Source of the DNA: a virus
Direction: 5' to 3' (one strand)
IMG/VR virus record: IMGVR_UViG_3300042013_000045
Location: 64,001 to 128,000 of that record
Length of the DNA: 64,000 bases
A program made the position numbers and the translations under genes. The notes under the pieces are model-generated. The model saw only the letters and a program-made list of their open reading frames with translations. It did no database searches and was not told where the DNA came from. Of this stretch, positions 1 through 64,000 are shown in pieces; position 1 is the first letter of the stretch; the number at the start of each line of letters is the position of its first letter.

Positions 1-137
1 ATGTGGATCACGGGCGAGCTTACCGATAGTTGCTTTGATCTCGTCGGGAACTCTCCGACTAGAGGCGATCTTCGGAAAGACTCTCTTAATGGTTGCTGTC
101 ATGGCTACCTCTTTTTTATCCGTTTGGACAATACAAA

Positions 138-2333
138 ATGAGCACGAATTACGAAGTCTATTTAAGCTCGGTGAACCGACTTGTTGCGACACTGGTGCTC
201 AAAGATGAGACAACCAGTGAAATCATCAACAGCCGGCTAAAGCGTTTGGGCAAGGAAGTTGACGAGCAGCGACCTGAAACCTGGAAGTACTACCTGAACC
301 TCTCTGGACAGCCGCACGCGACTAACCGTCCGATGAAAGTCATCTCGATGGACGACGGCACGGAAATCGACTTTACACGTGAGAACATGCTCATTCACGT
401 GAAGACGTGGCGTGAGTATCAGTACGGTTCTCGCTTCTATACAGAGCTGTGGGAAAAGTACTCCGATCAGGAGATGCTCATTGACGGCATATTGAATCCT
501 GTTGATATCAATGAAGCGATCGCTGCTCCGGATCATAGTATTCTTTATTTTGACCCTTCATTAGTAGAAAGTCGTGAAACGAACCTGATCCCTAAGCTGC
601 AAGAATGGATCACAGGACAGTTTGTACGCTATGCCAACGTGGACTACCGGATCAACAACCCCCTGTTCATTCAGTCGCGGTTGATGATGTTGTTCATGGC
701 AATGCCATCGACTATCCTGAACTTGCGTACGGACAACTGCCGTACGCACATGGCCCACAGCTACCACATCAAGCGCTACTTGGCTTCGTTTGGTCCGCTG
801 GATCAGTACTACGTCAACATGACGGAGTTCCAGCGGCTGTACTTCTACCGGGACATTCGTTTCCTTCGCCGCAATAACGGTAAGACCGAGACGTTTGAAA
901 CACTGACTGAGAACGTCATGACCCGTCGCCGGTTGCCGGTGGCTGAATATGTCATCCAACAGAATGACGTCGAGATCCCAAACCAGTTCAACCCGACCAC
1001 GCAGTTCATGCGTCGTTCCCTGAACGGTATAGCGTCAGCACTGGGCGAAGACATCAAGAACACATCGCAGTTGCTGTACTTGGAACGCTCGGTAGCACGG
1101 GACAACGAAGAAGAGAACATGTACGCAGAGCTGTATATCCCTGCGGCCAACGAACTCAACCTCACCAGTGAAGCGAACACCAAGGTACTGGAGTCGAACG
1201 TCCTTGACCTTAAGGAGTCGGAACCGTACACGCTCGCTGAGATCCTGTTGAACCACTGGATCTACTTGTCCGACAAGAACCGCTACACCGCTGTGGTGAC
1301 ATTGAACCTGCCAGACGGTGGGGAAGCTTCGAAGCTGTCGATGAAAGATGCCTGGGTGCTTTACCAGTACATCTACATGCTGCGTTCTGGTTGGCAGATG
1401 ATTACCATCCCGCCGATCATGGCCAAGCGTATTCGTCGTATGCCGTTGCCAAGCTTCGAAGAGTTGCGTGGGATCTGCTCCTACGAGCACGTCGACGATC
1501 AATACGTCCATGAAGCCCTGCGTGGTAACGTGGCGATTGATGCGTACGTCTCGGTGGATACGTTCGTCATGGACATGATCCAAGTTCACCAACGCATGTT
1601 GCTGCACCGTGATCTCTACGTCTGGCGGAATGACTTCTACCAGTACGCCGAAATCAAGCAGATGACGGATCGGATCTACGCCGACTACCCCGTCGACATG
1701 TACAAGGGTGAGAACTACGCCGAGTGGCTGGGTGCACGTAACATCGCTCTGGACAAGTACACGCCGAACCAGCTGGATGAGATCATGCAGAACCTGCTGT
1801 CTCAAGCCACAGGTAAAGAGTTGCGGTTGACTCAGAACCTGAAGGATATCCATGCGGCCATGTTGGGCATCATGACCCAGCTGTCCAGCTACAGTGTTCA
1901 GTACATCCAGCAGATCAACGAAGAAGCCGTGGTCATGTTTGACTGGCCTCACTTGCGGTATCACTACGTTGGTGGACATGCTGCCAGTGATCTGCGGCTT
2001 GAAGTCCCTATCGCTAAACCTGAGAGATTGGACGGGCGTGGTAAAGACACCGCCTTCCAGGACATCAGCGAAGTGGGGATCGTTGACTTCGAAAGCTACA
2101 CCAAGCACCACACTGGCGTTCAGATCGGTGTGGGATTCGAGATGTCGGGTAAGAACGAGTTCATCGGTCACGGCATGATCATCGGCGCTACGATTATGAC
2201 TCTGGAAGTTCCAGGGGTGAATCTGGCTACAGCACTGACTGGCCAACAGATCGATGCCTACACCACGTTTGAATCCCGTCCAATCGCAGAGCTGTTCAAC
2301 AAGGTAACTACGGATGACTTCAGCGCCCCTTAA
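138..2333 (+). CDS. conserved phiKZ-like virion structural protein (gp128-like, probably baseplate/tail)
   Basis: Long ORF, likely ATG at 138 (MSTNYEVY). The WKYYLNLSG motif and its position in the structural block next to RuvC and the nvRNAP gene are typical of phiKZ-like phages. Confidence 0.65.
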   Translation: MSTNYEVYLSSVNRLVATLVLKDETTSEIINSRLKRLGKEVDEQRPETWKYYLNLSGQPHATNRPMKVISMDDGTEIDFTRENMLIHVKTWREYQYGSRFYTELWEKYSDQEMLIDGILNPVDINEAIAAPDHSILYFDPSLVESRETNLIPKLQEWITGQFVRYANVDYRINNPLFIQSRLMMLFMAMPSTILNLRTDNCRTHMAHSYHIKRYLASFGPLDQYYVNMTEFQRLYFYRDIRFLRRNNGKTETFETLTENVMTRRRLPVAEYVIQQNDVEIPNQFNPTTQFMRRSLNGIASALGEDIKNTSQLLYLERSVARDNEEENMYAELYIPAANELNLTSEANTKVLESNVLDLKESEPYTLAEILLNHWIYLSDKNRYTAVVTLNLPDGGEASKLSMKDAWVLYQYIYMLRSGWQMITIPPIMAKRIRRMPLPSFEELRGICSYEHVDDQYVHEALRGNVAIDAYVSVDTFVMDMIQVHQRMLLHRDLYVWRNDFYQYAEIKQMTDRIYADYPVDMYKGENYAEWLGARNIALDKYTPNQLDEIMQNLLSQATGKELRLTQNLKDIHAAMLGIMTQLSSYSVQYIQQINEEAVVMFDWPHLRYHYVGGHAASDLRLEVPIAKPERLDGRGKDTAFQDISEVGIVDFESYTKHHTGVQIGVGFEMSGKNEFIGHGMIIGATIMTLEVPGVNLATALTGQQIDAYTTFESRPIAELFNKVTTDDFSAP

Positions 2334-3300
2334 CGGTTCCTCTCTGACAGTGGGAGCCCTCGAACAAGACGATGTGGGGGCGCTGCAAGCGCTCCTGAAT
2401 ACCATGGTGACTCGTGGCACACCGGTGACGATGTTCTCACGCACCGCACCGGTGCCTACAGGTGTGACGCCTGTGCAAGCCACGTTCACCGTCAGGGTTG
2501 CCAAGGAGAAGGCACCTGTGGACATGTGGGTTTATAAAGACACGCAAGTGATCACGTACAACCGAGTCCTGCTCTCGGCAGTTGCAGCGAAGTATGTGCC
2601 TACGATTTACACAGACTTCCCTGTCTCGAAGAATGAGCTGTTCTCTAAGTACCTGACCAAGAACGAACTGTACGACCGTGGGGCGGATGTGACTGCGGGT
2701 AACGTAACAGGTCCTGGCACTGTGCAGCTGACAGCAACGCCAAGCTCGTTCTTGCTCACCGGCTCGCAGAACTTCAACGTTAAGCAAGCGCCGAAGTATT
2801 TGGCTGAAGTCATTGAGGTCACACAGTTGACCACCTTTGACCCAACTAAGCACATGACCGGTCCGGCATGGGATCAAATGGTCGCCAGCGTGAACACGTT
2901 GAACGCTGGCACGATCCCTCGTCCTATCCTGCCTGCTGAAGTGAGGCCAGGAGCGGTCACTAAGCTCAACGAGTACGACGAGATCAACACGGAAATCGAG
3001 TTGGTCAACAACGGCTCAGAGGTGTTCTTGGATCGCGTCATGTTGTCCTACCACCGGGTGAACTTCTCGTGGTTGCTCAATGGCGAACAAATGATCCTCA
3101 AAGGTCCTCCGGTTGTGACCACGCAAGTCTTGCTGGACAAGATCCGGACGAAGACGGGTTACACCATGGACATGGATGATTTGGTTGCTCAGTCCTACGA
3201 CCCTGTGTCAGTAGGGACGACTACAACCCTGACCGTGTTCATTCAGGACACCTCCCTGCGCTACGTCGGCGAGATCACCATCGACTACACGGCGGAGTGA
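2314..3300 (+). CDS. putative virion structural protein
   Basis: 328 aa, overlaps the upstream gene. T/V-rich, ends in SLRYVGEITI, a repeat type seen in phiKZ-like tail and baseplate proteins. Confidence 0.55.
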   Translation: MTSAPLNGSSLTVGALEQDDVGALQALLNTMVTRGTPVTMFSRTAPVPTGVTPVQATFTVRVAKEKAPVDMWVYKDTQVITYNRVLLSAVAAKYVPTIYTDFPVSKNELFSKYLTKNELYDRGADVTAGNVTGPGTVQLTATPSSFLLTGSQNFNVKQAPKYLAEVIEVTQLTTFDPTKHMTGPAWDQMVASVNTLNAGTIPRPILPAEVRPGAVTKLNEYDEINTEIELVNNGSEVFLDRVMLSYHRVNFSWLLNGEQMILKGPPVVTTQVLLDKIRTKTGYTMDMDDLVAQSYDPVSVGTTTTLTVFIQDTSLRYVGEITIDYTAE

Positions 3301-3304
3301 TGCC

Positions 3305-3748
3305 ATGAACTACTTCACCACTGAGAAACTCCTGACGTACCCACCGGTGAACGCGTTGCTGATTGCTGCCAACCAGAAGCTTGGTCTGTCGCTGCACCCT
3401 AGCTACGTGACTGTCGGTGAGGTCTACGAGCCTAGTGGCTTGTTGGCCAAGGTTGAGATCGCTGCCCGTACGGAAGTGCCTAACTCGGAAGAGGAACGGT
3501 TCTCTAATAAAGGATGGCTCACCATTGACCGCATCGACATCGGTGCGTTCTTCGATGGACAATACGTCATCACGTATGACGGCGCGATTACTGCCTATGA
3601 CGTGGGTAGGATCATCACTGAGCAGACAGGTATCCTGTTTGACGAACGTGACTTCCCTGACAGCGTCATCACGCCCCAATCGAACACACTGGTGGTCTCT
3701 CCACGCTCCCTTCGTTGGGTGGGTGAACTGACCATTATTTCGGCATAG
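3305..3748 (+). CDS. putative virion structural protein
   Basis: 147 aa, GGAG RBS, ends in SLRWVGELTI like the upstream gene. Confidence 0.55.
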   Translation: MNYFTTEKLLTYPPVNALLIAANQKLGLSLHPSYVTVGEVYEPSGLLAKVEIAARTEVPNSEEERFSNKGWLTIDRIDIGAFFDGQYVITYDGAITAYDVGRIITEQTGILFDERDFPDSVITPQSNTLVVSPRSLRWVGELTIISA

Positions 3749-3756
3749 AGGTCATT

Positions 3757-4764
3757 ATGTACAAACGCCCCTTAAGGTATGATCTGCCGGCCGACGACCT
3801 GATGTTGCAGGTGTTGAACTTCACGAACAAGACGGCCTTTGAGAAGCGCCAGTTGACGTTCGGGGAACCGGTAGTCGTTACTGACGAAAACATTTATATC
3901 AAGCCTGACTACACCAACGACTACGACCTTAAGCGTCCTGCCGTTGGTACTCTGACCCGCATTGAAGTCCTGCCGACTCCGATCACGGGCTGGAAGAAGT
4001 CAAGCACTCTGTTGTACCGCCGCGAGATCATTCAGGATCATTTCATTTCGATCCCGTTCGTGGTGTATGGCAAAGAGAATACCAAGGCGGAAGTTCTCCG
4101 CTGTCTGCATCAGCAATACGGTCTGTTCCTTGATGACCACTTGTGTGACGTAGAATTCAAACCAGTCAGCCTGAAAGATGTGCTGTTTCATCGGCACATG
4201 GGCAGCATCGTGGACAGCAGCTGTAGCGACTACATGCCGCCTGCTGCGTGGAATGCCGTGGTCACGATTCGTCCAGAACACCCGTACTGGATGGGCGAGA
4301 TCAACGTGTATATCCGTGAAGCGGTCGAGTTCCTTGACCGTAACATTGCCACCACGTTGGAAATCAACCGCTACCTCGGTTTGGGAGATCACAACAAGAT
4401 CCCTGCTGAAATGGTACTGCGCATGACTGGGTACGTGGACCGTGACCATTACGTCCGCGACTTGAAAGAAGGTGATCTGGTTCTGCCAATGATCCTTGAG
4501 GCGGCTAAGTCTCTGACCGACGACCCTTGGGTCTTCAGTGAGAACCCTCAGCCATTCAACCTCTACGGCACTAAAGTAGTCCACAACGGCGTGAATACCG
4601 GTGACCTGTACATTGATGACCCTCGGGTAACCAACGTGCTCGTCCTGGAGTTTGGTGAAGAGAAATGCACCAACATTCGCGGCCAATGGGTGTTCGGTTA
4701 CTACAACGGCGAGACCTGGTTGAAACGTCAGCGTATTGATGCGCTGCCGATCCAAGACCAGTAA
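3757..4764 (+). CDS. putative virion structural protein
   Basis: 335 aa, GAGG RBS, within the structural operon. Confidence 0.55.
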   Translation: MYKRPLRYDLPADDLMLQVLNFTNKTAFEKRQLTFGEPVVVTDENIYIKPDYTNDYDLKRPAVGTLTRIEVLPTPITGWKKSSTLLYRREIIQDHFISIPFVVYGKENTKAEVLRCLHQQYGLFLDDHLCDVEFKPVSLKDVLFHRHMGSIVDSSCSDYMPPAAWNAVVTIRPEHPYWMGEINVYIREAVEFLDRNIATTLEINRYLGLGDHNKIPAEMVLRMTGYVDRDHYVRDLKEGDLVLPMILEAAKSLTDDPWVFSENPQPFNLYGTKVVHNGVNTGDLYIDDPRVTNVLVLEFGEEKCTNIRGQWVFGYYNGETWLKRQRIDALPIQDQ

Positions 4765-4810
4765 TCGCAATCGTATGACACCTTTTATCACTTTCCTCAA
4801 GGGCAGATAG

Positions 4811-5695
4811 ATGCAAAAGATCATCCCCACCCAACTCGCCAACTACCTTCAGGTAGTCTCGTACTTGGGCCTCCCGTTCGAAAAGATTGCAAACACCACG
4901 TTGAACCAGAAGTTCGACATCCAGCCCTCGGCCATTGTACCGCCTGCGGTCAAGCCATCGCTGAAGTTCTTCACCATCGGTATTGGTGGTCACACGTACA
5001 CCACTGGTGGCAACGGTATCCCGCTGAGCCAAGGCATCGACCACACGTCCGGTGACTTCGGCCTTTACGACCACCTGCCGTTCGTGTTGCGCCCAATCAA
5101 CAACGACCTGAGCGTGGAAGAGCGTAAGCGCTACTGCCTGCGTAAAGTCATGGAGTACGACGGCGTCAACTACTACGGCTACCTGGGCAAGCGTTTGCCA
5201 ATGGACGATATTGAGGTCAAGATGACCAAGCGCACGGTAGTTGACGGTGAAACCACCATCGACGAATACGTGCCAACGGAAGCCAACCTCAGTCCTACCC
5301 CGCCGTCGATTCCAACTACCGGCGTTATCACCACCAGCGGTGAATACCTCGCGACCAGTGCAATCATCCCGATGCCCTTCACTGAGAAGGACGTGCAGGA
5401 GTTGTACAACGTGGCGAAGATCATCTACGGTGACGAGCGCTATGCGATCATCAGTGAGTTCGGCTTCGGCACTGCCGTTGACGCAACCGTGTCGATCAAC
5501 ACCCCAGGTGGTCAGGTCAGTTTCCTCGAAGTGATTGGTGCGCAGATCTCTGCGATCATCAGCGGTCACTACGAGTTGATCTACAACAGCAAGGGCTTTG
5601 ATTTCAGCCTGGAAGTCGGTGCGGTACAGCCTCTGTTGGGCACCAGCACTCAGACCACCACGTTCATGAAGCTTATCAACCCGACAGCCAACTGA
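4811..5695 (+). CDS. conserved phiKZ-like virion protein (gp139-like)
   Basis: NTTLNQKF, IGIGGH and HLPFVLRP..NDL motifs; directly upstream of RuvC. Confidence 0.6.
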   Translation: MQKIIPTQLANYLQVVSYLGLPFEKIANTTLNQKFDIQPSAIVPPAVKPSLKFFTIGIGGHTYTTGGNGIPLSQGIDHTSGDFGLYDHLPFVLRPINNDLSVEERKRYCLRKVMEYDGVNYYGYLGKRLPMDDIEVKMTKRTVVDGETTIDEYVPTEANLSPTPPSIPTTGVITTSGEYLATSAIIPMPFTEKDVQELYNVAKIIYGDERYAIISEFGFGTAVDATVSINTPGGQVSFLEVIGAQISAIISGHYELIYNSKGFDFSLEVGAVQPLLGTSTQTTTFMKLINPTAN

Positions 5696-5731
5696 TTTAA
5701 CGATTACCAGATCTAATAAGGTGGACACTTT

Positions 5732-6325
5732 ATGTTCAGACTACGTGACGATGACTATATCTACAGGATCATGGGCATCGACAACGGAAGTTCCAATCTG
5801 GGGATGGTTGTTCTAGACCTGGACCTTAGATCTGGTGTCTATACTCTCGTTCACTCGGAGACTTTCCTTGCCGAACGTCTTATCAAGAACCACAAGGGCA
5901 GCTTAACGAGCCATTCGGCACGCTGGGTGCGTGAATGCACCCTTCACGATAAGTTCGCAGACGCCCTCGAAGAGTTCCAGCCCAATGCAGTACCGGTTGA
6001 GAATGCGTTCTTTCAGCCTGGTCGTGTTACCTCGTTCGAAACACTGACAGAAATGAAAGTGTTCCTTCGCCACGCGGTAGCCGACTACGATGATCGGATG
6101 GACATCATTCTCGTGTCTCCAGGGGAAGCTAAAAGAGCGGTGCAACCGTCGAACTTCACCATGAAGAAGGTCGTGATCCGGGACTGCATCCTAGCCATGA
6201 GCGATAAAATCAGATGCACAAATGGGATAACACTCAATAGCCTCACGGAGCACGAGTACGATGGCATTGCAGTCAGCATCTTTCATGGAGAGACTGTTCG
6301 CAAGCGTTGCGGTTTCGTGAGGTGA
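5732..6325 (+). CDS. ruvC: RuvC-like Holliday junction resolvase
   Basis: IMGIDNGSSNLG, VENAFF, VSPGEAK and EHEYDGIAV give the RuvC acidic tetrad pattern. Confidence 0.8.
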   Translation: MFRLRDDDYIYRIMGIDNGSSNLGMVVLDLDLRSGVYTLVHSETFLAERLIKNHKGSLTSHSARWVRECTLHDKFADALEEFQPNAVPVENAFFQPGRVTSFETLTEMKVFLRHAVADYDDRMDIILVSPGEAKRAVQPSNFTMKKVVIRDCILAMSDKIRCTNGITLNSLTEHEYDGIAVSIFHGETVRKRCGFVR

Positions 6326-6343
6326 GGTAAACGGGGAACTGCC

Positions 6344-6787
6344 ATGTTACTGTCGGACGTAGTAAAAGTATTGGGGGATCGTACACTCGGGGAGTTTCCG
6401 TGGGGATGTGTGGTAAAGGATACGGTTAACCTCTTCGCAGAAGATACCCTCAAGCTTAAACTTACATCCACGGGCTCTGACCTGACACGAGCACTCGATG
6501 CCATGACAGAGACCAACCGCAATCTGCTGCACAACGCACAACTTGATACCAACCGTGCCTGCGTGATCACTCCAGTAGGGGGTGGTATGGTGGTTGAACA
6601 CGGTGACGACGCTACCGACCCTCCCGCGAAGTTCGGTTTCTTTCAAGCTTTCACCGCCTTGATCGTGAGCGTGGTTCTGATCGGCGCGTTCCTGATGTTC
6701 TCCAATCTCTCGATCAACGAGAAAACGGATTGGAAGGAAGTAGGGAAGATGGGCTGGAAAATCGTTAAAACAATCGCGGGTTTCTAG
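6344..6787 (+). CDS. hypothetical membrane protein
   Basis: C-terminal hydrophobic helix AFTALIVSVVLIGAFLMF followed by an amphipathic tail. Confidence 0.6.
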   Translation: MLLSDVVKVLGDRTLGEFPWGCVVKDTVNLFAEDTLKLKLTSTGSDLTRALDAMTETNRNLLHNAQLDTNRACVITPVGGGMVVEHGDDATDPPAKFGFFQAFTALIVSVVLIGAFLMFSNLSINEKTDWKEVGKMGWKIVKTIAGF

Positions 6788-6797
6788 GTAGGCAATC

Positions 6798-7022
6798 ATG
6801 GAAGCAGACGAAGCATTCACCCCTGAAGATGATGCACCAGAAAAGAAAAAGAAGAGCACGTGGTCTGGAAAGGCCAAACTCTACATCCTGTATACATTCC
6901 TTGCGATGGTTGGCGTCGTAGTCTTCGCTGAGGGTCTACGTGCAGTACTGCACGGCGAGTCCTTCAACATGGAGATCTTCACCAAGGTCTTGGACGGCAT
7001 CATTGCCATCCTCGGCGCATAA
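6798..7022 (+). CDS. small membrane protein (possible holin-like)
   Basis: 74 aa, basic stretch, then one TM helix and an amphipathic C-terminus. Confidence 0.5.
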   Translation: MEADEAFTPEDDAPEKKKKSTWSGKAKLYILYTFLAMVGVVVFAEGLRAVLHGESFNMEIFTKVLDGIIAILGA

Positions 7023-7036
7023 CCTACCCCAGACAA

Positions 7037-7085
7037 CATAGATCCCCTCACAGCTCCTTAGAGGGCTGTGAGGGGATCTATGCCG
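7037..7085. terminator. long bidirectional terminator hairpin between convergent genes
   Basis: CATAGATCCCCTCACAGCTC...GGGCTGTGAGGGGATCTATG, followed by CCG. Confidence 0.8.
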
Positions 7086-7090
7086 TATGC

Positions 7091-8104
7091 TTAACGGAAC
7101 TCGTGGTCACCATCACCACGGATACGTGCTTTGAGGTCATTGTGGAAAGTATCCGCATCGCTGCCTTTGTTGAGCAGGGCTGCTTGGATAGTATTCGTCA
7201 GACCGTGGAGGCTGGATTTCAGCGTGGCTTCACGGCGTGTGTCGTTATAGGACAGTACACCTGCCATCCCAGAACAACGATCAGCCAAGTCTACCAAGGC
7301 GTCTTTGTTCTTCTCGAGGTTTTCAGTAGAAGCCTTGGAATCAATCTCAGCTTCCTTCTGCTTACGTTCAACCTTACCAGGACAAACGCCACTGCCCCAA
7401 CCACACTTGCCGCACTCGCAGCTTGGTGGTGGAAACTCTTCCAACGACGCTACATTCTTACACTGGTTAGGTAGATCGTACTGGGTCTTGAACAACTCAC
7501 GCACGTAAGCCAGATCTTCGTCGCTCTTACGGCCAGGGGAGATGATACGGATATCAGTCATCTCGAATGGCAGCTTGACTTGACTGAAGTCAAAGCCTTC
7601 TGGTAGGGTGCCGCGCAGTTCAAAGTCGATCTTCACATGAGGCACAGGAGCTCCTGTAGGGCCAGTGAAGACGTCCACTTCGAATTCCAGGTCAGTACCG
7701 GGTAGAGGGAAGTAGTAGCGCTTCTTGCGAAGCCCAGAGCTTGCCAGCACCTTAAACAGATTGAACATGTCGATGCTGGAAGGAGCCTCGCATTCCAAGT
7801 TGCCGTTGGGTGCCTTTACCTTGGTGGTGAGGACGTAGACAGGCTCGCCAGTATTACGCTGACTCATGCGCACACGTACGTTACCCGAGCCTGCGTTCTC
7901 GTCACTGCCTGGAACGTACAGACCCCACTGCTCTTGGATCTCCCAGCCTGTAGCAGCGTCGAGGTCATCCATGTTACGCATGGTGCCGTAGATCTCAATC
8001 TCCTTCTCCACCTGAGTCTTGCCATCAGGGGTAGGAGCGGCTTCCATGCTGATCACCGGTAGGTTCACCGGGTTCAATGCAGCCATCAAGGCTTGTCTGC
8101 TCAT
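7091..8104 (-). CDS. CYTH / triphosphate-tunnel metalloenzyme-like protein with C-terminal Cys-containing extension
   Basis: EKEIE, VRVR, LTTK, ECE, KKRY and FEVDVF motifs of the CYTH family; CECGKC in the C-terminal part. Confidence 0.65.
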   Translation of the reverse strand: MSRQALMAALNPVNLPVISMEAAPTPDGKTQVEKEIEIYGTMRNMDDLDAATGWEIQEQWGLYVPGSDENAGSGNVRVRMSQRNTGEPVYVLTTKVKAPNGNLECEAPSSIDMFNLFKVLASSGLRKKRYYFPLPGTDLEFEVDVFTGPTGAPVPHVKIDFELRGTLPEGFDFSQVKLPFEMTDIRIISPGRKSDEDLAYVRELFKTQYDLPNQCKNVASLEEFPPPSCECGKCGWGSGVCPGKVERKQKEAEIDSKASTENLEKNKDALVDLADRCSGMAGVLSYNDTRREATLKSSLHGLTNTIQAALLNKGSDADTFHNDLKARIRGDGDHEFR

Positions 8105-8155
8105 CGGTCAATCTCACAAAAAAGAAAGGAAAGAAAAAGTTACGTCATATAAAAA

Positions 8156-8183
8156 GGAGGAGAGAGCCGAAGCTCTCTCCTCC
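8156..8183 (-). terminator. intrinsic terminator (UUCG loop on - strand)
   Basis: GGAGGAGAGAGC-CGAA-GCTCTCTCCTCC next to an A-tract (U-tract on -). Confidence 0.8.
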
Positions 8184-8193
8184 CTATTGGGTG

Positions 8194-10179
8194 TTATGCG
8201 CGACGGACGCCAACGACGTCACGTGCACCGGCCATGCCAACCAATTCCAGAACGATGTTGTCAGCTGTCACGACATGAACGCGGCCAGGAGCCGAGGACT
8301 TGCGGGCGATCAGGTACAGACCGTTCAGGGCATCACGCAGTTCAGGATCGGCGCCAGCGCCAGAACCCTGTGCCACGCGAGGTTCAGCATCAACCATGCC
8401 GAAAGCTTCCAGATCAATGTTCACCGAGAGCGAAGCGGAAGGCTTCAGGATCACGACGACGTTTTCACGGTAGGCGATGTAGGCAGGGCTGTCTTCTTCG
8501 GCTTCAGGCAGGAGATCTTGAGAAGCGATCACGTCCTTACGGCCATCGGCTTCTTTCAGCACGACCAGAGTCGGCACCAAGTTACGGGTGCGAGCCAGGT
8601 ACTGCGCTGTGAAACCGGCGTTGCGTGCTTTGGTCATGATTTCAAGCAGGTCAGCGAAGTCGTCGATAAACGAACCCACTTCCAACTTGCCACCGAACCC
8701 GAACGCGTAACGCAGCGAGTGGTTCACTTCTTCAGTGTAGTGCTTGTCGATGTGATCCAGTACGGACTCATCAACCTTGCCGCGCAGACCTTGCAGACGC
8801 TTCTGCAAGATGTCCAGGCCACCGTCGCTACCGATCAGATTGCTCAGGCTTTCCAGCTCAGCGGTACCCTTGCCCGAGGAAGGCAGGATTTCCACGATCA
8901 TGTTCTGCGCAGCGGCAATGTTCTTGCCAGTTTGCAGACGCAGCGACGTCGCTTTGATCAGACCATCACGCAGAGTGGACGCAACCACTTGACCTTGGTC
9001 GACTTCAACGCTGGTCAGATCCATTTCGGTGATCAGGGTCAGGCGCGCTTGATCAACTTGACCAGTCAGCTTGTCCAGATCCACGGTGTCCAGGTCACTG
9101 CCCGGCAGAGAGATCTCGGAACCGATGGCACCACCGGTAGCGTTACGGGTACGGCGCTCGTCATTCGGACGCTTCAGCGCCTTGATTTCGTGGGCAGCAA
9201 AACTCAGATCATCAGTCATCGGCAAGAACTCCTCGCGCACTTTGCCATCTTGACCTTTCACCAGGAAGCGTACTTCCTGATCAGGGTCGTAGGAACGGCA
9301 GAACATTTGCTTCGGTGTCCAGGTCCATTCAAGGTCGGACACGTGGGCAAGCTGCCAGTTTTCGCCGTTGTCCCAGAAGCTGTCGAAGGGACGAGCCTTC
9401 GTGAAGTCTGGGCCAGCATTATCTTCGATTACGTCAACAGGTTCGCTGTGACGGTGCAGACGGGATTCTTGTTCCACTTCACGAGGCTCCTGTGTGCGCG
9501 AACCACGTGCCAGCGGCGAGCTGTTACGGGAATCACGCGATGGGGAATCATCAGCGTTACGGGCGGATTCACGAGGCTTATCGCGACCCCCACCAAAACC
9601 ACCAGTCATGCGGGTGTCATCACGACCCCCACTGCGGCTTGTACGGCCACCACGGCTGTCATCACGACCACCGCGGGATGCAGGAGGACGGGACTGGGTG
9701 TAGCCGATACCGGTATTACGGCTATTGCGATCGTTGTCGCGGCCACCACGGTCACGACGATCATCACGACCACCGCGGTCGCGGCTATTACTGCGGCCAC
9801 CACGGGTAGCACGCTCGTAATCGTCTTCGACCTTGTCCCAGTCACGGGCCGACGTTTGAAGATCACGCCATACGCGGTCGTCATCGATCGCGTTAGCCAG
9901 CTTCTTGTCGCCGATAACCCAGACGGCAATGCCCTGAGCCACAGCTTCGTCGGTGCACGATTCGATGAGTTTGTCTTCCTCACGATCGTTGCGGCAGTTT
10001 TCCCAGTCCAGCTCGACCATTTTCAACGTATGGTCAAACAACGTCTTCATGTCGCTGTTGTTGTAGTTGCGATCGCTCATGAACTCGTCATAAGCGTCGC
10101 GCAGGTCGTTATCTTTCGCACCGTTCTGAATGATGTCGATCAGGCGGTCGTAGATTACGTCTTCAAGTGTCTTTGCCAT
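8194..10179 (-). CDS. conserved phiKZ-like protein downstream of nvRNAP beta, with RGG/RD-rich disordered segment
   Basis: 661 aa, phage-typical codon usage; about residues 122-230 are R/G/D/S low complexity. Confidence 0.7.
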   Translation of the reverse strand: MAKTLEDVIYDRLIDIIQNGAKDNDLRDAYDEFMSDRNYNNSDMKTLFDHTLKMVELDWENCRNDREEDKLIESCTDEAVAQGIAVWVIGDKKLANAIDDDRVWRDLQTSARDWDKVEDDYERATRGGRSNSRDRGGRDDRRDRGGRDNDRNSRNTGIGYTQSRPPASRGGRDDSRGGRTSRSGGRDDTRMTGGFGGGRDKPRESARNADDSPSRDSRNSSPLARGSRTQEPREVEQESRLHRHSEPVDVIEDNAGPDFTKARPFDSFWDNGENWQLAHVSDLEWTWTPKQMFCRSYDPDQEVRFLVKGQDGKVREEFLPMTDDLSFAAHEIKALKRPNDERRTRNATGGAIGSEISLPGSDLDTVDLDKLTGQVDQARLTLITEMDLTSVEVDQGQVVASTLRDGLIKATSLRLQTGKNIAAAQNMIVEILPSSGKGTAELESLSNLIGSDGGLDILQKRLQGLRGKVDESVLDHIDKHYTEEVNHSLRYAFGFGGKLEVGSFIDDFADLLEIMTKARNAGFTAQYLARTRNLVPTLVVLKEADGRKDVIASQDLLPEAEEDSPAYIAYRENVVVILKPSASLSVNIDLEAFGMVDAEPRVAQGSGAGADPELRDALNGLYLIARKSSAPGRVHVVTADNIVLELVGMAGARDVVGVRRA

Positions 10180-10204
10180 GTTGCATTTGCTCCAATTGGA
10201 TATA

Positions 10205-11848
10205 TTAGTTTCGCTGGATCAGACGTTGTACACCGTCTAGAAGTGGCTTAAACTTCTCTTTTCGCAACACAGTGTGGTGCGGACCCAACGCTACGCAGGG
10301 GTTGAGCCTACTGTTGCCAATAGGGTTGGACTTCGGCAAACTACAGAACCCGGTGACTTCAGCATAGCTGGCATCCAGGAACATTGTCGGTCCGACCGGT
10401 TTCGTTTCCTGACTCTTACCACGGCCATGCATGTCGCTCTGTTGAACGATGACTGAGGTAATCTTGAAGAACAAGTTGTCAGATGGATTCGATACCGAAC
10501 TCACTTCAGGGTGTTCAGACCCTGTGGTGATCCCATGGATCAGGCGGGGCTTAAAGTAGGTACGCAGGATGTCTTCGTAATCCTTGTTGGTAAATACCTT
10601 TTTCGTGTTGCTGGTGATCTTGAAGAGGAATTCGAACATGGCGTTGTTGATGTTACGCAAAAGGTAACGCAACACTTCCAGACGCTTGCCGTACAGACTG
10701 GCCACCTGAGTAGCGTTCTGCTCCAGCATGGACGGCATGTTCAGCATCATGTGCACGAAGAGATCGTAAAGATTCTCGCAGTACACCTCGACTTCCATCA
10801 GGGTTTTCTTGACTTCGTGGTCGACATAGCCGTCCAACGATTTCAAGTGAGTGTTCACATCCTCCACAAGCTTACCGTGGGATGGTTCGTCACCGAACTG
10901 GATGTAACCCATGAACACCTTCCACATGTCGCTGTCGCCGACGTCAGCAGGTTCGTTGACATGATCAGGGAAATGATCGATGACATAGAAGAACCCGACG
11001 ATGAGGCTTTCAACCAGCGGTGTGAAGTGTTGACGTTTCACCACCACGATCAGATCAGTTGCAATCTGAGCGTACTCACGCCGTCCACGCAAACCTTCAG
11101 GCTTGTTCTTCGCGGAGGAACACACGATGTATTCCGACTCAGGATACAGCTCTTTGTCGTATTCCGATTCGCGCATCACGATTGGCTGAGCATTGGTGTA
11201 CTTGTCAAAGGTCTCGTAGAAACCATACTTACAGAACAGATAGTGAGCGAGGGTGCTCTGAACCCGACCGAGGTAGATCAGGGTGCTTCTGTTCTTGGAT
11301 CGTTTACCACCCTTGTTGTGCAGCGATGACCAGATGACATACTTCGATACCCGGACCCCGTCTATTACAAGCCAGGATGTGGATCGATTGAATGTCACAG
11401 GAGCGCGAGGCATTCGAATGAACACGTCGTTTTCACTGGTCGAGAAGGCGATATCTCCCATCACGGGACTTACGGCGAATTGCTTGCCGGTGATGTAAAG
11501 CATACCTGCTTGTCGAACAAATGGGAGGTACATGTAGCAGGGAGGTAAGTCCTTGCCATGGTTACGGAACAGGTACTTCACCAGATAAACGTCGCTACGG
11601 GCTAAATCGAATACACGATTCGGGCCATTACGAGATTTAGTGACAACGTTGTACTCCTCTAATGGGTTGCACCGCTCGCTTCTGACAAACTCAAACCCCT
11701 CAGGGTATTGAGACACACCGCAATTGATGATGTTGTCGACATAAGCCTGTGCTGCCTTGATATCCAAGCAAGCCAGGCCCTTGACAACATCCTCGTTGAA
11801 TTTAGGACTACGCTTGCGGTGCATATAAGCGAACAAATCGGTGTCCAT
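10205..11848 (-). CDS. non-virion RNA polymerase beta subunit, N-terminal part (phiKZ gp123-like)
   Basis: LPFVRQAG..ITG, HYLFCKYG, LYGKRLEVLRYLL and C-terminal LDAS.AE...LPKSNP.G.SRLNP; syntenic with the MCP. Confidence 0.8.
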   Translation of the reverse strand: MDTDLFAYMHRKRSPKFNEDVVKGLACLDIKAAQAYVDNIINCGVSQYPEGFEFVRSERCNPLEEYNVVTKSRNGPNRVFDLARSDVYLVKYLFRNHGKDLPPCYMYLPFVRQAGMLYITGKQFAVSPVMGDIAFSTSENDVFIRMPRAPVTFNRSTSWLVIDGVRVSKYVIWSSLHNKGGKRSKNRSTLIYLGRVQSTLAHYLFCKYGFYETFDKYTNAQPIVMRESEYDKELYPESEYIVCSSAKNKPEGLRGRREYAQIATDLIVVVKRQHFTPLVESLIVGFFYVIDHFPDHVNEPADVGDSDMWKVFMGYIQFGDEPSHGKLVEDVNTHLKSLDGYVDHEVKKTLMEVEVYCENLYDLFVHMMLNMPSMLEQNATQVASLYGKRLEVLRYLLRNINNAMFEFLFKITSNTKKVFTNKDYEDILRTYFKPRLIHGITTGSEHPEVSSVSNPSDNLFFKITSVIVQQSDMHGRGKSQETKPVGPTMFLDASYAEVTGFCSLPKSNPIGNSRLNPCVALGPHHTVLRKEKFKPLLDGVQRLIQRN

Positions 11849-11859
11849 ATTCCCTCTGG

Positions 11860-12930
11860 TTAGCTAGATGTCTTGAATTTCGACCACAGCCCGTAGATAG
11901 TGATGGCTGCCCCTAGCAGCCCTGCGATTGTTTTCGCCCCCTCAACCCAGTTGCGTCGAGAGTACATCTCCTTATCCTGGATGGCTTTAGCTATGGCCCC
12001 CTCGTTGCGTATCTGTTGAATGCGCTCGTCCGCTGTCAATTGATCCTGACGCATCTTCGCCTCTTCAACTTTCTTATTGGCAGTGATCAGCTCTACCATG
12101 TTCTTCGCCATGGCTTCGACTGGACCGCCGTTCTTCGCGTCCTCCACTGTACGGTGCAATGAGAATGTAGCATCAGCATCCTCAAAGGTGAATGACCGGT
12201 GAATGGTGTCAGAACACTGAGGTCCTTCGCCCACTGGAGTCCGCGTGACCAGGTGAACGCCGCTTGGATAACTCAAGTCTCTCTCCACTGGGATGAAATA
12301 GATCTGTCCCCCAATGTTGATGTACCTGTGAGCCCGCTGACTCCCAGGCTGGTTATCCACGGCCTTCAGCATCATGATGAATGTAACATCAGACACCCCT
12401 GGCACTATCGCTTCCATCACGGCCCTGTGACGCTGGCTACGGCAGAACGGATGATCCGCTCCACGGTCGCTGAACCACTCGACCAAAAGGTCAAGATCGG
12501 GCATATAGCAACGCCCGCCGGCGTCCAAGAGATCGCGATGGTAAATGACGTATTCCACACTCGCCTCAAGACGGGTGTTGTTATTGTTGTACAGCGCATT
12601 GTCATACGCTTTGATCCACTGATCCCGTTCGGTGTCATCACCAACAGAATCGGTACGCAATACTTCCAACGCTCGCTCCATCACGTCTCGCTGCATAAGC
12701 CGAGCGACGCAGATGACAATCTCATCAGCAGAAGAACGAGAGGTAGGTTGCAGGATGTTGACAGTCCCATCACGTTCGGTGATAGAGATCGCCCTGTCGC
12801 TATGGTTGAAATAACTCACGGTTACGCACGAGTCGACTTTACCGCTTACGTGACTACGGCTGGCAGTGCGAATACGGGTTGCTTGCTTGGGTTGATATGG
12901 TAGCGAAGTGTTACGTGCGTCCGCAGTCAT
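11860..12930 (-). CDS. conserved phiKZ-like protein (gp122-like), C-terminal coiled coil and hydrophobic tail
   Basis: Lies between the MCP and nvRNAP beta; likely start MTADARN. Confidence 0.6.
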   Translation of the reverse strand: MTADARNTSLPYQPKQATRIRTASRSHVSGKVDSCVTVSYFNHSDRAISITERDGTVNILQPTSRSSADEIVICVARLMQRDVMERALEVLRTDSVGDDTERDQWIKAYDNALYNNNNTRLEASVEYVIYHRDLLDAGGRCYMPDLDLLVEWFSDRGADHPFCRSQRHRAVMEAIVPGVSDVTFIMMLKAVDNQPGSQRAHRYINIGGQIYFIPVERDLSYPSGVHLVTRTPVGEGPQCSDTIHRSFTFEDADATFSLHRTVEDAKNGGPVEAMAKNMVELITANKKVEEAKMRQDQLTADERIQQIRNEGAIAKAIQDKEMYSRRNWVEGAKTIAGLLGAAITIYGLWSKFKTSS

Positions 12931-12984
12931 AGAGAGACGACCTTTATTTAAAAAATGACATGATAAGGCAATCATCATGCCTTT

Positions 12985-13022
12985 AGTTCCAGTTTATAAT
13001 GTACGGCTGTAAACTGGTTGAG
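12985..13022 (-). promoter_or_regulatory. phage promoter motif copy (TACATT core)
   Basis: + strand AATGTA at 12998 and GTTGAG 13 nt further on, the same spacing as seven other copies. Confidence 0.55.
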
Positions 13023-13066
13023 TCGTTCTCTATATAAAGGGAGGTGTACTTATAAAAGAAATAAAA

Positions 13067-13098
13067 GACATCCGGGGACCCGAAGGCCCCCGGATGTC
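13067..13098 (-). terminator. terminator after the major capsid gene
   Basis: GACATCCGGGG..CGAA..CCCCGGATGTC next to an A-rich tract. Confidence 0.8.
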
Positions 13099-13131
13099 TC
13101 AAGTGCAGCAGGTGCGCCTAACCCTTACGGA

Positions 13132-15393
13132 TTAAGGGGCGGTAGTACCATTACCGGTGTCACCAGCGTCAGCGCCGTCGGCACCAGGGACGACAGGGGC
13201 AACTGGATCGGTGGTACCAGTGGTACCTTGAAATGTTTCCACCGGAATCTTCCAACCCTCCGACAGTACTTCCGCCAGGCCTTCGATCTTCACCTTGCCC
13301 CAGATTGGGAGGTGGTTCACGTGACGGCTGCGCGGCTGAACCATGGCTTCGCGGATCTGCGCGTCGTTGCGAGCAACGTTGACGTGCGAGATCAGCTCTG
13401 GAATCCACAGCATCGAACCGGAGTTCAGTGGGTCCAGGCCTTCGGTGTTACGGACGAAGGTCCAGTAGATCTCGCCACGGATACGGGCGTCCATGGAGGT
13501 CACTTTGTCGAACTCGACGCCGTCACCCAGAGTGCGGCTGTCGCCTGGCACTACGATGAAACGGTTGATCTTCGGATCGGTACCGATACGCACGTGGATA
13601 GCTTCACCGCTGTAGCCAGTGTAAGCGTCCAGAGCAGTCTGGTAGTTCGATTCGACGATAGCGTCGTACACGTCGTTGCGCAGAACGTTAACGATTGCAG
13701 CCTGGATGTCCAGAACGCGCTCGTGCGACTTCAGCGACACGACTGCTTTACGCAGGTCGAGAACGGTTTCGCGGAACCATGGGCGAACCAGGAAGCGAGC
13801 GATACCTTCAACTTCAGGCAGCAAGTCGTTGGCAGGCATCTCGTCAGCCAGGAACTTCCAGCGGGCCAGGTTTTCGGTGTAACGGATCAGCTGAGTCACG
13901 GCGTTGTTGCTGTTACGCAGGCGCGCAGCAGTGATCAACAGGTCGATGTCAGAGGCGTCACGCTGTTCGGCCAGCGGCGAAGGCATGGAGAACGGAGCAC
14001 CCAGCATTACTGGGTAGCGCTCGGTGTACTCGGAGCTGTTCAGTTGCAGACCGCGCAGACGACGGTTGGCGTTGGACAGACGAGCAGCAGGTTCCCAGCC
14101 CAGTGGCTTCAGGTCAGCCAGTTGAGCAACCAGTTCTTTGGCCGGGGAGGCTTCCAGATCCAGCTTCTCGCCAGCGGCGTTGACGATACCAGCGATGGTG
14201 ATCGGCATGGCGCTAACTTCGGCGTTGCCTTTTTCGGTGTTCACATCACCAGTGATGGTCATGTTCAGGGTAACGACGTAGTCGCCGTCAACGATCTGCT
14301 TCAGAACCGGATCAGTGAACGGCAGGCCCAGGTGGTCCAGGGACTTGCTGTTGATCTGGATCGAGCTGTTACGGAAGCTCAGCTCTTGTTCACGGGCCAA
14401 GCCCTGTGGCGGCTTGATGAACGCAGCACGCGGCATGTTTTCGGTATCAATGCGGATAACGTCGCCATCGCCTTTCTGGAGATAGACGGACTTCAGCGCA
14501 GTGGTACGGTCCAGGCTGTCGGTGTTGTCAGCTTGGCCGGCGATCTTGACCAGAGTGTTCTGGGCCAGGCCGATCAGGTTGACGCGCTTGCCGAACAGGA
14601 GCGGCGAAGTGGTGACGGTGCGGTTGCCCAGGTCGATGGTGCGGGAAGGAACGATGGCTTCGCTAACGAAGAGGTCCTTGTTACCGGCATGGATTTCTGG
14701 GATCAGCGTGGTGCTTTCGTCAGCCAGGATCTTGTAGTTGATCGCAGCTTCCAACAGACGGCGCTGTTTGAAGTCCTGGTGATCGCCCTTGGTGTTGTGC
14801 AGGAAGTGGTTCAGAACCAGCTGGCTGCGGATGGACAGGTCGGCGCCGCCGTTGTCCGGGGTCAGAACCACGGTACGGTAGTAGCCTTCACCGAAAGCGT
14901 CCTGACGGGCGGTTTTCAGGTTGTACATCATGGACAGACCGATGAAGTCGGTCAGGTTCGAGTTTTCGAACGCTTCCATGGCCGGAGCCATTTTGTCGAC
15001 GTAGTCGAACTCGCTCGGCGATTCGATGCCGACGATGTGCATGTTTTCGTTGCTGACGCTCATGTTCGGAGCTTTCATCGCCGCAGCGTGATAAGCTTTC
15101 GGATCAAGAGCAGCCATTGCGATTACAGCAGCAGCGTTCTTTTGGGTCTCGGACGGGCCATTGGCGCCGAACAGACCGTTAACAGCGTTGCCGATGTGGC
15201 TGGCCAGCATTTCGAGGCTGGTGGTCACGTTACCAGCAACAACAGCGTCCAGACCTTCCATGCTGGCCACTTGGCCGGACATTTCAGGAGTGTACGAACC
15301 AAAAGTACCTTGAAGGAGATCGTTCTGCATGGATGCGGCGCGAGCCGTCATCTCTTTGCTAACGCTCTCGGTATTCTTACCGACTACGGCCAT
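13132..15393 (-). CDS. major capsid protein (phiKZ gp120-like)
   Basis: 753 aa with strong codon bias; ARQDAFGEGYYRTV, NANRRLRG and VQPRSRHVNHLPI motifs; N-terminal SME/SLE/AME processing sites. Confidence 0.9.
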   Translation of the reverse strand: MAVVGKNTESVSKEMTARAASMQNDLLQGTFGSYTPEMSGQVASMEGLDAVVAGNVTTSLEMLASHIGNAVNGLFGANGPSETQKNAAAVIAMAALDPKAYHAAAMKAPNMSVSNENMHIVGIESPSEFDYVDKMAPAMEAFENSNLTDFIGLSMMYNLKTARQDAFGEGYYRTVVLTPDNGGADLSIRSQLVLNHFLHNTKGDHQDFKQRRLLEAAINYKILADESTTLIPEIHAGNKDLFVSEAIVPSRTIDLGNRTVTTSPLLFGKRVNLIGLAQNTLVKIAGQADNTDSLDRTTALKSVYLQKGDGDVIRIDTENMPRAAFIKPPQGLAREQELSFRNSSIQINSKSLDHLGLPFTDPVLKQIVDGDYVVTLNMTITGDVNTEKGNAEVSAMPITIAGIVNAAGEKLDLEASPAKELVAQLADLKPLGWEPAARLSNANRRLRGLQLNSSEYTERYPVMLGAPFSMPSPLAEQRDASDIDLLITAARLRNSNNAVTQLIRYTENLARWKFLADEMPANDLLPEVEGIARFLVRPWFRETVLDLRKAVVSLKSHERVLDIQAAIVNVLRNDVYDAIVESNYQTALDAYTGYSGEAIHVRIGTDPKINRFIVVPGDSRTLGDGVEFDKVTSMDARIRGEIYWTFVRNTEGLDPLNSGSMLWIPELISHVNVARNDAQIREAMVQPRSRHVNHLPIWGKVKIEGLAEVLSEGWKIPVETFQGTTGTTDPVAPVVPGADGADAGDTGNGTTAP

Positions 15394-15524
15394 TTCTTTC
15401 TCTCCGGAGGATTGCTGCTCGAGCAGCGGGTTTTGTCGTGTCGAATAGTGTTAAGAACTACGCAAAACGGCAATTTTTTACATACCATTATTTAATAAAT
15501 GGAAAATGCGTTGAATTCGTTGTG

Positions 15525-16055
15525 TTAGTTAATTTGTATTTCTCGTACATACTGTTTGAAAACGTTCGTGCGCACGTAGTCACGGAAGTTCATCAAACCA
15601 TGCAACTTCTCAGCGAATGTTTCTGCGAAGGTCTTGGAACGGGGTTCACCGTCCATACCCATATCGCATCGCAACAGGAGCACGTCTTCGTCAGCCAGTT
15701 CAATTGACAGGCCGTACTTGATACCATGACCTTCACCATTCTTGGTAGCAGTCGCTCCATAGATAAAGGTATCAACAGGAACGTTGGCGTAAGCAGCCCG
15801 CTTCTCGAGACCAAGGATAGGGAGGCAGCACCCGAAGTCGTAGGTCATCAAGCCTGCGGATTTCTGATCAATCCCGGCGACAGCCGCGACACACTCGATG
15901 ATGTTGAAATTGGCCATCTGGTAAAGTTCAACATCTCTTGTCGATAGTATGCACGACAACTTTTCCAAGCTAACGAGATCCTGGTTACTGATACCCATCT
16001 CTTTAGCTACTCGGTCAAGCCACCGAGGTACAAACACGATTTTGTACTGACTCAT
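15525..16055 (-). CDS. conserved hypothetical protein between DnaB and the MCP
   Basis: 176 aa ORF with an upstream GAGG; synteny. Confidence 0.6.
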   Translation of the reverse strand: MSQYKIVFVPRWLDRVAKEMGISNQDLVSLEKLSCILSTRDVELYQMANFNIIECVAAVAGIDQKSAGLMTYDFGCCLPILGLEKRAAYANVPVDTFIYGATATKNGEGHGIKYGLSIELADEDVLLLRCDMGMDGEPRSKTFAETFAEKLHGLMNFRDYVRTNVFKQYVREIQIN

Positions 16056-16094
16056 CTCTTTTTACCTCTGCGTAACCGCAGTTCTAGGACTGGT

Positions 16095-17681
16095 ATGGAC
16101 ATCAAGCTTTTTCTAGTCAAATCCATTTCGCTGCTCTACCTTGAGAGTCAACTCGAGAACTCGTCTAATTCTGGCGCTAAGCTGATTATCCGTGAACTCT
16201 TGGCAGACATCAAACTGCAAGAAAGCGCTGCCGATCACGGCACCGACCGGAACACGCTGAACAACCTCCGCACAACAGTCATGTGGATGCTGTCCAACGG
16301 AGAGTCTCAAACATATGATCTTGACACATTACTCCAGCGGCTGCGGCTAAACGTCCAAGGGGACGACGTCACATATAAGGCGCTGGAGAAAACGATCAAG
16401 CTCTATCCGGACGACGTCATTGCCCGGAAGCTGGCGAACAACATCGTCCGCGAGATGAAGAAGTTCAAGGCAAAAGAAAAGCTCAATGAAGTATTGCGTA
16501 AAGCCTCCTACACCGTTGCTTTTAAAGACACGGAAGTAGAAGACTGGGACAGCTTCATTCTGAACACGGCTCAAGACCTCCTGTCGATCGATATGGACAA
16601 CGATGAGCATCAGGACGCAGCTTTCCTTACGACAGTGAACTTCGCTGACGCAGGGAGCGTAGAGACCGCTTTCGAAGACATGGAACAAACCATGTCCACC
16701 GACGGTATCATCAAGTTCCCCTTTAAAGAGCTGAACAACCTGTTCGGTGTCCAACAAGGTGGTCGACGGGGTGAGTTCGGTCTGGTCAATGCACTGCCGG
16801 GTAACAACAAGTCTGGTACGCTGCTTGACATGTTCATGGGTGTCTGTCTGTACAACGACCCGTTTCTGTTCGACCCATCGAAGAAACCGCTGGTTCTTCT
16901 TTACTCGACGGAAGACGACGTCCCGACCATCATCCAGAAAATCTACATCGTCCTGAAACAGTTGGAATGTGGACACGCGGTGTCTGCACGTGGTTTGGAT
17001 GCCAAGGCTGCTACAGCGTATGTGATGGAGAGACTCAGGGCTCGCGGCTGGGAAGTGGAGATCCACCGCATCCAAGGGTCGTTGATGTCCTATGCCAAGT
17101 ACATCCAGCACATGGAGAAGTACAAGGCCAAGGGATACGAGATTGTAGCCTGCTTCTGCGACTACCTGACCATGTACAACAAAGATGGTTGTGCGTCAGG
17201 TTCCACAGGGGACGACCTGCAAGACTTGTACAAGCACGTCCGTGAGTACACCAACCCGAACAAGATCCTGCACGTGACAGCTCACCAGCTGTCCACCCAA
17301 GCCAAGGAGGAGAAACGTCAGAACCCTGGGAAGTTCATCCGCGACATGCCGGGCGGAGGATACTACCAAGGATGCAAGAAGCTGGACACCGAGGTTGACT
17401 GGGAGATCTACGTCAACAAGCAGGTGGTCAACGATGGGTCGTTCCTCGAATACGTTTGGGGCAAGCATCGTGGCGTAGTAGAGCCTACTCCAGAGAAAGC
17501 CAAGTACTTTGTGATGAAGTACCACGACTACCCAATGTACGGCATCCCGTACGACGTACACCTTGAGAAGTCTCTGGGTTACCGCGTCGTAGGTGGCAAG
17601 CCAATCAACGGGGGTGGTGGTTCTACATGGGATGACATCGATAACCGCGGTAGCGACTTCGGTGAAGACCTCGCAGCGTAG
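16095..17681 (+). CDS. dnaB: replicative DnaB-like helicase (phiKZ gp118-like)
   Basis: GRRGE..ALPGNNKS (Walker A variant), STED, CDYL, TAHQLS and GKHRG. Confidence 0.85.
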   Translation: MDIKLFLVKSISLLYLESQLENSSNSGAKLIIRELLADIKLQESAADHGTDRNTLNNLRTTVMWMLSNGESQTYDLDTLLQRLRLNVQGDDVTYKALEKTIKLYPDDVIARKLANNIVREMKKFKAKEKLNEVLRKASYTVAFKDTEVEDWDSFILNTAQDLLSIDMDNDEHQDAAFLTTVNFADAGSVETAFEDMEQTMSTDGIIKFPFKELNNLFGVQQGGRRGEFGLVNALPGNNKSGTLLDMFMGVCLYNDPFLFDPSKKPLVLLYSTEDDVPTIIQKIYIVLKQLECGHAVSARGLDAKAATAYVMERLRARGWEVEIHRIQGSLMSYAKYIQHMEKYKAKGYEIVACFCDYLTMYNKDGCASGSTGDDLQDLYKHVREYTNPNKILHVTAHQLSTQAKEEKRQNPGKFIRDMPGGGYYQGCKKLDTEVDWEIYVNKQVVNDGSFLEYVWGKHRGVVEPTPEKAKYFVMKYHDYPMYGIPYDVHLEKSLGYRVVGGKPINGGGGSTWDDIDNRGSDFGEDLAA

Positions 17682-17736
17682 CCAAAGAAAAAAGAAAGCT
17701 AGCACCCGGAGCCGTGAGGCTCCGGGTCTATGCCGC

Positions 17737-18120
17737 TTATGCAGTAAGGATGTTGAAGATCCGGCCTGGTTTAAGGGCTGGGTACTTCTCGATCATGGCT
17801 TGGTCGAAGCCAGCTTCCATCCGGCGCACGTCACCACGGATGTCCATGGTAGCGTTATGGATCATGCCACCGCAGGCGTTACGAGTAACGTGAGGCAGGC
17901 CGTCTTCTTTGATGGCGATCTCGTTGATGGTGTAGTAGTCACTGTAGGCTTTGGTGAACAGAGCCACAACCACTTGTTTGCCATCACGCTCGTAGACGCC
18001 GCACCCACCCAGCTTTATCTTCTCACCGCCGTTCTTGTGATCGTCCAGCAGGTGGAAGTCATTCATCTGAACAGCGCTCAGGGTCAGGGCGATGCTGTCT
18101 TGCAGTTGTACTTGGGACAT
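17737..18120 (-). CDS. hypothetical protein
   Basis: 127 aa, GGAG RBS. Confidence 0.65.
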   Translation of the reverse strand: MSQVQLQDSIALTLSAVQMNDFHLLDDHKNGGEKIKLGGCGVYERDGKQVVVALFTKAYSDYYTINEIAIKEDGLPHVTRNACGGMIHNATMDIRGDVRRMEAGFDQAMIEKYPALKPGRIFNILTA

Positions 18121-18162
18121 GGTGAATCTCCTTCGATTGGGTTAGGGTTTGTTGCAGGGTGG

Positions 18163-18324
18163 TTATTTAACGACGTGCATCGCTGCACGACGGGCTTTTA
18201 CTTCGTTGCCGCCGAAGAGGTTGCTGTTGGTCTTAGCCAACGAGTCCATCATCTTCAGGGTTTTGCGGTGACCCCAGTATGCAACTACGCCACCGATTGC
18301 TGCGCCGATAAGGAACTTCTTCAT
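18163..18324 (-). CDS. small single-TM protein
   Basis: MKKFLIGAAIGGVVAYWG..., GGAG RBS before 18324. Confidence 0.6.
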   Translation of the reverse strand: MKKFLIGAAIGGVVAYWGHRKTLKMMDSLAKTNSNLFGGNEVKARRAAMHVVK

Positions 18325-18389
18325 GATGAATCTCCAGTAGATCAGGGTAGGTTTGTAGCAGGTTAGGAAACAGACGACGTACGAGATCA

Positions 18390-18515
18390 TTACTTACCAG
18401 AAGTGCAGGCGGTAACGATTGGCTCGAGAGCCTTCTTCATTGCCTCTACGCGGGCAGGGCGGGTAACAGCGCTAACAACGATGATGCCAACTACGAAGCC
18501 AAAGAAACCTTTCAT
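18390..18515 (-). CDS. small single-TM protein (41 aa, not in ORF track)
   Basis: MKGFFGFVVGIIVVSAVTRPARVEAMKKALEPIVTACTSGK, GGAG RBS. Confidence 0.55.
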   Translation of the reverse strand: MKGFFGFVVGIIVVSAVTRPARVEAMKKALEPIVTACTSGK

Positions 18516-18530
18516 TTTGTGTTACTCCAA

Positions 18531-18719
18531 TTAGTTCTTAACGAACAGGTTACGGACATCCAGCTTTTCAGCGGAGATCATGTGGACGGAAGTGCCCAGT
18601 GGAAGTTCTGTACGTGCAGCAGCAGACTCGACGTCGGTCGAGTCTGCTGTGAAGCAGCTGATAGCCATCGAAGCGAATACGATTACCATCAAAGCGCCCA
18701 GCAGATTGCGACCGAACAT
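18531..18719 (-). CDS. small exported or lipoprotein-like protein
   Basis: MFGRNLLGALMVIVFASMAISC, AGGAG RBS. Confidence 0.55.
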   Translation of the reverse strand: MFGRNLLGALMVIVFASMAISCFTADSTDVESAAARTELPLGTSVHMISAEKLDVRNLFVKN

Positions 18720-18730
18720 GGTGTTGCTCC

Positions 18731-19054
18731 TTAGATATTGAAGCGCAGTGCGTCGGACTCGGCGGCCAGAGCTACTGCTTCTTCGAACAAGCGGTCGGAT
18801 TTGACCTTGTCTGTGCGTTTGCACATTACGCACTCGGTGAGGAGTGCTTCGGAACGGGCTTCCATCTCGTCAGCCAGTTCAATGTTGGTTTTAGCCACAG
18901 CAGCTTTCTCTGCACGCTTAGCGATAACCAGTACCTGGTAAGCACGCTTGTTCTTCCGGGCTTGAAAGAGACCTTTCAGTTTCTGGATGAACGAGCGTTT
19001 TGGAACTGGCATCTCAATGCGGTTAGCTTCGAGTTGTTTGATGATAGCGAACAT
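18731..19054 (-). CDS. hypothetical helical protein
   Basis: 107 aa, GGAG RBS. Confidence 0.6.
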   Translation of the reverse strand: MFAIIKQLEANRIEMPVPKRSFIQKLKGLFQARKNKRAYQVLVIAKRAEKAAVAKTNIELADEMEARSEALLTECVMCKRTDKVKSDRLFEEAVALAAESDALRFNI

Positions 19055-19076
19055 GGTTAGTCTCCAATGACTAGGG

Positions 19077-19247
19077 TTAGTATTTCTTTGCTACTTTCGC
19101 AGCGATGATCTCTTCGGCAGTAGCGCCGGGTTTAGCAGTTGGTTCATCAGAGCTAGCGCAGCAAGCTGCGATGAGGAGAGTCGACAGGATCACCACGACA
19201 ACCGCAGAGATCAGTTTACCCGTCCTCGACATTTCGTTGGCGTCCAT
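19077..19247 (-). CDS. small membrane or lipoprotein
   Basis: MDANEMSRTGKLISAVVVVILSTLLIAACC, AGGAG RBS. Confidence 0.55.
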   Translation of the reverse strand: MDANEMSRTGKLISAVVVVILSTLLIAACCASSDEPTAKPGATAEEIIAAKVAKKY

Positions 19248-19257
19248 GGGACACTCC

Positions 19258-19413
19258 TTACTTAGTGGCTTTCTTCTTGAAAGAGAACTTCGGACCCCAC
19301 GGGATGTTGATGCTGAACTCATCGGGCATGTTAGCCGAGAGGGTTTTGCCAGCATAACGACCCAATACATAACCAGCTACAGCAGCACCGCCAAACAGAA
19401 GTACATTCTTCAT
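19258..19413 (-). CDS. small single-TM protein (51 aa, not in ORF track)
   Basis: MKNVLLFGGAAVAGYVLGRYAGK..., GGAG RBS; first gene after the promoter at 19472. Confidence 0.6.
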   Translation of the reverse strand: MKNVLLFGGAAVAGYVLGRYAGKTLSANMPDEFSINIPWGPKFSFKKKATK

Positions 19414-19458
19414 GATGATCTCCAAGATCTAGGGTAGGAGTAGAAAGATTAGTCTCTC

Positions 19459-19500
19459 TATTCACGTGTACAATGTATTGCTGAAAATAATTCGAATCAA
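19459..19500 (-). promoter_or_regulatory. phage promoter motif copy
   Basis: - strand TTCGAA-N13-TACATT-N6-GTGAATA. Confidence 0.7.
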
Positions 19501-19513
19501 AAATAAAGGCACC

Positions 19514-19557
19514 CGGCATACAGCCCTCCTAGCTATCACGGCTAGGAGGGCTGTATG
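19514..19557 (-). terminator. hairpin + TATGCCG terminator-like element
   Basis: CATACAGCCCTCCTAGC...GCTAGGAGGGCTGTATG. Confidence 0.75.
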
Positions 19558-19558
19558 T

Positions 19559-19705
19559 TTAGAGATCGGCAGTGTCGAGTAACACACCCGCAGCACGGGC
19601 TTCTTGGTACAACACTTCTTTGGAGGTGGGTTCTTCACGGTAGAAGATCAGGGTTAGTACCAGACAGACGCAAAAGGTGATGATCAGCTTAGCTTCTGGT
19701 TTCAT
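19559..19705 (-). CDS. small single-TM protein (48 aa, not in ORF track)
   Basis: MKPEAKLIITFCVCLVLTLIFYREE... Confidence 0.45.
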   Translation of the reverse strand: MKPEAKLIITFCVCLVLTLIFYREEPTSKEVLYQEARAAGVLLDTADL

Positions 19706-19727
19706 GGGTTGCAGGTTCTCGGTTAGG

Positions 19728-20351
19728 TTAAGGATCGACGGGGGTTGTGAGGTCTATGATGATGAGTTCTTGCTCAGCGATGCGGTCGTTAGCCTTTTGC
19801 AACTCGGCAGTCAGACGCAGCACTACAGCACGATCGGTCTCGCGGTTCTTCACCGCTTCATTCCGGGAGATGGTCAGTTGTACATGACGCTCTTCGGTAA
19901 TGATGTCACTGATCTCACCACGGGTGATGAAGACCGTAGGTTCTACACCGATGAAGTCAGAGACTGCACTGGCGATTACCTGTTGCAGCTGAGTGGTATC
20001 CAGGCTGTCAGGGATCATCCCCAACGAAGCACTGGCAATCAGGTGGCTGTAAGGCACGCTGCCCATGTACGGGTAGCTATCGATGTACGTGTCAGGCACA
20101 TACATCAGTTCTCCGGCACGCGTCGCCAGCACGACGATAGCCGCGCCTTCGTCGATGTCCGCTTGCATGAAGGATTCGTCATCAATCCCGACGGGGTTGT
20201 AGATGAGCTTCATTGGATCAGAGTTACGAGCCCTGATCTCAGCAAACGACCGGATGGCCGTTACGGTATATTCAATGTCCGCAACAGTTTTAAACGGTAG
20301 CCTTAGAAGAAAGGCACCCTTGATGCCAGGGGCTGGAGTCAATCGTGCCAT
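19728..20351 (-). CDS. conserved phiKZ-like hypothetical (probable virion) protein
   Basis: TPAPGIKG..L..PF and YVPDTYIDSYP motifs; C-terminal coiled coil. Confidence 0.6.
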   Translation of the reverse strand: MARLTPAPGIKGAFLLRLPFKTVADIEYTVTAIRSFAEIRARNSDPMKLIYNPVGIDDESFMQADIDEGAAIVVLATRAGELMYVPDTYIDSYPYMGSVPYSHLIASASLGMIPDSLDTTQLQQVIASAVSDFIGVEPTVFITRGEISDIITEERHVQLTISRNEAVKNRETDRAVVLRLTAELQKANDRIAEQELIIIDLTTPVDP

Positions 20352-20408
20352 GTGGTCCACCATTGAGAATAAAAAGGTATGGGGTTGTCAGTCCCATACC
20401 ATTCACCC

Positions 20409-20666
20409 TTACTTATCACGCAGTCCGACAGGGTTGTCGTTGACGTCGTAACAGATCGGGTATTCGCAATAGCCCCCGGCAGCGCTGACCTTATCCGCAT
20501 TCACCACGGGCAGGTACTTCTTCAGGTCGTCGATGGGGACCTTCTTGTTGTTGACAGTGCACGCATCATCCATCTGCGGTTCACAGTGGGCTTCTTTAGG
20601 AAGATCCATTGCGAGTGTCGAGGTAGACACAGTCAGGCAGAACAGTGCAGCGATAAGCTTTTTCAT
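20409..20666 (-). CDS. small secreted Cys-rich protein
   Basis: Sec signal peptide MKKLIAALFCLTVSTSTLA; four Cys in the mature part. Confidence 0.6.
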   Translation of the reverse strand: MKKLIAALFCLTVSTSTLAMDLPKEAHCEPQMDDACTVNNKKVPIDDLKKYLPVVNADKVSAAGGYCEYPICYDVNDNPVGLRDK

Positions 20667-20677
20667 GATGACTCTCC

Positions 20678-21547
20678 TTAACCGCGCAGGATTGCGCCGA
20701 TGCGCACTAAGGCGCCTTGAATGTAATCGACTTCCGCTTGAGTCGCCCCTTCGAACTCGACAGGACGTTGATTGCGGGATTCGCCGAACTTCTTCATTGC
20801 TTTATTCCATTCCAACTCAGTACCAAAATTGGAGCTGTGTGCCCAACCAGCATGTTGGTCAGCAATGGCAAACACGCCAATGTCACAGACTTCATTGTTG
20901 CCGCCGACGGTATTGACGCCGGTGACTTGTACCACGTGCGCCGCGGTGACCTTGTCAGGGTTACGCAGGCTGTAGACCAGAGCACCTTCTTTGAACTGTT
21001 TAGCGTTCGGCTGGGTGCTTTCTGGGATGGCTTTCATCATCACGTCGGTGGTGACCGTAGCCAGAAGCTCAATGAACATAGCCAACGCTGCGGGATCGAA
21101 GTCTTCAGCACGCAGGCGGTTTGGCATCTGTTGCCGTTCACGACGTTCGTTACGCTTGTCTTCTTCGGTCTCTTCTTTGCGAGTGTGGCCGGTGTCAGGC
21201 ATCGGCGCGGTGTTGATGATCATCAACAAGAACGAAGGGGTGACTTGGAACTCGAATTGAGCACCGACCATGTCTTCGTCGTAGAAGCTGCACTGCATCT
21301 GAGCGCGATACTCAGGATGACCGACAGTGAAATTGAAGAACGTGACTTCAGGAGAGTCTTTGAGGAACTCACCGCGTTCGCCACGCTTGATGAAACCGAA
21401 GGTGCCCATGCAGGCTTTGATCTTTTGCTCCAGGGTAGCGCCGATGTTGTCACGGATCAGCAGCTCCATTGGTTTCCATGGGCAGTTGTTGGGTACGTTG
21501 CGGGAGACTTGAGCAGCGAGTTCTTGAAACATGGCTTTGTTCAACAT
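20678..21547 (-). CDS. hypothetical protein
   Basis: 289 aa, GAGG RBS, strong codon bias. Confidence 0.7.
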   Translation of the reverse strand: MLNKAMFQELAAQVSRNVPNNCPWKPMELLIRDNIGATLEQKIKACMGTFGFIKRGERGEFLKDSPEVTFFNFTVGHPEYRAQMQCSFYDEDMVGAQFEFQVTPSFLLMIINTAPMPDTGHTRKEETEEDKRNERRERQQMPNRLRAEDFDPAALAMFIELLATVTTDVMMKAIPESTQPNAKQFKEGALVYSLRNPDKVTAAHVVQVTGVNTVGGNNEVCDIGVFAIADQHAGWAHSSNFGTELEWNKAMKKFGESRNQRPVEFEGATQAEVDYIQGALVRIGAILRG

Positions 21548-21616
21548 GTTGTAATCCTCGAGGGTTGCGAATAAAAGACAGGGAGAGCACGTGCTCTCCC
21601 TGTGGGATGTATTACG

Positions 21617-22279
21617 TTAGACGCGGTGTTCGTCTTTCATGGACAGATTCTGCAACTGTTCTTGCTGATCGTAGTGTTGCATCCGGCGGTTCATCTCCAC
21701 GATGTGCTTACCGAAGAAGATATTCCGACGCTCACCTTCGAGCAGACGCTTCTCGACGTTGTCGTACATCATGTCACGAAGGAAGCAGTTGTACTCGGGG
21801 TAGCTGAGCGCATAGAGACTCACGTAACAGCCAGCCATTAAGGCCGCGCTCTCCATGATCTCGCCTAAGGGGTTTGTTTGCCCCATGTGGTCAATGTCCT
21901 CAATCGTCTTGGCCATCATGCCCATACGACGCAGGAGAAGCCCACAGGCATCCGGAACGGTCAGGCCGCGCACGTCAATGACGTCACCGAGCTTCTTGTT
22001 ACAGACGTTGGCCATGGAGAGGCAGATGATCAACCCGTCTACGGTCAGACGACGGATACGCTCACGTTGAGGAGCGTCGTGCTTCGTCCCGCCGATACCC
22101 TCCTGCATGAACATACGGTACAGCTCAGACACGTACTTACAATGGTGAAGCACAAGGTGGGTCAACCGGCGTGGTTTGGACAGGGTGTAGATGTCCGAGT
22201 GAAACACCACGTCATGCAGCTCTTGTCGGAACTGCATGCGGTTGAACACTTGAGCTAAAGTGACAGTCTTGATACCCAT
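21617..22279 (-). CDS. hypothetical protein
   Basis: 220 aa, translationally coupled to the DHH gene. Confidence 0.65.
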   Translation of the reverse strand: MGIKTVTLAQVFNRMQFRQELHDVVFHSDIYTLSKPRRLTHLVLHHCKYVSELYRMFMQEGIGGTKHDAPQRERIRRLTVDGLIICLSMANVCNKKLGDVIDVRGLTVPDACGLLLRRMGMMAKTIEDIDHMGQTNPLGEIMESAALMAGCYVSLYALSYPEYNCFLRDMMYDNVEKRLLEGERRNIFFGKHIVEMNRRMQHYDQQEQLQNLSMKDEHRV

Positions 22280-23280
22280 TAATTACCTCGCAGAATTCGC
22301 CAGATAGTTTTCAAGCGATAGCGCCATGTAGGCGCGCCGTAGATCATAGAGTGCTTATAGGTTTCCAGCCACGTGTGGTCCTTTGCAAAGGCCGAAGCAA
22401 ATGCATGTCCCCCACCACCGTTGGCAGCAGCGATCTGGTCTACTGGCCAGTCAGAGGACCGCAAGCTGTAGATCGTTTTGCCGTTGCGCTCAGTGTAAAG
22501 CACCACGTACGGGTACTTCTTGCCGAGCCGATCACCGATCTCGTTACGCAGGTGATGCGGGGCATTAACGAACGGGACCTCTACCCCACCGATGTCGATC
22601 AGCTGGATGTACTCACGGATCACCGAGTTGATGATCTTGTTGTCGTACGCCATCAACATGTTGCCCTGATTGACGATGTGCATACGAGCATCGCCTTTAG
22701 CAGTAGCAACCTCGTTGAATCGCTCGATGGTCAGAGGACCATTGATCAGCCACGCATTGAGCGCCTTACCTTCAGGGATGTGATGCTTCCACAGATCGTA
22801 GTCTTCGATCCACAGCAGCACCTCAGGTACTTGAATGGTAGGATCGCCAGTGAAGTACAGCGTACCGATGTCATTGAAGAAGCGCCATGTCAACACCGCT
22901 CCGGAGCGCGTGAGGTCTGTGCAGAGGAAGACAGGACGTCCTTCGGCCTTCATTACCATCACTGGCAACTCACTGACACCCTTGCACTGAGGGTACCGGT
23001 ACTCCAGGTTCTCGATCGCCGACTTGTGATGGTCGATGATCATGATGAACTGGACGTCATCGATTACGGACTTGATCTGCTCTTCAGTAAAGGACAGGTC
23101 AACAAGGAAGACCTTCTTACCTCGCAGGTCAGGCATTGGATCACCGTACTGCCAGGCGAGGTAGTCTGCGTCTTCACCGAGATGCCCATAGGCTACCCAT
23201 GCCGACGCGATGCCGTCATTGCAGCCACGGTGATAAAGAACGATGGTGTCACGCAGATACTGTTTAGGGATACTAGCCAT
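22279..23280 (-). CDS. DHH/DHHA1 phosphoesterase (nanoRNase-like)
   Basis: YH..CNDG, VDLS, IDHH, SGA, DLW, YSLRS and GGGGH motifs. Confidence 0.85.
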   Translation of the reverse strand: MASIPKQYLRDTIVLYHRGCNDGIASAWVAYGHLGEDADYLAWQYGDPMPDLRGKKVFLVDLSFTEEQIKSVIDDVQFIMIIDHHKSAIENLEYRYPQCKGVSELPVMVMKAEGRPVFLCTDLTRSGAVLTWRFFNDIGTLYFTGDPTIQVPEVLLWIEDYDLWKHHIPEGKALNAWLINGPLTIERFNEVATAKGDARMHIVNQGNMLMAYDNKIINSVIREYIQLIDIGGVEVPFVNAPHHLRNEIGDRLGKKYPYVVLYTERNGKTIYSLRSSDWPVDQIAAANGGGGHAFASAFAKDHTWLETYKHSMIYGAPTWRYRLKTIWRILRGN

Positions 23281-23337
23281 ACTGGCTCCTAGCGGAATAA
23301 GTGAGGTAGACGGTTGCCCGTCTACCTTTATACGGTG

Positions 23338-24063
23338 TTACTTGCCGAGTGCAGACCAGTACTCGAATACCTGCTGTTGCAGTGAACGTGTGTACCGGCG
23401 ACGGTCTTCGATGGTCTCAACTGCGAGGGCAGGGTGCTTGTTGTACAGCGCCCAGAAGCCGTTACCCGGCAGGTCTTTGTGCTCGCCCGACTTACGCACA
23501 ACAATCACCGTCAGCATCGGTTGGTGGTGCGTCTCGCAGAACTTGTAGATGCTCGACAGCAGCGGGGACAATGTACTGCCCAGCTGATTGCCCTTATTCG
23601 GCAGACCGAACTCATTGGCAATGTTCTCGTAGGTAGTCGTGTGACCTAAGAACGCTTTACCTACCAAGTAACTGTAGATCTGGCGGATCAGGAACGGACG
23701 GAACTGCGACTCTAGGTTTTCACGAATCTGCTGCTGTTCAGCTTGTTTATGCATTACATCGGTGTTACTCACCTTCTTCACGGTATCCGCGAGTTCTGGC
23801 GTGACTGCGTATTTCACACCACCCATGGTCATGGTTGTTACGGGTGGCAGCGCAAGCTTCTCGTTTACATACACCGACAACACATCAAGCATCTCTTTAC
23901 GGTCGGCTTCAGGCACCATCGAGGTGTCGGCAGTAGTGACCACCTTACAAAGAAGCTTTGCAAACTCCGACTCAGACACTGGCCCTGCGGCATTGAGTGC
24001 TTCGGTCAGTTTATCGTCGATTTGCTTGATGTAAGCGGTCAGTACAGGGTTTACAGTTTTCAT
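23338..24063 (-). CDS. hypothetical protein, possible winged-helix C-terminal domain
   Basis: TTYENIA...L..I..FC...PMLTVIVVRK....PGNGF pattern. Confidence 0.55.
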   Translation of the reverse strand: MKTVNPVLTAYIKQIDDKLTEALNAAGPVSESEFAKLLCKVVTTADTSMVPEADRKEMLDVLSVYVNEKLALPPVTTMTMGGVKYAVTPELADTVKKVSNTDVMHKQAEQQQIRENLESQFRPFLIRQIYSYLVGKAFLGHTTTYENIANEFGLPNKGNQLGSTLSPLLSSIYKFCETHHQPMLTVIVVRKSGEHKDLPGNGFWALYNKHPALAVETIEDRRRYTRSLQQQVFEYWSALGK

Positions 24064-24131
24064 GGTGTATCTCCAGCCACGTTGTGTGGCGTTACAACAG
24101 GGACGTTAGTGTCCCTGAATTCGGGTGGGTG

Positions 24132-24485
24132 TTACTGAACGGTTTCGAGTGTATCGGTCTTGTCCACCAGTGTGCCGGCGTTGAAGTCAAGCACCCAGAA
24201 CACTTGTACGATCGCGGTGGTAAGGCCTTCGACAGCTTCCTTGTCACCCATGTCGAGGATGTTGAGGAGCCACACACCTTCAGGAAGGGCTTCAGCACCG
24301 CTGCTCAGCAGCGAAGCGTCGTTGGACATGCGAGTAACCAGTCCACGAGTCCGCCCACGTTTAGCAGCCAGTTCCTTGATGGTCTTGTCCAGCTTCTCAC
24401 GGAACTCTGGATAGATCGCAGGGCACTGTTTGTGCACCATGTCAAACATGGCGTAGATGTCGTACTGCGTAGTGACTTCAGGCAT
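24132..24485 (-). CDS. hypothetical protein
   Basis: 117 aa, AGGAG RBS. Confidence 0.6.
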   Translation of the reverse strand: MPEVTTQYDIYAMFDMVHKQCPAIYPEFREKLDKTIKELAAKRGRTRGLVTRMSNDASLLSSGAEALPEGVWLLNILDMGDKEAVEGLTTAIVQVFWVLDFNAGTLVDKTDTLETVQ

Positions 24486-24495
24486 GGTTCGCTCC

Positions 24496-25323
24496 TTACT
24501 TCATTCGTGGGACGTTGACACCGCTCTGGCCTTGGTACTTGCCACCGCGATCTTTGTAGGAAGTGAGGCACTCTTCGTCGCTTTCGAAGAACAGCATCTG
24601 TGCCACACCTTCGTTAGCGTAGATAACCGCCGGCAGAGTCGTAGTGTTACTGAACTCCAGCGTCACGTGACCTTCCCACTCTGGTTCAAGTGGGGTGACG
24701 TTGACGATGATGCCACAGCGAGCGTAGGTGCTCTTACCCAGACAGACAGTCAGCACGTTACGAGGGATCTTGAACCACTCGGCAGTACGTGCCAGCACAA
24801 AGGAGTTCGGCGGGATGATGCACTGAGGACCTTTGTGATCGACGAAGATCTTTGGATCGAAGTTCTTCGGGTCGATGGTCTTGCTATTGATGTTAGTGAA
24901 GATCTTGAATTCATCCGCACATTTCACGTCGTAGCCGTAGCTGGACACCCCGGAGGAGATGACCTTCTGACGCATGAACAGCTGCATCGCGCCGTCGACG
25001 ACACGTTTAATGACCACGCCGCCTGGGAAGACATGTTGGTCGTCGTTGTAGTACTCGATCTTCTCGAGATCGGTCAACGGTCGCTCAGTGAACGCCTCTT
25101 GTTCTGGCAGGAACGGCGCGATCATCGGGAACCACGGGTTCTGCTTGAGGAACATGTCGAGATCAACAGCAGTGATCGGCCGGATCTCGTTTACAGTGTG
25201 GCCGTCAGGGGCACTGCCCTCAAAGAAGTCAACGCCCTGCCAGAAGAACCCAGTACCACGAGTACTGATGTGGGAAGGGGTGAGGCTTTTCTTGATCATC
25301 CAACGATCAGCTTTGATACTCAT
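24496..25323 (-). CDS. dcd: dCTP deaminase with N-terminal insertions
   Basis: [32 protein letters not shown] and GKYQGQ, as in proteobacterial Dcd. Confidence 0.92.
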
Positions 25324-25613
25324 GCTGTTTCTTTCTCCCGAATAACGGTTGTGTAATTAATGCGCAGTACTCGGCCGAGCTTACGCCGGTTCGCATAGTT
25401 CTGCGAGATAAGTATAATTTCATCGGCGACCTTCTTCTTAGTCGCCTCGTCAGGGTGGCGATTATAGAAGCCACCAGCGTAGTACAGATCAAAGATCTTT
25501 GTTTCAGCGTCTGGAGTGCGCACGACTACAGCGCCAAGCTTCCCAAAGCCCGGCAGCTTAGAAGTACTAACTACAAGGTTCTCGTCGACCTTATGCACAG
25601 CGAACGTTTCCAT
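25320..25613 (-). CDS. hypothetical protein
   Basis: 97 aa, overlaps the dcd start. Confidence 0.5.
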
Positions 25614-25614
25614 G

Positions 25615-26019
25615 TTATCTCTTTCCCCCGAAAGAATCTGGTATCAGACCGGTGTCCTTGTACTCTTTAAGGAACTCGATGACCTGAGTGGTGGTATTGA
25701 TCATTTGCTCAAAGGCCTCCAGCGCCTCATCCAGTGCCTTCTGGTGCTTGTGCACTTGTGGGCTATAGATGAGGTTCTCCAAAGCCCCCATGGCGTGCAA
25801 GGTAGCCAGGTAGCTCATCTTGTCGACGAGTAGCAGCAGATGGGCTTGGCGCAGCCCTTGTACCATCTCATCTAACTCAGGGACGGTCTTCTTCTGCCAG
25901 TTCGGTAGGTCTAGTACCAACGGCTTCACTGTCTGGAGATTAGTGAAGCAGTTCTCGTAAGCGGCTAAGCGTCTAGCGGTGTTTTCCTGTATAGCGCGTA
26001 TCCACTGCGGTAGGTACAT
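25615..26019 (-). CDS. hypothetical protein
   Basis: 134 aa, first gene after the promoter at 26087. Confidence 0.55.
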   Translation of the reverse strand: MYLPQWIRAIQENTARRLAAYENCFTNLQTVKPLVLDLPNWQKKTVPELDEMVQGLRQAHLLLLVDKMSYLATLHAMGALENLIYSPQVHKHQKALDEALEAFEQMINTTTQVIEFLKEYKDTGLIPDSFGGKR

Positions 26020-26073
26020 ATTCCTGCTCCCTTCAAGTCTTAGAATTAGTCTGCGCTATTAATTTTTACTGTC

Positions 26074-26111
26074 TATCTAAAGCAGTAATGTAGGGTTGAG
26101 TTTTAGTTGAA
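26074..26111 (-). promoter_or_regulatory. phage promoter motif copy
   Basis: - strand TTCAAC-N13-TACATT-N6-TTAGATA. Confidence 0.6.
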
Positions 26112-26237
26112 TGTACCATAAATGTCGGTTTTTGAGGAGTCCATTTTTTAGTAACTAGAAGGCCCCTAATTATGTGCATAGAGAAAAAGATACCCCAACA
26201 CATTTAGCTGCAACAGACCAGACATCGGAGTCAACGA

Positions 26238-28565
26238 ATGAATATTGAGACCATCTCCACCGCGAAGAACATGTTATCTGAATCGAAGTTTTTCATGGGT
26301 TACTCGCGATGGGATGAGAACCTGGGTCGCTACGAAGACTGGAACGAAGCCGTCGAGCGCGTCATGAACATGCACCGTCAGAAGTACGCGCATGTGATGA
26401 CCCCAGAATTGGAAGGCTACATCGCCTTCGCTGAACAAGCGTACAAAGAGAAAGCTGTGCTGGGGAGCCAGCGTGCACTGCAATTCGGCGGTGAACAGAT
26501 CTTCAAACACGAATCGCGTCTGTACAACTGCTCGGCTGCGTACGTCGACCGTCCTCGTTTCTTCCAGGAAGCCATGTACCTGCTGCTGTGCGGTTGCGGC
26601 GTGGGCTTCTCCGTACAAAAGCAGCACGTTGCCAAGCTGCCTCCACTGCGTGCTGTCGATCGTAAAGACTCGATGGTATACACCGTGCCAGATTCGATTG
26701 AAGGTTGGTCTGACGCGTTCGGCGTGCTGCTCTCGTCCTACTTCGTTGGCGGCGGTGAGTTCCCTGAATACGAAGGCAAGACCGTCCACTTCGACGTCAG
26801 CCAGATCCGTCCGCGTGGCGCACTGATCTCCGGCGGCTTTAAAGCCCCTGGCTCGAAAGGGCTGGTTAGCTCTCTTGAGATGTGCCGTCAGCTGCTCGAG
26901 CGTGAAACCGCTAACACCGGTTACATCAGCCAAGAGTTCAGCGAAGGCGTTGAAATCGGCACTACTCAGAAATACAACAGCATCGCCATGCGTCCTATCG
27001 TGGCTTACGACTTCGTCATGCACATGGCTGACGCTGTTCTGTCCGGCGGTATCCGTCGCGCTGCCTGCATCGCTCTGTTCGGCAAAGACGACGACGAGAT
27101 GATGAAGGCCAAGACTGGCGACTGGTTCATCGACAACGCTCAGCGTGGCCGTTCGAACAACTCCGTCATTCTGATCCGTGATGAACTGACCCGTGAAGAA
27201 TGGGCAGAGATCATGAAGTCGGTTAAAGACTTCGGCGAGCCAGGTTTCATCTTCGCTGATGACCTCGACGCTCTGTTCAACCCGTGCGTGGAAATCGGCC
27301 TGCGTGGTTACACCGAAGATGGTCGCTCTGGCTTCCAGAAGTGCAACCTGACCGAAACCAACGGCGCGTATTGCACCAGCCGTGAGAAGATGATGTACGC
27401 CACCAAAGCCGGGGCCATCTTGGGCACTCTGCAAGCGGGCTACACCAACTTCAGTTACCTCGACCAAGCCACTGCTGACATCACTGAGCGTGAAGCACTG
27501 CTCGGCGTCTCCATCACTGGCTGGATGACCAACCCGGACGTCCTGTTCAACGAAGACAACGCTCGTGATGCTGCTCGTCAAGCCGTTGCAGTGAACAAGG
27601 TCGTTGCCAAGCTGCTGGGTATCCGTCCTGCTGCTCGTGTAACCACCGCTAAGCCTTCGGGCAATGCGTCGGTACTGCTGGGCTGTGCATCGGGCATCCA
27701 CGGTGACCACGCGAAGCGCTACTTCCGTAACGTGCAGATGACCAACCAGGATGCCGTGACCCTGTTGATCGATCAGACCAACCCGAAAATGGTTGAACTG
27801 TCGGCCTGGAGCAAGTCTGGCACTGACGTGGTGGTATCGTTCCCTATCGTCGCTGGCGAAGGTACGATCTTCAAACACGAACTGTTGGGCGTGAAGCAAC
27901 TTGAATACGTGAAGAAGGCTCAAGAGATCTGGATCAACAATGGCCGTAACGATGAAGCTACCGTTGCCCCATGGCTGAGCCACAACATCTCCAACACCAT
28001 CACCGTTGATGACTGGGCTGAAGTAGAGCAGTACATCTTCGACAACCGTCAGAGCTTCGCCGGTATCAGCCTGTTGTCCGCAGCTGGCGATCGTGCGTAC
28101 GTTCAGGCTCCGTTCACCGAAGTCTTCACTGCTCAGCAACTGCTGGACATGTACGGTGAAGCAGCCATGTTCGCTTCGGGTCTGGTAGTCGATGGTTGCC
28201 ATGCATTCAACCACCTGTGGGAAGCGTGCGACACTGCGATGGGCTTTGGCGTCACTCTCGATGAAGAAGACTCGAAAGACCTGACTCGTCGTGACTGGGT
28301 GCGTCGTGCCAAGAAGTTTGCCAAGCAGTACTTCAACGGCGACCTGGGCAAGATGTCCTTCTGCCTGAAAGATGCCCACAACCTGCACAAGTGGGAATCG
28401 ATCACTCGCAACCTGACACCAGTGGACTTCACTGTGGAGTTGACCCAACAGGTCTACACCGAAGTGGACACCATGGGTGCTCAAGGGTGCGCTGGTGGTG
28501 CGTGTGAAGCTCCTGAGTGGTTGGTTAAGGCAGCAGACGCTCATGCGGCGGCTACTCTGTCGTGA
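26238..28565 (+). CDS. nrdJ: ribonucleotide reductase, class II (NrdJ, monomeric RTPR-like)
   Basis: YNCS, CGCGVGFSV, NPCVEI, CNLTE, KPSGNAS, Y.QAPF and C-terminal CAGGAC; no class I YY pair seen and no adjacent beta subunit. Confidence 0.75.
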   Translation: MNIETISTAKNMLSESKFFMGYSRWDENLGRYEDWNEAVERVMNMHRQKYAHVMTPELEGYIAFAEQAYKEKAVLGSQRALQFGGEQIFKHESRLYNCSAAYVDRPRFFQEAMYLLLCGCGVGFSVQKQHVAKLPPLRAVDRKDSMVYTVPDSIEGWSDAFGVLLSSYFVGGGEFPEYEGKTVHFDVSQIRPRGALISGGFKAPGSKGLVSSLEMCRQLLERETANTGYISQEFSEGVEIGTTQKYNSIAMRPIVAYDFVMHMADAVLSGGIRRAACIALFGKDDDEMMKAKTGDWFIDNAQRGRSNNSVILIRDELTREEWAEIMKSVKDFGEPGFIFADDLDALFNPCVEIGLRGYTEDGRSGFQKCNLTETNGAYCTSREKMMYATKAGAILGTLQAGYTNFSYLDQATADITEREALLGVSITGWMTNPDVLFNEDNARDAARQAVAVNKVVAKLLGIRPAARVTTAKPSGNASVLLGCASGIHGDHAKRYFRNVQMTNQDAVTLLIDQTNPKMVELSAWSKSGTDVVVSFPIVAGEGTIFKHELLGVKQLEYVKKAQEIWINNGRNDEATVAPWLSHNISNTITVDDWAEVEQYIFDNRQSFAGISLLSAAGDRAYVQAPFTEVFTAQQLLDMYGEAAMFASGLVVDGCHAFNHLWEACDTAMGFGVTLDEEDSKDLTRRDWVRRAKKFAKQYFNGDLGKMSFCLKDAHNLHKWESITRNLTPVDFTVELTQQVYTEVDTMGAQGCAGGACEAPEWLVKAADAHAAATLS

Positions 28566-28765
28566 CCGAACGAATGGCGGTACTCCAACAAGTACGTCAA
28601 TCAGTGTCAACCCACGACTGTCCTCAATGCAAAGGGCCAGCGTACTGCGCTATGGAGGCTGGTAAGTCAGCCAACTTGTGTTGGTGCATGGAAGTTACAG
28701 CAAAGACTGTAGCGGACGCGGATCAATGCTTGTGTAAGACTTGTTTGAAACCAGTGACTCCTTAG
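28562..28765 (+). CDS. cysteine-rich CWC family small protein
   Basis: CPQC....C.........CWC..........CLCKTC; GTGA overlap with the RNR stop. Confidence 0.65.
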   Translation: MTERMAVLQQVRQSVSTHDCPQCKGPAYCAMEAGKSANLCWCMEVTAKTVADADQCLCKTCLKPVTP

Positions 28766-28774
28766 TACGATAAG

Positions 28775-28813
28775 CATAAATGCGACGGGGTTTTCCTCGT
28801 CGCATTTATGCCG
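28775..28813 (+). terminator. hairpin + TATGCCG terminator-like element
   Basis: CATAAATGCGACGGGG-TTT-TCCTCGTCGCATTTATG, followed by CCG. Confidence 0.75.
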
Positions 28814-28870
28814 TTATCCTATGTGCAGTTAAAAAATTACCTGCATGATACTCCACACGAGGAATGAAAC

Positions 28871-29398
28871 ATGAGCACCTTTGCTGCTAAATCCGGTCGT
28901 GGCCTGTTGCTGGCTGCTATCAACGCTGCCGCTCTCGGCGGCGTGTCCTTCGTCGACGAAGATCTGGTCTTCGTTGCTCCAGTTGTTGTGGAAGGCGAAG
29001 TCTACGACACCAAAGTCGTCTACTCGGCCCCAGCGCGCTACAGTGGCGACGCTGAAGCTCATTTCAACCGCCTTGATCTGGAAGGCATCTTCACTGCTGC
29101 CGGGATCACCGAAGTCAAAGTCCGTGCCGAAGCTGTAACCGGTACTTCGACCGCTGACGTGGTTACCGCACTGAATGCTCGCTACGGCCTGCAATTCGAC
29201 GAGACCGACATCGTTATCGAAGAGTTCGCCTCAGGTGCCGAATCGGTAATCTTGAAGGCTGCTCCGGGTTCGTTCGCGTATGCTGGTGAGCTGATCGTTG
29301 CTCTGCCGGTTGCTGTTGAACCTCTGAACGAGCAGGTTAACCCAGAACTGGGAAACCTTGAATCGCCGGCTCCAGTAGATAGCGAAGCCGGCGCGTAA
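28871..29398 (+). CDS. putative virion structural protein
   Basis: FNRLDL, LNARYGL and SFAYAGEL motifs shared with phiKZ-like tail-associated proteins. Confidence 0.6.
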   Translation: MSTFAAKSGRGLLLAAINAAALGGVSFVDEDLVFVAPVVVEGEVYDTKVVYSAPARYSGDAEAHFNRLDLEGIFTAAGITEVKVRAEAVTGTSTADVVTALNARYGLQFDETDIVIEEFASGAESVILKAAPGSFAYAGELIVALPVAVEPLNEQVNPELGNLESPAPVDSEAGA

Positions 29399-29419
29399 GT
29401 AACCCAGCAATAGGGGAAG

Positions 29420-29893
29420 ATGATGGGTGATCAAAACCTACCAGTCTCGATTGCCCAGCTCGATCCGCTTGAACTGGAACTGTTGTCTGGGGACGAGAGC
29501 ATCGAGATCACGATCTCGACTCGCCCTGATGGGGGTGGTACGGGGAAGAAGACTTTCCGTACCACCCTCAACAACGTCCTCGGTATTTACGCACGTCGGA
29601 AGGATAACCCGAACGACGTAACCGCCGAGCAGGTTGGCTCATTTACAATCGAGCAGATGACAGCGATCCTCAAGGAGAAGCTGGGTGTCGACGAAGTTGC
29701 TGTCAACTCGCTAAGACTTGGCGGTAGCACCAAAGAACAAATCATTGAAGAAGCACGGTCAGGGACGGTCAACGACTCTAACAACCTTGGCGGTCTGCCA
29801 GCAGCAGATTACGTCCTCAACTCCGAGCTTTCCAGCGCGTTTGAAAAGATGGCACAGTCTTTCGATGAAATGACTGTGAACATTAGCACCTAA
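29420..29893 (+). CDS. short fibre-family protein
   Basis: RKDNPNDVTAEQVG and KLG....NS.RLGG modules shared with the downstream fibre. Confidence 0.6.
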   Translation: MMGDQNLPVSIAQLDPLELELLSGDESIEITISTRPDGGGTGKKTFRTTLNNVLGIYARRKDNPNDVTAEQVGSFTIEQMTAILKEKLGVDEVAVNSLRLGGSTKEQIIEEARSGTVNDSNNLGGLPAADYVLNSELSSAFEKMAQSFDEMTVNIST

Positions 29894-29912
29894 ACCCTCC
29901 AAGGTAGAGATC

Positions 29913-32126
29913 ATGAACCTGACTCCCGAAAAACTTGCTTCGCTGCTTCAATCTATTGCAGCTTTCAACACCGCGCTGAAAACCCAACTGGGTCTGAAAC
30001 TCGGTATCAACGAGAAAGCTGGTGACACCTCCAAGTTCGACGGCAAGACCCTTGCCGAAGTCACCGCAGAAATCAATGCCGCCACTGGCGTTGAGCTCGA
30101 TGCGCTGGAACTGATCGTTAACACTTTCATCGCACGTCGTGATAACCCGCACGTCGTCACTAAAGCTCAGGTTGGTCTGGGTCTGGTGGATAACTTCGGT
30201 ACCGCCACTGGCGCTGAAGTCGTTACCGGTACCGCTGCTGACAAGTTCGTGACTCCTGCCGGTATCGCTGCGTTCTGGGCTGATAAAGTAGGCGCTGCCC
30301 CAGGTACCCTGGATACCATCGCTGAGATCGCTGCTGCCCTGCAAGACAACCCCGACGTTATCGATCAGATCCTGACCGGTCTGGGTAACAAGTTGGACAA
30401 GACCGCTCAAGCGGCTGACACCGTTCTCTTCGGTGGCTTCACTCTGGCCGAAGTTATCGCCCAAGCCAACGATGGCGTTGACCTCAGTCAAGTGCTGTTG
30501 AAGTCGGACGACCTCGGCGCAAGCAAGGTTGACGTTACTGGCGATGAACCTGGCACTGGTCTGACCCTGAAGCTGCACTTGGAAGGTATCGCTACCGACC
30601 TGGCTGCCGGCGTTACTGCAACTGAAGCCGCTCAAGCCGATGCTGACGCTGCACAAGTCGCTGCCGATGCCGCCTCTACTCTGGCCGGCACCAAGTTGGG
30701 CGCTACTGCTCAGGCTGTTGACTCGGCTAAGCTGGAAGGCAAGACTCTGGCTGAAGTTGTTGCTCTGGCACAAGACGGCGTTGATCTGGGCAATGTTGTT
30801 CAGAAAGACGACGACTTCTCCACTTACAAAGTTGGCGTTGATACTTTCGCCACTCTGTTCGCTGGTGTGCAGACTGACCTCGACGCACTGGAAGCCCTCA
30901 TTCCTGAGAAAGCTTCTCTGGCTGACGTCACCGCAGGTACCGACGACGCAAAATTCGTCACCGTTATCGGCGTTAAGCAAGCTGCTTCTGACGCTATCGA
31001 TGCCCTCATCGACGGCGCTCCTGATGCACTGAACACCCTGAACGAACTGGCTGTTGCACTGGCTGACCAGAACGACGCAGTTGCTGCAATCGTCTCGTCC
31101 CTGGCTGATAAGCTGGGCAAGCTGGAAACCGCTGCTGACTCCACCATGTTCGCCGGCAAGACCCTTGCCCAGTTCCTGACTGACGCGACCGCTGCCACCC
31201 ACGTCATCACCGATCCACTGCAAGCACGTATTGTTGCGCTGGAAGAAGCTACCGGCGGTGAAGGTGATTTCCTGAAGTCTACCAGCGACCTGGGTCTCAA
31301 CCCAGTAGCACTGACTTCGGACGGCGTAGAGCCAGCCAAGACCCTGAAAGTACACCTGGAAGGCGTTGAAGCTGATCTGGCTACTGGCGTTACTGCCACT
31401 GCTGCTGCTCAACAAGCCGCTGATGACGCCGCTGCCGCTGCACTGACTGCTGACGGTAAAGCCGTTACTGCACAGGCCGCTGCTGACGGTGCTCAAGCTG
31501 CTGCTGATGCTCTGGCAACCAGCAAGCTGGACGTTACCGGTATCGCTGCTGATTCCGATAAACTGGCCGGTCTGAGCCTGACTCAGATCCTGAGCCAGAT
31601 CCGCGGTGGTGAAGTTCAAACCATCCAGGCCGTACAAGACGCTCTCGATGCTTACATCGCGACCGCTCCTGTCTCCCTGACCAAAGCCACTGGCGCTGAA
31701 GCTATCGCCGGTACCGACGACGCGAAGTACATCACTGCTCTGGCCCTCAAAGCCAAAGTTGACGATGCCATCGCTCAACTGGTTGATGGTGCGCCAACTG
31801 CACTCGACACTCTGAAAGAACTGGCTGACAAGCTGGCCACCGACGGTGATGCACTTGCCGCCCTGGTCACCACTGTCGACGGTAAACTCGGTAAACTCGA
31901 GCAAGCAGCTGACTCCCTGAAACTGAACGGCAAGACCCAGGCCGAGCTGACTGCTAGCGAAGCTGAAGTAACAGCCGGTGTCGTTACTGACAAGTTCGTC
32001 ACCCCTGCTGCGCTGGCCCCGTCCTTGGCTGCCATCGGCCAAAGTCAAACCGACCTCGTCGCTCTGGTAGATGAAATGACTGCTGCGTTCAACGCCGCTG
32101 CCGATGACATCGACCCTGCCGCCTAA
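29913..32126 (+). CDS. repetitive fibre (shaft) protein
   Basis: DNPHVVTKAQVGLG; 6x KL.....A.DS.KL.GKT; 3x GAP..L.TL.EL; 4x A..A....G....K(F/Y)(V/I)T; very strong codon bias. Confidence 0.75.
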   Translation: MNLTPEKLASLLQSIAAFNTALKTQLGLKLGINEKAGDTSKFDGKTLAEVTAEINAATGVELDALELIVNTFIARRDNPHVVTKAQVGLGLVDNFGTATGAEVVTGTAADKFVTPAGIAAFWADKVGAAPGTLDTIAEIAAALQDNPDVIDQILTGLGNKLDKTAQAADTVLFGGFTLAEVIAQANDGVDLSQVLLKSDDLGASKVDVTGDEPGTGLTLKLHLEGIATDLAAGVTATEAAQADADAAQVAADAASTLAGTKLGATAQAVDSAKLEGKTLAEVVALAQDGVDLGNVVQKDDDFSTYKVGVDTFATLFAGVQTDLDALEALIPEKASLADVTAGTDDAKFVTVIGVKQAASDAIDALIDGAPDALNTLNELAVALADQNDAVAAIVSSLADKLGKLETAADSTMFAGKTLAQFLTDATAATHVITDPLQARIVALEEATGGEGDFLKSTSDLGLNPVALTSDGVEPAKTLKVHLEGVEADLATGVTATAAAQQAADDAAAAALTADGKAVTAQAAADGAQAAADALATSKLDVTGIAADSDKLAGLSLTQILSQIRGGEVQTIQAVQDALDAYIATAPVSLTKATGAEAIAGTDDAKYITALALKAKVDDAIAQLVDGAPTALDTLKELADKLATDGDALAALVTTVDGKLGKLEQAADSLKLNGKTQAELTASEAEVTAGVVTDKFVTPAALAPSLAAIGQSQTDLVALVDEMTAAFNAAADDIDPAA

Positions 32127-32147
32127 GACCGCACACGCGGTATAAAA

Positions 32148-32186
32148 CATAGAGCCCCGGAGCATTGCTGCTCCGGGGCTCTATGC
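32148..32186. terminator. bidirectional terminator hairpin
   Basis: CATAGAGCCCCGGAGCA-TTGC-TGCTCCGGGGCTCTATG. Confidence 0.8.
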
Positions 32187-32188
32187 TG

Positions 32189-32728
32189 TCAGTCGATGGT
32201 TCTGACCTGACCTTCGTCAGTCATGCGGATACGGCCTTCATCTGTAATCCGACGGATACCGCCCGACCAGAAGATGTTGATCGTCTTCTTCCCGATGTAA
32301 ATGAGGGAATCAGGCTTGGCTACCAAGTCAATGGAGGTGTAGAACAACAGAGAACCCAGTGGGTCTTCCAAGTCCAAGTCAAACTCACCGTCTACGAGGT
32401 TGAACTTACCGTCGATGTACGCAATGAATGCTTCCTTGTCATTCACGTCCGTCAGGTCTTCGATGTCAATGCTGAAGTCTGGGTAGTACTTCTCAATGTC
32501 AGCCCGAGCGTAGTAGAGGTCCACCTCATCCTTTACGGAACTACCAGCCCTACTCTTGACCAAGACGATACTGTTATCGCCGTCAGGATCGTCTACAGGA
32601 CGGGGTAGGTCTACTTCCACCTCATTGCTGGTCAACTTGATCTTGTTGTTACGGTAGACCAAGCTGAAGAAGTTCTCCAGCGCAGACTTCTCTGGGTCGA
32701 ACTGGAAACGATCGCAATACTCGGACAT
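32189..32728 (-). CDS. putative virion structural protein
   Basis: Y.R.DI and DSLIYIG repeat type; C-terminal RITDEG.RMTDEG repeat. Confidence 0.55.
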   Translation of the reverse strand: MSEYCDRFQFDPEKSALENFFSLVYRNNKIKLTSNEVEVDLPRPVDDPDGDNSIVLVKSRAGSSVKDEVDLYYARADIEKYYPDFSIDIEDLTDVNDKEAFIAYIDGKFNLVDGEFDLDLEDPLGSLLFYTSIDLVAKPDSLIYIGKKTINIFWSGGIRRITDEGRIRMTDEGQVRTID

Positions 32729-32752
32729 AGGTCACCTGTTGGAAGTGGGGCA

Positions 32753-33208
32753 TCATACTATTTCGCCGCAATACTCAAAGGGTATCCCGTTATCCTCAGC
32801 GATCTCCCCTATGACTTCAATGTAGATGTGACGGTGGCAGAACTTACCCGCTGTGCAGTAACACGCTACCGCTTTATCCGCATCGCCTTCCAATAGCTCT
32901 TCGAAGGCCTCAGGGGTAGCTAGGAGCTGTCTGTGCATCTTCTCCCGATAAAGCCTCGTGTATTCCTCATCCGTCACTTCACCGCGCTTATACGCCCAGA
33001 GAACATCAGGGGTCGGAGCGAACCGTTGATCGCCTGACTTGACCGTAATGTCAAACAACTCAATCCCTAACGCCTTGGCTTTCCTCCATTGGGGGATAGC
33101 GACTGTGTACCATTTCATACTACCCTCCTGCTGGGTAAGCGCATAAAGAGAGGGTGGAACGGTTGCCCGTCCACCCTTCCTGACGTACTGGTATTCCACA
33201 GTGATCAT
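32753..33208 (-). CDS. DUF488-like (rhodanese/phosphatase-fold) protein
   Basis: DITVKSG, FAPT, EY...Y..KM and ACYC....FCHRH motifs. Confidence 0.65.
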   Translation of the reverse strand: MITVEYQYVRKGGRATVPPSLYALTQQEGSMKWYTVAIPQWRKAKALGIELFDITVKSGDQRFAPTPDVLWAYKRGEVTDEEYTRLYREKMHRQLLATPEAFEELLEGDADKAVACYCTAGKFCHRHIYIEVIGEIAEDNGIPFEYCGEIV

Positions 33209-33600
33209 CCCCTAGGCAACCTTCAGTCAAGCCGGGACCGAAAGTGCCTAGAGGCTGTACACTGCTCTAGTCTTGGTGAGGAGCGGGCACCTTGACCAGA
33301 ACAACAGCGATGCGGAGAGACAAGCCCTGCAACGCGTCATCGTTTACCACGCAGACACCAAGTTGCGGTCGAGTCCATGCCAGACTCACTTGGACCGAAT
33401 GGAACCAAACCCTCATTCACCTTGCTATCACGACGAGTTCGCAAGGCTTGCAACAAAATAAGCGGAACAGGGGACCCGAAGGTCCCCGTCCTAGTGAGCG
33501 GCACGCTGGCCGCGGGAAGGGATGCACTGAACCCTTCCGTCGACGCCGTTAGGCGTATGCAGGGAGATAGCCTTTTGTTAAAGAACGTATTTCCTACATA
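33209..33600 (-). ncRNA. candidate ~390-nt structured leader or ncRNA
   Basis: About nine consecutive hairpins with G-U pairs and a cUUCGg loop on the - strand; the last hairpin buries the AGGGG RBS of the downstream gene; TATG at 33597-33600. Confidence 0.55.
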
Positions 33601-33624
33601 TAATGGTAGAAGGAGAGTATTAAA

Positions 33625-34815
33625 TTACGGCTCTTCTTCTTCTTTCAGCTTCTTCTCGGCCTCTTCCTTCTCCTTGGCTTCAGCTTCTTTCTCAGCATCG
33701 GTTTTCTCGATGGTGAAAGCGCCTGGCTCGGACAGTACATCGTCGTCACCATCAGTAGCGTCAGGATTTTCAGTAGGAGGAGTGCTGTCGTCGCCGGAAC
33801 CGGTTGTAGGAACCTCTTCAACAACTGGTTCTTCAACCACGACTTGATCGCCATCGCCTGCAACCGCGGCAGCAGCTTCAGCTTCGGCCAGAGCAGGATC
33901 AACCGCTTCGTCACCAGCGCCACCAGTAGCAGCGGCTGCGTCAGCATCGATCACTGCATCAGGATCAGTTGGATCGGTAGCAGCAGCACCGTCGGTGCCA
34001 GCAGCAGGTTCAGCATTACCGGTGTTGGTGGTAGTGGAGACTTTGACACCTTCATCTACCTTCACGCCGGAAGCATCTTCACCGCGAGCTTTTTCAGTCA
34101 GCTTGGTGCCGAGGTCAGAACCGTCATCAGGACCGGTTGCTTGATCAGCTTCGGAGCGAGCGTCACTCACCTTGGTTTCGGCCACTTCACGAGCGTTGTC
34201 GACCACCTGAGTGATACGATCAACAGCGTCGGTCAGATCGCCCAGCACTTGAGTCGCTTCGAGATCTTCGACGGAGATGCTCAGCGCGTCGGTGATTGCC
34301 GGTACTTGCTTGATGAAGTGCACAGCCATCGGACGCAGGTTGTCGACAGTGATGCCTTCCATGCTGGCCATGGTTTTCAGAGCGCCCAGACCGCTGTGGT
34401 ACACGTTGATCTCAGCCGCTTGCTGTTCCAGACTTTCCAGCGAAGGGCCGGCAGTCATTTGGTCGCGAGTGGTGAACGGTTGCTCGACTTCTTCTTCAGC
34501 TTTGGTGGCCAGGTGCTCTTCGAGCTTAGCCACGGTAGTGAGATGAGGTTGCAGGATGTCTTGCATGATCAACTCAACTTTGGCAGCTGGGTCAGTCACG
34601 CCGTCAATCTTGACCATCTCTTCGTCCAGGCCAGCCGGTTCCAGCACGTCCTCGGTCAGAGTCGTGTAAGCAACCGCGTCGCTGTCCTCCATAGAAGGCT
34701 TGGCAAGTAGGGCCTGGCCGACAACCATCAGCGATTCAAGACTGGAACGGAATGCAACGGTGGCGGCGTGCTGCTCCCGTGCAGTCGGGGTAGCGGTCTT
34801 GTTAACTTGAGTCAT
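33625..34815 (-). CDS. acidic internal head protein-like (prohead-protease substrate)
   Basis: Multiple SLE/SME/SVE sites and a long acidic low-complexity C-terminus; likely start MTQVNK with GAGG RBS. Confidence 0.6.
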   Translation of the reverse strand: MTQVNKTATPTAREQHAATVAFRSSLESLMVVGQALLAKPSMEDSDAVAYTTLTEDVLEPAGLDEEMVKIDGVTDPAAKVELIMQDILQPHLTTVAKLEEHLATKAEEEVEQPFTTRDQMTAGPSLESLEQQAAEINVYHSGLGALKTMASMEGITVDNLRPMAVHFIKQVPAITDALSISVEDLEATQVLGDLTDAVDRITQVVDNAREVAETKVSDARSEADQATGPDDGSDLGTKLTEKARGEDASGVKVDEGVKVSTTTNTGNAEPAAGTDGAAATDPTDPDAVIDADAAAATGGAGDEAVDPALAEAEAAAAVAGDGDQVVVEEPVVEEVPTTGSGDDSTPPTENPDATDGDDDVLSEPGAFTIEKTDAEKEAEAKEKEEAEKKLKEEEEP

Positions 34816-34865
34816 CTTATGATCCTCTTTTATCCTAATTCCCTTGCTATTAAAGGAATAGAACA

Positions 34866-36968
34866 ATGTACGGTAGTGTTGCACGACTCGTTGGGTTCGT
34901 GTCTGTTAAAGAAACGGATTCTCACATTATAGTGAATGGTATCCCTGGATTGCGGTTCAGTCGAGACGTGTATAATTACTGGAAGACCAGTAAGATCAAC
35001 AACAACATGTTTTCGGCAATCTCCAAATCCCAGGTCAAGTTCCCGAAGTTCTTCGCGATCGAAGTCGACTATATGTTCCAACGGCTCCTAGAGAGTCGTC
35101 GCACATCAGTCTCCCGTCGCATCCTTCAGAAGTCGATTGAGGAGTTGAAGTCTCATACATGGTTGAGTAAAATCGGTTCTGGTCAGTTCAACAGTAAGCT
35201 GGACTTCAGCAAACTAAAGGACCTGAACGTCACACTATTTGCCCACCAACTTTCTTTTTTACAGACGTACGACGTTACCACGCAGGAATATTCCCTCAAT
35301 GGGATGCTCATGGACGTGGCGGCTGGTGGCGGTAAAACCATCACCGGATATGCCCTTGGCCACCTTTTGGGTTCTGACACACAGATCTACGTGGTGCCTA
35401 AGAACTCCGCGGTTGACGTGTGGGAGAAGACCATCGCTAAGCAGCTCCCTGCATACGGGGGTGAGTACTTCTTCAAGAACGGTGTACCAGACTACTGGTC
35501 GTCCATGCACGGTACTGAGCCATCGCTGGGCAAGAAGATCTACATCGTTCACTACGACTACCTCGAGAAGTTCCTGAAGTTCGTCAAGGCCAACAAACGC
35601 GCTTTTGGCAAGACCTTCATCGACATCGACGAGTCGCACAACTTCAACGAAGAGTCGCAGCGTACCGGTACGTTGATTGACCTGTGCCTGACCTTGGACG
35701 CCAAAGACGTGGTACACGCCTCGGGTACGCCATTCAAGGCCATGGGCTCTGAAGCGATCACTCTGCTGTCGACCATCTGCCGCGACTTCACTCCTGAGGC
35801 TAAGGCAGCCTTCCGGAAGATCTTTGGTAAGGAAGCCAAACGCGCTAACGAGATCTTGGCTAACCGGATCGGCATTGTTTCCTTTAAGGTACACAAGGCG
35901 GACATCGAGACCCCAGGCGTGGATTACCACACGGTCAAGGTCAAGATCCCTAACGGCGATCTGTACACCCTGGATGCCATCCGCATCAAGATGACCGCGT
36001 TCATCGATTCGCAGATGAAGATGTACCAGAAAGGGATGCCTGAGTACCAGCAACTGTACGACCTGTGCATGGAACTCCATGGCAAGTCTTTGGCACGAGC
36101 GGCTCCTGTACAGATCAAGGCTTTTGAACTGTACAAGACTTACATCAAACAGATCCGTAGGGGTTACGATCCTGTGACCATGAAAGACATGGTGATGTAC
36201 TGCAACCGTTACGAGCTGAAGAACATTGTGCCTTCGCTGCCAGAAGCGTACCGTAAGCCGTTCATCAATGTACGGGCTATCATCAAGTACGTGGAACTGA
36301 AGGTCTTGGGTGAAGCGCTGTCGCAGGTACTGGGCAAGTTGCGTATCCAGTGTCATTTGGACATGCTGGCGAACATGGGTCTTGAAGACATCATCGACAA
36401 CGCGCAGAAGAAGACAGTGATCTTTACCAGCTACGTCGAAGTGGTCAAGTCGTTGGAACTGGCATTGCCGCAGGCTGGGTATAAGCCGCTCTTCGTTTAT
36501 GGTGAGACCAACAAAGACTTGCCAGCGATCATCAAGAAGTTCCATGAAGACCCAGATGCCAACCCACTGGTAGCGACCTTCAAGTCACTGTCCACTGCTG
36601 TTCCGCTGACGGCTGCCAACACACTCGCCTTCACGAACTCCCCGTTCCGTGACTACGAACGTACGCAGACCATCGCACGGGTTGACCGCATCGGTCAGGA
36701 CCAGCGTTGCCATGTGCACGACATCTTCTTGGACACTGGGGAATCGCCAAACATCTCCACGCGCTCTAAGGACATCTTGAGCTGGAGTAAGGAACAGGTC
36801 GAAACGATTCTGGGTGTGAAGACACCGGATGACATTGAGGCTTCTCTGGAGGACTTAGCAGAGAACCCGAATGCTACCCTGACCTCCGCTGAGGACTTCA
36901 TCGAGAAGCTCAAAGCAGAGCTGCCGATCGACGTCATCGAGACTGATGGCATCGAGCGCGAGGAATAA
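34866..36968 (+). CDS. superfamily 2 (SNF2/DEXH-like) helicase
   Basis: AAGGGKT, DESH, SGTP and QTIARVDRIGQ motifs. Confidence 0.85.
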   Translation: MYGSVARLVGFVSVKETDSHIIVNGIPGLRFSRDVYNYWKTSKINNNMFSAISKSQVKFPKFFAIEVDYMFQRLLESRRTSVSRRILQKSIEELKSHTWLSKIGSGQFNSKLDFSKLKDLNVTLFAHQLSFLQTYDVTTQEYSLNGMLMDVAAGGGKTITGYALGHLLGSDTQIYVVPKNSAVDVWEKTIAKQLPAYGGEYFFKNGVPDYWSSMHGTEPSLGKKIYIVHYDYLEKFLKFVKANKRAFGKTFIDIDESHNFNEESQRTGTLIDLCLTLDAKDVVHASGTPFKAMGSEAITLLSTICRDFTPEAKAAFRKIFGKEAKRANEILANRIGIVSFKVHKADIETPGVDYHTVKVKIPNGDLYTLDAIRIKMTAFIDSQMKMYQKGMPEYQQLYDLCMELHGKSLARAAPVQIKAFELYKTYIKQIRRGYDPVTMKDMVMYCNRYELKNIVPSLPEAYRKPFINVRAIIKYVELKVLGEALSQVLGKLRIQCHLDMLANMGLEDIIDNAQKKTVIFTSYVEVVKSLELALPQAGYKPLFVYGETNKDLPAIIKKFHEDPDANPLVATFKSLSTAVPLTAANTLAFTNSPFRDYERTQTIARVDRIGQDQRCHVHDIFLDTGESPNISTRSKDILSWSKEQVETILGVKTPDDIEASLEDLAENPNATLTSAEDFIEKLKAELPIDVIETDGIEREE

Positions 36969-37020
36969 AGAAAAAAAGAAAGACATCTCCCGGAGCCTTT
37001 CGGCTCCGGGTGTATGCCGC

Positions 37021-37416
37021 TTACAGAGGGAACTTGGTCAGACCGTCACCGCCGAACATGGATTGGCCATCGGCGTAGTCGATCTGTTCCATCATGCCCA
37101 GTACTGGGCGGGTAACGGTTACGTCGATCCGATCAGTGTCAGTGTGGTTAACACGTACCTTGACCGGGGTTTCTTTCGCACGTGCAGAAGTACCCATCAC
37201 GCCTTCCATTTCGGATTCGTTAGGGGTGATGACGGTTTCACGCTCGTGGATGTGGATGGTCTTCGAAGCAGTGTTGGTACGGGTGTGGGAGCCACTGTTA
37301 GCCATCGCAGTCAGGATGGCTTTGGCAGCTTTAGGGTTTTTCTTTGCAGCTTTGTAGCCCAGGTAGCCAACACCAGCAACACCAACAAGGATAGCAGCAG
37401 CTTTGAGAAAGGACAT
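37021..37416 (-). CDS. hypothetical N-terminally anchored membrane protein
   Basis: MSFLKAAAILVGVAGVGYLGYKAAKK, GGAG RBS. Confidence 0.6.
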   Translation of the reverse strand: MSFLKAAAILVGVAGVGYLGYKAAKKNPKAAKAILTAMANSGSHTRTNTASKTIHIHERETVITPNESEMEGVMGTSARAKETPVKVRVNHTDTDRIDVTVTRPVLGMMEQIDYADGQSMFGGDGLTKFPL

Positions 37417-37457
37417 GGTTGTATCTCCAATAGATCGTAGGTTAGGTGCAGCAAGGT

Positions 37458-37775
37458 TTAGTGCAGGACTGACACCCCGTTTGCTACGAGGGTCGATTTC
37501 ATCTTCTCTACCCAGACTTCCTGGGGTGGACGTTTGCCTCGGTTGTTTGCAATGCGACGACGGACGTCACGGGTGGTTGCCAACAGCCACAGCGGGTAGT
37601 AACCACAGTTGCCCGAGGACGGGTCACCATGACGTACCAGCAGATCGTGATCCAGTACTTTCACTTCAGCGGGATCTACCGCCACGTACGTGATGCCTGT
37701 GTCGGCTTCCACCTTGGTGAAGAGGATGCCGTCGTGGTGATGTACTTCTACTTGCCCTGTGTTCATTTGGTCCAC
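37458..37775 (-). CDS. hypothetical protein
   Basis: 105 aa, coupled to the upstream ORF. Confidence 0.5.
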   Translation of the reverse strand: MDQMNTGQVEVHHHDGILFTKVEADTGITYVAVDPAEVKVLDHDLLVRHGDPSSGNCGYYPLWLLATTRDVRRRIANNRGKRPPQEVWVEKMKSTLVANGVSVLH

Positions 37776-38419
37776 TCCTCAACAAAGTGTTCGATTTCAT
37801 TACGTTTAAGGTCCCACTCAAGATCCTGTTCCTCACGAGTGAGGTAGGAGTCCCGAATGGCTTTCTCTGTGAACGCGTGAGAGGCTGGGAAGTAAAGGAA
37901 CTTACCGTTCAGCTCAAAGCGTACCAGGTATGCGTTTGGAATCAGGTTGCCGATAGACAACCCCATGCGATCCACGTACAGCTGTGCCACTAGGCGATCT
38001 TCCAGCGCTTCGTAGAAGTCTTGATTCTTAACAAAGATCAGACCTTTCGAAGCGTGCTTGATAACCGTCTGGCCCACGTGATCCTTCTTGGCAATGTATG
38101 CGCCTTCAGGATGGTTCACCGCTACGTGGATAGTGTGCCGCGAAGTGCCCAGTTGGACAAAGCGACGTTTGTGCATAGCGCAGGCCAGCGCAATAACTGG
38201 TGGCACAGCTTGGAGGCTGTACGACATGTTACTGTTGTAGGCAATGCGCTCGTCTTCCGTTTGTTCGTACTTCACCACGAGGATAGAACCCCGCAGTTCG
38301 TACCCGATGGACTCGTGGTAGGTAGGCAGTTCGCTTACCCACAGGTTCTCGGATACTTCCTTCGAGTTATAAGTCAGCTCGAGGAGGTCTTGACTGGTGA
38401 CAGCGGCTTCGTAATGCAT
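37763..38419 (-). CDS. hypothetical protein
   Basis: 218 aa, AGGAG RBS. Confidence 0.6.
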   Translation of the reverse strand: MHYEAAVTSQDLLELTYNSKEVSENLWVSELPTYHESIGYELRGSILVVKYEQTEDERIAYNSNMSYSLQAVPPVIALACAMHKRRFVQLGTSRHTIHVAVNHPEGAYIAKKDHVGQTVIKHASKGLIFVKNQDFYEALEDRLVAQLYVDRMGLSIGNLIPNAYLVRFELNGKFLYFPASHAFTEKAIRDSYLTREEQDLEWDLKRNEIEHFVEEWTK

Positions 38420-38454
38420 TTTTGATCTCCTAATAGATCATGGTTAAGGGTGTA

Positions 38455-38727
38455 TCAGTACAGCAGACCGCGTGTTTCAGAGCAAGCTTGTTGGATCTGT
38501 TTACCCAACTCAAGGTCAACAGCCAACGGAGACTCAGCGCTGAAGTACTTCTCCTTCTTGGCAATGATGTCATCGAGCTTGTCACGGAAGCCTTTGGTGG
38601 AAAGGATATTGGAAATCCCCTCCAAGTGTTTTGCAGTGTTGATCCGCAATTGCAGACCGTCCAGTGCGTGTTGCACCGCCATTACTTCGCCGGTATAGAT
38701 GACCGGGCTGGTTGCGAGTGTTCTCAT
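38455..38727 (-). CDS. hypothetical protein
   Basis: 90 aa, AGGAG RBS. Confidence 0.55.
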   Translation of the reverse strand: MRTLATSPVIYTGEVMAVQHALDGLQLRINTAKHLEGISNILSTKGFRDKLDDIIAKKEKYFSAESPLAVDLELGKQIQQACSETRGLLY

Positions 38728-38776
38728 GATGCGCTCCTAGACTGGGGCTACGGAATGTAGCCCCAGCATACGTGGG

Positions 38777-40063
38777 TTACTTGGCTTCGGTTTCAGCTAC
38801 AGCAGCTGGAACTTCGACCACTTCTTTTTCTTTCGACTGATTGACAATGAACTCCGCCATGTCCAACAGTTTCTTCTGGTCATCAGACATAACCGGAGCA
38901 CTACTACCCATCATGGTGCGGAACATGCTTGGCATATGCAGGTCCATCATCATGTTACGTTCGCTTGGGGTCTCGGACTTATCTTTGGTCAGCGCAGGGT
39001 CGTGGAAGCGATTGTTAACAGTCGCCTGCACAGTGCTACGCCATTCTTCCCGTGCCAACAGAATCAAATCGCCTTCCAATACGAACTGGCGCTCGACACC
39101 GAGGAAGGTTTCTTCGAGAACTTGGTTGCGAGCCTCGCCGTCGAAGTCGACCTTGTAGATCGGCTCTGGATCGGTTTCGGTCTTCAGTTCGAGGGAGAAC
39201 TTGCGACCTGGTGATGGTACCAGCTTGATGTAGCCGTAGAACGGTTCGCCTTTGTAGATGACCTTGCTTGGGGTCAGGTGCGGATAGACCGCAGGCGGGC
39301 AGTTCAGGATCTCGATCCGGCGGTTGAATTCCAGGTAGTTCCCGGCTTCAGCGGCGATCGGCATCAGGAAGCGCAGCATGTCGAACGTCACCGTGTTGGA
39401 ATGCACGTAGGCGTTGAGCATTTGAGCCATTTCATTGTCCAGGCCGTGGTCGTCCATCATTTCGATGATGGCCAGCGGGTCGAGGGCTTTGAAGTCGATG
39501 CGGAACAGGAAACGACCAGGGCGGTCGATCATGTACTTGTCGAGTTCCTTCTTGCTGTTGCTGGTGACGATGAACATCACCTTCTTGAACGAGGAGTCCG
39601 AGAAGTAGGTCAGCAGGTCACGACGTTCTTTGGCAGGATAGATCTTGCCGAACTCGTCGAAGTAGACGATGCAAGAACCCATCATGGTGGTGGCTCGCGC
39701 CAGTACCGATGGAGAGATAGCACGGTCAACCAACAGCACTGGCATGTACTTGGCCAGACCTTCGTTGCAGATGTCTTCGGCCAGAGCCGATTTACCTGCA
39801 CCCTTGATACCGCGCAGCAGGACACCCACGGAACCTTCTTGTTTATTGAAGGCTGCCATGATTTCTGCTTTGTTAGCGTTGTGCTTGCCGTAGAACTTTG
39901 CAGCCACGTCAAACTTCGGACGATCCGGTACCAGGAACAGATCGTTGGTCAACGGGTGTTCGCGCAGACGGTACACCATCGGTGGGACATGGTCGGTCAC
40001 ATTAGCGTCGCTGACGTGACGGATTACGATGGTGCCATCTTCGTTGAACAGTTTAGTAGACAT
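38777..40063 (-). CDS. AAA+ ATPase
   Basis: GIKGAGKS, YFDEF, TSN and DRPGRF motifs. Confidence 0.85.
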   Translation of the reverse strand: MSTKLFNEDGTIVIRHVSDANVTDHVPPMVYRLREHPLTNDLFLVPDRPKFDVAAKFYGKHNANKAEIMAAFNKQEGSVGVLLRGIKGAGKSALAEDICNEGLAKYMPVLLVDRAISPSVLARATTMMGSCIVYFDEFGKIYPAKERRDLLTYFSDSSFKKVMFIVTSNSKKELDKYMIDRPGRFLFRIDFKALDPLAIIEMMDDHGLDNEMAQMLNAYVHSNTVTFDMLRFLMPIAAEAGNYLEFNRRIEILNCPPAVYPHLTPSKVIYKGEPFYGYIKLVPSPGRKFSLELKTETDPEPIYKVDFDGEARNQVLEETFLGVERQFVLEGDLILLAREEWRSTVQATVNNRFHDPALTKDKSETPSERNMMMDLHMPSMFRTMMGSSAPVMSDDQKKLLDMAEFIVNQSKEKEVVEVPAAVAETEAK

Positions 40064-40128
40064 GGTGTTTCCTCAATGGTTAAGTGAAGCAAAGGTTGTG
40101 GGGATGGAATGTTCCATCCCCTCGGGTA

Positions 40129-40392
40129 TTACATGTTATCAGAGCCCGTGTTGATCACGCCCTTCTTGCAGATCAGACAGATGCAGTCGTGCTTGAAGCT
40201 CACGTCGAACCCTTCCTTCTGCAACTCCAAACCAACCTTACGGCCGATGAAGTGGCTGTCACAGAACTCTTCTAAGTCCTTGATCGACTGAGGCCATGTC
40301 TCAGGGTCGCCATCAAAGACGTACTGACGGTCAGGAACCGTAGCATCGCCTTCAACAGCTTCGATCAGGGCACGCAGCTTTTCAATATCCAT
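40129..40392 (-). CDS. hypothetical early protein
   Basis: 87 aa, AGGAG RBS, first gene after the promoter at 40451. Confidence 0.6.
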   Translation of the reverse strand: MDIEKLRALIEAVEGDATVPDRQYVFDGDPETWPQSIKDLEEFCDSHFIGRKVGLELQKEGFDVSFKHDCICLICKKGVINTGSDNM

Positions 40393-40437
40393 GGTGTTCT
40401 CCTTAAGAACGGGGTAGATAGAAGAGAATGTTCTTCC

Positions 40438-40480
40438 TATTCACCTCTACAATGTATTGCCAAGATATTTTCGAATTGAA
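40438..40480 (-). promoter_or_regulatory. phage promoter motif copy
   Basis: - strand TTCGAA-N13-TACATT-N6-GTGAATA. Confidence 0.7.
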
Positions 40481-40486
40481 GCGATG

Positions 40487-40521
40487 CGGCATAAAGCCGG
40501 GACCGAAGTCCCGGCTTTATG
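40487..40521 (-). terminator. UUCG hairpin + TTTATGCCG
   Basis: CATAAAGCCGGGAC-CGAA-GTCCCGGCTTTATG. Confidence 0.8.
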
Positions 40522-40773
40522 TTACTGGAAGAGCGCAGTATTCTTTGCGTTGATCTTCTCGATGTTGCTGTTGCATTCAGTTGTCTTCACTACCTGTCCC
40601 GTGTAAGCCTGGGTCATCATGACCAAACGCTCGTCCACACTCCCTCTCAGGTACGTTTGAGGTGAAGGGGGTTTAGCGTACTCGCACTCCGGCGTAGGGG
40701 TGTAGCTCCAACGTGTGCACCCTGCGGTAGTCACAACGACCACCATCAGGAAAATAACTGCTAATATTCTCAT
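40522..40773 (-). CDS. putative o-spanin (outer-membrane lipoprotein)
   Basis: Lipobox TAGC, Pro-rich segment and later Cys; follows an Rz-like gene. Confidence 0.6.
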   Translation of the reverse strand: MRILAVIFLMVVVVTTAGCTRWSYTPTPECEYAKPPSPQTYLRGSVDERLVMMTQAYTGQVVKTTECNSNIEKINAKNTALFQ

Positions 40774-40776
40774 GCG

Positions 40777-41277
40777 TTACTCCTTGCGGTAGGGCTTGCA
40801 GATCTCCGCCTTATGGTCAGTGGCGATGCAGTAAGCCTTCCAGCTATTGCTCAAAGCCTGTGTACCGATCTGATCGGAAGTAGCACGGTCTTTAGCGGTT
40901 CCCTGTACTTTCACAGGCACGATCTTGTCCTTGTACTTGGTCACTTCAATGACCTCAGGGACAGCTTTCGGTCCTTCGATCTGGATAGGTGGCAGGTCGT
41001 AACGAGCCATGCACAACAAGTCGATGTTCGATTGATCAAGGTCAGCGAACTTCTCTTCCCGTTGTTTCTGGGTATCGTCTACCGACTTGACACGTAAATC
41101 GAGACCCTCTGCCTTCTTCTTCCAATCAGCGGCAGCAGTCACAGCAGCGTCCCGTTCGCTGTGTAAATCCAAGACGTAGTTACCGAATGCAACAACAGCG
41201 ATGAGGCCTATGATGATCATAAGCGCTTTGACTGAGATTCCACCGATGAACGTCCTTAGCGCGGTTATAAAGCCCAT
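40777..41277 (-). CDS. putative i-spanin (Rz-like)
   Basis: N-terminal TM helix, coiled coil and C-terminal cysteines. Confidence 0.55.
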   Translation of the reverse strand: MGFITALRTFIGGISVKALMIIIGLIAVVAFGNYVLDLHSERDAAVTAAADWKKKAEGLDLRVKSVDDTQKQREEKFADLDQSNIDLLCMARYDLPPIQIEGPKAVPEVIEVTKYKDKIVPVKVQGTAKDRATSDQIGTQALSNSWKAYCIATDHKAEICKPYRKE

Positions 41278-41352
41278 GGCTATTTACCTGTAAGATGATT
41301 CATAGTAGACGGCATAAAAGGAGAGCCTAAGCCCTCCTCTTATGTTTAAGCC

Positions 41353-42144
41353 TTAGTAGGCCGATGCCTGAACTGGGTTCAGGTGAAGCAGTACGGACAA
41401 CGGTTGGGTCACCGAGGTGCTGTTGCGCGTGACGACAGCGGACAGTTTGGTCAGGCCACGGAACGCTTTGCGCTGGCTACGGCGGTTCTCGTAAGCCAGC
41501 ACCGCTTTCAACACGCTGGTGATGGTCTTTTCGATGGCCAGGCGCTTCTTCGAGATCTGCTTGGCAGTCACGTGCAGTTGGCGATAAGCAACGCCGCCTT
41601 TGTCGCTGAAGAAGTTGATGGTGTAGTCAGAACCCAGCGGATTAGTCTGTGCCAGTACGGTGTGGTCGATCGGATCGGTGTCCAACATGGTCACAACCGG
41701 CGGGGTAAACAAGGCGCGCTGTTCGAAACCGGTCGGCAGGGCTTCCGCTACAGCAGACTTGACATCGGCTGTTGGTTTGATCGCTGGCTTCGCAGTAACG
41801 CGCTTGGCGGCTGGTTTAGCAACAGGGGTCGCTGGAATAGCGGTCTTCTTGATGCCGTCAGCTGGGGCGATCTTGGCCACTGGCTTCTTCGCCGCCGCCG
41901 GCAGTACAGTGCCGACTGGTTTCTTACTGGCTGGCAGTTTCTTTGCAGTAGCCGGTTTAACAGCAGGGGCAGTTGGGGCTTTCTTCGCCACGGCGGGCTT
42001 CTTTACTGCTGGAGCCTTGATCGAAGCGGCCGGCTTTTTAGCGGCAGCAGGCTTCTTGGCTGGAGCAGGTTTCTTCGCTACTGGTTTGGCAGCGGTGGTG
42101 GTGGCTGGTTTCTTCGGTGCAGCGGCTTTCTTTGGAGCTGGCAT
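41353..42144 (-). CDS. histone H1/AlgP-like K/P/A-repeat protein with globular C-terminal domain
   Basis: About 130 N-terminal residues of (A)KKPA / KPAA repeats. Confidence 0.65.
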   Translation of the reverse strand: MPAPKKAAAPKKPATTTAAKPVAKKPAPAKKPAAAKKPAASIKAPAVKKPAVAKKAPTAPAVKPATAKKLPASKKPVGTVLPAAAKKPVAKIAPADGIKKTAIPATPVAKPAAKRVTAKPAIKPTADVKSAVAEALPTGFEQRALFTPPVVTMLDTDPIDHTVLAQTNPLGSDYTINFFSDKGGVAYRQLHVTAKQISKKRLAIEKTITSVLKAVLAYENRRSQRKAFRGLTKLSAVVTRNSTSVTQPLSVLLHLNPVQASAY

Positions 42145-42204
42145 GGAGTGATCCTTACTTCGTTATGGGAATGAAATGTTTCCCTCATATCTCGGATGAG
42201 GTGG

Positions 42205-42729
42205 TTAATTTTTAACCATGTCTCTAACAGTTACCACAGTGGTCAGTCGATCGTTCTTCAGTTTGATCTCTAGCGGGGTCGATGGATCGCCGGCCTTATC
42301 GTTGAGGTCGAACATAAAGTTCTGGATGTCAATCTGCTCACGATGCGACCAATGTTCCCAGTTGCGTTTACCGCACCCTGCTGTGACAGAGATCTTATCC
42401 GCCACGTGGAACTCAGGATCGCCACCCTCCTTAGGAAGAATGATCGTGTGCATCATAAAGAGAGAGCCTTCACCGCCCTGAAACTGTTTGCTGGCTACAC
42501 GCTTTACTCGGGAAGCGATGACCTTGGCCATGGCGACTTTGAAGTCGACACTTTCCTGAGCACTCATGTTGTACGTCATGCAGATGTCTTCGAACAACAT
42601 GACACGTAACTCGTTGTACAACAGTGTCGTGGCCGACGCCCCATCGAGGCCCGGTTTGGGGACTTCCACAAAGTAGAACAACGTGGATTCAATGTACGCC
42701 AAGGTCTTGTCAAAGAGTTCAGTCCACAA
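42205..42729 (-). CDS. hypothetical protein (start uncertain)
   Basis: 3' part of the 247-aa ORF; its upstream part overlaps another gene. Confidence 0.45.
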   Translation of the reverse strand: MWTELFDKTLAYIESTLFYFVEVPKPGLDGASATTLLYNELRVMLFEDICMTYNMSAQESVDFKVAMAKVIASRVKRVASKQFQGGEGSLFMMHTIILPKEGGDPEFHVADKISVTAGCGKRNWEHWSHREQIDIQNFMFDLNDKAGDPSTPLEIKLKNDRLTTVVTVRDMVKN

Positions 42730-43285
42730 CGCTGAGTGCTTCGGTGGGCGCTGGCCTTCCGTTGTGGGTTCTTCCGCCAGAGAGGGCTTCTGGCTCAACG
42801 TGGACGGTATGTCTGAGGTACTCGGCACCGAGACCGATCCACTCGGCCATCTCTGGCGTATAAGAGTGATTATCCACATTGCCAAGAATATCGGCCAAGT
42901 GCAAAGCAAGAAGATCGGAGATCTCTGCTTCCAGTTTGTAAACAACATACGTCACCTTTGGCTTATTAATTACAATGATGCATTGTGCTCGTGTTCCTCT
43001 GAATGCCTTTTCGAACTGCGACAGCTCTTTCAGATAGGGATCGTCGAAGGCGAAGGTCTCTTCACTGCACCAGCATATGTGCCAGTAGTGAGAGTCGTCT
43101 CCTTCCTTCAATGCGATGTTCCACTCTGAGTAGTTATAGCGAGTCATACTCAATGTCCCTTCGATGATGTTCACCGGGGACATGTCTAGATAGTCATCAC
43201 GTGTCGCTTGACTATCGTATAGGTAGTGTTCAAGGTCATTAGCGTCGAACCGAGACTGTGGATGGAAAATCAACAGCTTCTTCAT
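42719..43285 (-). CDS. hypothetical protein
   Basis: Likely start MKKLLIF. Confidence 0.55.
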   Translation of the reverse strand: MKKLLIFHPQSRFDANDLEHYLYDSQATRDDYLDMSPVNIIEGTLSMTRYNYSEWNIALKEGDDSHYWHICWCSEETFAFDDPYLKELSQFEKAFRGTRAQCIIVINKPKVTYVVYKLEAEISDLLALHLADILGNVDNHSYTPEMAEWIGLGAEYLRHTVHVEPEALSGGRTHNGRPAPTEALSVVD

Positions 43286-43348
43286 CGTAGTGGCTCTTAG
43301 TCTATTACAGGATTTGAGACAACATTCTAATTTAACGCAGGGATTACC

Positions 43349-43816
43349 ATGAAGAAGCTCTACCATGGATCAGGCTACAGTCAAGACGAGTTAATGCCGG
43401 GCATCAAACACTCGGGCAAGTTGGTGCAGTGGGACGGGACTGAATCCAACGAATGGCTGTACGCTGCTTCGTCTATGGAAGAGGCTGTCTCACAGGGGTT
43501 CGCTTCCACACTGGAGAAGCACTTCAACGTCTCGCGCTTCAAGTCTGACGGTAACAAGATCACCATCGAGATCGATAAGGGTCGTGTGCCCACTACGAAC
43601 GAGATGAAGGCTCTTGACGTCTGGCTGTATACCATTGACCATACTGACTGCTGGCGTCTCGTGCTCAACGCTACGAACGGTATCAAGGATGAGTACAAGA
43701 CTCAGGAGACCATCAAGGATTCGATCGTCAGTAAAGAGAAGGTCGACATCGCCAAGTGGTTCTCGGGTAAGCAGGTCAAAGTGGTCAGCGTGTCTAATCG
43801 CTCGTACGACTGGTAA
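43349..43816 (+). CDS. putative ADP-ribosyltransferase-fold protein
   Basis: N-terminal LYHGS, WLYAAS, VWLY and a late E; lone + strand gene. Confidence 0.4.
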   Translation: MKKLYHGSGYSQDELMPGIKHSGKLVQWDGTESNEWLYAASSMEEAVSQGFASTLEKHFNVSRFKSDGNKITIEIDKGRVPTTNEMKALDVWLYTIDHTDCWRLVLNATNGIKDEYKTQETIKDSIVSKEKVDIAKWFSGKQVKVVSVSNRSYDW

Positions 43817-43877
43817 ACAAAGAAAAAAAGGAAGGCAGAGATAGGGCGCCGTGAGGCGCCCTATCTATTCCGTCTCC

Positions 43878-44270
43878 TTAACGGTTCAGTACGAACGGCT
43901 TCAGATCACCGAGTGGAATGTACTCAGGGAGCAAGCCGGGGAAACGAGCCTCGATCGACCCATCCTCGTAAACCATGAAGCTGTGGATGGTACGCACAGC
44001 GCCGTAAGGCGTACGCACCAGTTGACCGACCTGTGGAATCCACTGGCCGTTCAGTTCCACCGACACCACAGGCTTGTCCGACCCTTTACCTTTGTCAGCT
44101 TCAACTTCACCGACGAGGGTACGTTCCAGGCGAGCGATGATTTCGCTGTTCATGGAACGATGGTGGGTACGGGCCACTTCCGCGATACGTTCACGCATGC
44201 CATCCGGCAGACGTACTACGAACTTATCAGCGGTACGGGACGAGTAGATTGCTTGTTTCAATGGTTTCAT
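43878..44270 (-). CDS. amrZ: AmrZ/AlgZ-like Arc (ribbon-helix-helix) regulator with non-host C-terminal domain
   Basis: [49 protein letters not shown] matches the Pseudomonas AmrZ N-terminal domain. Confidence 0.85.
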
Positions 44271-44338
44271 GTTAAGGCTCATTTCCAAGTGCGGCGAGAT
44301 TGCCGCGAGGTTAGATAAAGTGTTTTGTTGCGGTGTTA

Positions 44339-45205
44339 TCAGTACCGTCCGTTAAGGAAGGCCTTGGCTTCGAGGACTCCTACCTCGGTGGCTTCATTGA
44401 AGCGTTTGGTTTGGGTTACGGTACGGAATGTACCAGCCTCACGATCAGTGAGGTACAGCGCGTTCATGCTATTTTTGGTAACATGTACGATGCCGTATAC
44501 TTCGGTGCCCATTTCGCGGATCGGATGGTAGCCTTTGCTGTACTTGTCCTTGAGAGACAACAGGTGAGCATCATCCAGTTGATCCAGGATGTGGGACTTC
44601 TGTGCAATACGTGCAAAGAAGTTATCCCAGAAGCGCAGGTCAGCTTTCTCGAACTCTTGGACCTCCAACTCTAACGGAGCTTCCAGTTGATCGGTGTAGG
44701 TGAGATCACCCAGACACTCACGAGCAGCCTCACTTAATAGAGCAGCGCGGGGACCGCTTACTACGATCTCAGCCGCTACCGGTGTTTCATCAACAGGATG
44801 GTCGTCAGGGATCACCTGGACATCCACACCTTTGACGATTTCCAGCTCAACGTCGTGGTGACGAGAGTGAAGGATAGCGTCGCTGATCGCTTGTGGATCA
44901 TCAGCAGGAACCTTCAACACCGCACGATGATGAACATCGATGGTGGTGACGCCCTTGAGCTGGCCGCGCTTCTGAGCCATCTCAGCGATGTTCAGGCTAG
45001 GCGGCAGTACCACTTCGATCGGTTCCATTGGAGGAACTTCTTCCAGATGCACAACACCGTAGCGTTCCATGATGTTGGTACGCAACTGACCCTTGAGCGT
45101 TTCGACTGGGTCGATCGGAGCCGGTTCAACACCAGCAACCACAGTCCCCTTCACGCCACAGAAGCGACGTTTGATAGCAACAGCACCAGCGAGTAATGCG
45201 AACAT
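44339..45205 (-). CDS. hypothetical early protein
   Basis: Likely start MFALLAG with AGGAG RBS, after the promoter at 45266. Confidence 0.6.
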
Positions 45206-45252
45206 AATGAATCTCCTGAAGATAAGGTTAAGAGCAGAAAGATTAGTCTCTC

Positions 45253-45295
45253 TATTCAACTGTACAATGTATGGCTGAAAATAATTGGAATCGAA
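45253..45295 (-). promoter_or_regulatory. phage promoter motif copy
   Basis: - strand TTCCAA-N13-TACATT-N6-TTGAATA; near-duplicate of 19442-19500. Confidence 0.7.
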
Positions 45296-45299
45296 CATA

Positions 45300-45336
45300 C
45301 GGCATAGAGGGAGAGCCATCAGGCTCTCCCTCTATG
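45300..45336 (-). terminator. hairpin + TATGCCG
   Basis: CATAGAGGGAGAGCC-ATCA-GGCTCTCCCTCTATG. Confidence 0.8.
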
Positions 45337-45337
45337 C

Positions 45338-45637
45338 TCACATGGTTGGACACCGTGACTTGGCTACAGCCAGAAACTCAGCGTGGATGTCAAACAGTTG
45401 ATCCATGGTGGTAGCGGTTTGTACAGCATCGATGAAGTGACCAGACGAAGCCATGATGTGCGATAGGAGCACACGTACGGCGTCAAACTCATCACCTACT
45501 AGCTTTTCCACGGGAGCGGTCTTCCACGTCTCCATGAGGACCCTGAGGGCGTTAGCGTTGCGATACACCTCTAACCACTTACCAGAGTTGCCACGGTCGA
45601 TGTTGATGCTACTGGTTACTTGAACGACTGGAGTCAT
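45338..45637 (-). CDS. hypothetical protein
   Basis: 99 aa, ATGA overlap with the upstream gene. Confidence 0.55.
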   Translation of the reverse strand: MTPVVQVTSSINIDRGNSGKWLEVYRNANALRVLMETWKTAPVEKLVGDEFDAVRVLLSHIMASSGHFIDAVQTATTMDQLFDIHAEFLAVAKSRCPTM

Positions 45638-46041
45638 GTGCGTTTGCCTTTCCAGCGTTTGCCCCCGAAGAGACGCACGCCGCCGTAGAAGATAGCGCTA
45701 CGCCAGAGGGCTACCCCCTCGTTACGCAATGCTCGGAAATAGATAGCGTCAGCGTCAGCCCGGTAAATGGTTGCACCGGAATCAGGAAGGCCGCCACCGT
45801 AGAGATAATCGTGGATGGTTGCTGCTTTATCCCCATACCCTGCCAACAGAGCGTAGATGATAAAGAAGCCAATGTCTCGCAAGGTTTTGATCGAGGCAAA
45901 GTCGGTGAAGCTGTTAGCAGGTGCGGTGATCACACCATAAACAGCATCGACACAGCTGAACGGTGCCAGCAGCATCTTCTTACGTTTGCCTACGTGACGG
46001 GTGTCTAAGTTGCCAAAGACAGATGTATCGGTGTCAGCCAT
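45634..46041 (-). CDS. DUF1353 family protein
   Basis: P...TDFASI, AA.IHDYLY, R.DAD.IY, GV and GVRLFG motifs. Confidence 0.75.
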   Translation of the reverse strand: MADTDTSVFGNLDTRHVGKRKKMLLAPFSCVDAVYGVITAPANSFTDFASIKTLRDIGFFIIYALLAGYGDKAATIHDYLYGGGLPDSGATIYRADADAIYFRALRNEGVALWRSAIFYGGVRLFGGKRWKGKRT

Positions 46042-46096
46042 GACAGGTTCCCTAAGAACACAAAAAATAAAGGTACTTCATATCATCACGGCATAA

Positions 46097-46857
46097 GAAA
46101 GGAATGGCCCCCACTCATCTAAGACTCTCGATGTATCCCCTAGCCCTTGGGCTGGTTCAATCATGGAGTCGGTAGTGAGAGGAGGCACATTGATACAGCT
46201 CGCATTGCCTAAGGAGGGATGCGATGAGGGACGTCTATCCCTTATAAGGCGGAACTTAATCCGTTTTGGCTGTTGTCGGTTCGGCCATGGGCTTACAGGG
46301 TCTGGAACCCTGGGCTTGGGGCCGTAGTACTCGTCATGCGGCGTGGTAATGTGAACAGTACAACCTGCTGAACGGCGGCCTGTTCGGGCGACTCGAAGGT
46401 TTTACCCGGACGATGTCGAACGAACTTGGCGGCAACCGGGACTGTGTAAAGCGACGCATCGCTATTCACTCCCGTGGGTGCAAGTTGAACATGGCAGGCT
46501 TCGGGTTGTTTATACCCGATAGCACCGGCATTACTGAAGCACATTACTAATCCGCAGACAATTGCGGCGAAGCTCAGTTCAAGGTCCTTAGAGGGATACG
46601 TTTTCCCTCGGAGTAGGAGTTCATATTTTGCAATCACGTATCAGGCGCCCCCAGACGACCACCTTATGGTCGCGGGGATGCCGTCGCACGGACAGCGTGG
46701 TAGGGTTTCGCGGTATCATCGGCACGGCGTGGATGCGTATCCAATCAGCGCGGAGCGACGCAAGAACTTGCGCCCTCCAAGTGCTGTAGGAAGCCCTAAG
46801 CGTCCTAAACACATCACGCAATGCCGAGAACAGAGACGGCATTCAGAACATCCTTTT
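46097..46857 (+). ncRNA. candidate giant structured non-coding RNA (~760 nt)
   Basis: About 20 helices found by eye, including long-range stems, with G-U wobbles consistently on the + strand; no credible ORF. Confidence 0.65.
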
Positions 46858-46908
46858 ACAAACTACCGGCAATCTTTTCATCATAGCACATTGATATCAT
46901 GGAATTAT

Positions 46909-47457
46909 TTACCGGCGTTCGAAGTCCAGTTGGTAAATGTGACTGAGGAAGTCGTGACCGTGTTCGAGGAGTACTTCGCTTACATTCTCGTTGGACGACA
47001 TCTTCTTCATCTTTACAATGCGCCCGTTCTGCACAGTAAGTCTGACATAATAGCCAAACTCTTGCAGGTTAGTGTTCAGGTCGATGGTGTGAGGGCCATG
47101 TACTTTCCAATTCGCGCCCTCGAACAAGTTGATACCCACACGAGAGACCGTCTCAACCTCAACCGTGGGCACAACTTCAGCCGATAGATGAGACGCTAGT
47201 ATCACCGCAGCGTACATCTTCGCGTGGATAGCTGCCTGACCACCAGTGAGGGACATCAGTTCCTCGAGTTCGGCGACTTCGCGCTCCATCTCCAGTTTAC
47301 GGAACTCTTCGAGAAGCTCCTCCAGTGGTCTCCAGTGCGTGGTTGTCCAGATACCGTACACTTCACCCTCATCGTCGGTGATGAGCTTTACAGGACGTAG
47401 GTTATTGATCACTGGTGGGCTCCCCTTTAGGTCGGACAGGTGTAGTTGTGCAATCAC
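46909..47457 (-). CDS. hypothetical protein (paralogue of next ORF)
   Basis: PVKL..D..GEV.GIW N-terminal motif. Confidence 0.55.
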   Translation of the reverse strand: MIAQLHLSDLKGSPPVINNLRPVKLITDDEGEVYGIWTTTHWRPLEELLEEFRKLEMEREVAELEELMSLTGGQAAIHAKMYAAVILASHLSAEVVPTVEVETVSRVGINLFEGANWKVHGPHTIDLNTNLQEFGYYVRLTVQNGRIVKMKKMSSNENVSEVLLEHGHDFLSHIYQLDFERR

Positions 47458-47962
47458 GTCCTTCGAACAGTTGGTGCATGTCGGTACCGTAAGGAATGAT
47501 GACCTCTTCGGTCTGTACCCACGCCTGACCGTTCCACTTGGACAACCCTACTACCAGTTCACCGTCAAGATGGACTGAGTATCGAGTATCGAGTTCAGGA
47601 TCTCTGTCATTAAGGATCTCGAACTCGACCGACATTGTACCGGTCACGCCCCAGTTAGGGTTAGACAGCGGTTCGAAGACTGTCTTACCGATGATCTCAA
47701 CCACGTGAAGACCGTTCATGGCTTTCGTGTTGACAACCAAATGGCGAAGACGACGACTGACTTCCATCATCTTCGCGAAATCTGTATCAGTGCCCATGTA
47801 CGCACGGATCTTCGCCAGTTCTTCTGCATGACCAAAGGTTTCCAGTTCCTCAAACATCTGTTCGATGCCTTTCAGTTGGTTCTGATACCAGATGCCGGTC
47901 ACCCCGTTCTCGGGATCGTACTTCAATGTGACAGGGTATTCGCTGTGATAATCATACTGCAT
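47402..47962 (-). CDS. hypothetical protein (paralogue of previous ORF)
   Basis: PVTL..D..NGV.GIW N-terminal motif. Confidence 0.55.
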   Translation of the reverse strand: MQYDYHSEYPVTLKYDPENGVTGIWYQNQLKGIEQMFEELETFGHAEELAKIRAYMGTDTDFAKMMEVSRRLRHLVVNTKAMNGLHVVEIIGKTVFEPLSNPNWGVTGTMSVEFEILNDRDPELDTRYSVHLDGELVVGLSKWNGQAWVQTEEVIIPYGTDMHQLFEGRDCTTTPVRPKGEPTSDQ

Positions 47963-48019
47963 CGGTCTTCTCCGGCGGATTATTTACGAGTTTTACGACG
48001 GCTGACTCTTCAGGGTTCC

Positions 48020-48607
48020 TTAAACACAGCCATGGGTGCGGGCACCGGAATCTTCTTTAGGTTTTGCTATAGAAGCCGTAGGGATGTCCACTGGATACTT
48101 CTTGGCGTGAATCTCCTTGACAGTCTTGATGAGTTCCTCGACGTTGTACCATTTGTATTGTTCAGCCTGGCGGATGTCAGAACGTACCATGAGGTCTTGG
48201 ATCTCTTCACGGGTCTCGCCGATCAGCATTGCGGCTTGGCCCTTCTCAGACTGTGACTCACTGCCAGAGTACGCCCAAGAGACACCTTCACCCATTGGCA
48301 TGGCACGGCAGTACTTCTCGTCATCGTCGCCATTGAGACCATTGGTCAAAGTGAACTCCATGTGGAACAGTTCCCCTTCCAATGTCAACAACAACACCTT
48401 AGGGAAGGATTGGGTCCCGTCGACACCGGCTTTCTTACCGTCCATCCACGGTTTGAGGTTAGTGGCAGCTTGGTTGAGCCAGATCATCAATCCCTTGGAG
48501 CAGACCCACCATTCCAGCGGCATAAAGACTTGGGTCATGCCAAAGGTGATGATATTGGTGTTGAAGAATAAGTGACCGTCTTTGTAGATAATAGTCTGGG
48601 CACTCAT
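48020..48607 (-). CDS. degenerate Ntn-hydrolase / HslV-like paralogue
   Basis: TIIYKDG.L start resembles the upstream gene but lacks the Thr at position 2. Confidence 0.45.
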   Translation of the reverse strand: MSAQTIIYKDGHLFFNTNIITFGMTQVFMPLEWWVCSKGLMIWLNQAATNLKPWMDGKKAGVDGTQSFPKVLLLTLEGELFHMEFTLTNGLNGDDDEKYCRAMPMGEGVSWAYSGSESQSEKGQAAMLIGETREEIQDLMVRSDIRQAEQYKWYNVEELIKTVKEIHAKKYPVDIPTASIAKPKEDSGARTHGCV

Positions 48608-49134
48608 GCTTTAATCTCCTTTGGGAACGCCTTCAGTTGCGTGTGCTTGATGGAAAGGACTTTGCTTGGGTAAGTGTAGTAGTCGAGCTTAATACCCCAC
48701 TCAACGGCTTCTATGGCCGTCTTACCGGCCAAGCAGGCAACCATCGCCGGATCACGGCCCGTACCGATAGTGCTGAACTCATCGCCGATGAGACGAGAGA
48801 AGTGCTGAGTATTGTCTCGACGAACGCCACGACTGTAAGCACAGTCTTTGGTGATGATGATCCAGTCACGACCATCTAAGACATCCGTGATCTCTTTAGG
48901 GATCACGGTCGTAGGAGCGAATCCGTCGCGATGGGCCATGAAAAAAGCAAGCAGCTTGATTTCAAAGTCCTTGATCCAATCGGGGTCAATGATCGCTCCA
49001 GAGATACCGTACGCAAAATGTTTACACGCACTGATACGAATCTTGGGGTAGGTACTGATGTAAGCCACCGACGTACCGGTCACAGCGGATGAATCAGAGG
49101 CGAGAACGCCGTCTTTATAAACGATCGTAGTCAT
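48604..49134 (-). CDS. HslV / proteasome-beta-like Ntn peptidase
   Basis: MTTIVYKDGVLASDS, KI, G.SG, TIGTG, A.EAV and D motifs. Confidence 0.7.
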   Translation of the reverse strand: MTTIVYKDGVLASDSSAVTGTSVAYISTYPKIRISACKHFAYGISGAIIDPDWIKDFEIKLLAFFMAHRDGFAPTTVIPKEITDVLDGRDWIIITKDCAYSRGVRRDNTQHFSRLIGDEFSTIGTGRDPAMVACLAGKTAIEAVEWGIKLDYYTYPSKVLSIKHTQLKAFPKEIKA

Positions 49135-49204
49135 GAGAGTTCCCTAGGGTTGACGGCATATAGCGCAGCACTAGTGCTGCGCTATACTCAGGCCGGACAG
49201 TAGA

Positions 49205-49537
49205 TCAGTAGTTCGCTTTACCGTGTGGAGCTTCGGTAGCTTTGTTCGGAGAACGAGTCGATGCCACGGCCTGCTGACGCTGAGGAGCGGCCGGGATCAC
49301 GACTTCGGTGATGGTGCCGTCGGCAGTGAACAGGATGGTGGAACCGGCTTTGACCGCAACTTCGCCTTCGAACTTCAGGCGAGCCGATACGTCGTTGCCC
49401 AGTTGCAGGTGGAGCCCGTTGTCGTTGATGTCGATCACGGTTGCGCTGTAATGCGTTACGCCTTCGATTTCAACGCGGTTCAGAGCGTCGGACAGGGTGT
49501 CGATGTACGGCTGGATCAGGGCGAGGTTCAGTTTCAT
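49205..49537 (-). CDS. hypothetical protein
   Basis: 110 aa, good codon bias. Confidence 0.55.
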   Translation of the reverse strand: MKLNLALIQPYIDTLSDALNRVEIEGVTHYSATVIDINDNGLHLQLGNDVSARLKFEGEVAVKAGSTILFTADGTITEVVIPAAPQRQQAVASTRSPNKATEAPHGKANY

Positions 49538-49539
49538 GA

Positions 49540-49725
49540 TTAAAATACCTGTTTGCGGATTGGGGTTGAGGGTTTCATTGAATCTACTGCAATTACATCA
49601 CGTACAATGCAAGTGTTCACCACACCATTGCAGACGCCAGCTTCGTTAAACTGCCACGTACTGGTAAGTTTAACACCAGTCGTGCGGGCAACCATGATGG
49701 ACTGGATACCACGAGAAGCTTTCAT
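49540..49725 (-). CDS. hypothetical protein
   Basis: 61 aa, fills a gap in a tightly packed operon. Confidence 0.4.
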   Translation of the reverse strand: MKASRGIQSIMVARTTGVKLTSTWQFNEAGVCNGVVNTCIVRDVIAVDSMKPSTPIRKQVF

Positions 49726-49949
49726 TTAGGTTCTTCGCTGCATGTACCCAAGATGGTCGGGTACTTTGGGTTGAAGGGGTAAGACACGACCCACTTGTCG
49801 TCGTGTTGCTTGACGATCAGCTTCTTCGGATCGATGGGTGGAGCGCCCAGAGCTGCATCGTTGTCGTCGTACCAGCGACAGAGGGCGACTTTCGTGTCCT
49901 CGTCGATTGCCACTGGATGACTAGGGTTAAGCTTGGACTTGAATTGCAT
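49722..49949 (-). CDS. hypothetical protein
   Basis: 75 aa, coupled. Confidence 0.5.
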   Translation of the reverse strand: MQFKSKLNPSHPVAIDEDTKVALCRWYDDNDAALGAPPIDPKKLIVKQHDDKWVVSYPFNPKYPTILGTCSEEPK

Positions 49950-49951
49950 GA

Positions 49952-50224
49952 TTAGCCACCTGTAGCTGCGCGGTCGTAGTAACGTTGGAGTTTCTCATAC
50001 AATTTCTGCTTGCGCTTGGTGATGCGCGTGCTGATGCCCAGTGGCGAGGTGTGCTGAGAATTCCAGAATACTTCCCGCAGGTTGGTATGATCATTCAAGA
50101 TGCACACCATGTAGCTGTCGCACAGACGGCGGTGCGGAGCACGGTGCATCTTTTCATGCTTCTGACGATCGAGACCTTCTGTCCCAACGTACTGGAAATG
50201 TTTCTTACCAAGACGACGACACAT
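49952..50224 (-). CDS. hypothetical basic protein
   Basis: 90 aa, AGGAG RBS. Confidence 0.55.
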   Translation of the reverse strand: MCRRLGKKHFQYVGTEGLDRQKHEKMHRAPHRRLCDSYMVCILNDHTNLREVFWNSQHTSPLGISTRITKRKQKLYEKLQRYYDRAATGG

Positions 50225-50233
50225 GGCCGCTCC

Positions 50234-50479
50234 TTATTTGACAGGGGTACATTCCAACTTGACGCCAGTGATGTTGTTCGCCAGTCGTTCACCTTGCCGA
50301 GACTGCCAGAGGTCTGGGTAGCTCGTTTTGGTGTACTCTTCATTACGGGCATACGTCAATGCCACCGCAGCACGCAGCGAATGGCAATCGTCCATCGACT
50401 CCGTAGGGGTGATGTCAACACTGAAGCCGTGAACCCCAGCGGTGACGGTGAGAACCAATGCTGCGCCGACGGATGACAT
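50234..50479 (-). CDS. hypothetical protein
   Basis: 81 aa, AGGAG RBS. Confidence 0.5.
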   Translation of the reverse strand: MSSVGAALVLTVTAGVHGFSVDITPTESMDDCHSLRAAVALTYARNEEYTKTSYPDLWQSRQGERLANNITGVKLECTPVK

Positions 50480-50488
50480 GACTGCTCC

Positions 50489-50782
50489 TTAATTAGTACG
50501 GATGGTTGTAGCTTTCGCAATGAGGCCCGAACACACCACGCCAGAGATCTGGTACCCATCACGGTTCTTGCCCGTGAACCCCTGACTGATCGAATCGCTA
50601 CCACACGCCCACGGCTTGTAACCGGTTAAAGTCACCTCCGTGTAACCTGCCTCTTTCAAGACACGCTTGGTGTTAGGTGGTGATTTGACATTCTCGTGCA
50701 TGATGGATAAAGCACCACCGCCGAGTATCACCAGATAAATCAACCACATATACGGGGATGATGAACGAGTCTTTCTGTACAT
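50489..50782 (-). CDS. conserved small phage membrane protein
   Basis: TM helix, then L..AGYT....TGY..WAC.......GF.......V.GVVCSG. Confidence 0.6.
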   Translation of the reverse strand: MYRKTRSSSPYMWLIYLVILGGGALSIMHENVKSPPNTKRVLKEAGYTEVTLTGYKPWACGSDSISQGFTGKNRDGYQISGVVCSGLIAKATTIRTN

Positions 50783-50835
50783 GTAACGCTCCGAATAGAA
50801 AGAGGGTGGTCACCCACCCTCTCCATTGCTACGGG

Positions 50836-52767
50836 TTAAGAAGCTGACACAGTACCAGTGACGACTTGGGTTTTCAGAGGGACTTCTGCGCCTGCCGGAT
50901 CTTCAACCAGATCTTCTTCGTCAACCTTCACGTAACGATCGACGATACGCGGGAACTTCGACACCTCAGGCTGCACAAGGTAGCCGTGCAAGGAGATGGC
51001 GTAGATCGCGAACTCACGACCCATCAGCACCGCATGTTCACGGGTGTACTTGACGCGCAGTTCGATGGTAGCCAACTGACCGTTACGCTGGGCGTGTGGG
51101 TCGAATGCACCGATCGGGAAGCCCACTGCTTGCTGACCATCGCAACGCGGGATCGCCGTAGCAGCCGAGTAGTCTTCCAGTGCACGACGGTGATCGTACA
51201 GCTCGTTGAGCAGGCAGCTGGCGAACAGCGTAGGACGTGGCGCGCCCGGAGCTACCAGATCATCCAACAGGAAGATGACCGATGGCGACGAGTTCGACTT
51301 GTCCAGACCGATGGTTTCAGGCGTGGTTACCGCCGGAATGTTGATGACCAGGTCGTTACCCTGACGCTCGGTTTTGTCGGTCACCATCGTGGTCACAGAG
51401 AACACGGACTCGTACGAGAACATGATGTGCGGGCACGGGCTCTCGATGGTGTCCCAAGTAAAGATCTTCTTCGCTTCCGGGTTAGCCATGCTGTTCCAGA
51501 ACGCTGGACGCATCCGGGTGTTGACCGGGATGATCAGCGCCATGCTTTCGACATGTGGCATGACTTCGTTGAAGAAGTAACCGACGTCAGTGGTACCCGG
51601 TACGCGCAGTGGGCCGTTCGGGGTATCTTTGCCGTCTACCTTGGCCTTGACTTTCGCGAAGTCAGCAAAGGAAGCCTGAGTGGTCGCGTCAGCCGGTTTA
51701 ACGACTTCGGTGTACTTGGACTTCGACTCCCATACAACCGGCAAAGCCGCTTCAGGGGTTTCCACTTGTTCCAGAGACGCCATGTAGCCGTTCTCTTCGA
51801 GGAACATGAGGGTGCCACCGATCTGCTTGGTCGAAGCAGGGGCCGAGGTGCGGCGATGCTTCAGACCGCTGGACTGAGTCTTCCAGAAGCCTTGTACCGC
51901 TTCGACGTTGGTCTTCGAATTGCCAGCCTTCTCCAGCTCGACTACCTTGGCGATGGTTTTACCCAGCAGGCTGTTCTTCAAAGTCAGCAGGTTCTGATCC
52001 GCCAGCGCGTAACGCCACACCATGTTGACAATCGCGGTTTCACGAGCGTACGGGTTGCCCAGTACTTCGTAAGACGGCGAAGCCTTCAGGGTTGCGATGG
52101 TAGCCAGGAAACCTTTGGTCAGGTGCAGGTTTTCTTCAGACGACGCTACGTGTTTCAGGACGCCCGATTGGAACCACTGCTCCATGATCGCTACAGCCGC
52201 AAACGGGGTGTTAACCGCGAAACGGATCAGGGCTTCGACCTGAGCGTGCAGCTTGCCCGGATCAGGCATGTTCAGCTTCTTCAGCGTCAGCGGGCTGTGA
52301 GGAGTCATCAACGACGACTCAACATAGAAGTGACGGAACTCTTTGCCGCCGTTGTTGGTCTGCTCGGTGTAATGAGCGTACGACGAGTTCATGTTGAAGA
52401 CCGAGCTCACACGCGCTTCTTCGACGAAGCGTTTCATGTCAGCCACGACCTTCTTCATTACTGGGTCAGACACAACGTCCGGGTTCCAGTAAACAGAATG
52501 CGAACCCATGTTGTCCAAGAACACCACCGAACCCATGCGAGCAAAGAAGCGAGCGCAGTGAGAGCAGTTCAGTTGCTTGCGCAGCTGGACAGCGTACTCT
52601 TCACCCTGTACTTCCAGCGCGTGCGACGAGATCAGGAACAGGAACTTGGCAGCCAGAGTCTTGCGAATCTGGGTATTGAAGAAGACACCGTGAGGCTTGG
52701 ACAGCAGCTCGTTGGAGGCAGCCTGCAATTCGTCCAGAGTCTTGTGGTAGTCGTAAACGTATTCCAT
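50836..52767 (-). CDS. conserved jumbo-phage hypothetical protein (CxxC)
   Basis: 643 aa, NCSHCARFF motif, strong codon bias. Confidence 0.7.
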   Translation of the reverse strand: MEYVYDYHKTLDELQAASNELLSKPHGVFFNTQIRKTLAAKFLFLISSHALEVQGEEYAVQLRKQLNCSHCARFFARMGSVVFLDNMGSHSVYWNPDVVSDPVMKKVVADMKRFVEEARVSSVFNMNSSYAHYTEQTNNGGKEFRHFYVESSLMTPHSPLTLKKLNMPDPGKLHAQVEALIRFAVNTPFAAVAIMEQWFQSGVLKHVASSEENLHLTKGFLATIATLKASPSYEVLGNPYARETAIVNMVWRYALADQNLLTLKNSLLGKTIAKVVELEKAGNSKTNVEAVQGFWKTQSSGLKHRRTSAPASTKQIGGTLMFLEENGYMASLEQVETPEAALPVVWESKSKYTEVVKPADATTQASFADFAKVKAKVDGKDTPNGPLRVPGTTDVGYFFNEVMPHVESMALIIPVNTRMRPAFWNSMANPEAKKIFTWDTIESPCPHIMFSYESVFSVTTMVTDKTERQGNDLVINIPAVTTPETIGLDKSNSSPSVIFLLDDLVAPGAPRPTLFASCLLNELYDHRRALEDYSAATAIPRCDGQQAVGFPIGAFDPHAQRNGQLATIELRVKYTREHAVLMGREFAIYAISLHGYLVQPEVSKFPRIVDRYVKVDEEDLVEDPAGAEVPLKTQVVTGTVSAS

Positions 52768-52783
52768 GTGTTGCTCCTTGCGG

Positions 52784-52876
52784 TTAAAGTTTGATGAAAC
52801 GTTTGCGGATCAATGCCACAAAGCGTTTATAAAGGGTTGGCTTTTGTTTGCGGTACTTCGTTTGGATATGTTGCAT
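52784..52876 (-). CDS. possible 30-aa basic peptide (not in ORF track)
   Basis: MQHIQTKYRKQKPTLYKRFVALIRKRFIKL; its stop abuts the RBS of the next gene. Confidence 0.3.
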   Translation of the reverse strand: MQHIQTKYRKQKPTLYKRFVALIRKRFIKL

Positions 52877-53011
52877 GGTGACATTGTTACCGTAGGTTTT
52901 GCACACTTTACTTCATCGTCCTAAGTGCTAGCACAACATGGTTAGGTTGAGTATCTTTTTACCCTCACGGCATAGACAGGAGCCCGCGAAGGCTCCTGCC
53001 TAGCTATGGGT

Positions 53012-54301
53012 TTACCAGCGACTGGCCATCGCTGGAATGACTTCGTACGAAGTACTGGCGAGTTTTGGGTTCACCTGATATTCGAGGAAGTTCACGTTCA
53101 TGCCTTCTTCGGTCAGTTCCAATACCAAGGTAAAGGCCTCGGACTTGAACTTGGCGCGATGTACCTTTGGCATGTCGGAGCGGTTCAGTTGCAACACGAA
53201 CCGATCGTCACCCACGGGACGCGCATCAAGGAAGCGCTTGTGGATCACGAAGCCACCGTCGTCAAACACTTCACCCATGATCAGCGGCTTGAAAGTCAAC
53301 CGGATGCGCTGGTGCATTGGGTTGTCCCAGACACGCTGGCGGCGGATGCTCTCGGCCTTGAAGTAGTACTTGCGGGCTTCAGGGTCCTTGTGAGCGCCAA
53401 TCGTCAGTGCGTGAGCCAAGATGGCACGGCCAGCTTTGGTCAAGTGAGAGTTATCGTCACGGAACCATTGCGGGTAATGCTTTTCAGCCCATGGAGCATA
53501 ACGGCTCAAGTGCTTGCGCATCTGCTCACAGTTCACACCACCACCGGCTTCCATGTAATACAGGTGCATACCACGGGTGGAGTCCACCATTGCTTCCGAC
53601 ATGTGTTCAGCGTCAGGGAGTACAACCATCCCTTTAGCCACTTCATTCATCGGTTGCAGTTCAGCCGGAATGGAGTCGATCATGCGAATGCCTTCTTCGC
53701 AATCACCTTCTTCCAACACAGCCTTTAACTTGGCGAACCAATCAGCGCCGGTGTAAGTGCCCATGGTCCGAAGACCTTCATCGAGCAGCTCATTGACCAT
53801 CTGCTCATCTTCTTCAGCCGCCAAACCGACAGGCTCGTCGAGCACGTAACTCGGCTCAACCGGGACCATACCCATTGGAACGCTGACTTCGATAACCCGA
53901 GTCATCTCCTCGATGATCTCACGCGGGGTATTGATCGGTGTACCTTCTTCACGAGGGTACATGGAATCGACCAGCGAAGTGTCGAACGGATTCGTCACAG
54001 GTGTAGCGCTTGGGACCGCACCTCGGATGTCCTGAGGATCGGTACCATCAGGGAGGCCATCAATAATGCCCACAACGCCCCAACCAGTAACGCTAACGAA
54101 GTAACCATCCCAACCAATCCGACTGTCAACACATGGTGACAAGAAGACAGGTGTCGGGAGTGCGAGTTCACCCGGTTGCAGCGGTGCAATAGTGGACATC
54201 ACTTCGAAAGCTTTAGCGCAGACGTCACCGAAGGTGTTGCCAATCTCTACAACAGTGGCCAGCGAGTCTTCAAGACTACCGCGATGTTCACGGAATTTCA
54301 T
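53012..54301 (-). CDS. multi-domain hypothetical protein
   Basis: 429 aa, N-terminal FREHRGSLEDS motif. Confidence 0.65.
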   Translation of the reverse strand: MKFREHRGSLEDSLATVVEIGNTFGDVCAKAFEVMSTIAPLQPGELALPTPVFLSPCVDSRIGWDGYFVSVTGWGVVGIIDGLPDGTDPQDIRGAVPSATPVTNPFDTSLVDSMYPREEGTPINTPREIIEEMTRVIEVSVPMGMVPVEPSYVLDEPVGLAAEEDEQMVNELLDEGLRTMGTYTGADWFAKLKAVLEEGDCEEGIRMIDSIPAELQPMNEVAKGMVVLPDAEHMSEAMVDSTRGMHLYYMEAGGGVNCEQMRKHLSRYAPWAEKHYPQWFRDDNSHLTKAGRAILAHALTIGAHKDPEARKYYFKAESIRRQRVWDNPMHQRIRLTFKPLIMGEVFDDGGFVIHKRFLDARPVGDDRFVLQLNRSDMPKVHRAKFKSEAFTLVLELTEEGMNVNFLEYQVNPKLASTSYEVIPAMASRW

Positions 54302-54878
54302 GTGCGTTTCCTAGGTTGAGTGCAGGATTGGTTTTGAGAGCTTCCAGAAGTTCACCCTTGGTGCCACTGACAGCCAAGCGTAATAACTCTTTCAAGCTCT
54401 TATCTAAGTTATTGCGTTCTGTAAGGAACGCTCCCATCTCAGCTGAAGTAACTGGGCCGAGTGGGGTATGCATTAATTCGTGTACTTCGATGCCAGCTAC
54501 TTTCAACTTCCGATAACTTACGGTGTTGACTTGTGAATGATAGTACCGATCATTCATCATGATAGCGGAGTCTGGCAGTTCCTTGAAGCGCCCCAGTACC
54601 TGTCCAATGAAACCGTAACCTTTAATGAACACAGCTTTCCAGCTGTAATCACCTGGCTCGTATAACCCAAATAGGTCGAGCAGGACGTCGCTGTCATCAA
54701 ACTTGACAGTCGGGTAACGCTCACGTACTGCCTTGATAATGGCAGTGATGGTAGGTTCCAGGTCTGTAACCTGATTCTTTATATCCAAGTAAGAGTCCAC
54801 GTAGAACGATAGCTCAAACCGTGAACTGTCCCCGGTGTAATCGAGGTCGCTTTTAGAACGCTTCAAGGTTGTTTCCAT
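54288..54878 (-). CDS. hypothetical protein
   Basis: 196 aa. Confidence 0.55.
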   Translation of the reverse strand: METTLKRSKSDLDYTGDSSRFELSFYVDSYLDIKNQVTDLEPTITAIIKAVRERYPTVKFDDSDVLLDLFGLYEPGDYSWKAVFIKGYGFIGQVLGRFKELPDSAIMMNDRYYHSQVNTVSYRKLKVAGIEVHELMHTPLGPVTSAEMGAFLTERNNLDKSLKELLRLAVSGTKGELLEALKTNPALNLGNAHEIP

Positions 54879-54908
54879 GTGCCCATCCAGGTTGATAATG
54901 CTCAGTAG

Positions 54909-55364
54909 TTAAGACCGACCATACAGTGCATCAATGATCCGGTATTTGTTGGTGTCATCAAGAAGGTTGATCGAGAACTTGGCCAACTTCAATGGCATCA
55001 AGTCACCGTTCTTGTCCACAAGGAACCATCCGTCCAGTTCCGCTTGGGACTTGGAACTAGGGATCGTGTTGCGGATGAACCCTTCTAAAACCTTCGCTTC
55101 AGCGCGAGTGATCTTGCCGTTTCGATAGTGGGTGTAGTCCACCAGCTCGAGTTCGGTAATGTAACGTGGAGCGGTGTAGTCACTGCGGCACTTCTCAGTA
55201 GCCTTGGCGATACCCACTTCATCCCCTTTCATCACTGCTCGGCGTGTCACAAACCGTGCGAGCGACGACTTCTGATCACGGAGCGCAGTGCCCATGATCA
55301 CATACATCTCTTGCCCCGGTTGCCCCATCACAACCGGAATAACATATTTCCCTTTAGACATCAT
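54909..55364 (-). CDS. hypothetical early protein
   Basis: Likely start MMSKGK; downstream of the promoter at 55507. Confidence 0.55.
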   Translation of the reverse strand: MMSKGKYVIPVVMGQPGQEMYVIMGTALRDQKSSLARFVTRRAVMKGDEVGIAKATEKCRSDYTAPRYITELELVDYTHYRNGKITRAEAKVLEGFIRNTIPSSKSQAELDGWFLVDKNGDLMPLKLAKFSINLLDDTNKYRIIDALYGRS

Positions 55365-55493
55365 GAATCCTTCGTGCTTAGTGGTTAAGTTTGCCCCTCT
55401 TTGTGGGCTTGTCACAGTATAAGCACGACCTTAAGATAACTGGGACTTTTATAAAAGTACTTGGTTAACGGTAAAGTCGAGTTGAGGCGACCA

Positions 55494-55531
55494 CCTTCAC
55501 GTTAGTAATGTAGGTCCTTAATAAATTTGAA
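55494..55531 (-). promoter_or_regulatory. phage promoter motif copy
   Basis: - strand TTCAAA-N13-TACATT-N6-GTGAAGG. Confidence 0.6.
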
Positions 55532-55572
55532 TGGAGGGCATAAAAGCAGGCCGAAGCCTGCCCCTATGTTTA

Positions 55573-56061
55573 TCACAGTACGCCTGGCAGACCCATGACA
55601 ACGAACGCACCTTCCAGATCAAGGAAGTACGTCCCGAAGGTACCTTCCGTGTTCTTATAGATGCGTCCCTTAGGCAGAACAGAATCGGTCTTGCCGATGA
55701 TTGACCAAGTCGACGTACCGGTGTTCCACCGATGGACATCTTGGTTACGGGTATCGATGATATCGGTCTTCACTGGCTGCGCAGAAGCTTTCATCGAAGT
55801 GATTTCAGCATCGGTGGCAGCCATGCGGAACCGCGTGACAAGAGGTGCTGGTGCGAACGAGAGCCCTACGTTACTCTGAGCAATGAAAGGTATCTCCCCC
55901 ACATTGCCTTTAGAACTCGCGCCAATCTCGTCCAGTGTTTTACCCCCAAGCTTGGCAGAGTCAGCCGCCTGCTCGGTCTTTCCAAGCTTGGTGCCGATCT
56001 TCAGTTTGATCGCCGTAGAGAACTCATGAAGCTTGGCGATGAATACGGTTAATGCTGTCAT
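55573..56061 (-). CDS. short fibre-tip paralogue lacking the central domain
   Basis: N- and C-termini align with 56092..57231; central ~215 aa absent. Confidence 0.7.
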   Translation of the reverse strand: MTALTVFIAKLHEFSTAIKLKIGTKLGKTEQAADSAKLGGKTLDEIGASSKGNVGEIPFIAQSNVGLSFAPAPLVTRFRMAATDAEITSMKASAQPVKTDIIDTRNQDVHRWNTGTSTWSIIGKTDSVLPKGRIYKNTEGTFGTYFLDLEGAFVVMGLPGVL

Positions 56062-56091
56062 GTTCCGTTCCCTGTTTATTTTGCGTCGGGG

Positions 56092-57231
56092 TTATGAACC
56101 GCCACCACCGCCGCCCAATGTAAGCCAGCTCCCATCCATGTCCAAGAAATAGGACCAGTAGGGAGTCTCTGTGTTCTTGTAGATCCGTCCCCTAGGTAGG
56201 ACTGCGCCACTCTTACCCACTACGCTCCACGTCTGGGTGGTGTTGTTCCACCGGTGCAGGTCTTGGTTGCGAGTGTCGATGATGTCAGTCTTCGGGGTTG
56301 GTATAATGAGGTTGTCGTAAGTGGTGTTCGGCTGAGACAGCGAGTAGTAACCAAACGCTGCCTTGCCTTTGAACGGATCGGGAATCGCCCCCGTCCACTT
56401 GATCTCACCGGCAGGCCAATACGTCCCATCAGGTTTGCGGACTTCCACTTCCATGGTGTCGTTAGGCAAGCGCTTGGCTGTAATACGGATACCGCCAGCA
56501 ACCGCTGCCCCACCATTGAAACCAGACCGGGGTAGGCCAAGTTCCTTTTGGAAGATCAGACTCAGACCACGACCAACCCCTTGGTTCAGGTTGACCACGA
56601 TGTACATGCTCGGTAGGGCAGTGGTACTGTAACTGTCCCATGTGTATCCACCAGTGGTTACGCCACACACCAGCGTGGTCTCAGCCCCGCCTACGGTCTT
56701 AAAGGCCAGTACCATACCGATGGAGTCGTCATCCGCACTGTTAGACTTCACGATCATGTCAAAGACATATTCGGAGAACTCATACGGACTGATCAGGCCA
56801 CACATGGAGCCCGTGTTCATGGTCATGGTCACACGGTCAGTCGCACCGTCGTACGTCCACGATTCCATTTCAGAAGGAACTGCCGGATATACACCAGTGT
56901 TGTTGTGTGAGGTACGCTTCCATTTGTTGAACACGTCAGCCATGGACTGGGTACTGCCTTTCATGGCAGTCAGTTCAGCGTCGGTACTCGCCATGCGGAT
57001 CTTGGTGAGCAGCTGGGCTGGGGCGAAGTTCAGGCCAGAGTTAGCCTGCGCAATGAAGGGGGTTTCGTTCGGGTTGCCAAGAGCGTTAGCGCCGATTTGA
57101 GCCAAGGTCTTACCAGCCAACTTGGCAGAATCCGCTGCCGTCTCTGTACGCCCCAACTTGCTATCCACTTTCAACTTGATCGCGGTCGAGAACTCGTGCA
57201 GCTTCCCTTGGAGGATGGTTAGTGCTGACAT
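56092..57231 (-). CDS. fibre-tip / receptor-binding-like protein with thrombospondin-C/lectin-like domain
   Basis: KLG.TE.AADSAKL.GKT module; ADDDSIG and GKAAFGYYSLSQ resemble TSP-C beta-sandwich motifs. Confidence 0.65.
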   Translation of the reverse strand: MSALTILQGKLHEFSTAIKLKVDSKLGRTETAADSAKLAGKTLAQIGANALGNPNETPFIAQANSGLNFAPAQLLTKIRMASTDAELTAMKGSTQSMADVFNKWKRTSHNNTGVYPAVPSEMESWTYDGATDRVTMTMNTGSMCGLISPYEFSEYVFDMIVKSNSADDDSIGMVLAFKTVGGAETTLVCGVTTGGYTWDSYSTTALPSMYIVVNLNQGVGRGLSLIFQKELGLPRSGFNGGAAVAGGIRITAKRLPNDTMEVEVRKPDGTYWPAGEIKWTGAIPDPFKGKAAFGYYSLSQPNTTYDNLIIPTPKTDIIDTRNQDLHRWNNTTQTWSVVGKSGAVLPRGRIYKNTETPYWSYFLDMDGSWLTLGGGGGGS

Positions 57232-57326
57232 GGTTATAATCCTGTACTGAAATTGACGCGACATAGTATCTCAGCAAAAAAGAATGCATACACAGCGGAG
57301 CCGCAATGGCTCCGCTGTGTGATGAC

Positions 57327-57656
57327 TTATGCTTTTACGTTGCGACCAATGGCTCGACGGCAGTTGTACCCCACAGCTGATGCGTAGTCTTCTTCGGCTA
57401 ACTCATCATTCTCGTAGTACTCCTTAGCAGCAGCGTCGATAAACGGGATGATCTCCTTGAAGGCCTGAGGGTTAGTCGCGGTCTTCTGCTCCTTCTCCAG
57501 ATACTTCTTGAATTCATCCAGCTTTACCTTGGCGGCTTTCTGCGCTACCAGTTGCGACAACTCTTCATGGAAGATGTCGCAGTGTTGCGCGCTCATGGTA
57601 AATGCCTGGGATGCGGCAGAGAACATAAAGGCTACGCAGAACAGTACGTGTTTCAT
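57327..57656 (-). CDS. secreted hypothetical protein
   Basis: Signal peptide MKHVLFCVAFMFSAASQA; Cys pair. Confidence 0.6.
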   Translation of the reverse strand: MKHVLFCVAFMFSAASQAFTMSAQHCDIFHEELSQLVAQKAAKVKLDEFKKYLEKEQKTATNPQAFKEIIPFIDAAAKEYYENDELAEEDYASAVGYNCRRAIGRNVKA

Positions 57657-57658
57657 GG

Positions 57659-58198
57659 TTACACCTTGCTTGGTTCTTTAGGTTGAGTTTGCTCGTAGGT
57701 TTCGTACCAGTGTGTGGGATTCTCATCCACTTCGCACTTGGTCATTCTGAAACGTCCCCAGTAAGGCTTTTGATCGGGCAGATCAACTAGGGCCATTCCT
57801 GACAGATCATCGACTTTGTCCTTGACGACTGTCCGGTGTACAAAGTGGCAGTATGGAATCGCTTGGTTAATGAGATCGCCACCACCGATTACGAATTGCT
57901 CCTCGTAACCGTATTGATCACAGAGCCTGAAAGCATCTTCAAGACTGTTAACCACTGCCAAGTTCTCTTCCAGATCCAACGAGAGTGGAAGAGACGTTGA
58001 GACGATGACATGTAACCGCCCCGGTAATTTCCCCGGAAGGCTCATGTAAGTGTATCGCCCCATGATCATGGCGTTATCATGGGTCAGGTCTTTGAAGCGT
58101 GGAAGGTCACCCTTGAGTCTCCAAAGGAGCGGATGGTTTCCCTTACGCCCAATGTGCCCAGATTGGGATTGAGCAAAGATGGCATGACGTGTCGACAT
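57659..58198 (-). CDS. folA: dihydrofolate reductase
   Basis: IG....L.W.L..DL..FK, MIMGR.T..SLP..LPGR and FVIGGG motifs. Confidence 0.9.
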   Translation of the reverse strand: MSTRHAIFAQSQSGHIGRKGNHPLLWRLKGDLPRFKDLTHDNAMIMGRYTYMSLPGKLPGRLHVIVSTSLPLSLDLEENLAVVNSLEDAFRLCDQYGYEEQFVIGGGDLINQAIPYCHFVHRTVVKDKVDDLSGMALVDLPDQKPYWGRFRMTKCEVDENPTHWYETYEQTQPKEPSKV

Positions 58199-58263
58199 GT
58201 ATCAGTTCCCCCTTCTAGATAAAAGAAAAGGAGGGTTTTCACCCTCCTCCATTGCAGTGCCGT

Positions 58264-59400
58264 TTATTTAACGACGTGGTTCGGGTCAACTACCCCCATA
58301 TCACCATTTTGCACAGTGGTGGTGTATCCCAGATCCGCTGTAGGGTCTGGCGTGATGAGCAGGCGCTTGGTCTGTTCAGCGTACTCAGCAAACGCTGGGT
58401 CCATGCTGGTGGTTTCATTACCGAAGACATAGCCATCAGCTTCGTCAGGAACGTTCGCCTTGACGGTACCTTCGTAGCCACCACTAGTTGCCACGGGCGA
58501 CACGAAACCATGCGCCTCCCACTGCTCAGTAGCGAACTGGCGCAGGTTCTCAGTGCCACGAGAACCATTATCCAGAGCGTTCTCGGTGAACTGAGGCGCT
58601 TTGGCATTCAGTGCGTCCATTAGCGCGGGGTCCATGGTGACAGCTTCCCCGATGATGTCTTTCATGCCGTGAAGGGTATTCAACGGCAGCTTGTTATTGA
58701 CCAGTTCGGCAAACTCCGTGGTGGCTTTGGTGAGTTGTTCCTTGGCCATCAGTTGTTCCATCGCCGGCGACCCCGGTCGGATCATCGCAGTGATCTTGTA
58801 GCGCTCGTTGCCACCATCGGTGACCACTACATCTTTAGCGATACCCGCCTCTTCAGCATCACGCTCGGCGTTCGCCTGACGGATCAACATGGCAGTCTTC
58901 TCCAGTTGCGACATCTTGAAGACTGTGATGCTGAGGGAGATGCGACCCACTGGCTGGTACTGATCGTCCAGCAGATAAGCCGCGATACCGAAGACGTACT
59001 CGGCGCGGTTGGTGTTCTTGGCGTCGACGGCCTTGTTCAAAGCGAACACAGGGGCCACGACTTCCATACGGCGCAGGCCTTCAACGATCGCGACGATAAC
59101 GTCGGTCACGCCTTTGGACACTTCCAGCACCGCCATCTGCTCAGCGATAGCGGTGACGTCTTTATCAATGATGCAGTTCGGACGACCGCTGACCAGCATA
59201 TGTTCCAACGATGCACGTTCGCCTTCTTCAAGGAGTTCGTACTTGATGGCCCCGCGGTCATTGCCACTGAACTGCAAACGGAAAGTCAGGTTCTGGTCTT
59301 TGCCAGACGCGCTGAAGCTGAAGTAACCGGACTTGCGTTCGGTCATGGCTTCGATTGGTTTCAGGATGTTGAAGATGTTAGCGTAGGTTGGGTTCGACAT
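58264..59400 (-). CDS. hypothetical early protein
   Basis: 378 aa, first gene after the promoter at 59442. Confidence 0.65.
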   Translation of the reverse strand: MSNPTYANIFNILKPIEAMTERKSGYFSFSASGKDQNLTFRLQFSGNDRGAIKYELLEEGERASLEHMLVSGRPNCIIDKDVTAIAEQMAVLEVSKGVTDVIVAIVEGLRRMEVVAPVFALNKAVDAKNTNRAEYVFGIAAYLLDDQYQPVGRISLSITVFKMSQLEKTAMLIRQANAERDAEEAGIAKDVVVTDGGNERYKITAMIRPGSPAMEQLMAKEQLTKATTEFAELVNNKLPLNTLHGMKDIIGEAVTMDPALMDALNAKAPQFTENALDNGSRGTENLRQFATEQWEAHGFVSPVATSGGYEGTVKANVPDEADGYVFGNETTSMDPAFAEYAEQTKRLLITPDPTADLGYTTTVQNGDMGVVDPNHVVK

Positions 59401-59428
59401 GATGCAGTTCCTTGAACAGTGGGTTAAT

Positions 59429-59471
59429 TACTCAACCTAACAATGTAGGGTTCAAAACAATTCGAATTGAA
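59429..59471 (-). promoter_or_regulatory. phage promoter motif copy inside a 12-bp inverted repeat
   Basis: - strand TTCGAA-N13-TACATT-N6-TTGAGTA. Confidence 0.65.
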
Positions 59472-59489
59472 CCCTACACTGCCGTGGGA

Positions 59490-59939
59490 TTACTCGGTGA
59501 AGTTACCGTTCAACGCTTTGACGTTATCGCGGGTGACCACTGGCACCAAGTTGACCTGGTTCTCGGACGGCTTGAGCAGACTGAGTTCAGTGTGGACGAC
59601 GTTGTCTTCTTCGTCCAAGCACATGATCATCAAGCAGTCTTTGTTACAAGGTTGGTCAATCACGTGCATGTCGGAACCCTGGTAGGAACCGATGCGCGTA
59701 CCTTGTTGTACCGCAGGGCGATATTCACCGCTGAGGGTGATCACGCACTGGTCGTCGCCATTGATGAAGTTGGCCATCTCCACGTTCACAGCGAAGGCGT
59801 ACTTGGACGCTTCGCTTTTACGTGCACACAGAGTGATCAGGTCACGAAACAGACCCGGAGCCAGACGCACTTCACCCCAACCCAAAGCACGAGACAGGTC
59901 AGGTGCCTTTGTTACTACTTGTTCAACTGTCAACTTCAT
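59490..59939 (-). CDS. hypothetical protein
   Basis: 149 aa, ATGA overlap with the ligase. Confidence 0.55.
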   Translation of the reverse strand: MKLTVEQVVTKAPDLSRALGWGEVRLAPGLFRDLITLCARKSEASKYAFAVNVEMANFINGDDQCVITLSGEYRPAVQQGTRIGSYQGSDMHVIDQPCNKDCLMIMCLDEEDNVVHTELSLLKPSENQVNLVPVVTRDNVKALNGNFTE

Positions 59940-61969
59940 TCCGAGATCCCCTGTGGATTCACAAACATAATACCGTCTTGCACGAAGCCCAGCTTGATAG
60001 CCTTCTTGACCTTCTCAGGCCCAGCTCCAGTACCGGCGTAAAGAATGTCCAAGTTAGGACTGATGGTAGAGGTTAAGCGACCACCGCGTGCCTTGACATT
60101 GGCTTCCATCTGACTGCGGCTCAGGCCGTCAAACGATCCCCCTGTCACAACAACCCGCTTACCTTCCAAGTCACGGACGATAGATGGGTCAGGCGGTGCA
60201 TCCTCTACATAAGTGAAGAGCTTGTCGTAAGATAAATACTCACGACGGTTAGCCGCACACGCATCAATAACAGCTTGAGCCGTGTCTGGGCCAATGTCCG
60301 GGATACTTTTCAGCTCTTCAAAGGTAGCGTTACAGATTTCCTCAAACGTTTTATAGTTCAAAGCCAACCGTTCGGCTGTACCTTCTCCCACACCCGGCAT
60401 CCCTACGGCAAAGATCACCTTACGCAACGGTTGAGTCTTTGCCGCCTGAATGTTCTTCAGTACTTTCTTGATGGTGATGTCCGAGGTTGGGTACACCAGC
60501 TTCAGGTCCTCGTAGCCTAAGTAGAACAGCGACGAGAACGAACCCACCAACCCATGCTTCACCAGTTCAGTGATGCCTGCTTCACCCAAGTCCTTGATGT
60601 TCATGCCATCACGGCTCACGAAATGCACCAGACGTGCTACGGCTTGGTCTGGACACCCACTGTTGTTTGGGCAGTAGAGTGAATGGGTCTGACGCACCAG
60701 CTCACAACCACACGACGGACAGTGTGTCGGATACTCAAGCGGTGTGCAGTCCGGGGTACGCAGGTCTAGGATCACCGATTCGATCTTGGGAATCACATCC
60801 CCGCGACGACTGACGATGATGTGGTCACCGACCATGAGGTCCAACCGCTCGATCTCAGCGATGTTGTGCAACGTAGGACTGCTCACCGTCACGCCACAGA
60901 TGTGGACAGGACGAATGATGGCCACTGGGGTCACCACACCGCTCTTGCCCACTTGGAACTTGGCTCCGTGGAAGATCGACACCCCTTCTTCAGCTGGGAA
61001 CTTGTACGCTGTAGCCCACCGAGGTGAGTTGCTGCGAGAACCCATGGCCATGCGAAGTGCTAACTGACTGACCTTGAAGACCATGCCGTCAATTTCATAC
61101 TCCCAGTCAGGGCGTATTGCCAGTGACCGTTCCAACATCTGCTCGTAGATCTCTCGACGGACTTCTTTGGGCAGGTCTTTTCGGCTCACCAATACAGGCA
61201 CTGGCGTAGTGGTCTTGAACCCCCACTGGTAAAGCAGATCGTGAGGGCTTGTGCCGAGGTAGTACTTGTCTGGAAAGTCCAAGACGTAGTCATACGCCAC
61301 GAAACTCAACCGACGATGGATCACCTCGTCAGGGTCTTTCAGACGTAGCGACCCTGCCGCGTAGTTGCGTGGGTTGGCATACGTCTTCTTACCCGCTTCA
61401 CGATTGGCGTCGTTGATCTCTTTGAAGACCTTCTTGTCAACCTTGACCTCGCCGCGGACTTCAATGAGACTGTCCGGGTGAACGCTGTTACCCAAGCTGG
61501 TCTGTACGCCCCAGACATTGATTGCGTTCTGGGTTACGTCCTCGCCTTCAAATCCGTCCCCACGAGTGGTGGCCGTTTTCAGGAAGCCGTTGAGGTAGAC
61601 CAGGTTCAGACTGAGTCCATCGACCTTCGGTTCCATCACTACGTCAGCTTCTGGAGGGAGGGTCTCATCCCATTCCATTAGTTCGTCGATGTTGAAGACG
61701 TTGTCCAGGCTGCGCATCGGGGTAATGTGACGGATCACCTCAAACCCATTCGACCCTGTGGTGTAACCCACTGTCTTGGTAGGGGAAGTAGGGTCATCAA
61801 TACCTAGGATGCGTTCGTATTCGATGAGCTCTTTCTTGAGCTCATCGTAGACAGGGTCAGTGACTTCACTAACACTGTCTTCATGATAACGTTTATTAAG
61901 GTGCACGATCGTGTCCCGTAGGACCTGCATGTGATCGTGTAACTGTTGTGTGCTCTCTGACGTTTCCAT
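59936..61969 (-). CDS. ligA: NAD-dependent DNA ligase
   Basis: YH..D..YD, SLDN, EPKVDG, TRGDG, EVRGE, DGMV.K, AYKF, Cys4 zinc finger, HhH repeats and BRCT. Confidence 0.95.
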   Translation of the reverse strand: METSESTQQLHDHMQVLRDTIVHLNKRYHEDSVSEVTDPVYDELKKELIEYERILGIDDPTSPTKTVGYTTGSNGFEVIRHITPMRSLDNVFNIDELMEWDETLPPEADVVMEPKVDGLSLNLVYLNGFLKTATTRGDGFEGEDVTQNAINVWGVQTSLGNSVHPDSLIEVRGEVKVDKKVFKEINDANREAGKKTYANPRNYAAGSLRLKDPDEVIHRRLSFVAYDYVLDFPDKYYLGTSPHDLLYQWGFKTTTPVPVLVSRKDLPKEVRREIYEQMLERSLAIRPDWEYEIDGMVFKVSQLALRMAMGSRSNSPRWATAYKFPAEEGVSIFHGAKFQVGKSGVVTPVAIIRPVHICGVTVSSPTLHNIAEIERLDLMVGDHIIVSRRGDVIPKIESVILDLRTPDCTPLEYPTHCPSCGCELVRQTHSLYCPNNSGCPDQAVARLVHFVSRDGMNIKDLGEAGITELVKHGLVGSFSSLFYLGYEDLKLVYPTSDITIKKVLKNIQAAKTQPLRKVIFAVGMPGVGEGTAERLALNYKTFEEICNATFEELKSIPDIGPDTAQAVIDACAANRREYLSYDKLFTYVEDAPPDPSIVRDLEGKRVVVTGGSFDGLSRSQMEANVKARGGRLTSTISPNLDILYAGTGAGPEKVKKAIKLGFVQDGIMFVNPQGISE

Positions 61970-62042
61970 GAGAGTTCCTTAGAATGGTTATTGCCGCATC
62001 AAACAATGGTAGTGGTTTTTTCTAAATGACTAACTCCTCCGC

Positions 62043-62080
62043 TATTCACAAGGATAATGTAGCGCCAGATAAAAGTTAAA
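62043..62080 (-). promoter_or_regulatory. phage promoter motif copy
   Basis: - strand TTTAAC-N13-TACATT-N6-GTGAATA. Confidence 0.6.
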
Positions 62081-62118
62081 GGCGGCATATCCGGGAGGCC
62101 GTAGCCTCCCGGAGTCGG

Positions 62119-62604
62119 TCACTTGACCACTTTGAGGAATGGCTGACGTTCAGGTTTCGGTGGCTCTGGTGGAGTAGGGTCGGTGTAGTTCGCTGTGTTC
62201 TGCCCCATCGAGTAGTCCATCATCACCATGAAGTCCACCCCGTTACGAATCATGGCAGTGGGTGCGACGGAGAGGCGATGGATCACCCCGTCACGGCAGT
62301 TGGTCATTCCCATCATCTGGTCGAACGGCACGTAGAACTCGTGCGCAGTGCCACTGAAGCGTGCGCTGAAGAAGATGCCGTCTTCACAGAACTCCAGAGC
62401 ACGGATCGCTTCGTCAGCCAGGTTCAAGGCCACCAACTTAAAGCCGTCGTAATCGCGGATGTGCGGTTTCAGGACGTCGTACTTCTCAAAGAAGGCCGGG
62501 TAGGTGAAAACGTGTACCTTCCCGGTCACTGCCAAGCAGTAATGACGCAGCGCGGTGAACATGTGTTGCAGGTAAAGGCGACGATCTTCTTCAGGCGACA
62601 TCAC
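62119..62604 (-). CDS. sspB: SspB-like ClpXP adaptor
   Basis: LNL...A...L......I.FSARFSG.....YVP core; Pro-rich linker; C-terminal P.LKVVK ClpX-binding motif. Confidence 0.8.
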   Translation of the reverse strand: MMSPEEDRRLYLQHMFTALRHYCLAVTGKVHVFTYPAFFEKYDVLKPHIRDYDGFKLVALNLADEAIRALEFCEDGIFFSARFSGTAHEFYVPFDQMMGMTNCRDGVIHRLSVAPTAMIRNGVDFMVMMDYSMGQNTANYTDPTPPEPPKPERQPFLKVVK

Positions 62605-62830
62605 GGTGGCTCCCGAGGTGATGAATGCTGCGGTCTAGCGCTTGAAAGCGCCGAATGGTTTGCTCTTGTAGGAGTTTGAAACTGTCACGACGCTTGCCGG
62701 TGTTCAGGAAGTCTTCCAAAGACCGATTATGTTCCCACGCAGTGATGGAATAGATGGCATCGATCAACGTAGGGGCTTCAAGCGCCTTTTGAATTGCTTC
62801 TTCGACGGCGTTTTCGCTTGTGGAGGTCAT
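62591..62830 (-). CDS. hypothetical protein
   Basis: 79 aa, in a packed operon. Confidence 0.45.
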   Translation of the reverse strand: MTSTSENAVEEAIQKALEAPTLIDAIYSITAWEHNRSLEDFLNTGKRRDSFKLLQEQTIRRFQALDRSIHHLGSHRDVA

Positions 62831-63161
62831 AGATTTCCGGATTTAGGCAAAGGTAGTCGGTGGAACTGACCAGCAACGCCTCGTAAAGCTTCTTACGTGT
62901 CGTCTTTGGCTTGCAAGGGTGCTCTGTGACACGGAATTCGAGGTCTTTGCTAGCAAGCTCGTTAAGCAGCTTACAAGGGTGCTTACCTTCGACCAGTAGC
63001 TTGAGTTGTTTGTCTGCTTCTTCGCTGACAGAGAGGCTCTCAGTGACGTAGAAGCGCCCTGTACCCTCGTGTTCGAGTACAAGGCAACCTTCTTTCACCA
63101 AAGCTGGCCGTTTGCAGCGTCCCGTTAGGGGGTACAACCATCTGGACGGCCCTACACTCAT
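62778..63161 (-). CDS. degenerate GIY-YIG-like protein
   Basis: GCLVLEH..TGRFYVTES...L..GKH....L pattern, with the catalytic Tyr and Arg replaced. Confidence 0.45.
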   Translation of the reverse strand: MSVGPSRWLYPLTGRCKRPALVKEGCLVLEHEGTGRFYVTESLSVSEEADKQLKLLVEGKHPCKLLNELASKDLEFRVTEHPCKPKTTRKKLYEALLVSSTDYLCLNPEIYDLHKRKRRRRSNSKGA

Positions 63162-63673
63162 GTCGCTGCGACCTCAACCGGTGGGACGTAGTGAGGATTC
63201 AACTCAACTACGCCGCAAACTGTGATGAACTTCTTGTCGGACTGCCGATCTTGGGGAATATCGAGTTCCCAACCGTCGGCCATGTGTTCTTCAACCTGTT
63301 TCATGGTTTGAACACGACAGACCCATACCGCATCCTTCTCACGTTTCCAGATGACGATGTTGAAATGCTCAGCAAAGACTTTGTGGGTGACATTGAAATG
63401 TTGACGGATGAGTCGCGGACCTTTGTAACCTTTGTACGGACCGATCTCGGCGTACAGGTAGATCTGATGGGCGCGGTGGTTGATGTTGTACTCGCTGTAC
63501 AGCAAGTGACGGATACCGCCGACGCGAACAGGGATACCGCTTTCCGCTGTTCTGACGTCAAGATGGTTGCGAGGTTCCACCTTGTAGCGCTTCCCGTTGA
63601 TCTCGCACCCGTAGAACACCTTGTCGTCCCCGTAGGAAGGCACGGGGATCATCTCGATCAGTGACAGTGCCAT
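63158..63673 (-). CDS. hypothetical protein
   Basis: 171 aa, AGGAG RBS. Confidence 0.6.
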   Translation of the reverse strand: MALSLIEMIPVPSYGDDKVFYGCEINGKRYKVEPRNHLDVRTAESGIPVRVGGIRHLLYSEYNINHRAHQIYLYAEIGPYKGYKGPRLIRQHFNVTHKVFAEHFNIVIWKREKDAVWVCRVQTMKQVEEHMADGWELDIPQDRQSDKKFITVCGVVELNPHYVPPVEVAAT

Positions 63674-63694
63674 GACAGGCTCCTTAAAATATCG

Positions 63695-63937
63695 TCATAC
63701 CAAAGACAGACCAAGTTCCGTAGAACCGAAAATGCTGTAGATCTTCGCATTCACGGGGTCAATGAATTCTTGGGTGTCCATGATGACATCTTTCATCAGC
63801 AACAGCTTCATCATGGAAGCAGTTTCACCGATGGCGAAGTTGATCTCACCGTCCTTGATCGGGATCTCCAGATGCGCCACGTCGTTACCGATGTATTCGC
63901 GGTCATTGGTAATCGCCCGATAAGCGTACATGTCCAT
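63695..63937 (-). CDS. hypothetical protein (probably 5'-truncated by the window edge)
   Basis: The frame appears open toward the window end. Confidence 0.5.
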   Translation of the reverse strand: MDMYAYRAITNDREYIGNDVAHLEIPIKDGEINFAIGETASMMKLLLMKDVIMDTQEFIDPVNAKIYSIFGSTELGLSLV

Positions 63938-64000
63938 ACTGGCCGTTCGAGCGAACCAGATCTCGGTCTCGACTTTGAACGGAGATTGATGCTCCGTCAG

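Follow-up and report, generated by a model that had tools for sequence, protein, structure and literature searches.

A proposed gene for a conserved structured RNA of about 450 nucleotides upstream of the DUF488 gene in DT01-like jumbo phages

The DNA analysed here (the window) was a stretch of 64,000 nucleotides, covering positions 64001-128000 of an IMG/VR phage record of 172.8 kb. By its genes, it belonged to the giant phages with phiKZ-type biology. At the locus of interest, a gene for a DUF488-N3a protein was preceded by the gene of an acidic protein and followed by that of a DUF7941 virion protein on the minus strand, with an SNF2 helicase gene running in the opposite direction (Table 1). 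The best match of the DUF488 protein was in Pseudomonas phage pPa_SNUABM_DT01 (DT01; 57.6% identity), which encodes virion and non-virion multisubunit RNA polymerases (vRNAP and nvRNAP) homologous to those of phiKZ (PMC8541153). Homologues of this protein were present in 206 phage records, mostly from phiKZ-like Pseudomonas, Erwinia and Salmonella jumbo phages. A function for DUF488 was not found in the literature. The acidic and DUF7941 proteins on either side had no homology to the phiKZ-type gp152 and gp149 homologues. No tRNA or tmRNA was detected by ARAGORN in the 64-kb window, and the neighbours of the RNA described below were protein genes.

The acidic protein (33625-34815, minus strand) was strongly acidic, had a C-terminal half rich in D, E, A and T and belonged to no Pfam or PHROG family. 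In related phages it ended in a conserved hydrophobic tail of the form G-x-A-N-x-R-x-x-G-x-L-L-G; the protein of the window lacked this tail and had a KEEE-rich stretch at its end instead. Elsewhere in the window, a 737-aa tail-fibre-like protein (29913-32126, plus strand) carried repeated GTDDAKFVT-type motifs. Its gene was fully overlapped by a spurious 760-codon frame (29883-32165, minus strand), and gene callers could choose the wrong strand here.

In the preliminary description of this DNA, the DUF488 gene was taken to start at ATG 33208, as in its longest open reading frame. The homologues, however, aligned only from residue 24-31 of that frame, and the annotated protein of DT01 as well as those of all the relatives began at the equivalent of MKWYTV, that is, at ATG 33118 with the Shine-Dalgarno sequence GGAGGG just upstream. 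The stretch 33119-33208 had not kept its frame in L032, the closest relative, where the indels were 6 and 1 nt long. The true gap upstream of the DUF488 gene thus spanned 33119-33624, about 506 nt.

Table 1. Genes and RNA elements of the DUF488 locus (window positions).
Feature	Position	Strand	Remarks
SNF2 helicase gene	34866-36968	+	Divergent from RNA locus
Acidic-protein gene, upstream of RNA	33625-34815	-	Without family assignment
Conserved 5' box CTACCATTATATGTAGG	33593..33609	-	Near-invariant in 22 sequences
Proposed RNA gene, ~450 nt	33146..33597	-	From G of TATG box to U-tract after terminator hairpin; both ends putative
P1 hairpin	33543..33556	-	ACGCC-UAAC-GGCGU; 97% paired (helix 1)
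P2 hairpin	33515..33538	-	Position kept, sequence variable
P3 hairpin	33498..33513	-	Single-sequence folds
P4 hairpin, UUCG loop	33464..33491	-	Core 33470-33487; helix 2, 7/7 pairs compensatory
Central multiloop closed by P5	33340..33456	-	Encloses P6 and P7; R1 scores 81.6 bits
P6, 7-bp stem	33419..33447	-	First listed as 33420-33446; helix 4, 7/7 compensatory, 100% paired
P7, two-tier hairpin	33347..33405	-	Helices 6 and 7, 9/10 pairs compensatory; inner P7 33358-33393
P8 hairpin	33309..33341	-	CUCC at loop-stem edge; helix 8, 5/7 pairs compensatory
P10	33266..33300	-	Contains inner hairpin P10b, 33275-33291
Terminal long stem P11/P12	33199..33264	-	Helix 9, 23 pairs, 16 compensatory, 93.8% paired
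GCAA-loop terminator hairpin	33152-33176	-	Followed by UCUCUUUAUG; whole module 33142..33176
DUF488-N3a gene	32753..33118	-	Pfam PF22751, 1.4e-07; true start ATG 33118

Searches for relatives of this gap took the DUF488 protein and conserved DNA patterns as queries, and 22 distinct versions were obtained from the window, the cultured phage DT01, and IMG/VR and metagenome contigs, the relatives' contigs being 250-277 kb long. All 22 members had the same gene order, namely the divergent SNF2 helicase, the acidic protein, the conserved element, DUF488 and DUF7941. When the gaps were aligned, near-invariant blocks were separated by helices that differed in sequence yet were still complementary. 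Conservation started sharply at the 5' box and stopped at the terminator throughout the 22 members, with a length of about 450 nt in the window and about 425-440 nt in the relatives. The gap contains a proposed gene for a folded non-coding RNA of about 450 nt.

The family was narrowly distributed. A covariance model of the central domain of the RNA (R1) matched exactly once in the genome of the window and once in that of DT01, with scores of 81.6 and 120.4 bits, respectively. The model had no match in PhiPA3, the phiKZ-like phage phiHQ, Erwinia phage Asesino and Noxifer, all four of which encode DUF488 and had a small ORF, not the RNA, in the corresponding space. Among 50,697 phage records searched with blastn, the window's RNA had no match and the DT01 version matched DT01 alone, which was also the only cultured phage with the RNA. 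A search of prokaryotes (one genome per species) with the family pattern gave two matches, both at chance level (R1 scores of 12-18 bits vs 82-120 bits for true members), and 7 of 17 metagenome pattern matches were chance matches in coding DNA. Thus, the RNA was a single-copy element confined to the DT01-like clade, kept in all known DT01-like phages and absent from bacterial genomes.

The preliminary description had named translation of the region, for example of a 49-codon MRVWFHSV ORF (33267-33416), as one finding that would refute its reading. We considered the possibility that the gap encodes small proteins or that its hairpins are due to chance. Several ORFs of 30-55 codons were indeed present in the window. 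However, no ORF recurred at the same place or in the same frame across the 22 members, and even L032 lacked the 49-codon ORF. Substitutions were spread evenly over the three codon positions without a third-position bias, and indels of 1-2 nt, not multiples of three, were common. Judged by these comparisons the region is not coding, and with the overwhelming covariation described below, this alternative was rejected as hardly credible. Spurious ORFs of 55-156 codons covered the RNA gene on both strands between 33089 and 33847, e.g. 33377-33847 (plus) and 33292-33552 (plus).

The fold was more stable than expected by chance, with a minimum free energy of -168.9 kcal/mol for the window's RNA vs -145.7 +/- 6.7 kcal/mol for shuffled sequences (z = -3.47; 0 of 100 shuffles were as good). 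RNAalifold, applied to 19 aligned sequences, gave a consensus of 67 pairs, 47 of them with compensatory changes, and pair statistics were computed for 65 of the 67 on the same alignment. The observed pairs were formed in 93.9% of the cells, compared with 34-54% when the partners were slid and 78.8% in shuffled alignments. Both sides had changed in 45 of the 65 pairs (16-20 with slid partners, 27 in shuffles), and the covariation score was 0.522, a value reached by none of 500 shuffles (0.224) and far above that of slid partners (at most 0.124). Covariation, which had been proposed as a check on the structure, is in this alignment the decisive evidence for a structured RNA. The strand could be assigned as well: several U-G pairs were invariant, including ones found in 19 of 19 sequences in the terminal stem, and because these would be A-C on the opposite strand, the RNA has the sense of the neighbouring genes, on the window's minus strand, as had been proposed.

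All the hairpins listed in the preliminary description were found on the minus strand where it had placed them, and all but one were conserved helices. The exception, 33397-33418, was specific to the window: it competed with the conserved outer stem of P7 and had no support in relatives. The element had been delimited as 33209-33600; it extends further, probably to about 33146. In the window the fold opened with four tiled hairpins, P1-P4, of which P1 read UGCGC-N6-GCGUA in relatives. A hairpin at the position of P2 was present in the single-sequence folds of all 22 members. About half of the relatives, but not the window, had a C-rich P3 loop (ACUCCCCCA). Downstream of P4, the central multiloop was closed by the long-range helix P5, in which UUGUU (33452-33456) paired with AACGA (33340-33344); this helix (helix 3) was 100% paired and nearly invariant. 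The U-rich run after the UUCG hairpin, earlier read as a possible terminator, was actually the 5' strand of P5. As P5 ties this run to sequence about 110 nt downstream, a division of the element into a small RNA of about 130 nt and a separate leader was unlikely.

Within the multiloop, the P6 loop GAACUCGUCGUGAUA (33426-33440) was near-invariant, with helix 5 invariant. By inspection, this loop could form two tandem sheared G-A pairs and a 2-bp mini-helix, a combination that is a common protein-binding design. The window and L032 had a longer P7 than the other members, and both lacked P9, an extra hairpin with a CCGGCU loop present in most relatives. The 9-nt loop of P10b, CCCGCUCCU (33279-33287), contained an anti-Shine-Dalgarno-like CUCCU; in 22 of 22 members CUCCU lay in a loop of 8-9 nt closed by 3-5 pairs, with the loop consensus CC(A/G)CUCCU. 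The terminal stem, of which P12 (33209-33254) was the inner part, contained ACAGCCUCUAG in its 5' arm and CUAGGGGAUG in its 3' arm. The most conserved parts of the RNA were not plain helices. They were the P6 loop, the junction GGUAAACGAUG, the CUCC of P8 and the CC(A/G)CUCCU loop, along with the terminal-stem arms CAGCCUCC and GGGGGAWG.

The beginning of the RNA could be related to phage transcription. The non-virion RNA polymerase of phiKZ has TATG as the core of its late promoters and begins transcription at the G (PMC4666361). The 5' box, which read GTATAGTATGTAGGA in most relatives, contained a TATG at 33597-33600, so the earlier proposal that the RNA begins after this TATG fitted a phiKZ-type promoter core. 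By analogy, the box would act as a promoter for the nvRNAP, with the G at 33597 as the probable first nucleotide. The 14-nt box was discarded as a repeated promoter, as it occurred once in the window and in the genome, which spoke against an established promoter class.

At the other end, a run of 7-10 U came immediately after the terminal stem in most relatives, so that this stem would there serve as the terminator, the part assigned in the window to the GCAA-loop hairpin, which had compensatory changes in L032. A simple terminator scanner called neither the terminal stem nor the GCAA hairpin, its loop and U-run rules being too narrow, and for this reason the terminator reading rests on a genome-wide association of hairpins with TATG: a stable hairpin preceded 34 of 73 TATGC[CG] sites vs 105 of 1000 random positions (10.5%). 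One such hairpin-plus-TATG module (33142-33176) separated the RNA from DUF488, and its TATG is the probable DUF488 promoter; in the window and L032 it was the sole promoter-like element for that gene. On the simplest reading, the GCAA hairpin marks the end of the RNA unit, and the DUF488 unit begins directly behind it. The RNA probably extends from G 33597 as far as about 33146.

Several recurrent motifs were noted alongside. A GC-rich hairpin followed by (Y)TATGCC(G) occurred in about 34 copies genome-wide, some of them two-way palindromes (GGCATA-hairpin-TATGCC). Examples in the window were at 7079, 17729, 28807 and 37013 on the plus strand and at 40493, 41316, 45306, 49160, 52974, 55542 and 62089 on the minus strand. 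The module looked like a combined terminator and phiKZ-type TATG late promoter with the extended consensus TATGCCGT. Many modules had ATACATT(A/G)T 20-40 nt downstream, after an AT-rich stretch (in the window at about 19480, 40455, 45265 and 62050, all on the minus strand). This motif was enriched and strand-biased (11 vs 1 control in DT01; 7 vs 1 in the L003 record), and is probably a second promoter class of the clade. In relatives, the stretch from the RNA terminator to the DUF488 ATG contained a second box, GGTA-N3-4-TATAG (L002:2964-3009, L003:2955-3000). This box resembled the 5' box of the RNA, was located 10-20 nt upstream of the DUF488 Shine-Dalgarno sequence in most relatives, and was missing in the window and L032. 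GTAnnnTATAG was rejected as a general promoter of the clade, since it occurred only once in DT01 and was thus locus-specific.

The position of the RNA next to DUF488 suggested a regulatory leader, which the preliminary description had proposed in the form of a hairpin burying the ribosome-binding site. The corrected start removed the basis of that proposal. The AGGGG-ATG at 33206-33213 was the invariant GGGGGAWG of the 3' arm of the terminal stem, and its 'ATG' read AAG or ACG in 7 of 22 members. The true Shine-Dalgarno sequence and ATG 33118 lay outside every conserved helix, 3' of the terminator and TATG at 33142-33176. An RBS-sequestering leader or RNA thermometer was therefore rejected, as neither the Shine-Dalgarno sequence nor the start codon of DUF488 was inside any conserved hairpin. 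What stood of the earlier interpretation was a conserved, structured, untranslated minus-strand RNA; its role as a leader was left without support.

A broader version of this idea is a cis-acting attenuator or riboswitch-like leader that senses a ligand, a protein or temperature and sets how far transcription passes its terminal stem or terminator into DUF488. In 21 of 22 loci, DUF488 came directly after the RNA, and the terminal stem, followed by a U-run in most relatives, was far more conserved in sequence than an ordinary terminator. Moreover, two candidate pairings were mutually exclusive with the nested helices, as would be expected of an expression platform. The first would join GCUGY (33304-33308, directly behind P8) to RCAGC at the foot of the terminal stem; the window, L032 and L027 have GCUGU/ACAGC for this pairing, and L046 has GUUGC/GCAAC. 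In the second, UCGUCGU of the P6 loop would pair with ACGAUGR, overlapping P5 and P8. Both were 97% compatible with the alignment and had 5 compensatory cells (reached by 0 of 500 shuffles), in sequences that were nearly invariant; they could represent tertiary contacts, a conformational switch or coincidence. However, these pairings offered only the 5 informative cells, the ribosome-binding site and start codon of DUF488 were outside all the conserved helices, and a TATG promoter core followed the terminator. An RNA that always lies in the 5' UTR, with no gene or promoter in between, was not what we found: in addition to this TATG, one locus (L027:11314-11784, minus strand) had an extra ORF of about 110-156 codons between the RNA and DUF488. 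More than 200 phages had DUF488 without the RNA, among them Noxifer, PhiPA3 and a phiKZ-like phage. Known attenuators, riboswitches and T-box leaders share with the DT01-clade RNA a conserved end stem that doubles as terminator in most members and the possibility of alternative pairings. On the other hand, the RNA, at about 450 nt, was far larger than known riboswitches and two to four times larger than this group of leaders, did not involve the DUF488 RBS and had no recognisable ligand-binding core. Altogether, we considered a cis-acting leader unlikely.

The same distribution bore on the proposal that the RNA is the partner of the DUF488-like enzyme. Their co-occurrence was one-sided: DUF488 accompanied the RNA in the RNA loci, and the RNA was missing from the great majority of phages with DUF488, DT01 being the only cultured phage with both among the 206 records. 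A general partnership was thus not supported.

The RNA always followed the acidic-protein gene, and it could accordingly be viewed as a structured 3' UTR of that mRNA, for example one that stabilises the message or directs its processing or localisation. The stop codon (33625-33627) and the TATG box were just 27 nt apart in the window, with no hairpin between them. The lack of a terminator between the acidic gene and the RNA means that read-through from upstream is possible, which spoke against a stand-alone RNA. However, a GC hairpin was present between the stop codon and the 5' box in L003, L005, L008, L016 and L004, conservation began abruptly at the box rather than at the stop codon, and 450 nt with 12 covarying helices and invariant loops went far beyond the needs of a stabiliser. 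We regarded a 3' UTR as quite improbable.

We favoured another explanation, with a probability of about 0.6: the RNA is a single-copy non-coding RNA gene of the DT01 clade, most likely with its own transcription unit and not a leader of DUF488. Transcription would start at the G of the conserved TATG box and end at the intrinsic terminator, after which DUF488 would be served by its own TATG; from this arrangement we infer independent transcription of the RNA. The locus with another ORF between the RNA and DUF488 was in line with a stand-alone RNA. Action in trans through the invariant loops was our leading guess, and any specific mechanism is proposed with low confidence. Tentatively, a rigid scaffold of covarying helices may display a few invariant single-stranded elements, among them the P6 loop as a likely protein-binding or tertiary-docking site and the C-rich CUCC(U) loops, which would be able to pair with purine-rich, Shine-Dalgarno-like RNA. 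CTCC outnumbered GGAG in every member (3-7 vs 0-4), an enrichment that was modest and came from phylogenetically related members. The complement of the P6 loop was not found elsewhere in the 65%-complete genome, and when the phage's own genome was searched for antisense targets of the P6 and P10b loops or of GUAAACGAUG, the RNA gene itself was the only match.

Regulators of the RNAIII type pair with Shine-Dalgarno sequences through C-rich loops. The work of Geissmann and colleagues from 2009 is said to describe such C-rich (UCCC) apical loops in Staphylococcus aureus RNAIII and related sRNAs. The DT01-clade RNA had a similar design, as it was hairpin-tiled, several hundred nucleotides long and equipped with C-rich apical-loop motifs. 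The resemblance was one of design only, since the phage-encoded RNA had no homology to RNAIII and no embedded peptide gene, and its most conserved element, the P6 loop, was not C-rich. The CUCCU displayed in a small apical loop also resembled the anti-Shine-Dalgarno tail of 16S rRNA. A more speculative form of the trans-acting reading, to which we gave little credence, is that the phage uses this RNA to imitate the tail by which the ribosome docks mRNAs, with several copies of a 16S anti-SD-like sequence on display. The copies would lie in the P10b loop (CCACUCCU), at the loop edge of P8 (CUCC), in the C-rich loop of P3 and in the terminal stem (CCUCC). They might capture the Shine-Dalgarno sequences of particular mRNAs, or else a factor recognising the 3' end of 16S rRNA, while the invariant P6 loop and the other parts of the fold would bring in a protein partner.

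Large and ornate phage RNAs include ROOL and GOLLD, which form cages through kissing loops (PMC12286853). The DT01-clade RNA was comparable to them in having more than 400 nt, many covarying helices and invariant loops or junctions. It might form an RNA-only homo-oligomeric assembly by intermolecular contacts of its exposed loops, given that its invariant loops had no intramolecular partner in the nested fold and several C-rich loops competed for one G-rich strand. However, it shared neither sequence nor structure homology with the two families (no Rfam match at E<=5 in 11 members), was smaller than GOLLD, and occurred in jumbo phages of the Pseudomonas type, which encode RNA polymerases of their own. 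ROOL and GOLLD are often next to tRNA genes, a neighbourhood that was not seen here. An assembly of this type seemed improbable.

Small RNAs of phiKZ and 201phi2-1 have been mapped by ONT-cappable-seq and were below 250 nt and mostly derived from 5' UTRs (PMC10914365, PMC11512511). Like the RNA described here, they are jumbo-phage non-coding RNAs bounded by phage promoters and terminators, but they are smaller and come from other loci, e.g. upstream of the tail gene gp182. Other known classes were rejected. A group I intron did not fit, as the flanking genes were complete and unrelated and the P3-P9 core (RF00028) was not matched in Rfam; a tRNA-like RNA or tmRNA did not fit, as ARAGORN found no acceptor/T-arm module.

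The cmscan comparison with Rfam that had been suggested matched no family, either in the window or in relatives. The families covered included GOLLD, ROOL, OLE, raiA, 6S, RNase P, tmRNA, group I and II introns and riboswitches. At gathering thresholds, Rfam 15 gave 0 matches in the whole window; under permissive settings, the region 32700-33900 gave only chance-level matches (E>1, far below gathering), and 10 relatives had no consistent match at E<=5. The GenBank record of DT01 had nothing annotated under the RNA element. As far as these searches can tell, the RNA matches no described RNA family. Fragments of it might be among the 8,495 unnamed candidate motifs of 29-151 nt reported from an IMG/VR survey (PMC10690425).

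For annotation, these results mean that DUF488 starts 90 nt later than its longest ORF implies, and that about 450 nt which ORF callers fill with spurious frames are an RNA gene, a gap that automatic annotation could hide. Bacteria and phages have few known classes of structured non-coding RNA above 400 nt, and all of these have turned out to be instructive. Because the RNA combines strong covariation with a lineage that has its own transcription machinery and with a cultured member, pPa_SNUABM_DT01, growing on Pseudomonas aeruginosa, experimental work on it is feasible. If it did prove to be an anti-Shine-Dalgarno mimic, translation would be reprogrammed late in jumbo-phage infection.

Follow-up and report, generated by a model that had tools for sequence, protein, structure and literature searches.

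The large ornate RNAs GOLLD, ROOL and OLE belong to a class of 600-800 nt that is associated with phages, folds into several domains with many covarying helices, and carries conserved hairpin loops with a potential for tertiary or kissing contacts. The element described here, found in a 64,000-nt stretch of viral DNA (the window), resembles them in all of these respects. Unlike them, it has no match to their covariance models in Rfam, does not lie in a tRNA neighbourhood, and contains two frame-preserved open reading frames (ORF1 and ORF2) with ribosome-binding sites; its central domain can moreover be swapped for another ORF, as is seen in a set of distant relatives (group B, below). Held against the class of large ornate non-coding RNAs, it has the covariation-supported structure but not the absence of coding capacity.

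The hok/sok type I toxin-antitoxin mRNA offers a second comparison. It shares with our element heavy folding, long-range pairing, a location in mobile genomes, and a leader ORF that precedes a small ORF whose N-terminus is hydrophobic. The likeness may extend to a fold-back of the 5' end on the 3' end, in which AAAAGGAUG (46857-46849) would pair with CAUUCCUUU (46106-46098) and so reach onto a ribosome-binding site; the underlying AAGGA:UCCUU complementarity of leader and 3' end is present in all members and, being invariant, shows no covariation. Our element is, however, about twice as long, its ORF2 encodes ~94 aa instead of at most 60 aa, and the Shine-Dalgarno (SD) sequence of ORF2 is exposed, not buried. 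A scan of the plus strand for an antisense promoter returned only weak sigma-70-like matches, a promoter type that is probably not the one used by this phage.

The dual-function (coding plus regulatory) RNAs RNAIII/hld and SgrS/SgrT likewise combine a conserved RNA structure and a small ORF in one transcript, translation being predicted in our case, but here the ORFs take up the greater part of the RNA and share sequence with its helices. Phage "moron" cassettes, small accessory genes that bring a promoter and terminator of their own, share with the element a promoter-like motif, small ORFs, a terminator-like hairpin, an occurrence in only part of a clade and a variable gene, here in the ORF2 position; unlike the element, they are not known for selection on the structure of the whole transcript that suppresses synonymous change. 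Whole-transcript selection on RNA structure is well known in RNA viruses. To our knowledge, few mRNAs of double-stranded DNA phages have been described in which selection on structure slows synonymous change 2.5-fold and dozens of compensatory pairs lie inside coding sequence.

We read the locus as a two-gene cassette, transcribed into a minus-strand mRNA of ~790 nt (~46882 to ~46097) whose fold is itself under selection. For this reading as a whole, including a role of the fold in cis, we estimate a probability of roughly 0.55; our confidence in the structure, in its strand and in the maintenance of coding is higher than that.

The window corresponds to bases 64001-128000 of a 172,837-bp IMG/VR viral contig with an estimated completeness of 65%. 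The 753-aa major head protein of this record matches the phiKZ-type family PHROG 3231 and is 61% identical to its counterpart in Pseudomonas phage pPa_SNUABM_DT01 (DT01), compared with at most 35% for other phiKZ-like jumbo phages, and we therefore assign the record to an uncultured jumbo phage in the neighbourhood of PaBG and DT01. No polymerase was found when RNA-polymerase Pfam models were run against this partial record. The cassette is inserted between tail-related genes.

Homologues were retrieved with the DUF1353 gene, which lies just downstream, as an anchor, by fetching the contigs that encode its relatives. An insert of ~870 nt is common to seven distinct homologues, all on metagenomic jumbo-phage contigs: L002 and L013 (each 90% identical to the window), L034 (85%; L035 and L036 are identical to it), L033 (74%, partial), L018 (72%), L016 (66%; L017 is identical) and the distant L014 (51%). 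Group B (L019 and L022-L024) and L021 are more distant and have only some modules in common. On the DT01, L004 and L005 contigs a gene stands directly upstream of DUF1353 and the insert is absent.

Wider searches did not extend this distribution. Nothing similar to the element was returned by blastn against 50,697 phage records, and the 182-aa gene upstream of it, used as a probe for the locus, retrieved no relatives. Exact 18-19-mers from the invariant blocks occurred in IMG/VR only on the L002 contig, and the gapped pattern CTCTAAGG...CGGATTRAGTTCCG retrieved known members only from the same database; two JGI metagenome matches to this pattern (L028 and L029) were rejected as chance matches in an unrelated context. 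A covariance model of the 3' part of the element (R1) found no copy in PaBG, DT01 and three other jumbo-phage records, and no second copy within the window's own genome. By nhmmer and R1 the element is also absent from the PaBG region upstream of DUF1353 (L025, NC_022096.1 120800-123128), a region occupied by four tRNA genes and ~1.5 kb without an annotated feature. Among the records searched, the element is confined to a narrow uncultured clade related to the Pseudomonas phages PaBG and DT01. In the literature we found no RNA of this kind described for jumbo phages, PaBG-like or otherwise.

The following features were mapped, listed in the 5' to 3' direction of the minus strand.

46887-46881, minus strand: promoter-like GCTATGA, with TATG at 46885-46882 and a candidate start site at G 46882
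46880-46843, minus strand: 5' leader, with the SD of ORF1, AAGGA, at 46855-46851
46842-46621, minus strand: ORF1, 73 aa, basic, with a predicted long N-terminal helix
46671-46657, minus strand: hairpin GACCA-UAAGG-UGGUC within the end of ORF1, loop UAAGG conserved
46610-46592, minus strand: covarying hairpin (helix 11) upstream of the ORF2 SD
46593-46585, minus strand: SD of ORF2, the conserved single-stranded CUCUAAGGA, in all members including group B
46577-46293, minus strand: ORF2, 94 aa from CUG 46577, with an internal AUG at 46544
46568-46533, minus strand: 5' strand of a long-range stem that closes a multi-branched domain with most of ORF2
46359-46321, minus strand: 3' strand of the long-range stem, partner of 46568-46533
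46315-46290, minus strand: nearly invariant hairpin GCCCAGGGUUCCAGACCCUGUAAGCC with a T-loop-like UUCCAGA loop, containing the ORF2 stop codon
46272-46189, minus strand: non-coding 3' module of three hairpins, namely CGGAUUAAGUUCCG, a covarying 5-bp hairpin, and a hairpin with the loop CCCUCCUUAGG
46186-46097, minus strand: long variable hairpin ending in GGGGGCC plus a U-rich tail, the terminator-like end of the unit
46096-46089, minus strand: TTATGCCG, candidate promoter of the DUF1353 gene and 3' limit of the unit
45634-46041, minus strand: DUF1353 gene, downstream neighbour of the element

Late promoters of phiKZ have a TATG core, the last G of which is the transcription start site (PMC4666361). 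As in a late unit of the phiKZ type, TATG stands at the candidate start site in all homologues, and the longer TGCTATG is invariant in all 6 aligned ones, the distant L014 included; if TATG acts here as it does in phiKZ late promoters, transcription would start at G 46882. At the opposite end, the terminal hairpin keeps its stem and has its tip rewritten in each homologue. A terminator-like scan match in this hairpin (46116-46102, minus strand) is weak, one such match being expected by chance. The motif that follows, TTATGCCG, is conserved in L014 and L021 and occurs five times in the window (at 28806, 40487, 41310, 46089 and 48518) against one expected occurrence, with 0 of 100 shuffles reaching as many; at least three of the copies precede the start of a gene on their own strand by 30-70 nt. 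Containing the phiKZ-type TATG, it is a candidate promoter element of the phage. The conserved TATG at 46885 and at 46095, together with the hairpin and U-rich tail at ~46100, bound a unit of ~790 nt.

Each ORF is preceded by a conserved AAGGA ribosome-binding motif. For ORF1, AAGGA with an AUG 6-9 nt further on is kept in five distinct aligned lineages, in L014 and in L021, and this SD pairs with codons 2-3 in a small conserved hairpin (helix 3; 5 pairs, 2 of them double-changed, 96.7% paired). For ORF2, the start codon lies 5-7 nt past CUCUAAGGA and is CUG in the window, L013 and L018, AUG in L016 and L019, and UUG in L014 and L022/L023.

Under the two-gene reading, the minus strand would be transcribed from the TATG motif at ~46882 and transcription would terminate at the last hairpin (~46097), yielding an mRNA with ORF1, ORF2 and then a 3' untranslated region of ~200 nt. 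The whole mRNA, coding parts included, would adopt a multi-domain conserved structure under selection of its own. Our best guess is that this fold works in cis, governing the use of each ribosome-binding site and its timing. The controlling elements would be the ORF1 SD held in a hairpin, the ORF2 SD left single-stranded between stable helices and, in addition, the loop CCCUCCUUAGG of the 3' untranslated region, which we take to match the anti-Shine-Dalgarno tail of 16S rRNA. The fold may also shield the transcript from nucleases. If it does control the translation or stability of a small membrane-directed protein, the cassette would be a compact model of control by mRNA structure in jumbo phages.

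Single-sequence folding gave a first indication of structure. Against dinucleotide shuffles, z-scores were -5.98 on the plus and -3.80 on the minus strand for 46042-46908 (n=20), and -5.2 and -5.5, respectively, for 46093-46885 (n=25), where the strands are equal. Flanking coding stretches of the same length ranged from z +0.4 to -4.1 in such folding, and because coding sequence reaches -4.1 the energy of a single sequence is by itself weak, suggestive evidence. The coding stretches beside the element (45249-46041 on the minus strand, and 44339-45131) scored z -4.1, -2.9 and -3.8 and yet showed no excess of covariation; such high scores for single sequences are apparently widespread in this genome.

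Further evidence comes from the homologues. The consensus fold, based on alignment A4 (six sequences, minus strand), has 206 pairs and is 89.8% paired. Double changes occur in 64 of the 206 pairs compared with 26.7 +/- 3.6 in shuffles (0 of 500 as high), both the structure and these counts coming from one alignment and from ~7 independent sequences in all; the number fell to 14-20 when the 3' partners were slid. As a control for circularity, pairs were taken from the minimum free energy structure of the window alone and scored across the six homologues: where both sides had changed, 93 of 139 were still paired. The consensus-fold z-score against column-shuffled alignments was -9.2 for leader plus ORF1, -9.3 for the inter-ORF region plus ORF2, and -4.0 for the 3' domain, and the SCI was 0.73 vs 0.53.

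This conservation can be followed helix by helix. The ORF1 domain contains an 11-19-bp helix with 10 covarying pairs, for which L014 substitutes UCUCUCC/GGAGAGG outright. The UAAGG hairpin (helix 9) keeps its loop on a covarying stem (GAUCA/CGAUC in L016, GAUGUA/UACAUC in L019), and in the long-range stem (helices 12-15) 9 of 26 pairs have changed on both sides. The hairpin GCCCAGGGUUCCAGACCCUGUAAGCC is identical in five lineages and in L014, and L021 retains it in a different frame of an open stretch, which argues for conservation at the nucleotide level there. Between the window and L002 the differences are concentrated in hairpin tips, which are rewritten with pairing kept, and blocks of 45-86 nt are invariant though the flanking genes are only ~85% identical.

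Together these data support a large conserved RNA structure, backed by covariation and without an Rfam match. A cmscan of the whole window against Rfam 15 at gathering thresholds gave 0 hits on both strands, GOLLD, ROOL and OLE being among the families covered; at E-values up to 10 over 45900-47050, only a chance snoRNA match outside the element appeared. To this extent the first-pass annotation of the stretch is borne out. The helices that it listed are present in the sequence, which folds better than its shuffles (with the caveat that flanking coding sequence also folds well), and covariation among homologues was found. The long-range stem that it placed at ~46344-46360/46532-46549 is kept with compensatory changes, for example T-A to C-G at 46347/46546.

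Comparison of the homologues also shows that the stretch carries two small predicted protein-coding genes that are kept in frame. ORF1 is open in all homologues that cover it, with a variable C-terminal end. ORF2, which gene callers annotate as an 83-aa protein, is open and terminates at one common position in the window, L002, L013, L034, L033, L018 and L014 (seven lineages). From its AUG to the hairpin at 46658, ORF1 has indels of 3, 3, 3, 15 and 3 nt only; those of ORF2 are 3, 3, 3, 3, a pair of 8 and 5 (net 3), and 3 nt. Outside the ORFs (in the leader, the inter-ORF spacer, the 3' domain and the 5' untranslated region of the next gene), indels measure 1, 1, 1, 2, 2, 4, 5, 11, 13 and 34 nt, among others, and the only multiples of three are a 3 and a 6. 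This pattern, in which all ORF indels keep the frame, is the decisive comparative evidence that both ORFs are likely to be coding.

The substitution pattern points the same way. The pN/pS ratio is 0.56 for ORF1 (p=0.02 against column shuffles) and 0.55 for ORF2 (p 0.005), or 0.52 when ORF2 is counted from its CUG (p <0.0025); the median of column shuffles is 0.83-0.87 and other frames give ~1. AF2 predicts a helix over residues 4-38 of ORF1 (pLDDT 84-93) and models ORF2 at low confidence (pLDDT 49.5). In ORF2, which is 94-105 aa long, the hydrophobic N-terminus comprises the first ~20 residues only. Neither ORF has a family in Pfam or PHROG, and protein searches with them recovered relatives from the same clade only.

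The constraint on the proteins is nevertheless weak, with omega of 0.3-0.8 in the ORFs vs 0.05-0.14 in the neighbouring gene, and codon-usage scores are atypical (-0.17 for ORF1 and 0.06 for ORF2, where the genes of this phage score 0.33 +/- 0.13). When the window is compared with L013, synonymous divergence amounts to 0.13-0.16 in the ORFs and 0.36 in DUF1353, the ORFs thus changing about 2.5-fold more slowly; the RNA fold therefore constrains even silent sites. Such figures would also suit a different emphasis, in which the fold is the main product: a functional minus-strand RNA of ~790 nt, possibly active in trans, that would serve as scaffold, decoy or riboregulator like GOLLD, ROOL or OLE, with ORFs that are either under weak selection only or a secondary function, as in the dual-function RNAs RNAIII and SgrS. 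We regard this as the strongest competitor of the two-gene reading, although an unlikely one. It would account for an RNA-level constraint at least as strong as that on the proteins (pN is 3-4 times that of the neighbouring gene, against the lowered pS), for structure z-scores of about -9 across the coding parts, for the atypical codon usage and the CUG start of ORF2 in most members, and for the ORF2 stop hairpin being kept in another frame in L021. The loops UAAGG, CCCUCCUUAGG and UUCCAGA, conserved while their stems are rewritten, would fit it as well. With similarly limited confidence, the element may represent an undescribed family of dual-function ornate jumbo-phage RNAs, in which UAAGG, the anti-SD-like CCUCCUUA and the T-loop-like hairpin could make tertiary, multimeric or ribosome contacts. 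Should the fold function on its own, it would constitute a new large dual-function RNA. The frame-preserving indels and the conserved pairs of SD and start codon argue, against the fold as main product, that translation matters, and so does the arrangement in group B.

Group B retains the UAAGG hairpin, the SD module and the 3' module, at a spacing of 344-345 nt that is like the 330 nt of the closer homologues. The 85-nt 3' module was aligned across 11 sequences with the covariance model R1 (alignment A7) and is 89% paired vs 78% in shuffles, with double changes in 8 of 17 pairs (0 of 500 shuffles as high). In group B the stem under the CCCUCCUUAGG loop, UCGCAU/AUGCGA, has been swapped outright for GAACGU/ACGUUC and the loop kept. 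The place of ORF2 is taken by a different ORF of 95-105 aa (L019:1955-2269; L022/L023:1947-2231), which has no detectable homology to ORF2 of the closer homologues, group A (hhalign probability 0.2), and whose region folds weakly (z -1.0 and -2.8). The domain of ORF2 is thus exchanged for an unrelated ORF of the same size with a weak fold, and its position resembles a gene slot with conserved RNA modules on either side, not the core of an RNA. The small protein encoded in the group B slot is hydrophobic at its N-terminus and carries an invariant IYSAHGCGLC at the C-terminus.

Could the cassette consist of two ordinary small accessory genes, with the structure a by-product of recombination, low divergence or GC-rich composition? 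In several contigs gene callers do report small genes at this place, other relatives lack the insert, and flanking coding sequence also folds well, one stretch at z -4.1. We nevertheless consider this improbable. In the same consensus-fold test and the same genomes, the neighbouring DUF1353 and 99-aa genes gave z-scores of -1.3 and +0.1 and no covariation excess, and these well-aligned controls showed 0-2 compensatory pairs in the closer homologues. Neither recombination nor low divergence can produce compensatory double changes and rewritten stems, and the pairing of the 3' module is kept in group B despite low sequence identity.

The two-gene reading also requires that the RNA be the minus strand, and here it departs from the first-pass annotation, which had proposed a giant ornate non-coding RNA on the plus strand, antisense to its gene block. 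The 20-shuffle comparison favours the plus strand, and Watson-Crick covariation, being symmetric between strands, does not by itself exclude it; the advantage disappears with 25 shuffles, for which the strands are equal. Non-Watson-Crick pairs discriminate between the two. In helices predicted on both strands, G-U and A-C stand at 19:40 in the homologues when the plus strand is read; reading the minus strand, helices that covary by Watson-Crick changes give 31:14. One-sided changes that keep pairing amount to 121 of 335 (36%) on the minus vs 75 of 345 (22%) on the plus strand, and in the closest homologue changed pairs are kept in 61% vs 32% of cases. Consensus energies likewise favour the minus strand (-166 vs -130, and -229 vs -206). 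It follows that the RNA has the same sense as the gene block and is not antisense to it: these comparisons show the minus strand, that of the flanking genes, to be the one that would carry the structured RNA. The ORFs kept in frame and both the promoter-like and terminator-like motifs are on that strand too, and a plus-strand RNA is in our judgement very improbable.

The G-U wobbles that had been taken as a sign of selection on the plus strand thus point to the minus strand once homologues are compared, and a stretch said to have no convincing ORF, and hence called non-coding, holds two conserved in-frame ORFs, each preceded by an SD. What stands of the proposed undescribed large structural RNA is the structure and its lack of an Rfam match; the plus-strand antisense placement and the non-coding nature do not hold. 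An afterthought of the same annotation, a minus-strand transcript running from the TATG at ~46882-46885 to the TATGCCG at ~46089, fits the data better. A hairpin-tiled stretch without an obvious ORF can conceal small genes with unusual coding, and comparative G-U evidence is a better guide than a single sequence to the strand on which a structured RNA lies.

An element acting as DNA (an origin, a packaging site or structured single-stranded DNA) would explain the dense inverted repeats and a strand preference that is statistical and not absolute, but it is the least probable alternative of all, as iterons, tandem repeats and an AT-rich unwinding region are all absent (GC 0.49-0.56) and the G-U asymmetry and coding signatures indicate RNA. 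Four further candidates were rejected: a remnant of a tRNA cluster (no tRNA or tmRNA in the window or the homologous loci), a self-splicing intron (intact flanking genes, no Rfam hit), a CRISPR or repeat array (no repeats), and a retron or DGR element (no reverse transcriptase nearby).

The surroundings of the cassette vary as well. Between the cassette and a 186-aa gene, this phage alone has a 182-aa ORF (46909-47457, minus strand) with a normal codon-usage score of 0.30, and in L002, L013 and L018 the homologue of 47402-47962 is the immediate upstream neighbour of the cassette; the ORF was thus either inserted here or deleted in L002, L013 and L018. Further upstream, a 176-aa protein (48604-49134, minus strand) matches the PHROG "peptidase HslV family" with an E-value of 6e-16. 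When the 5 kb around the element were compared by blastn with cultured phages, the sole similarity at the DNA level was an Arc/AmrZ-like DNA-binding gene (44115-44265), which is 75-82% identical to PaBG, Noxifer and small Pseudomonas phages, and this distribution suggests a module that may be exchanged among phages.
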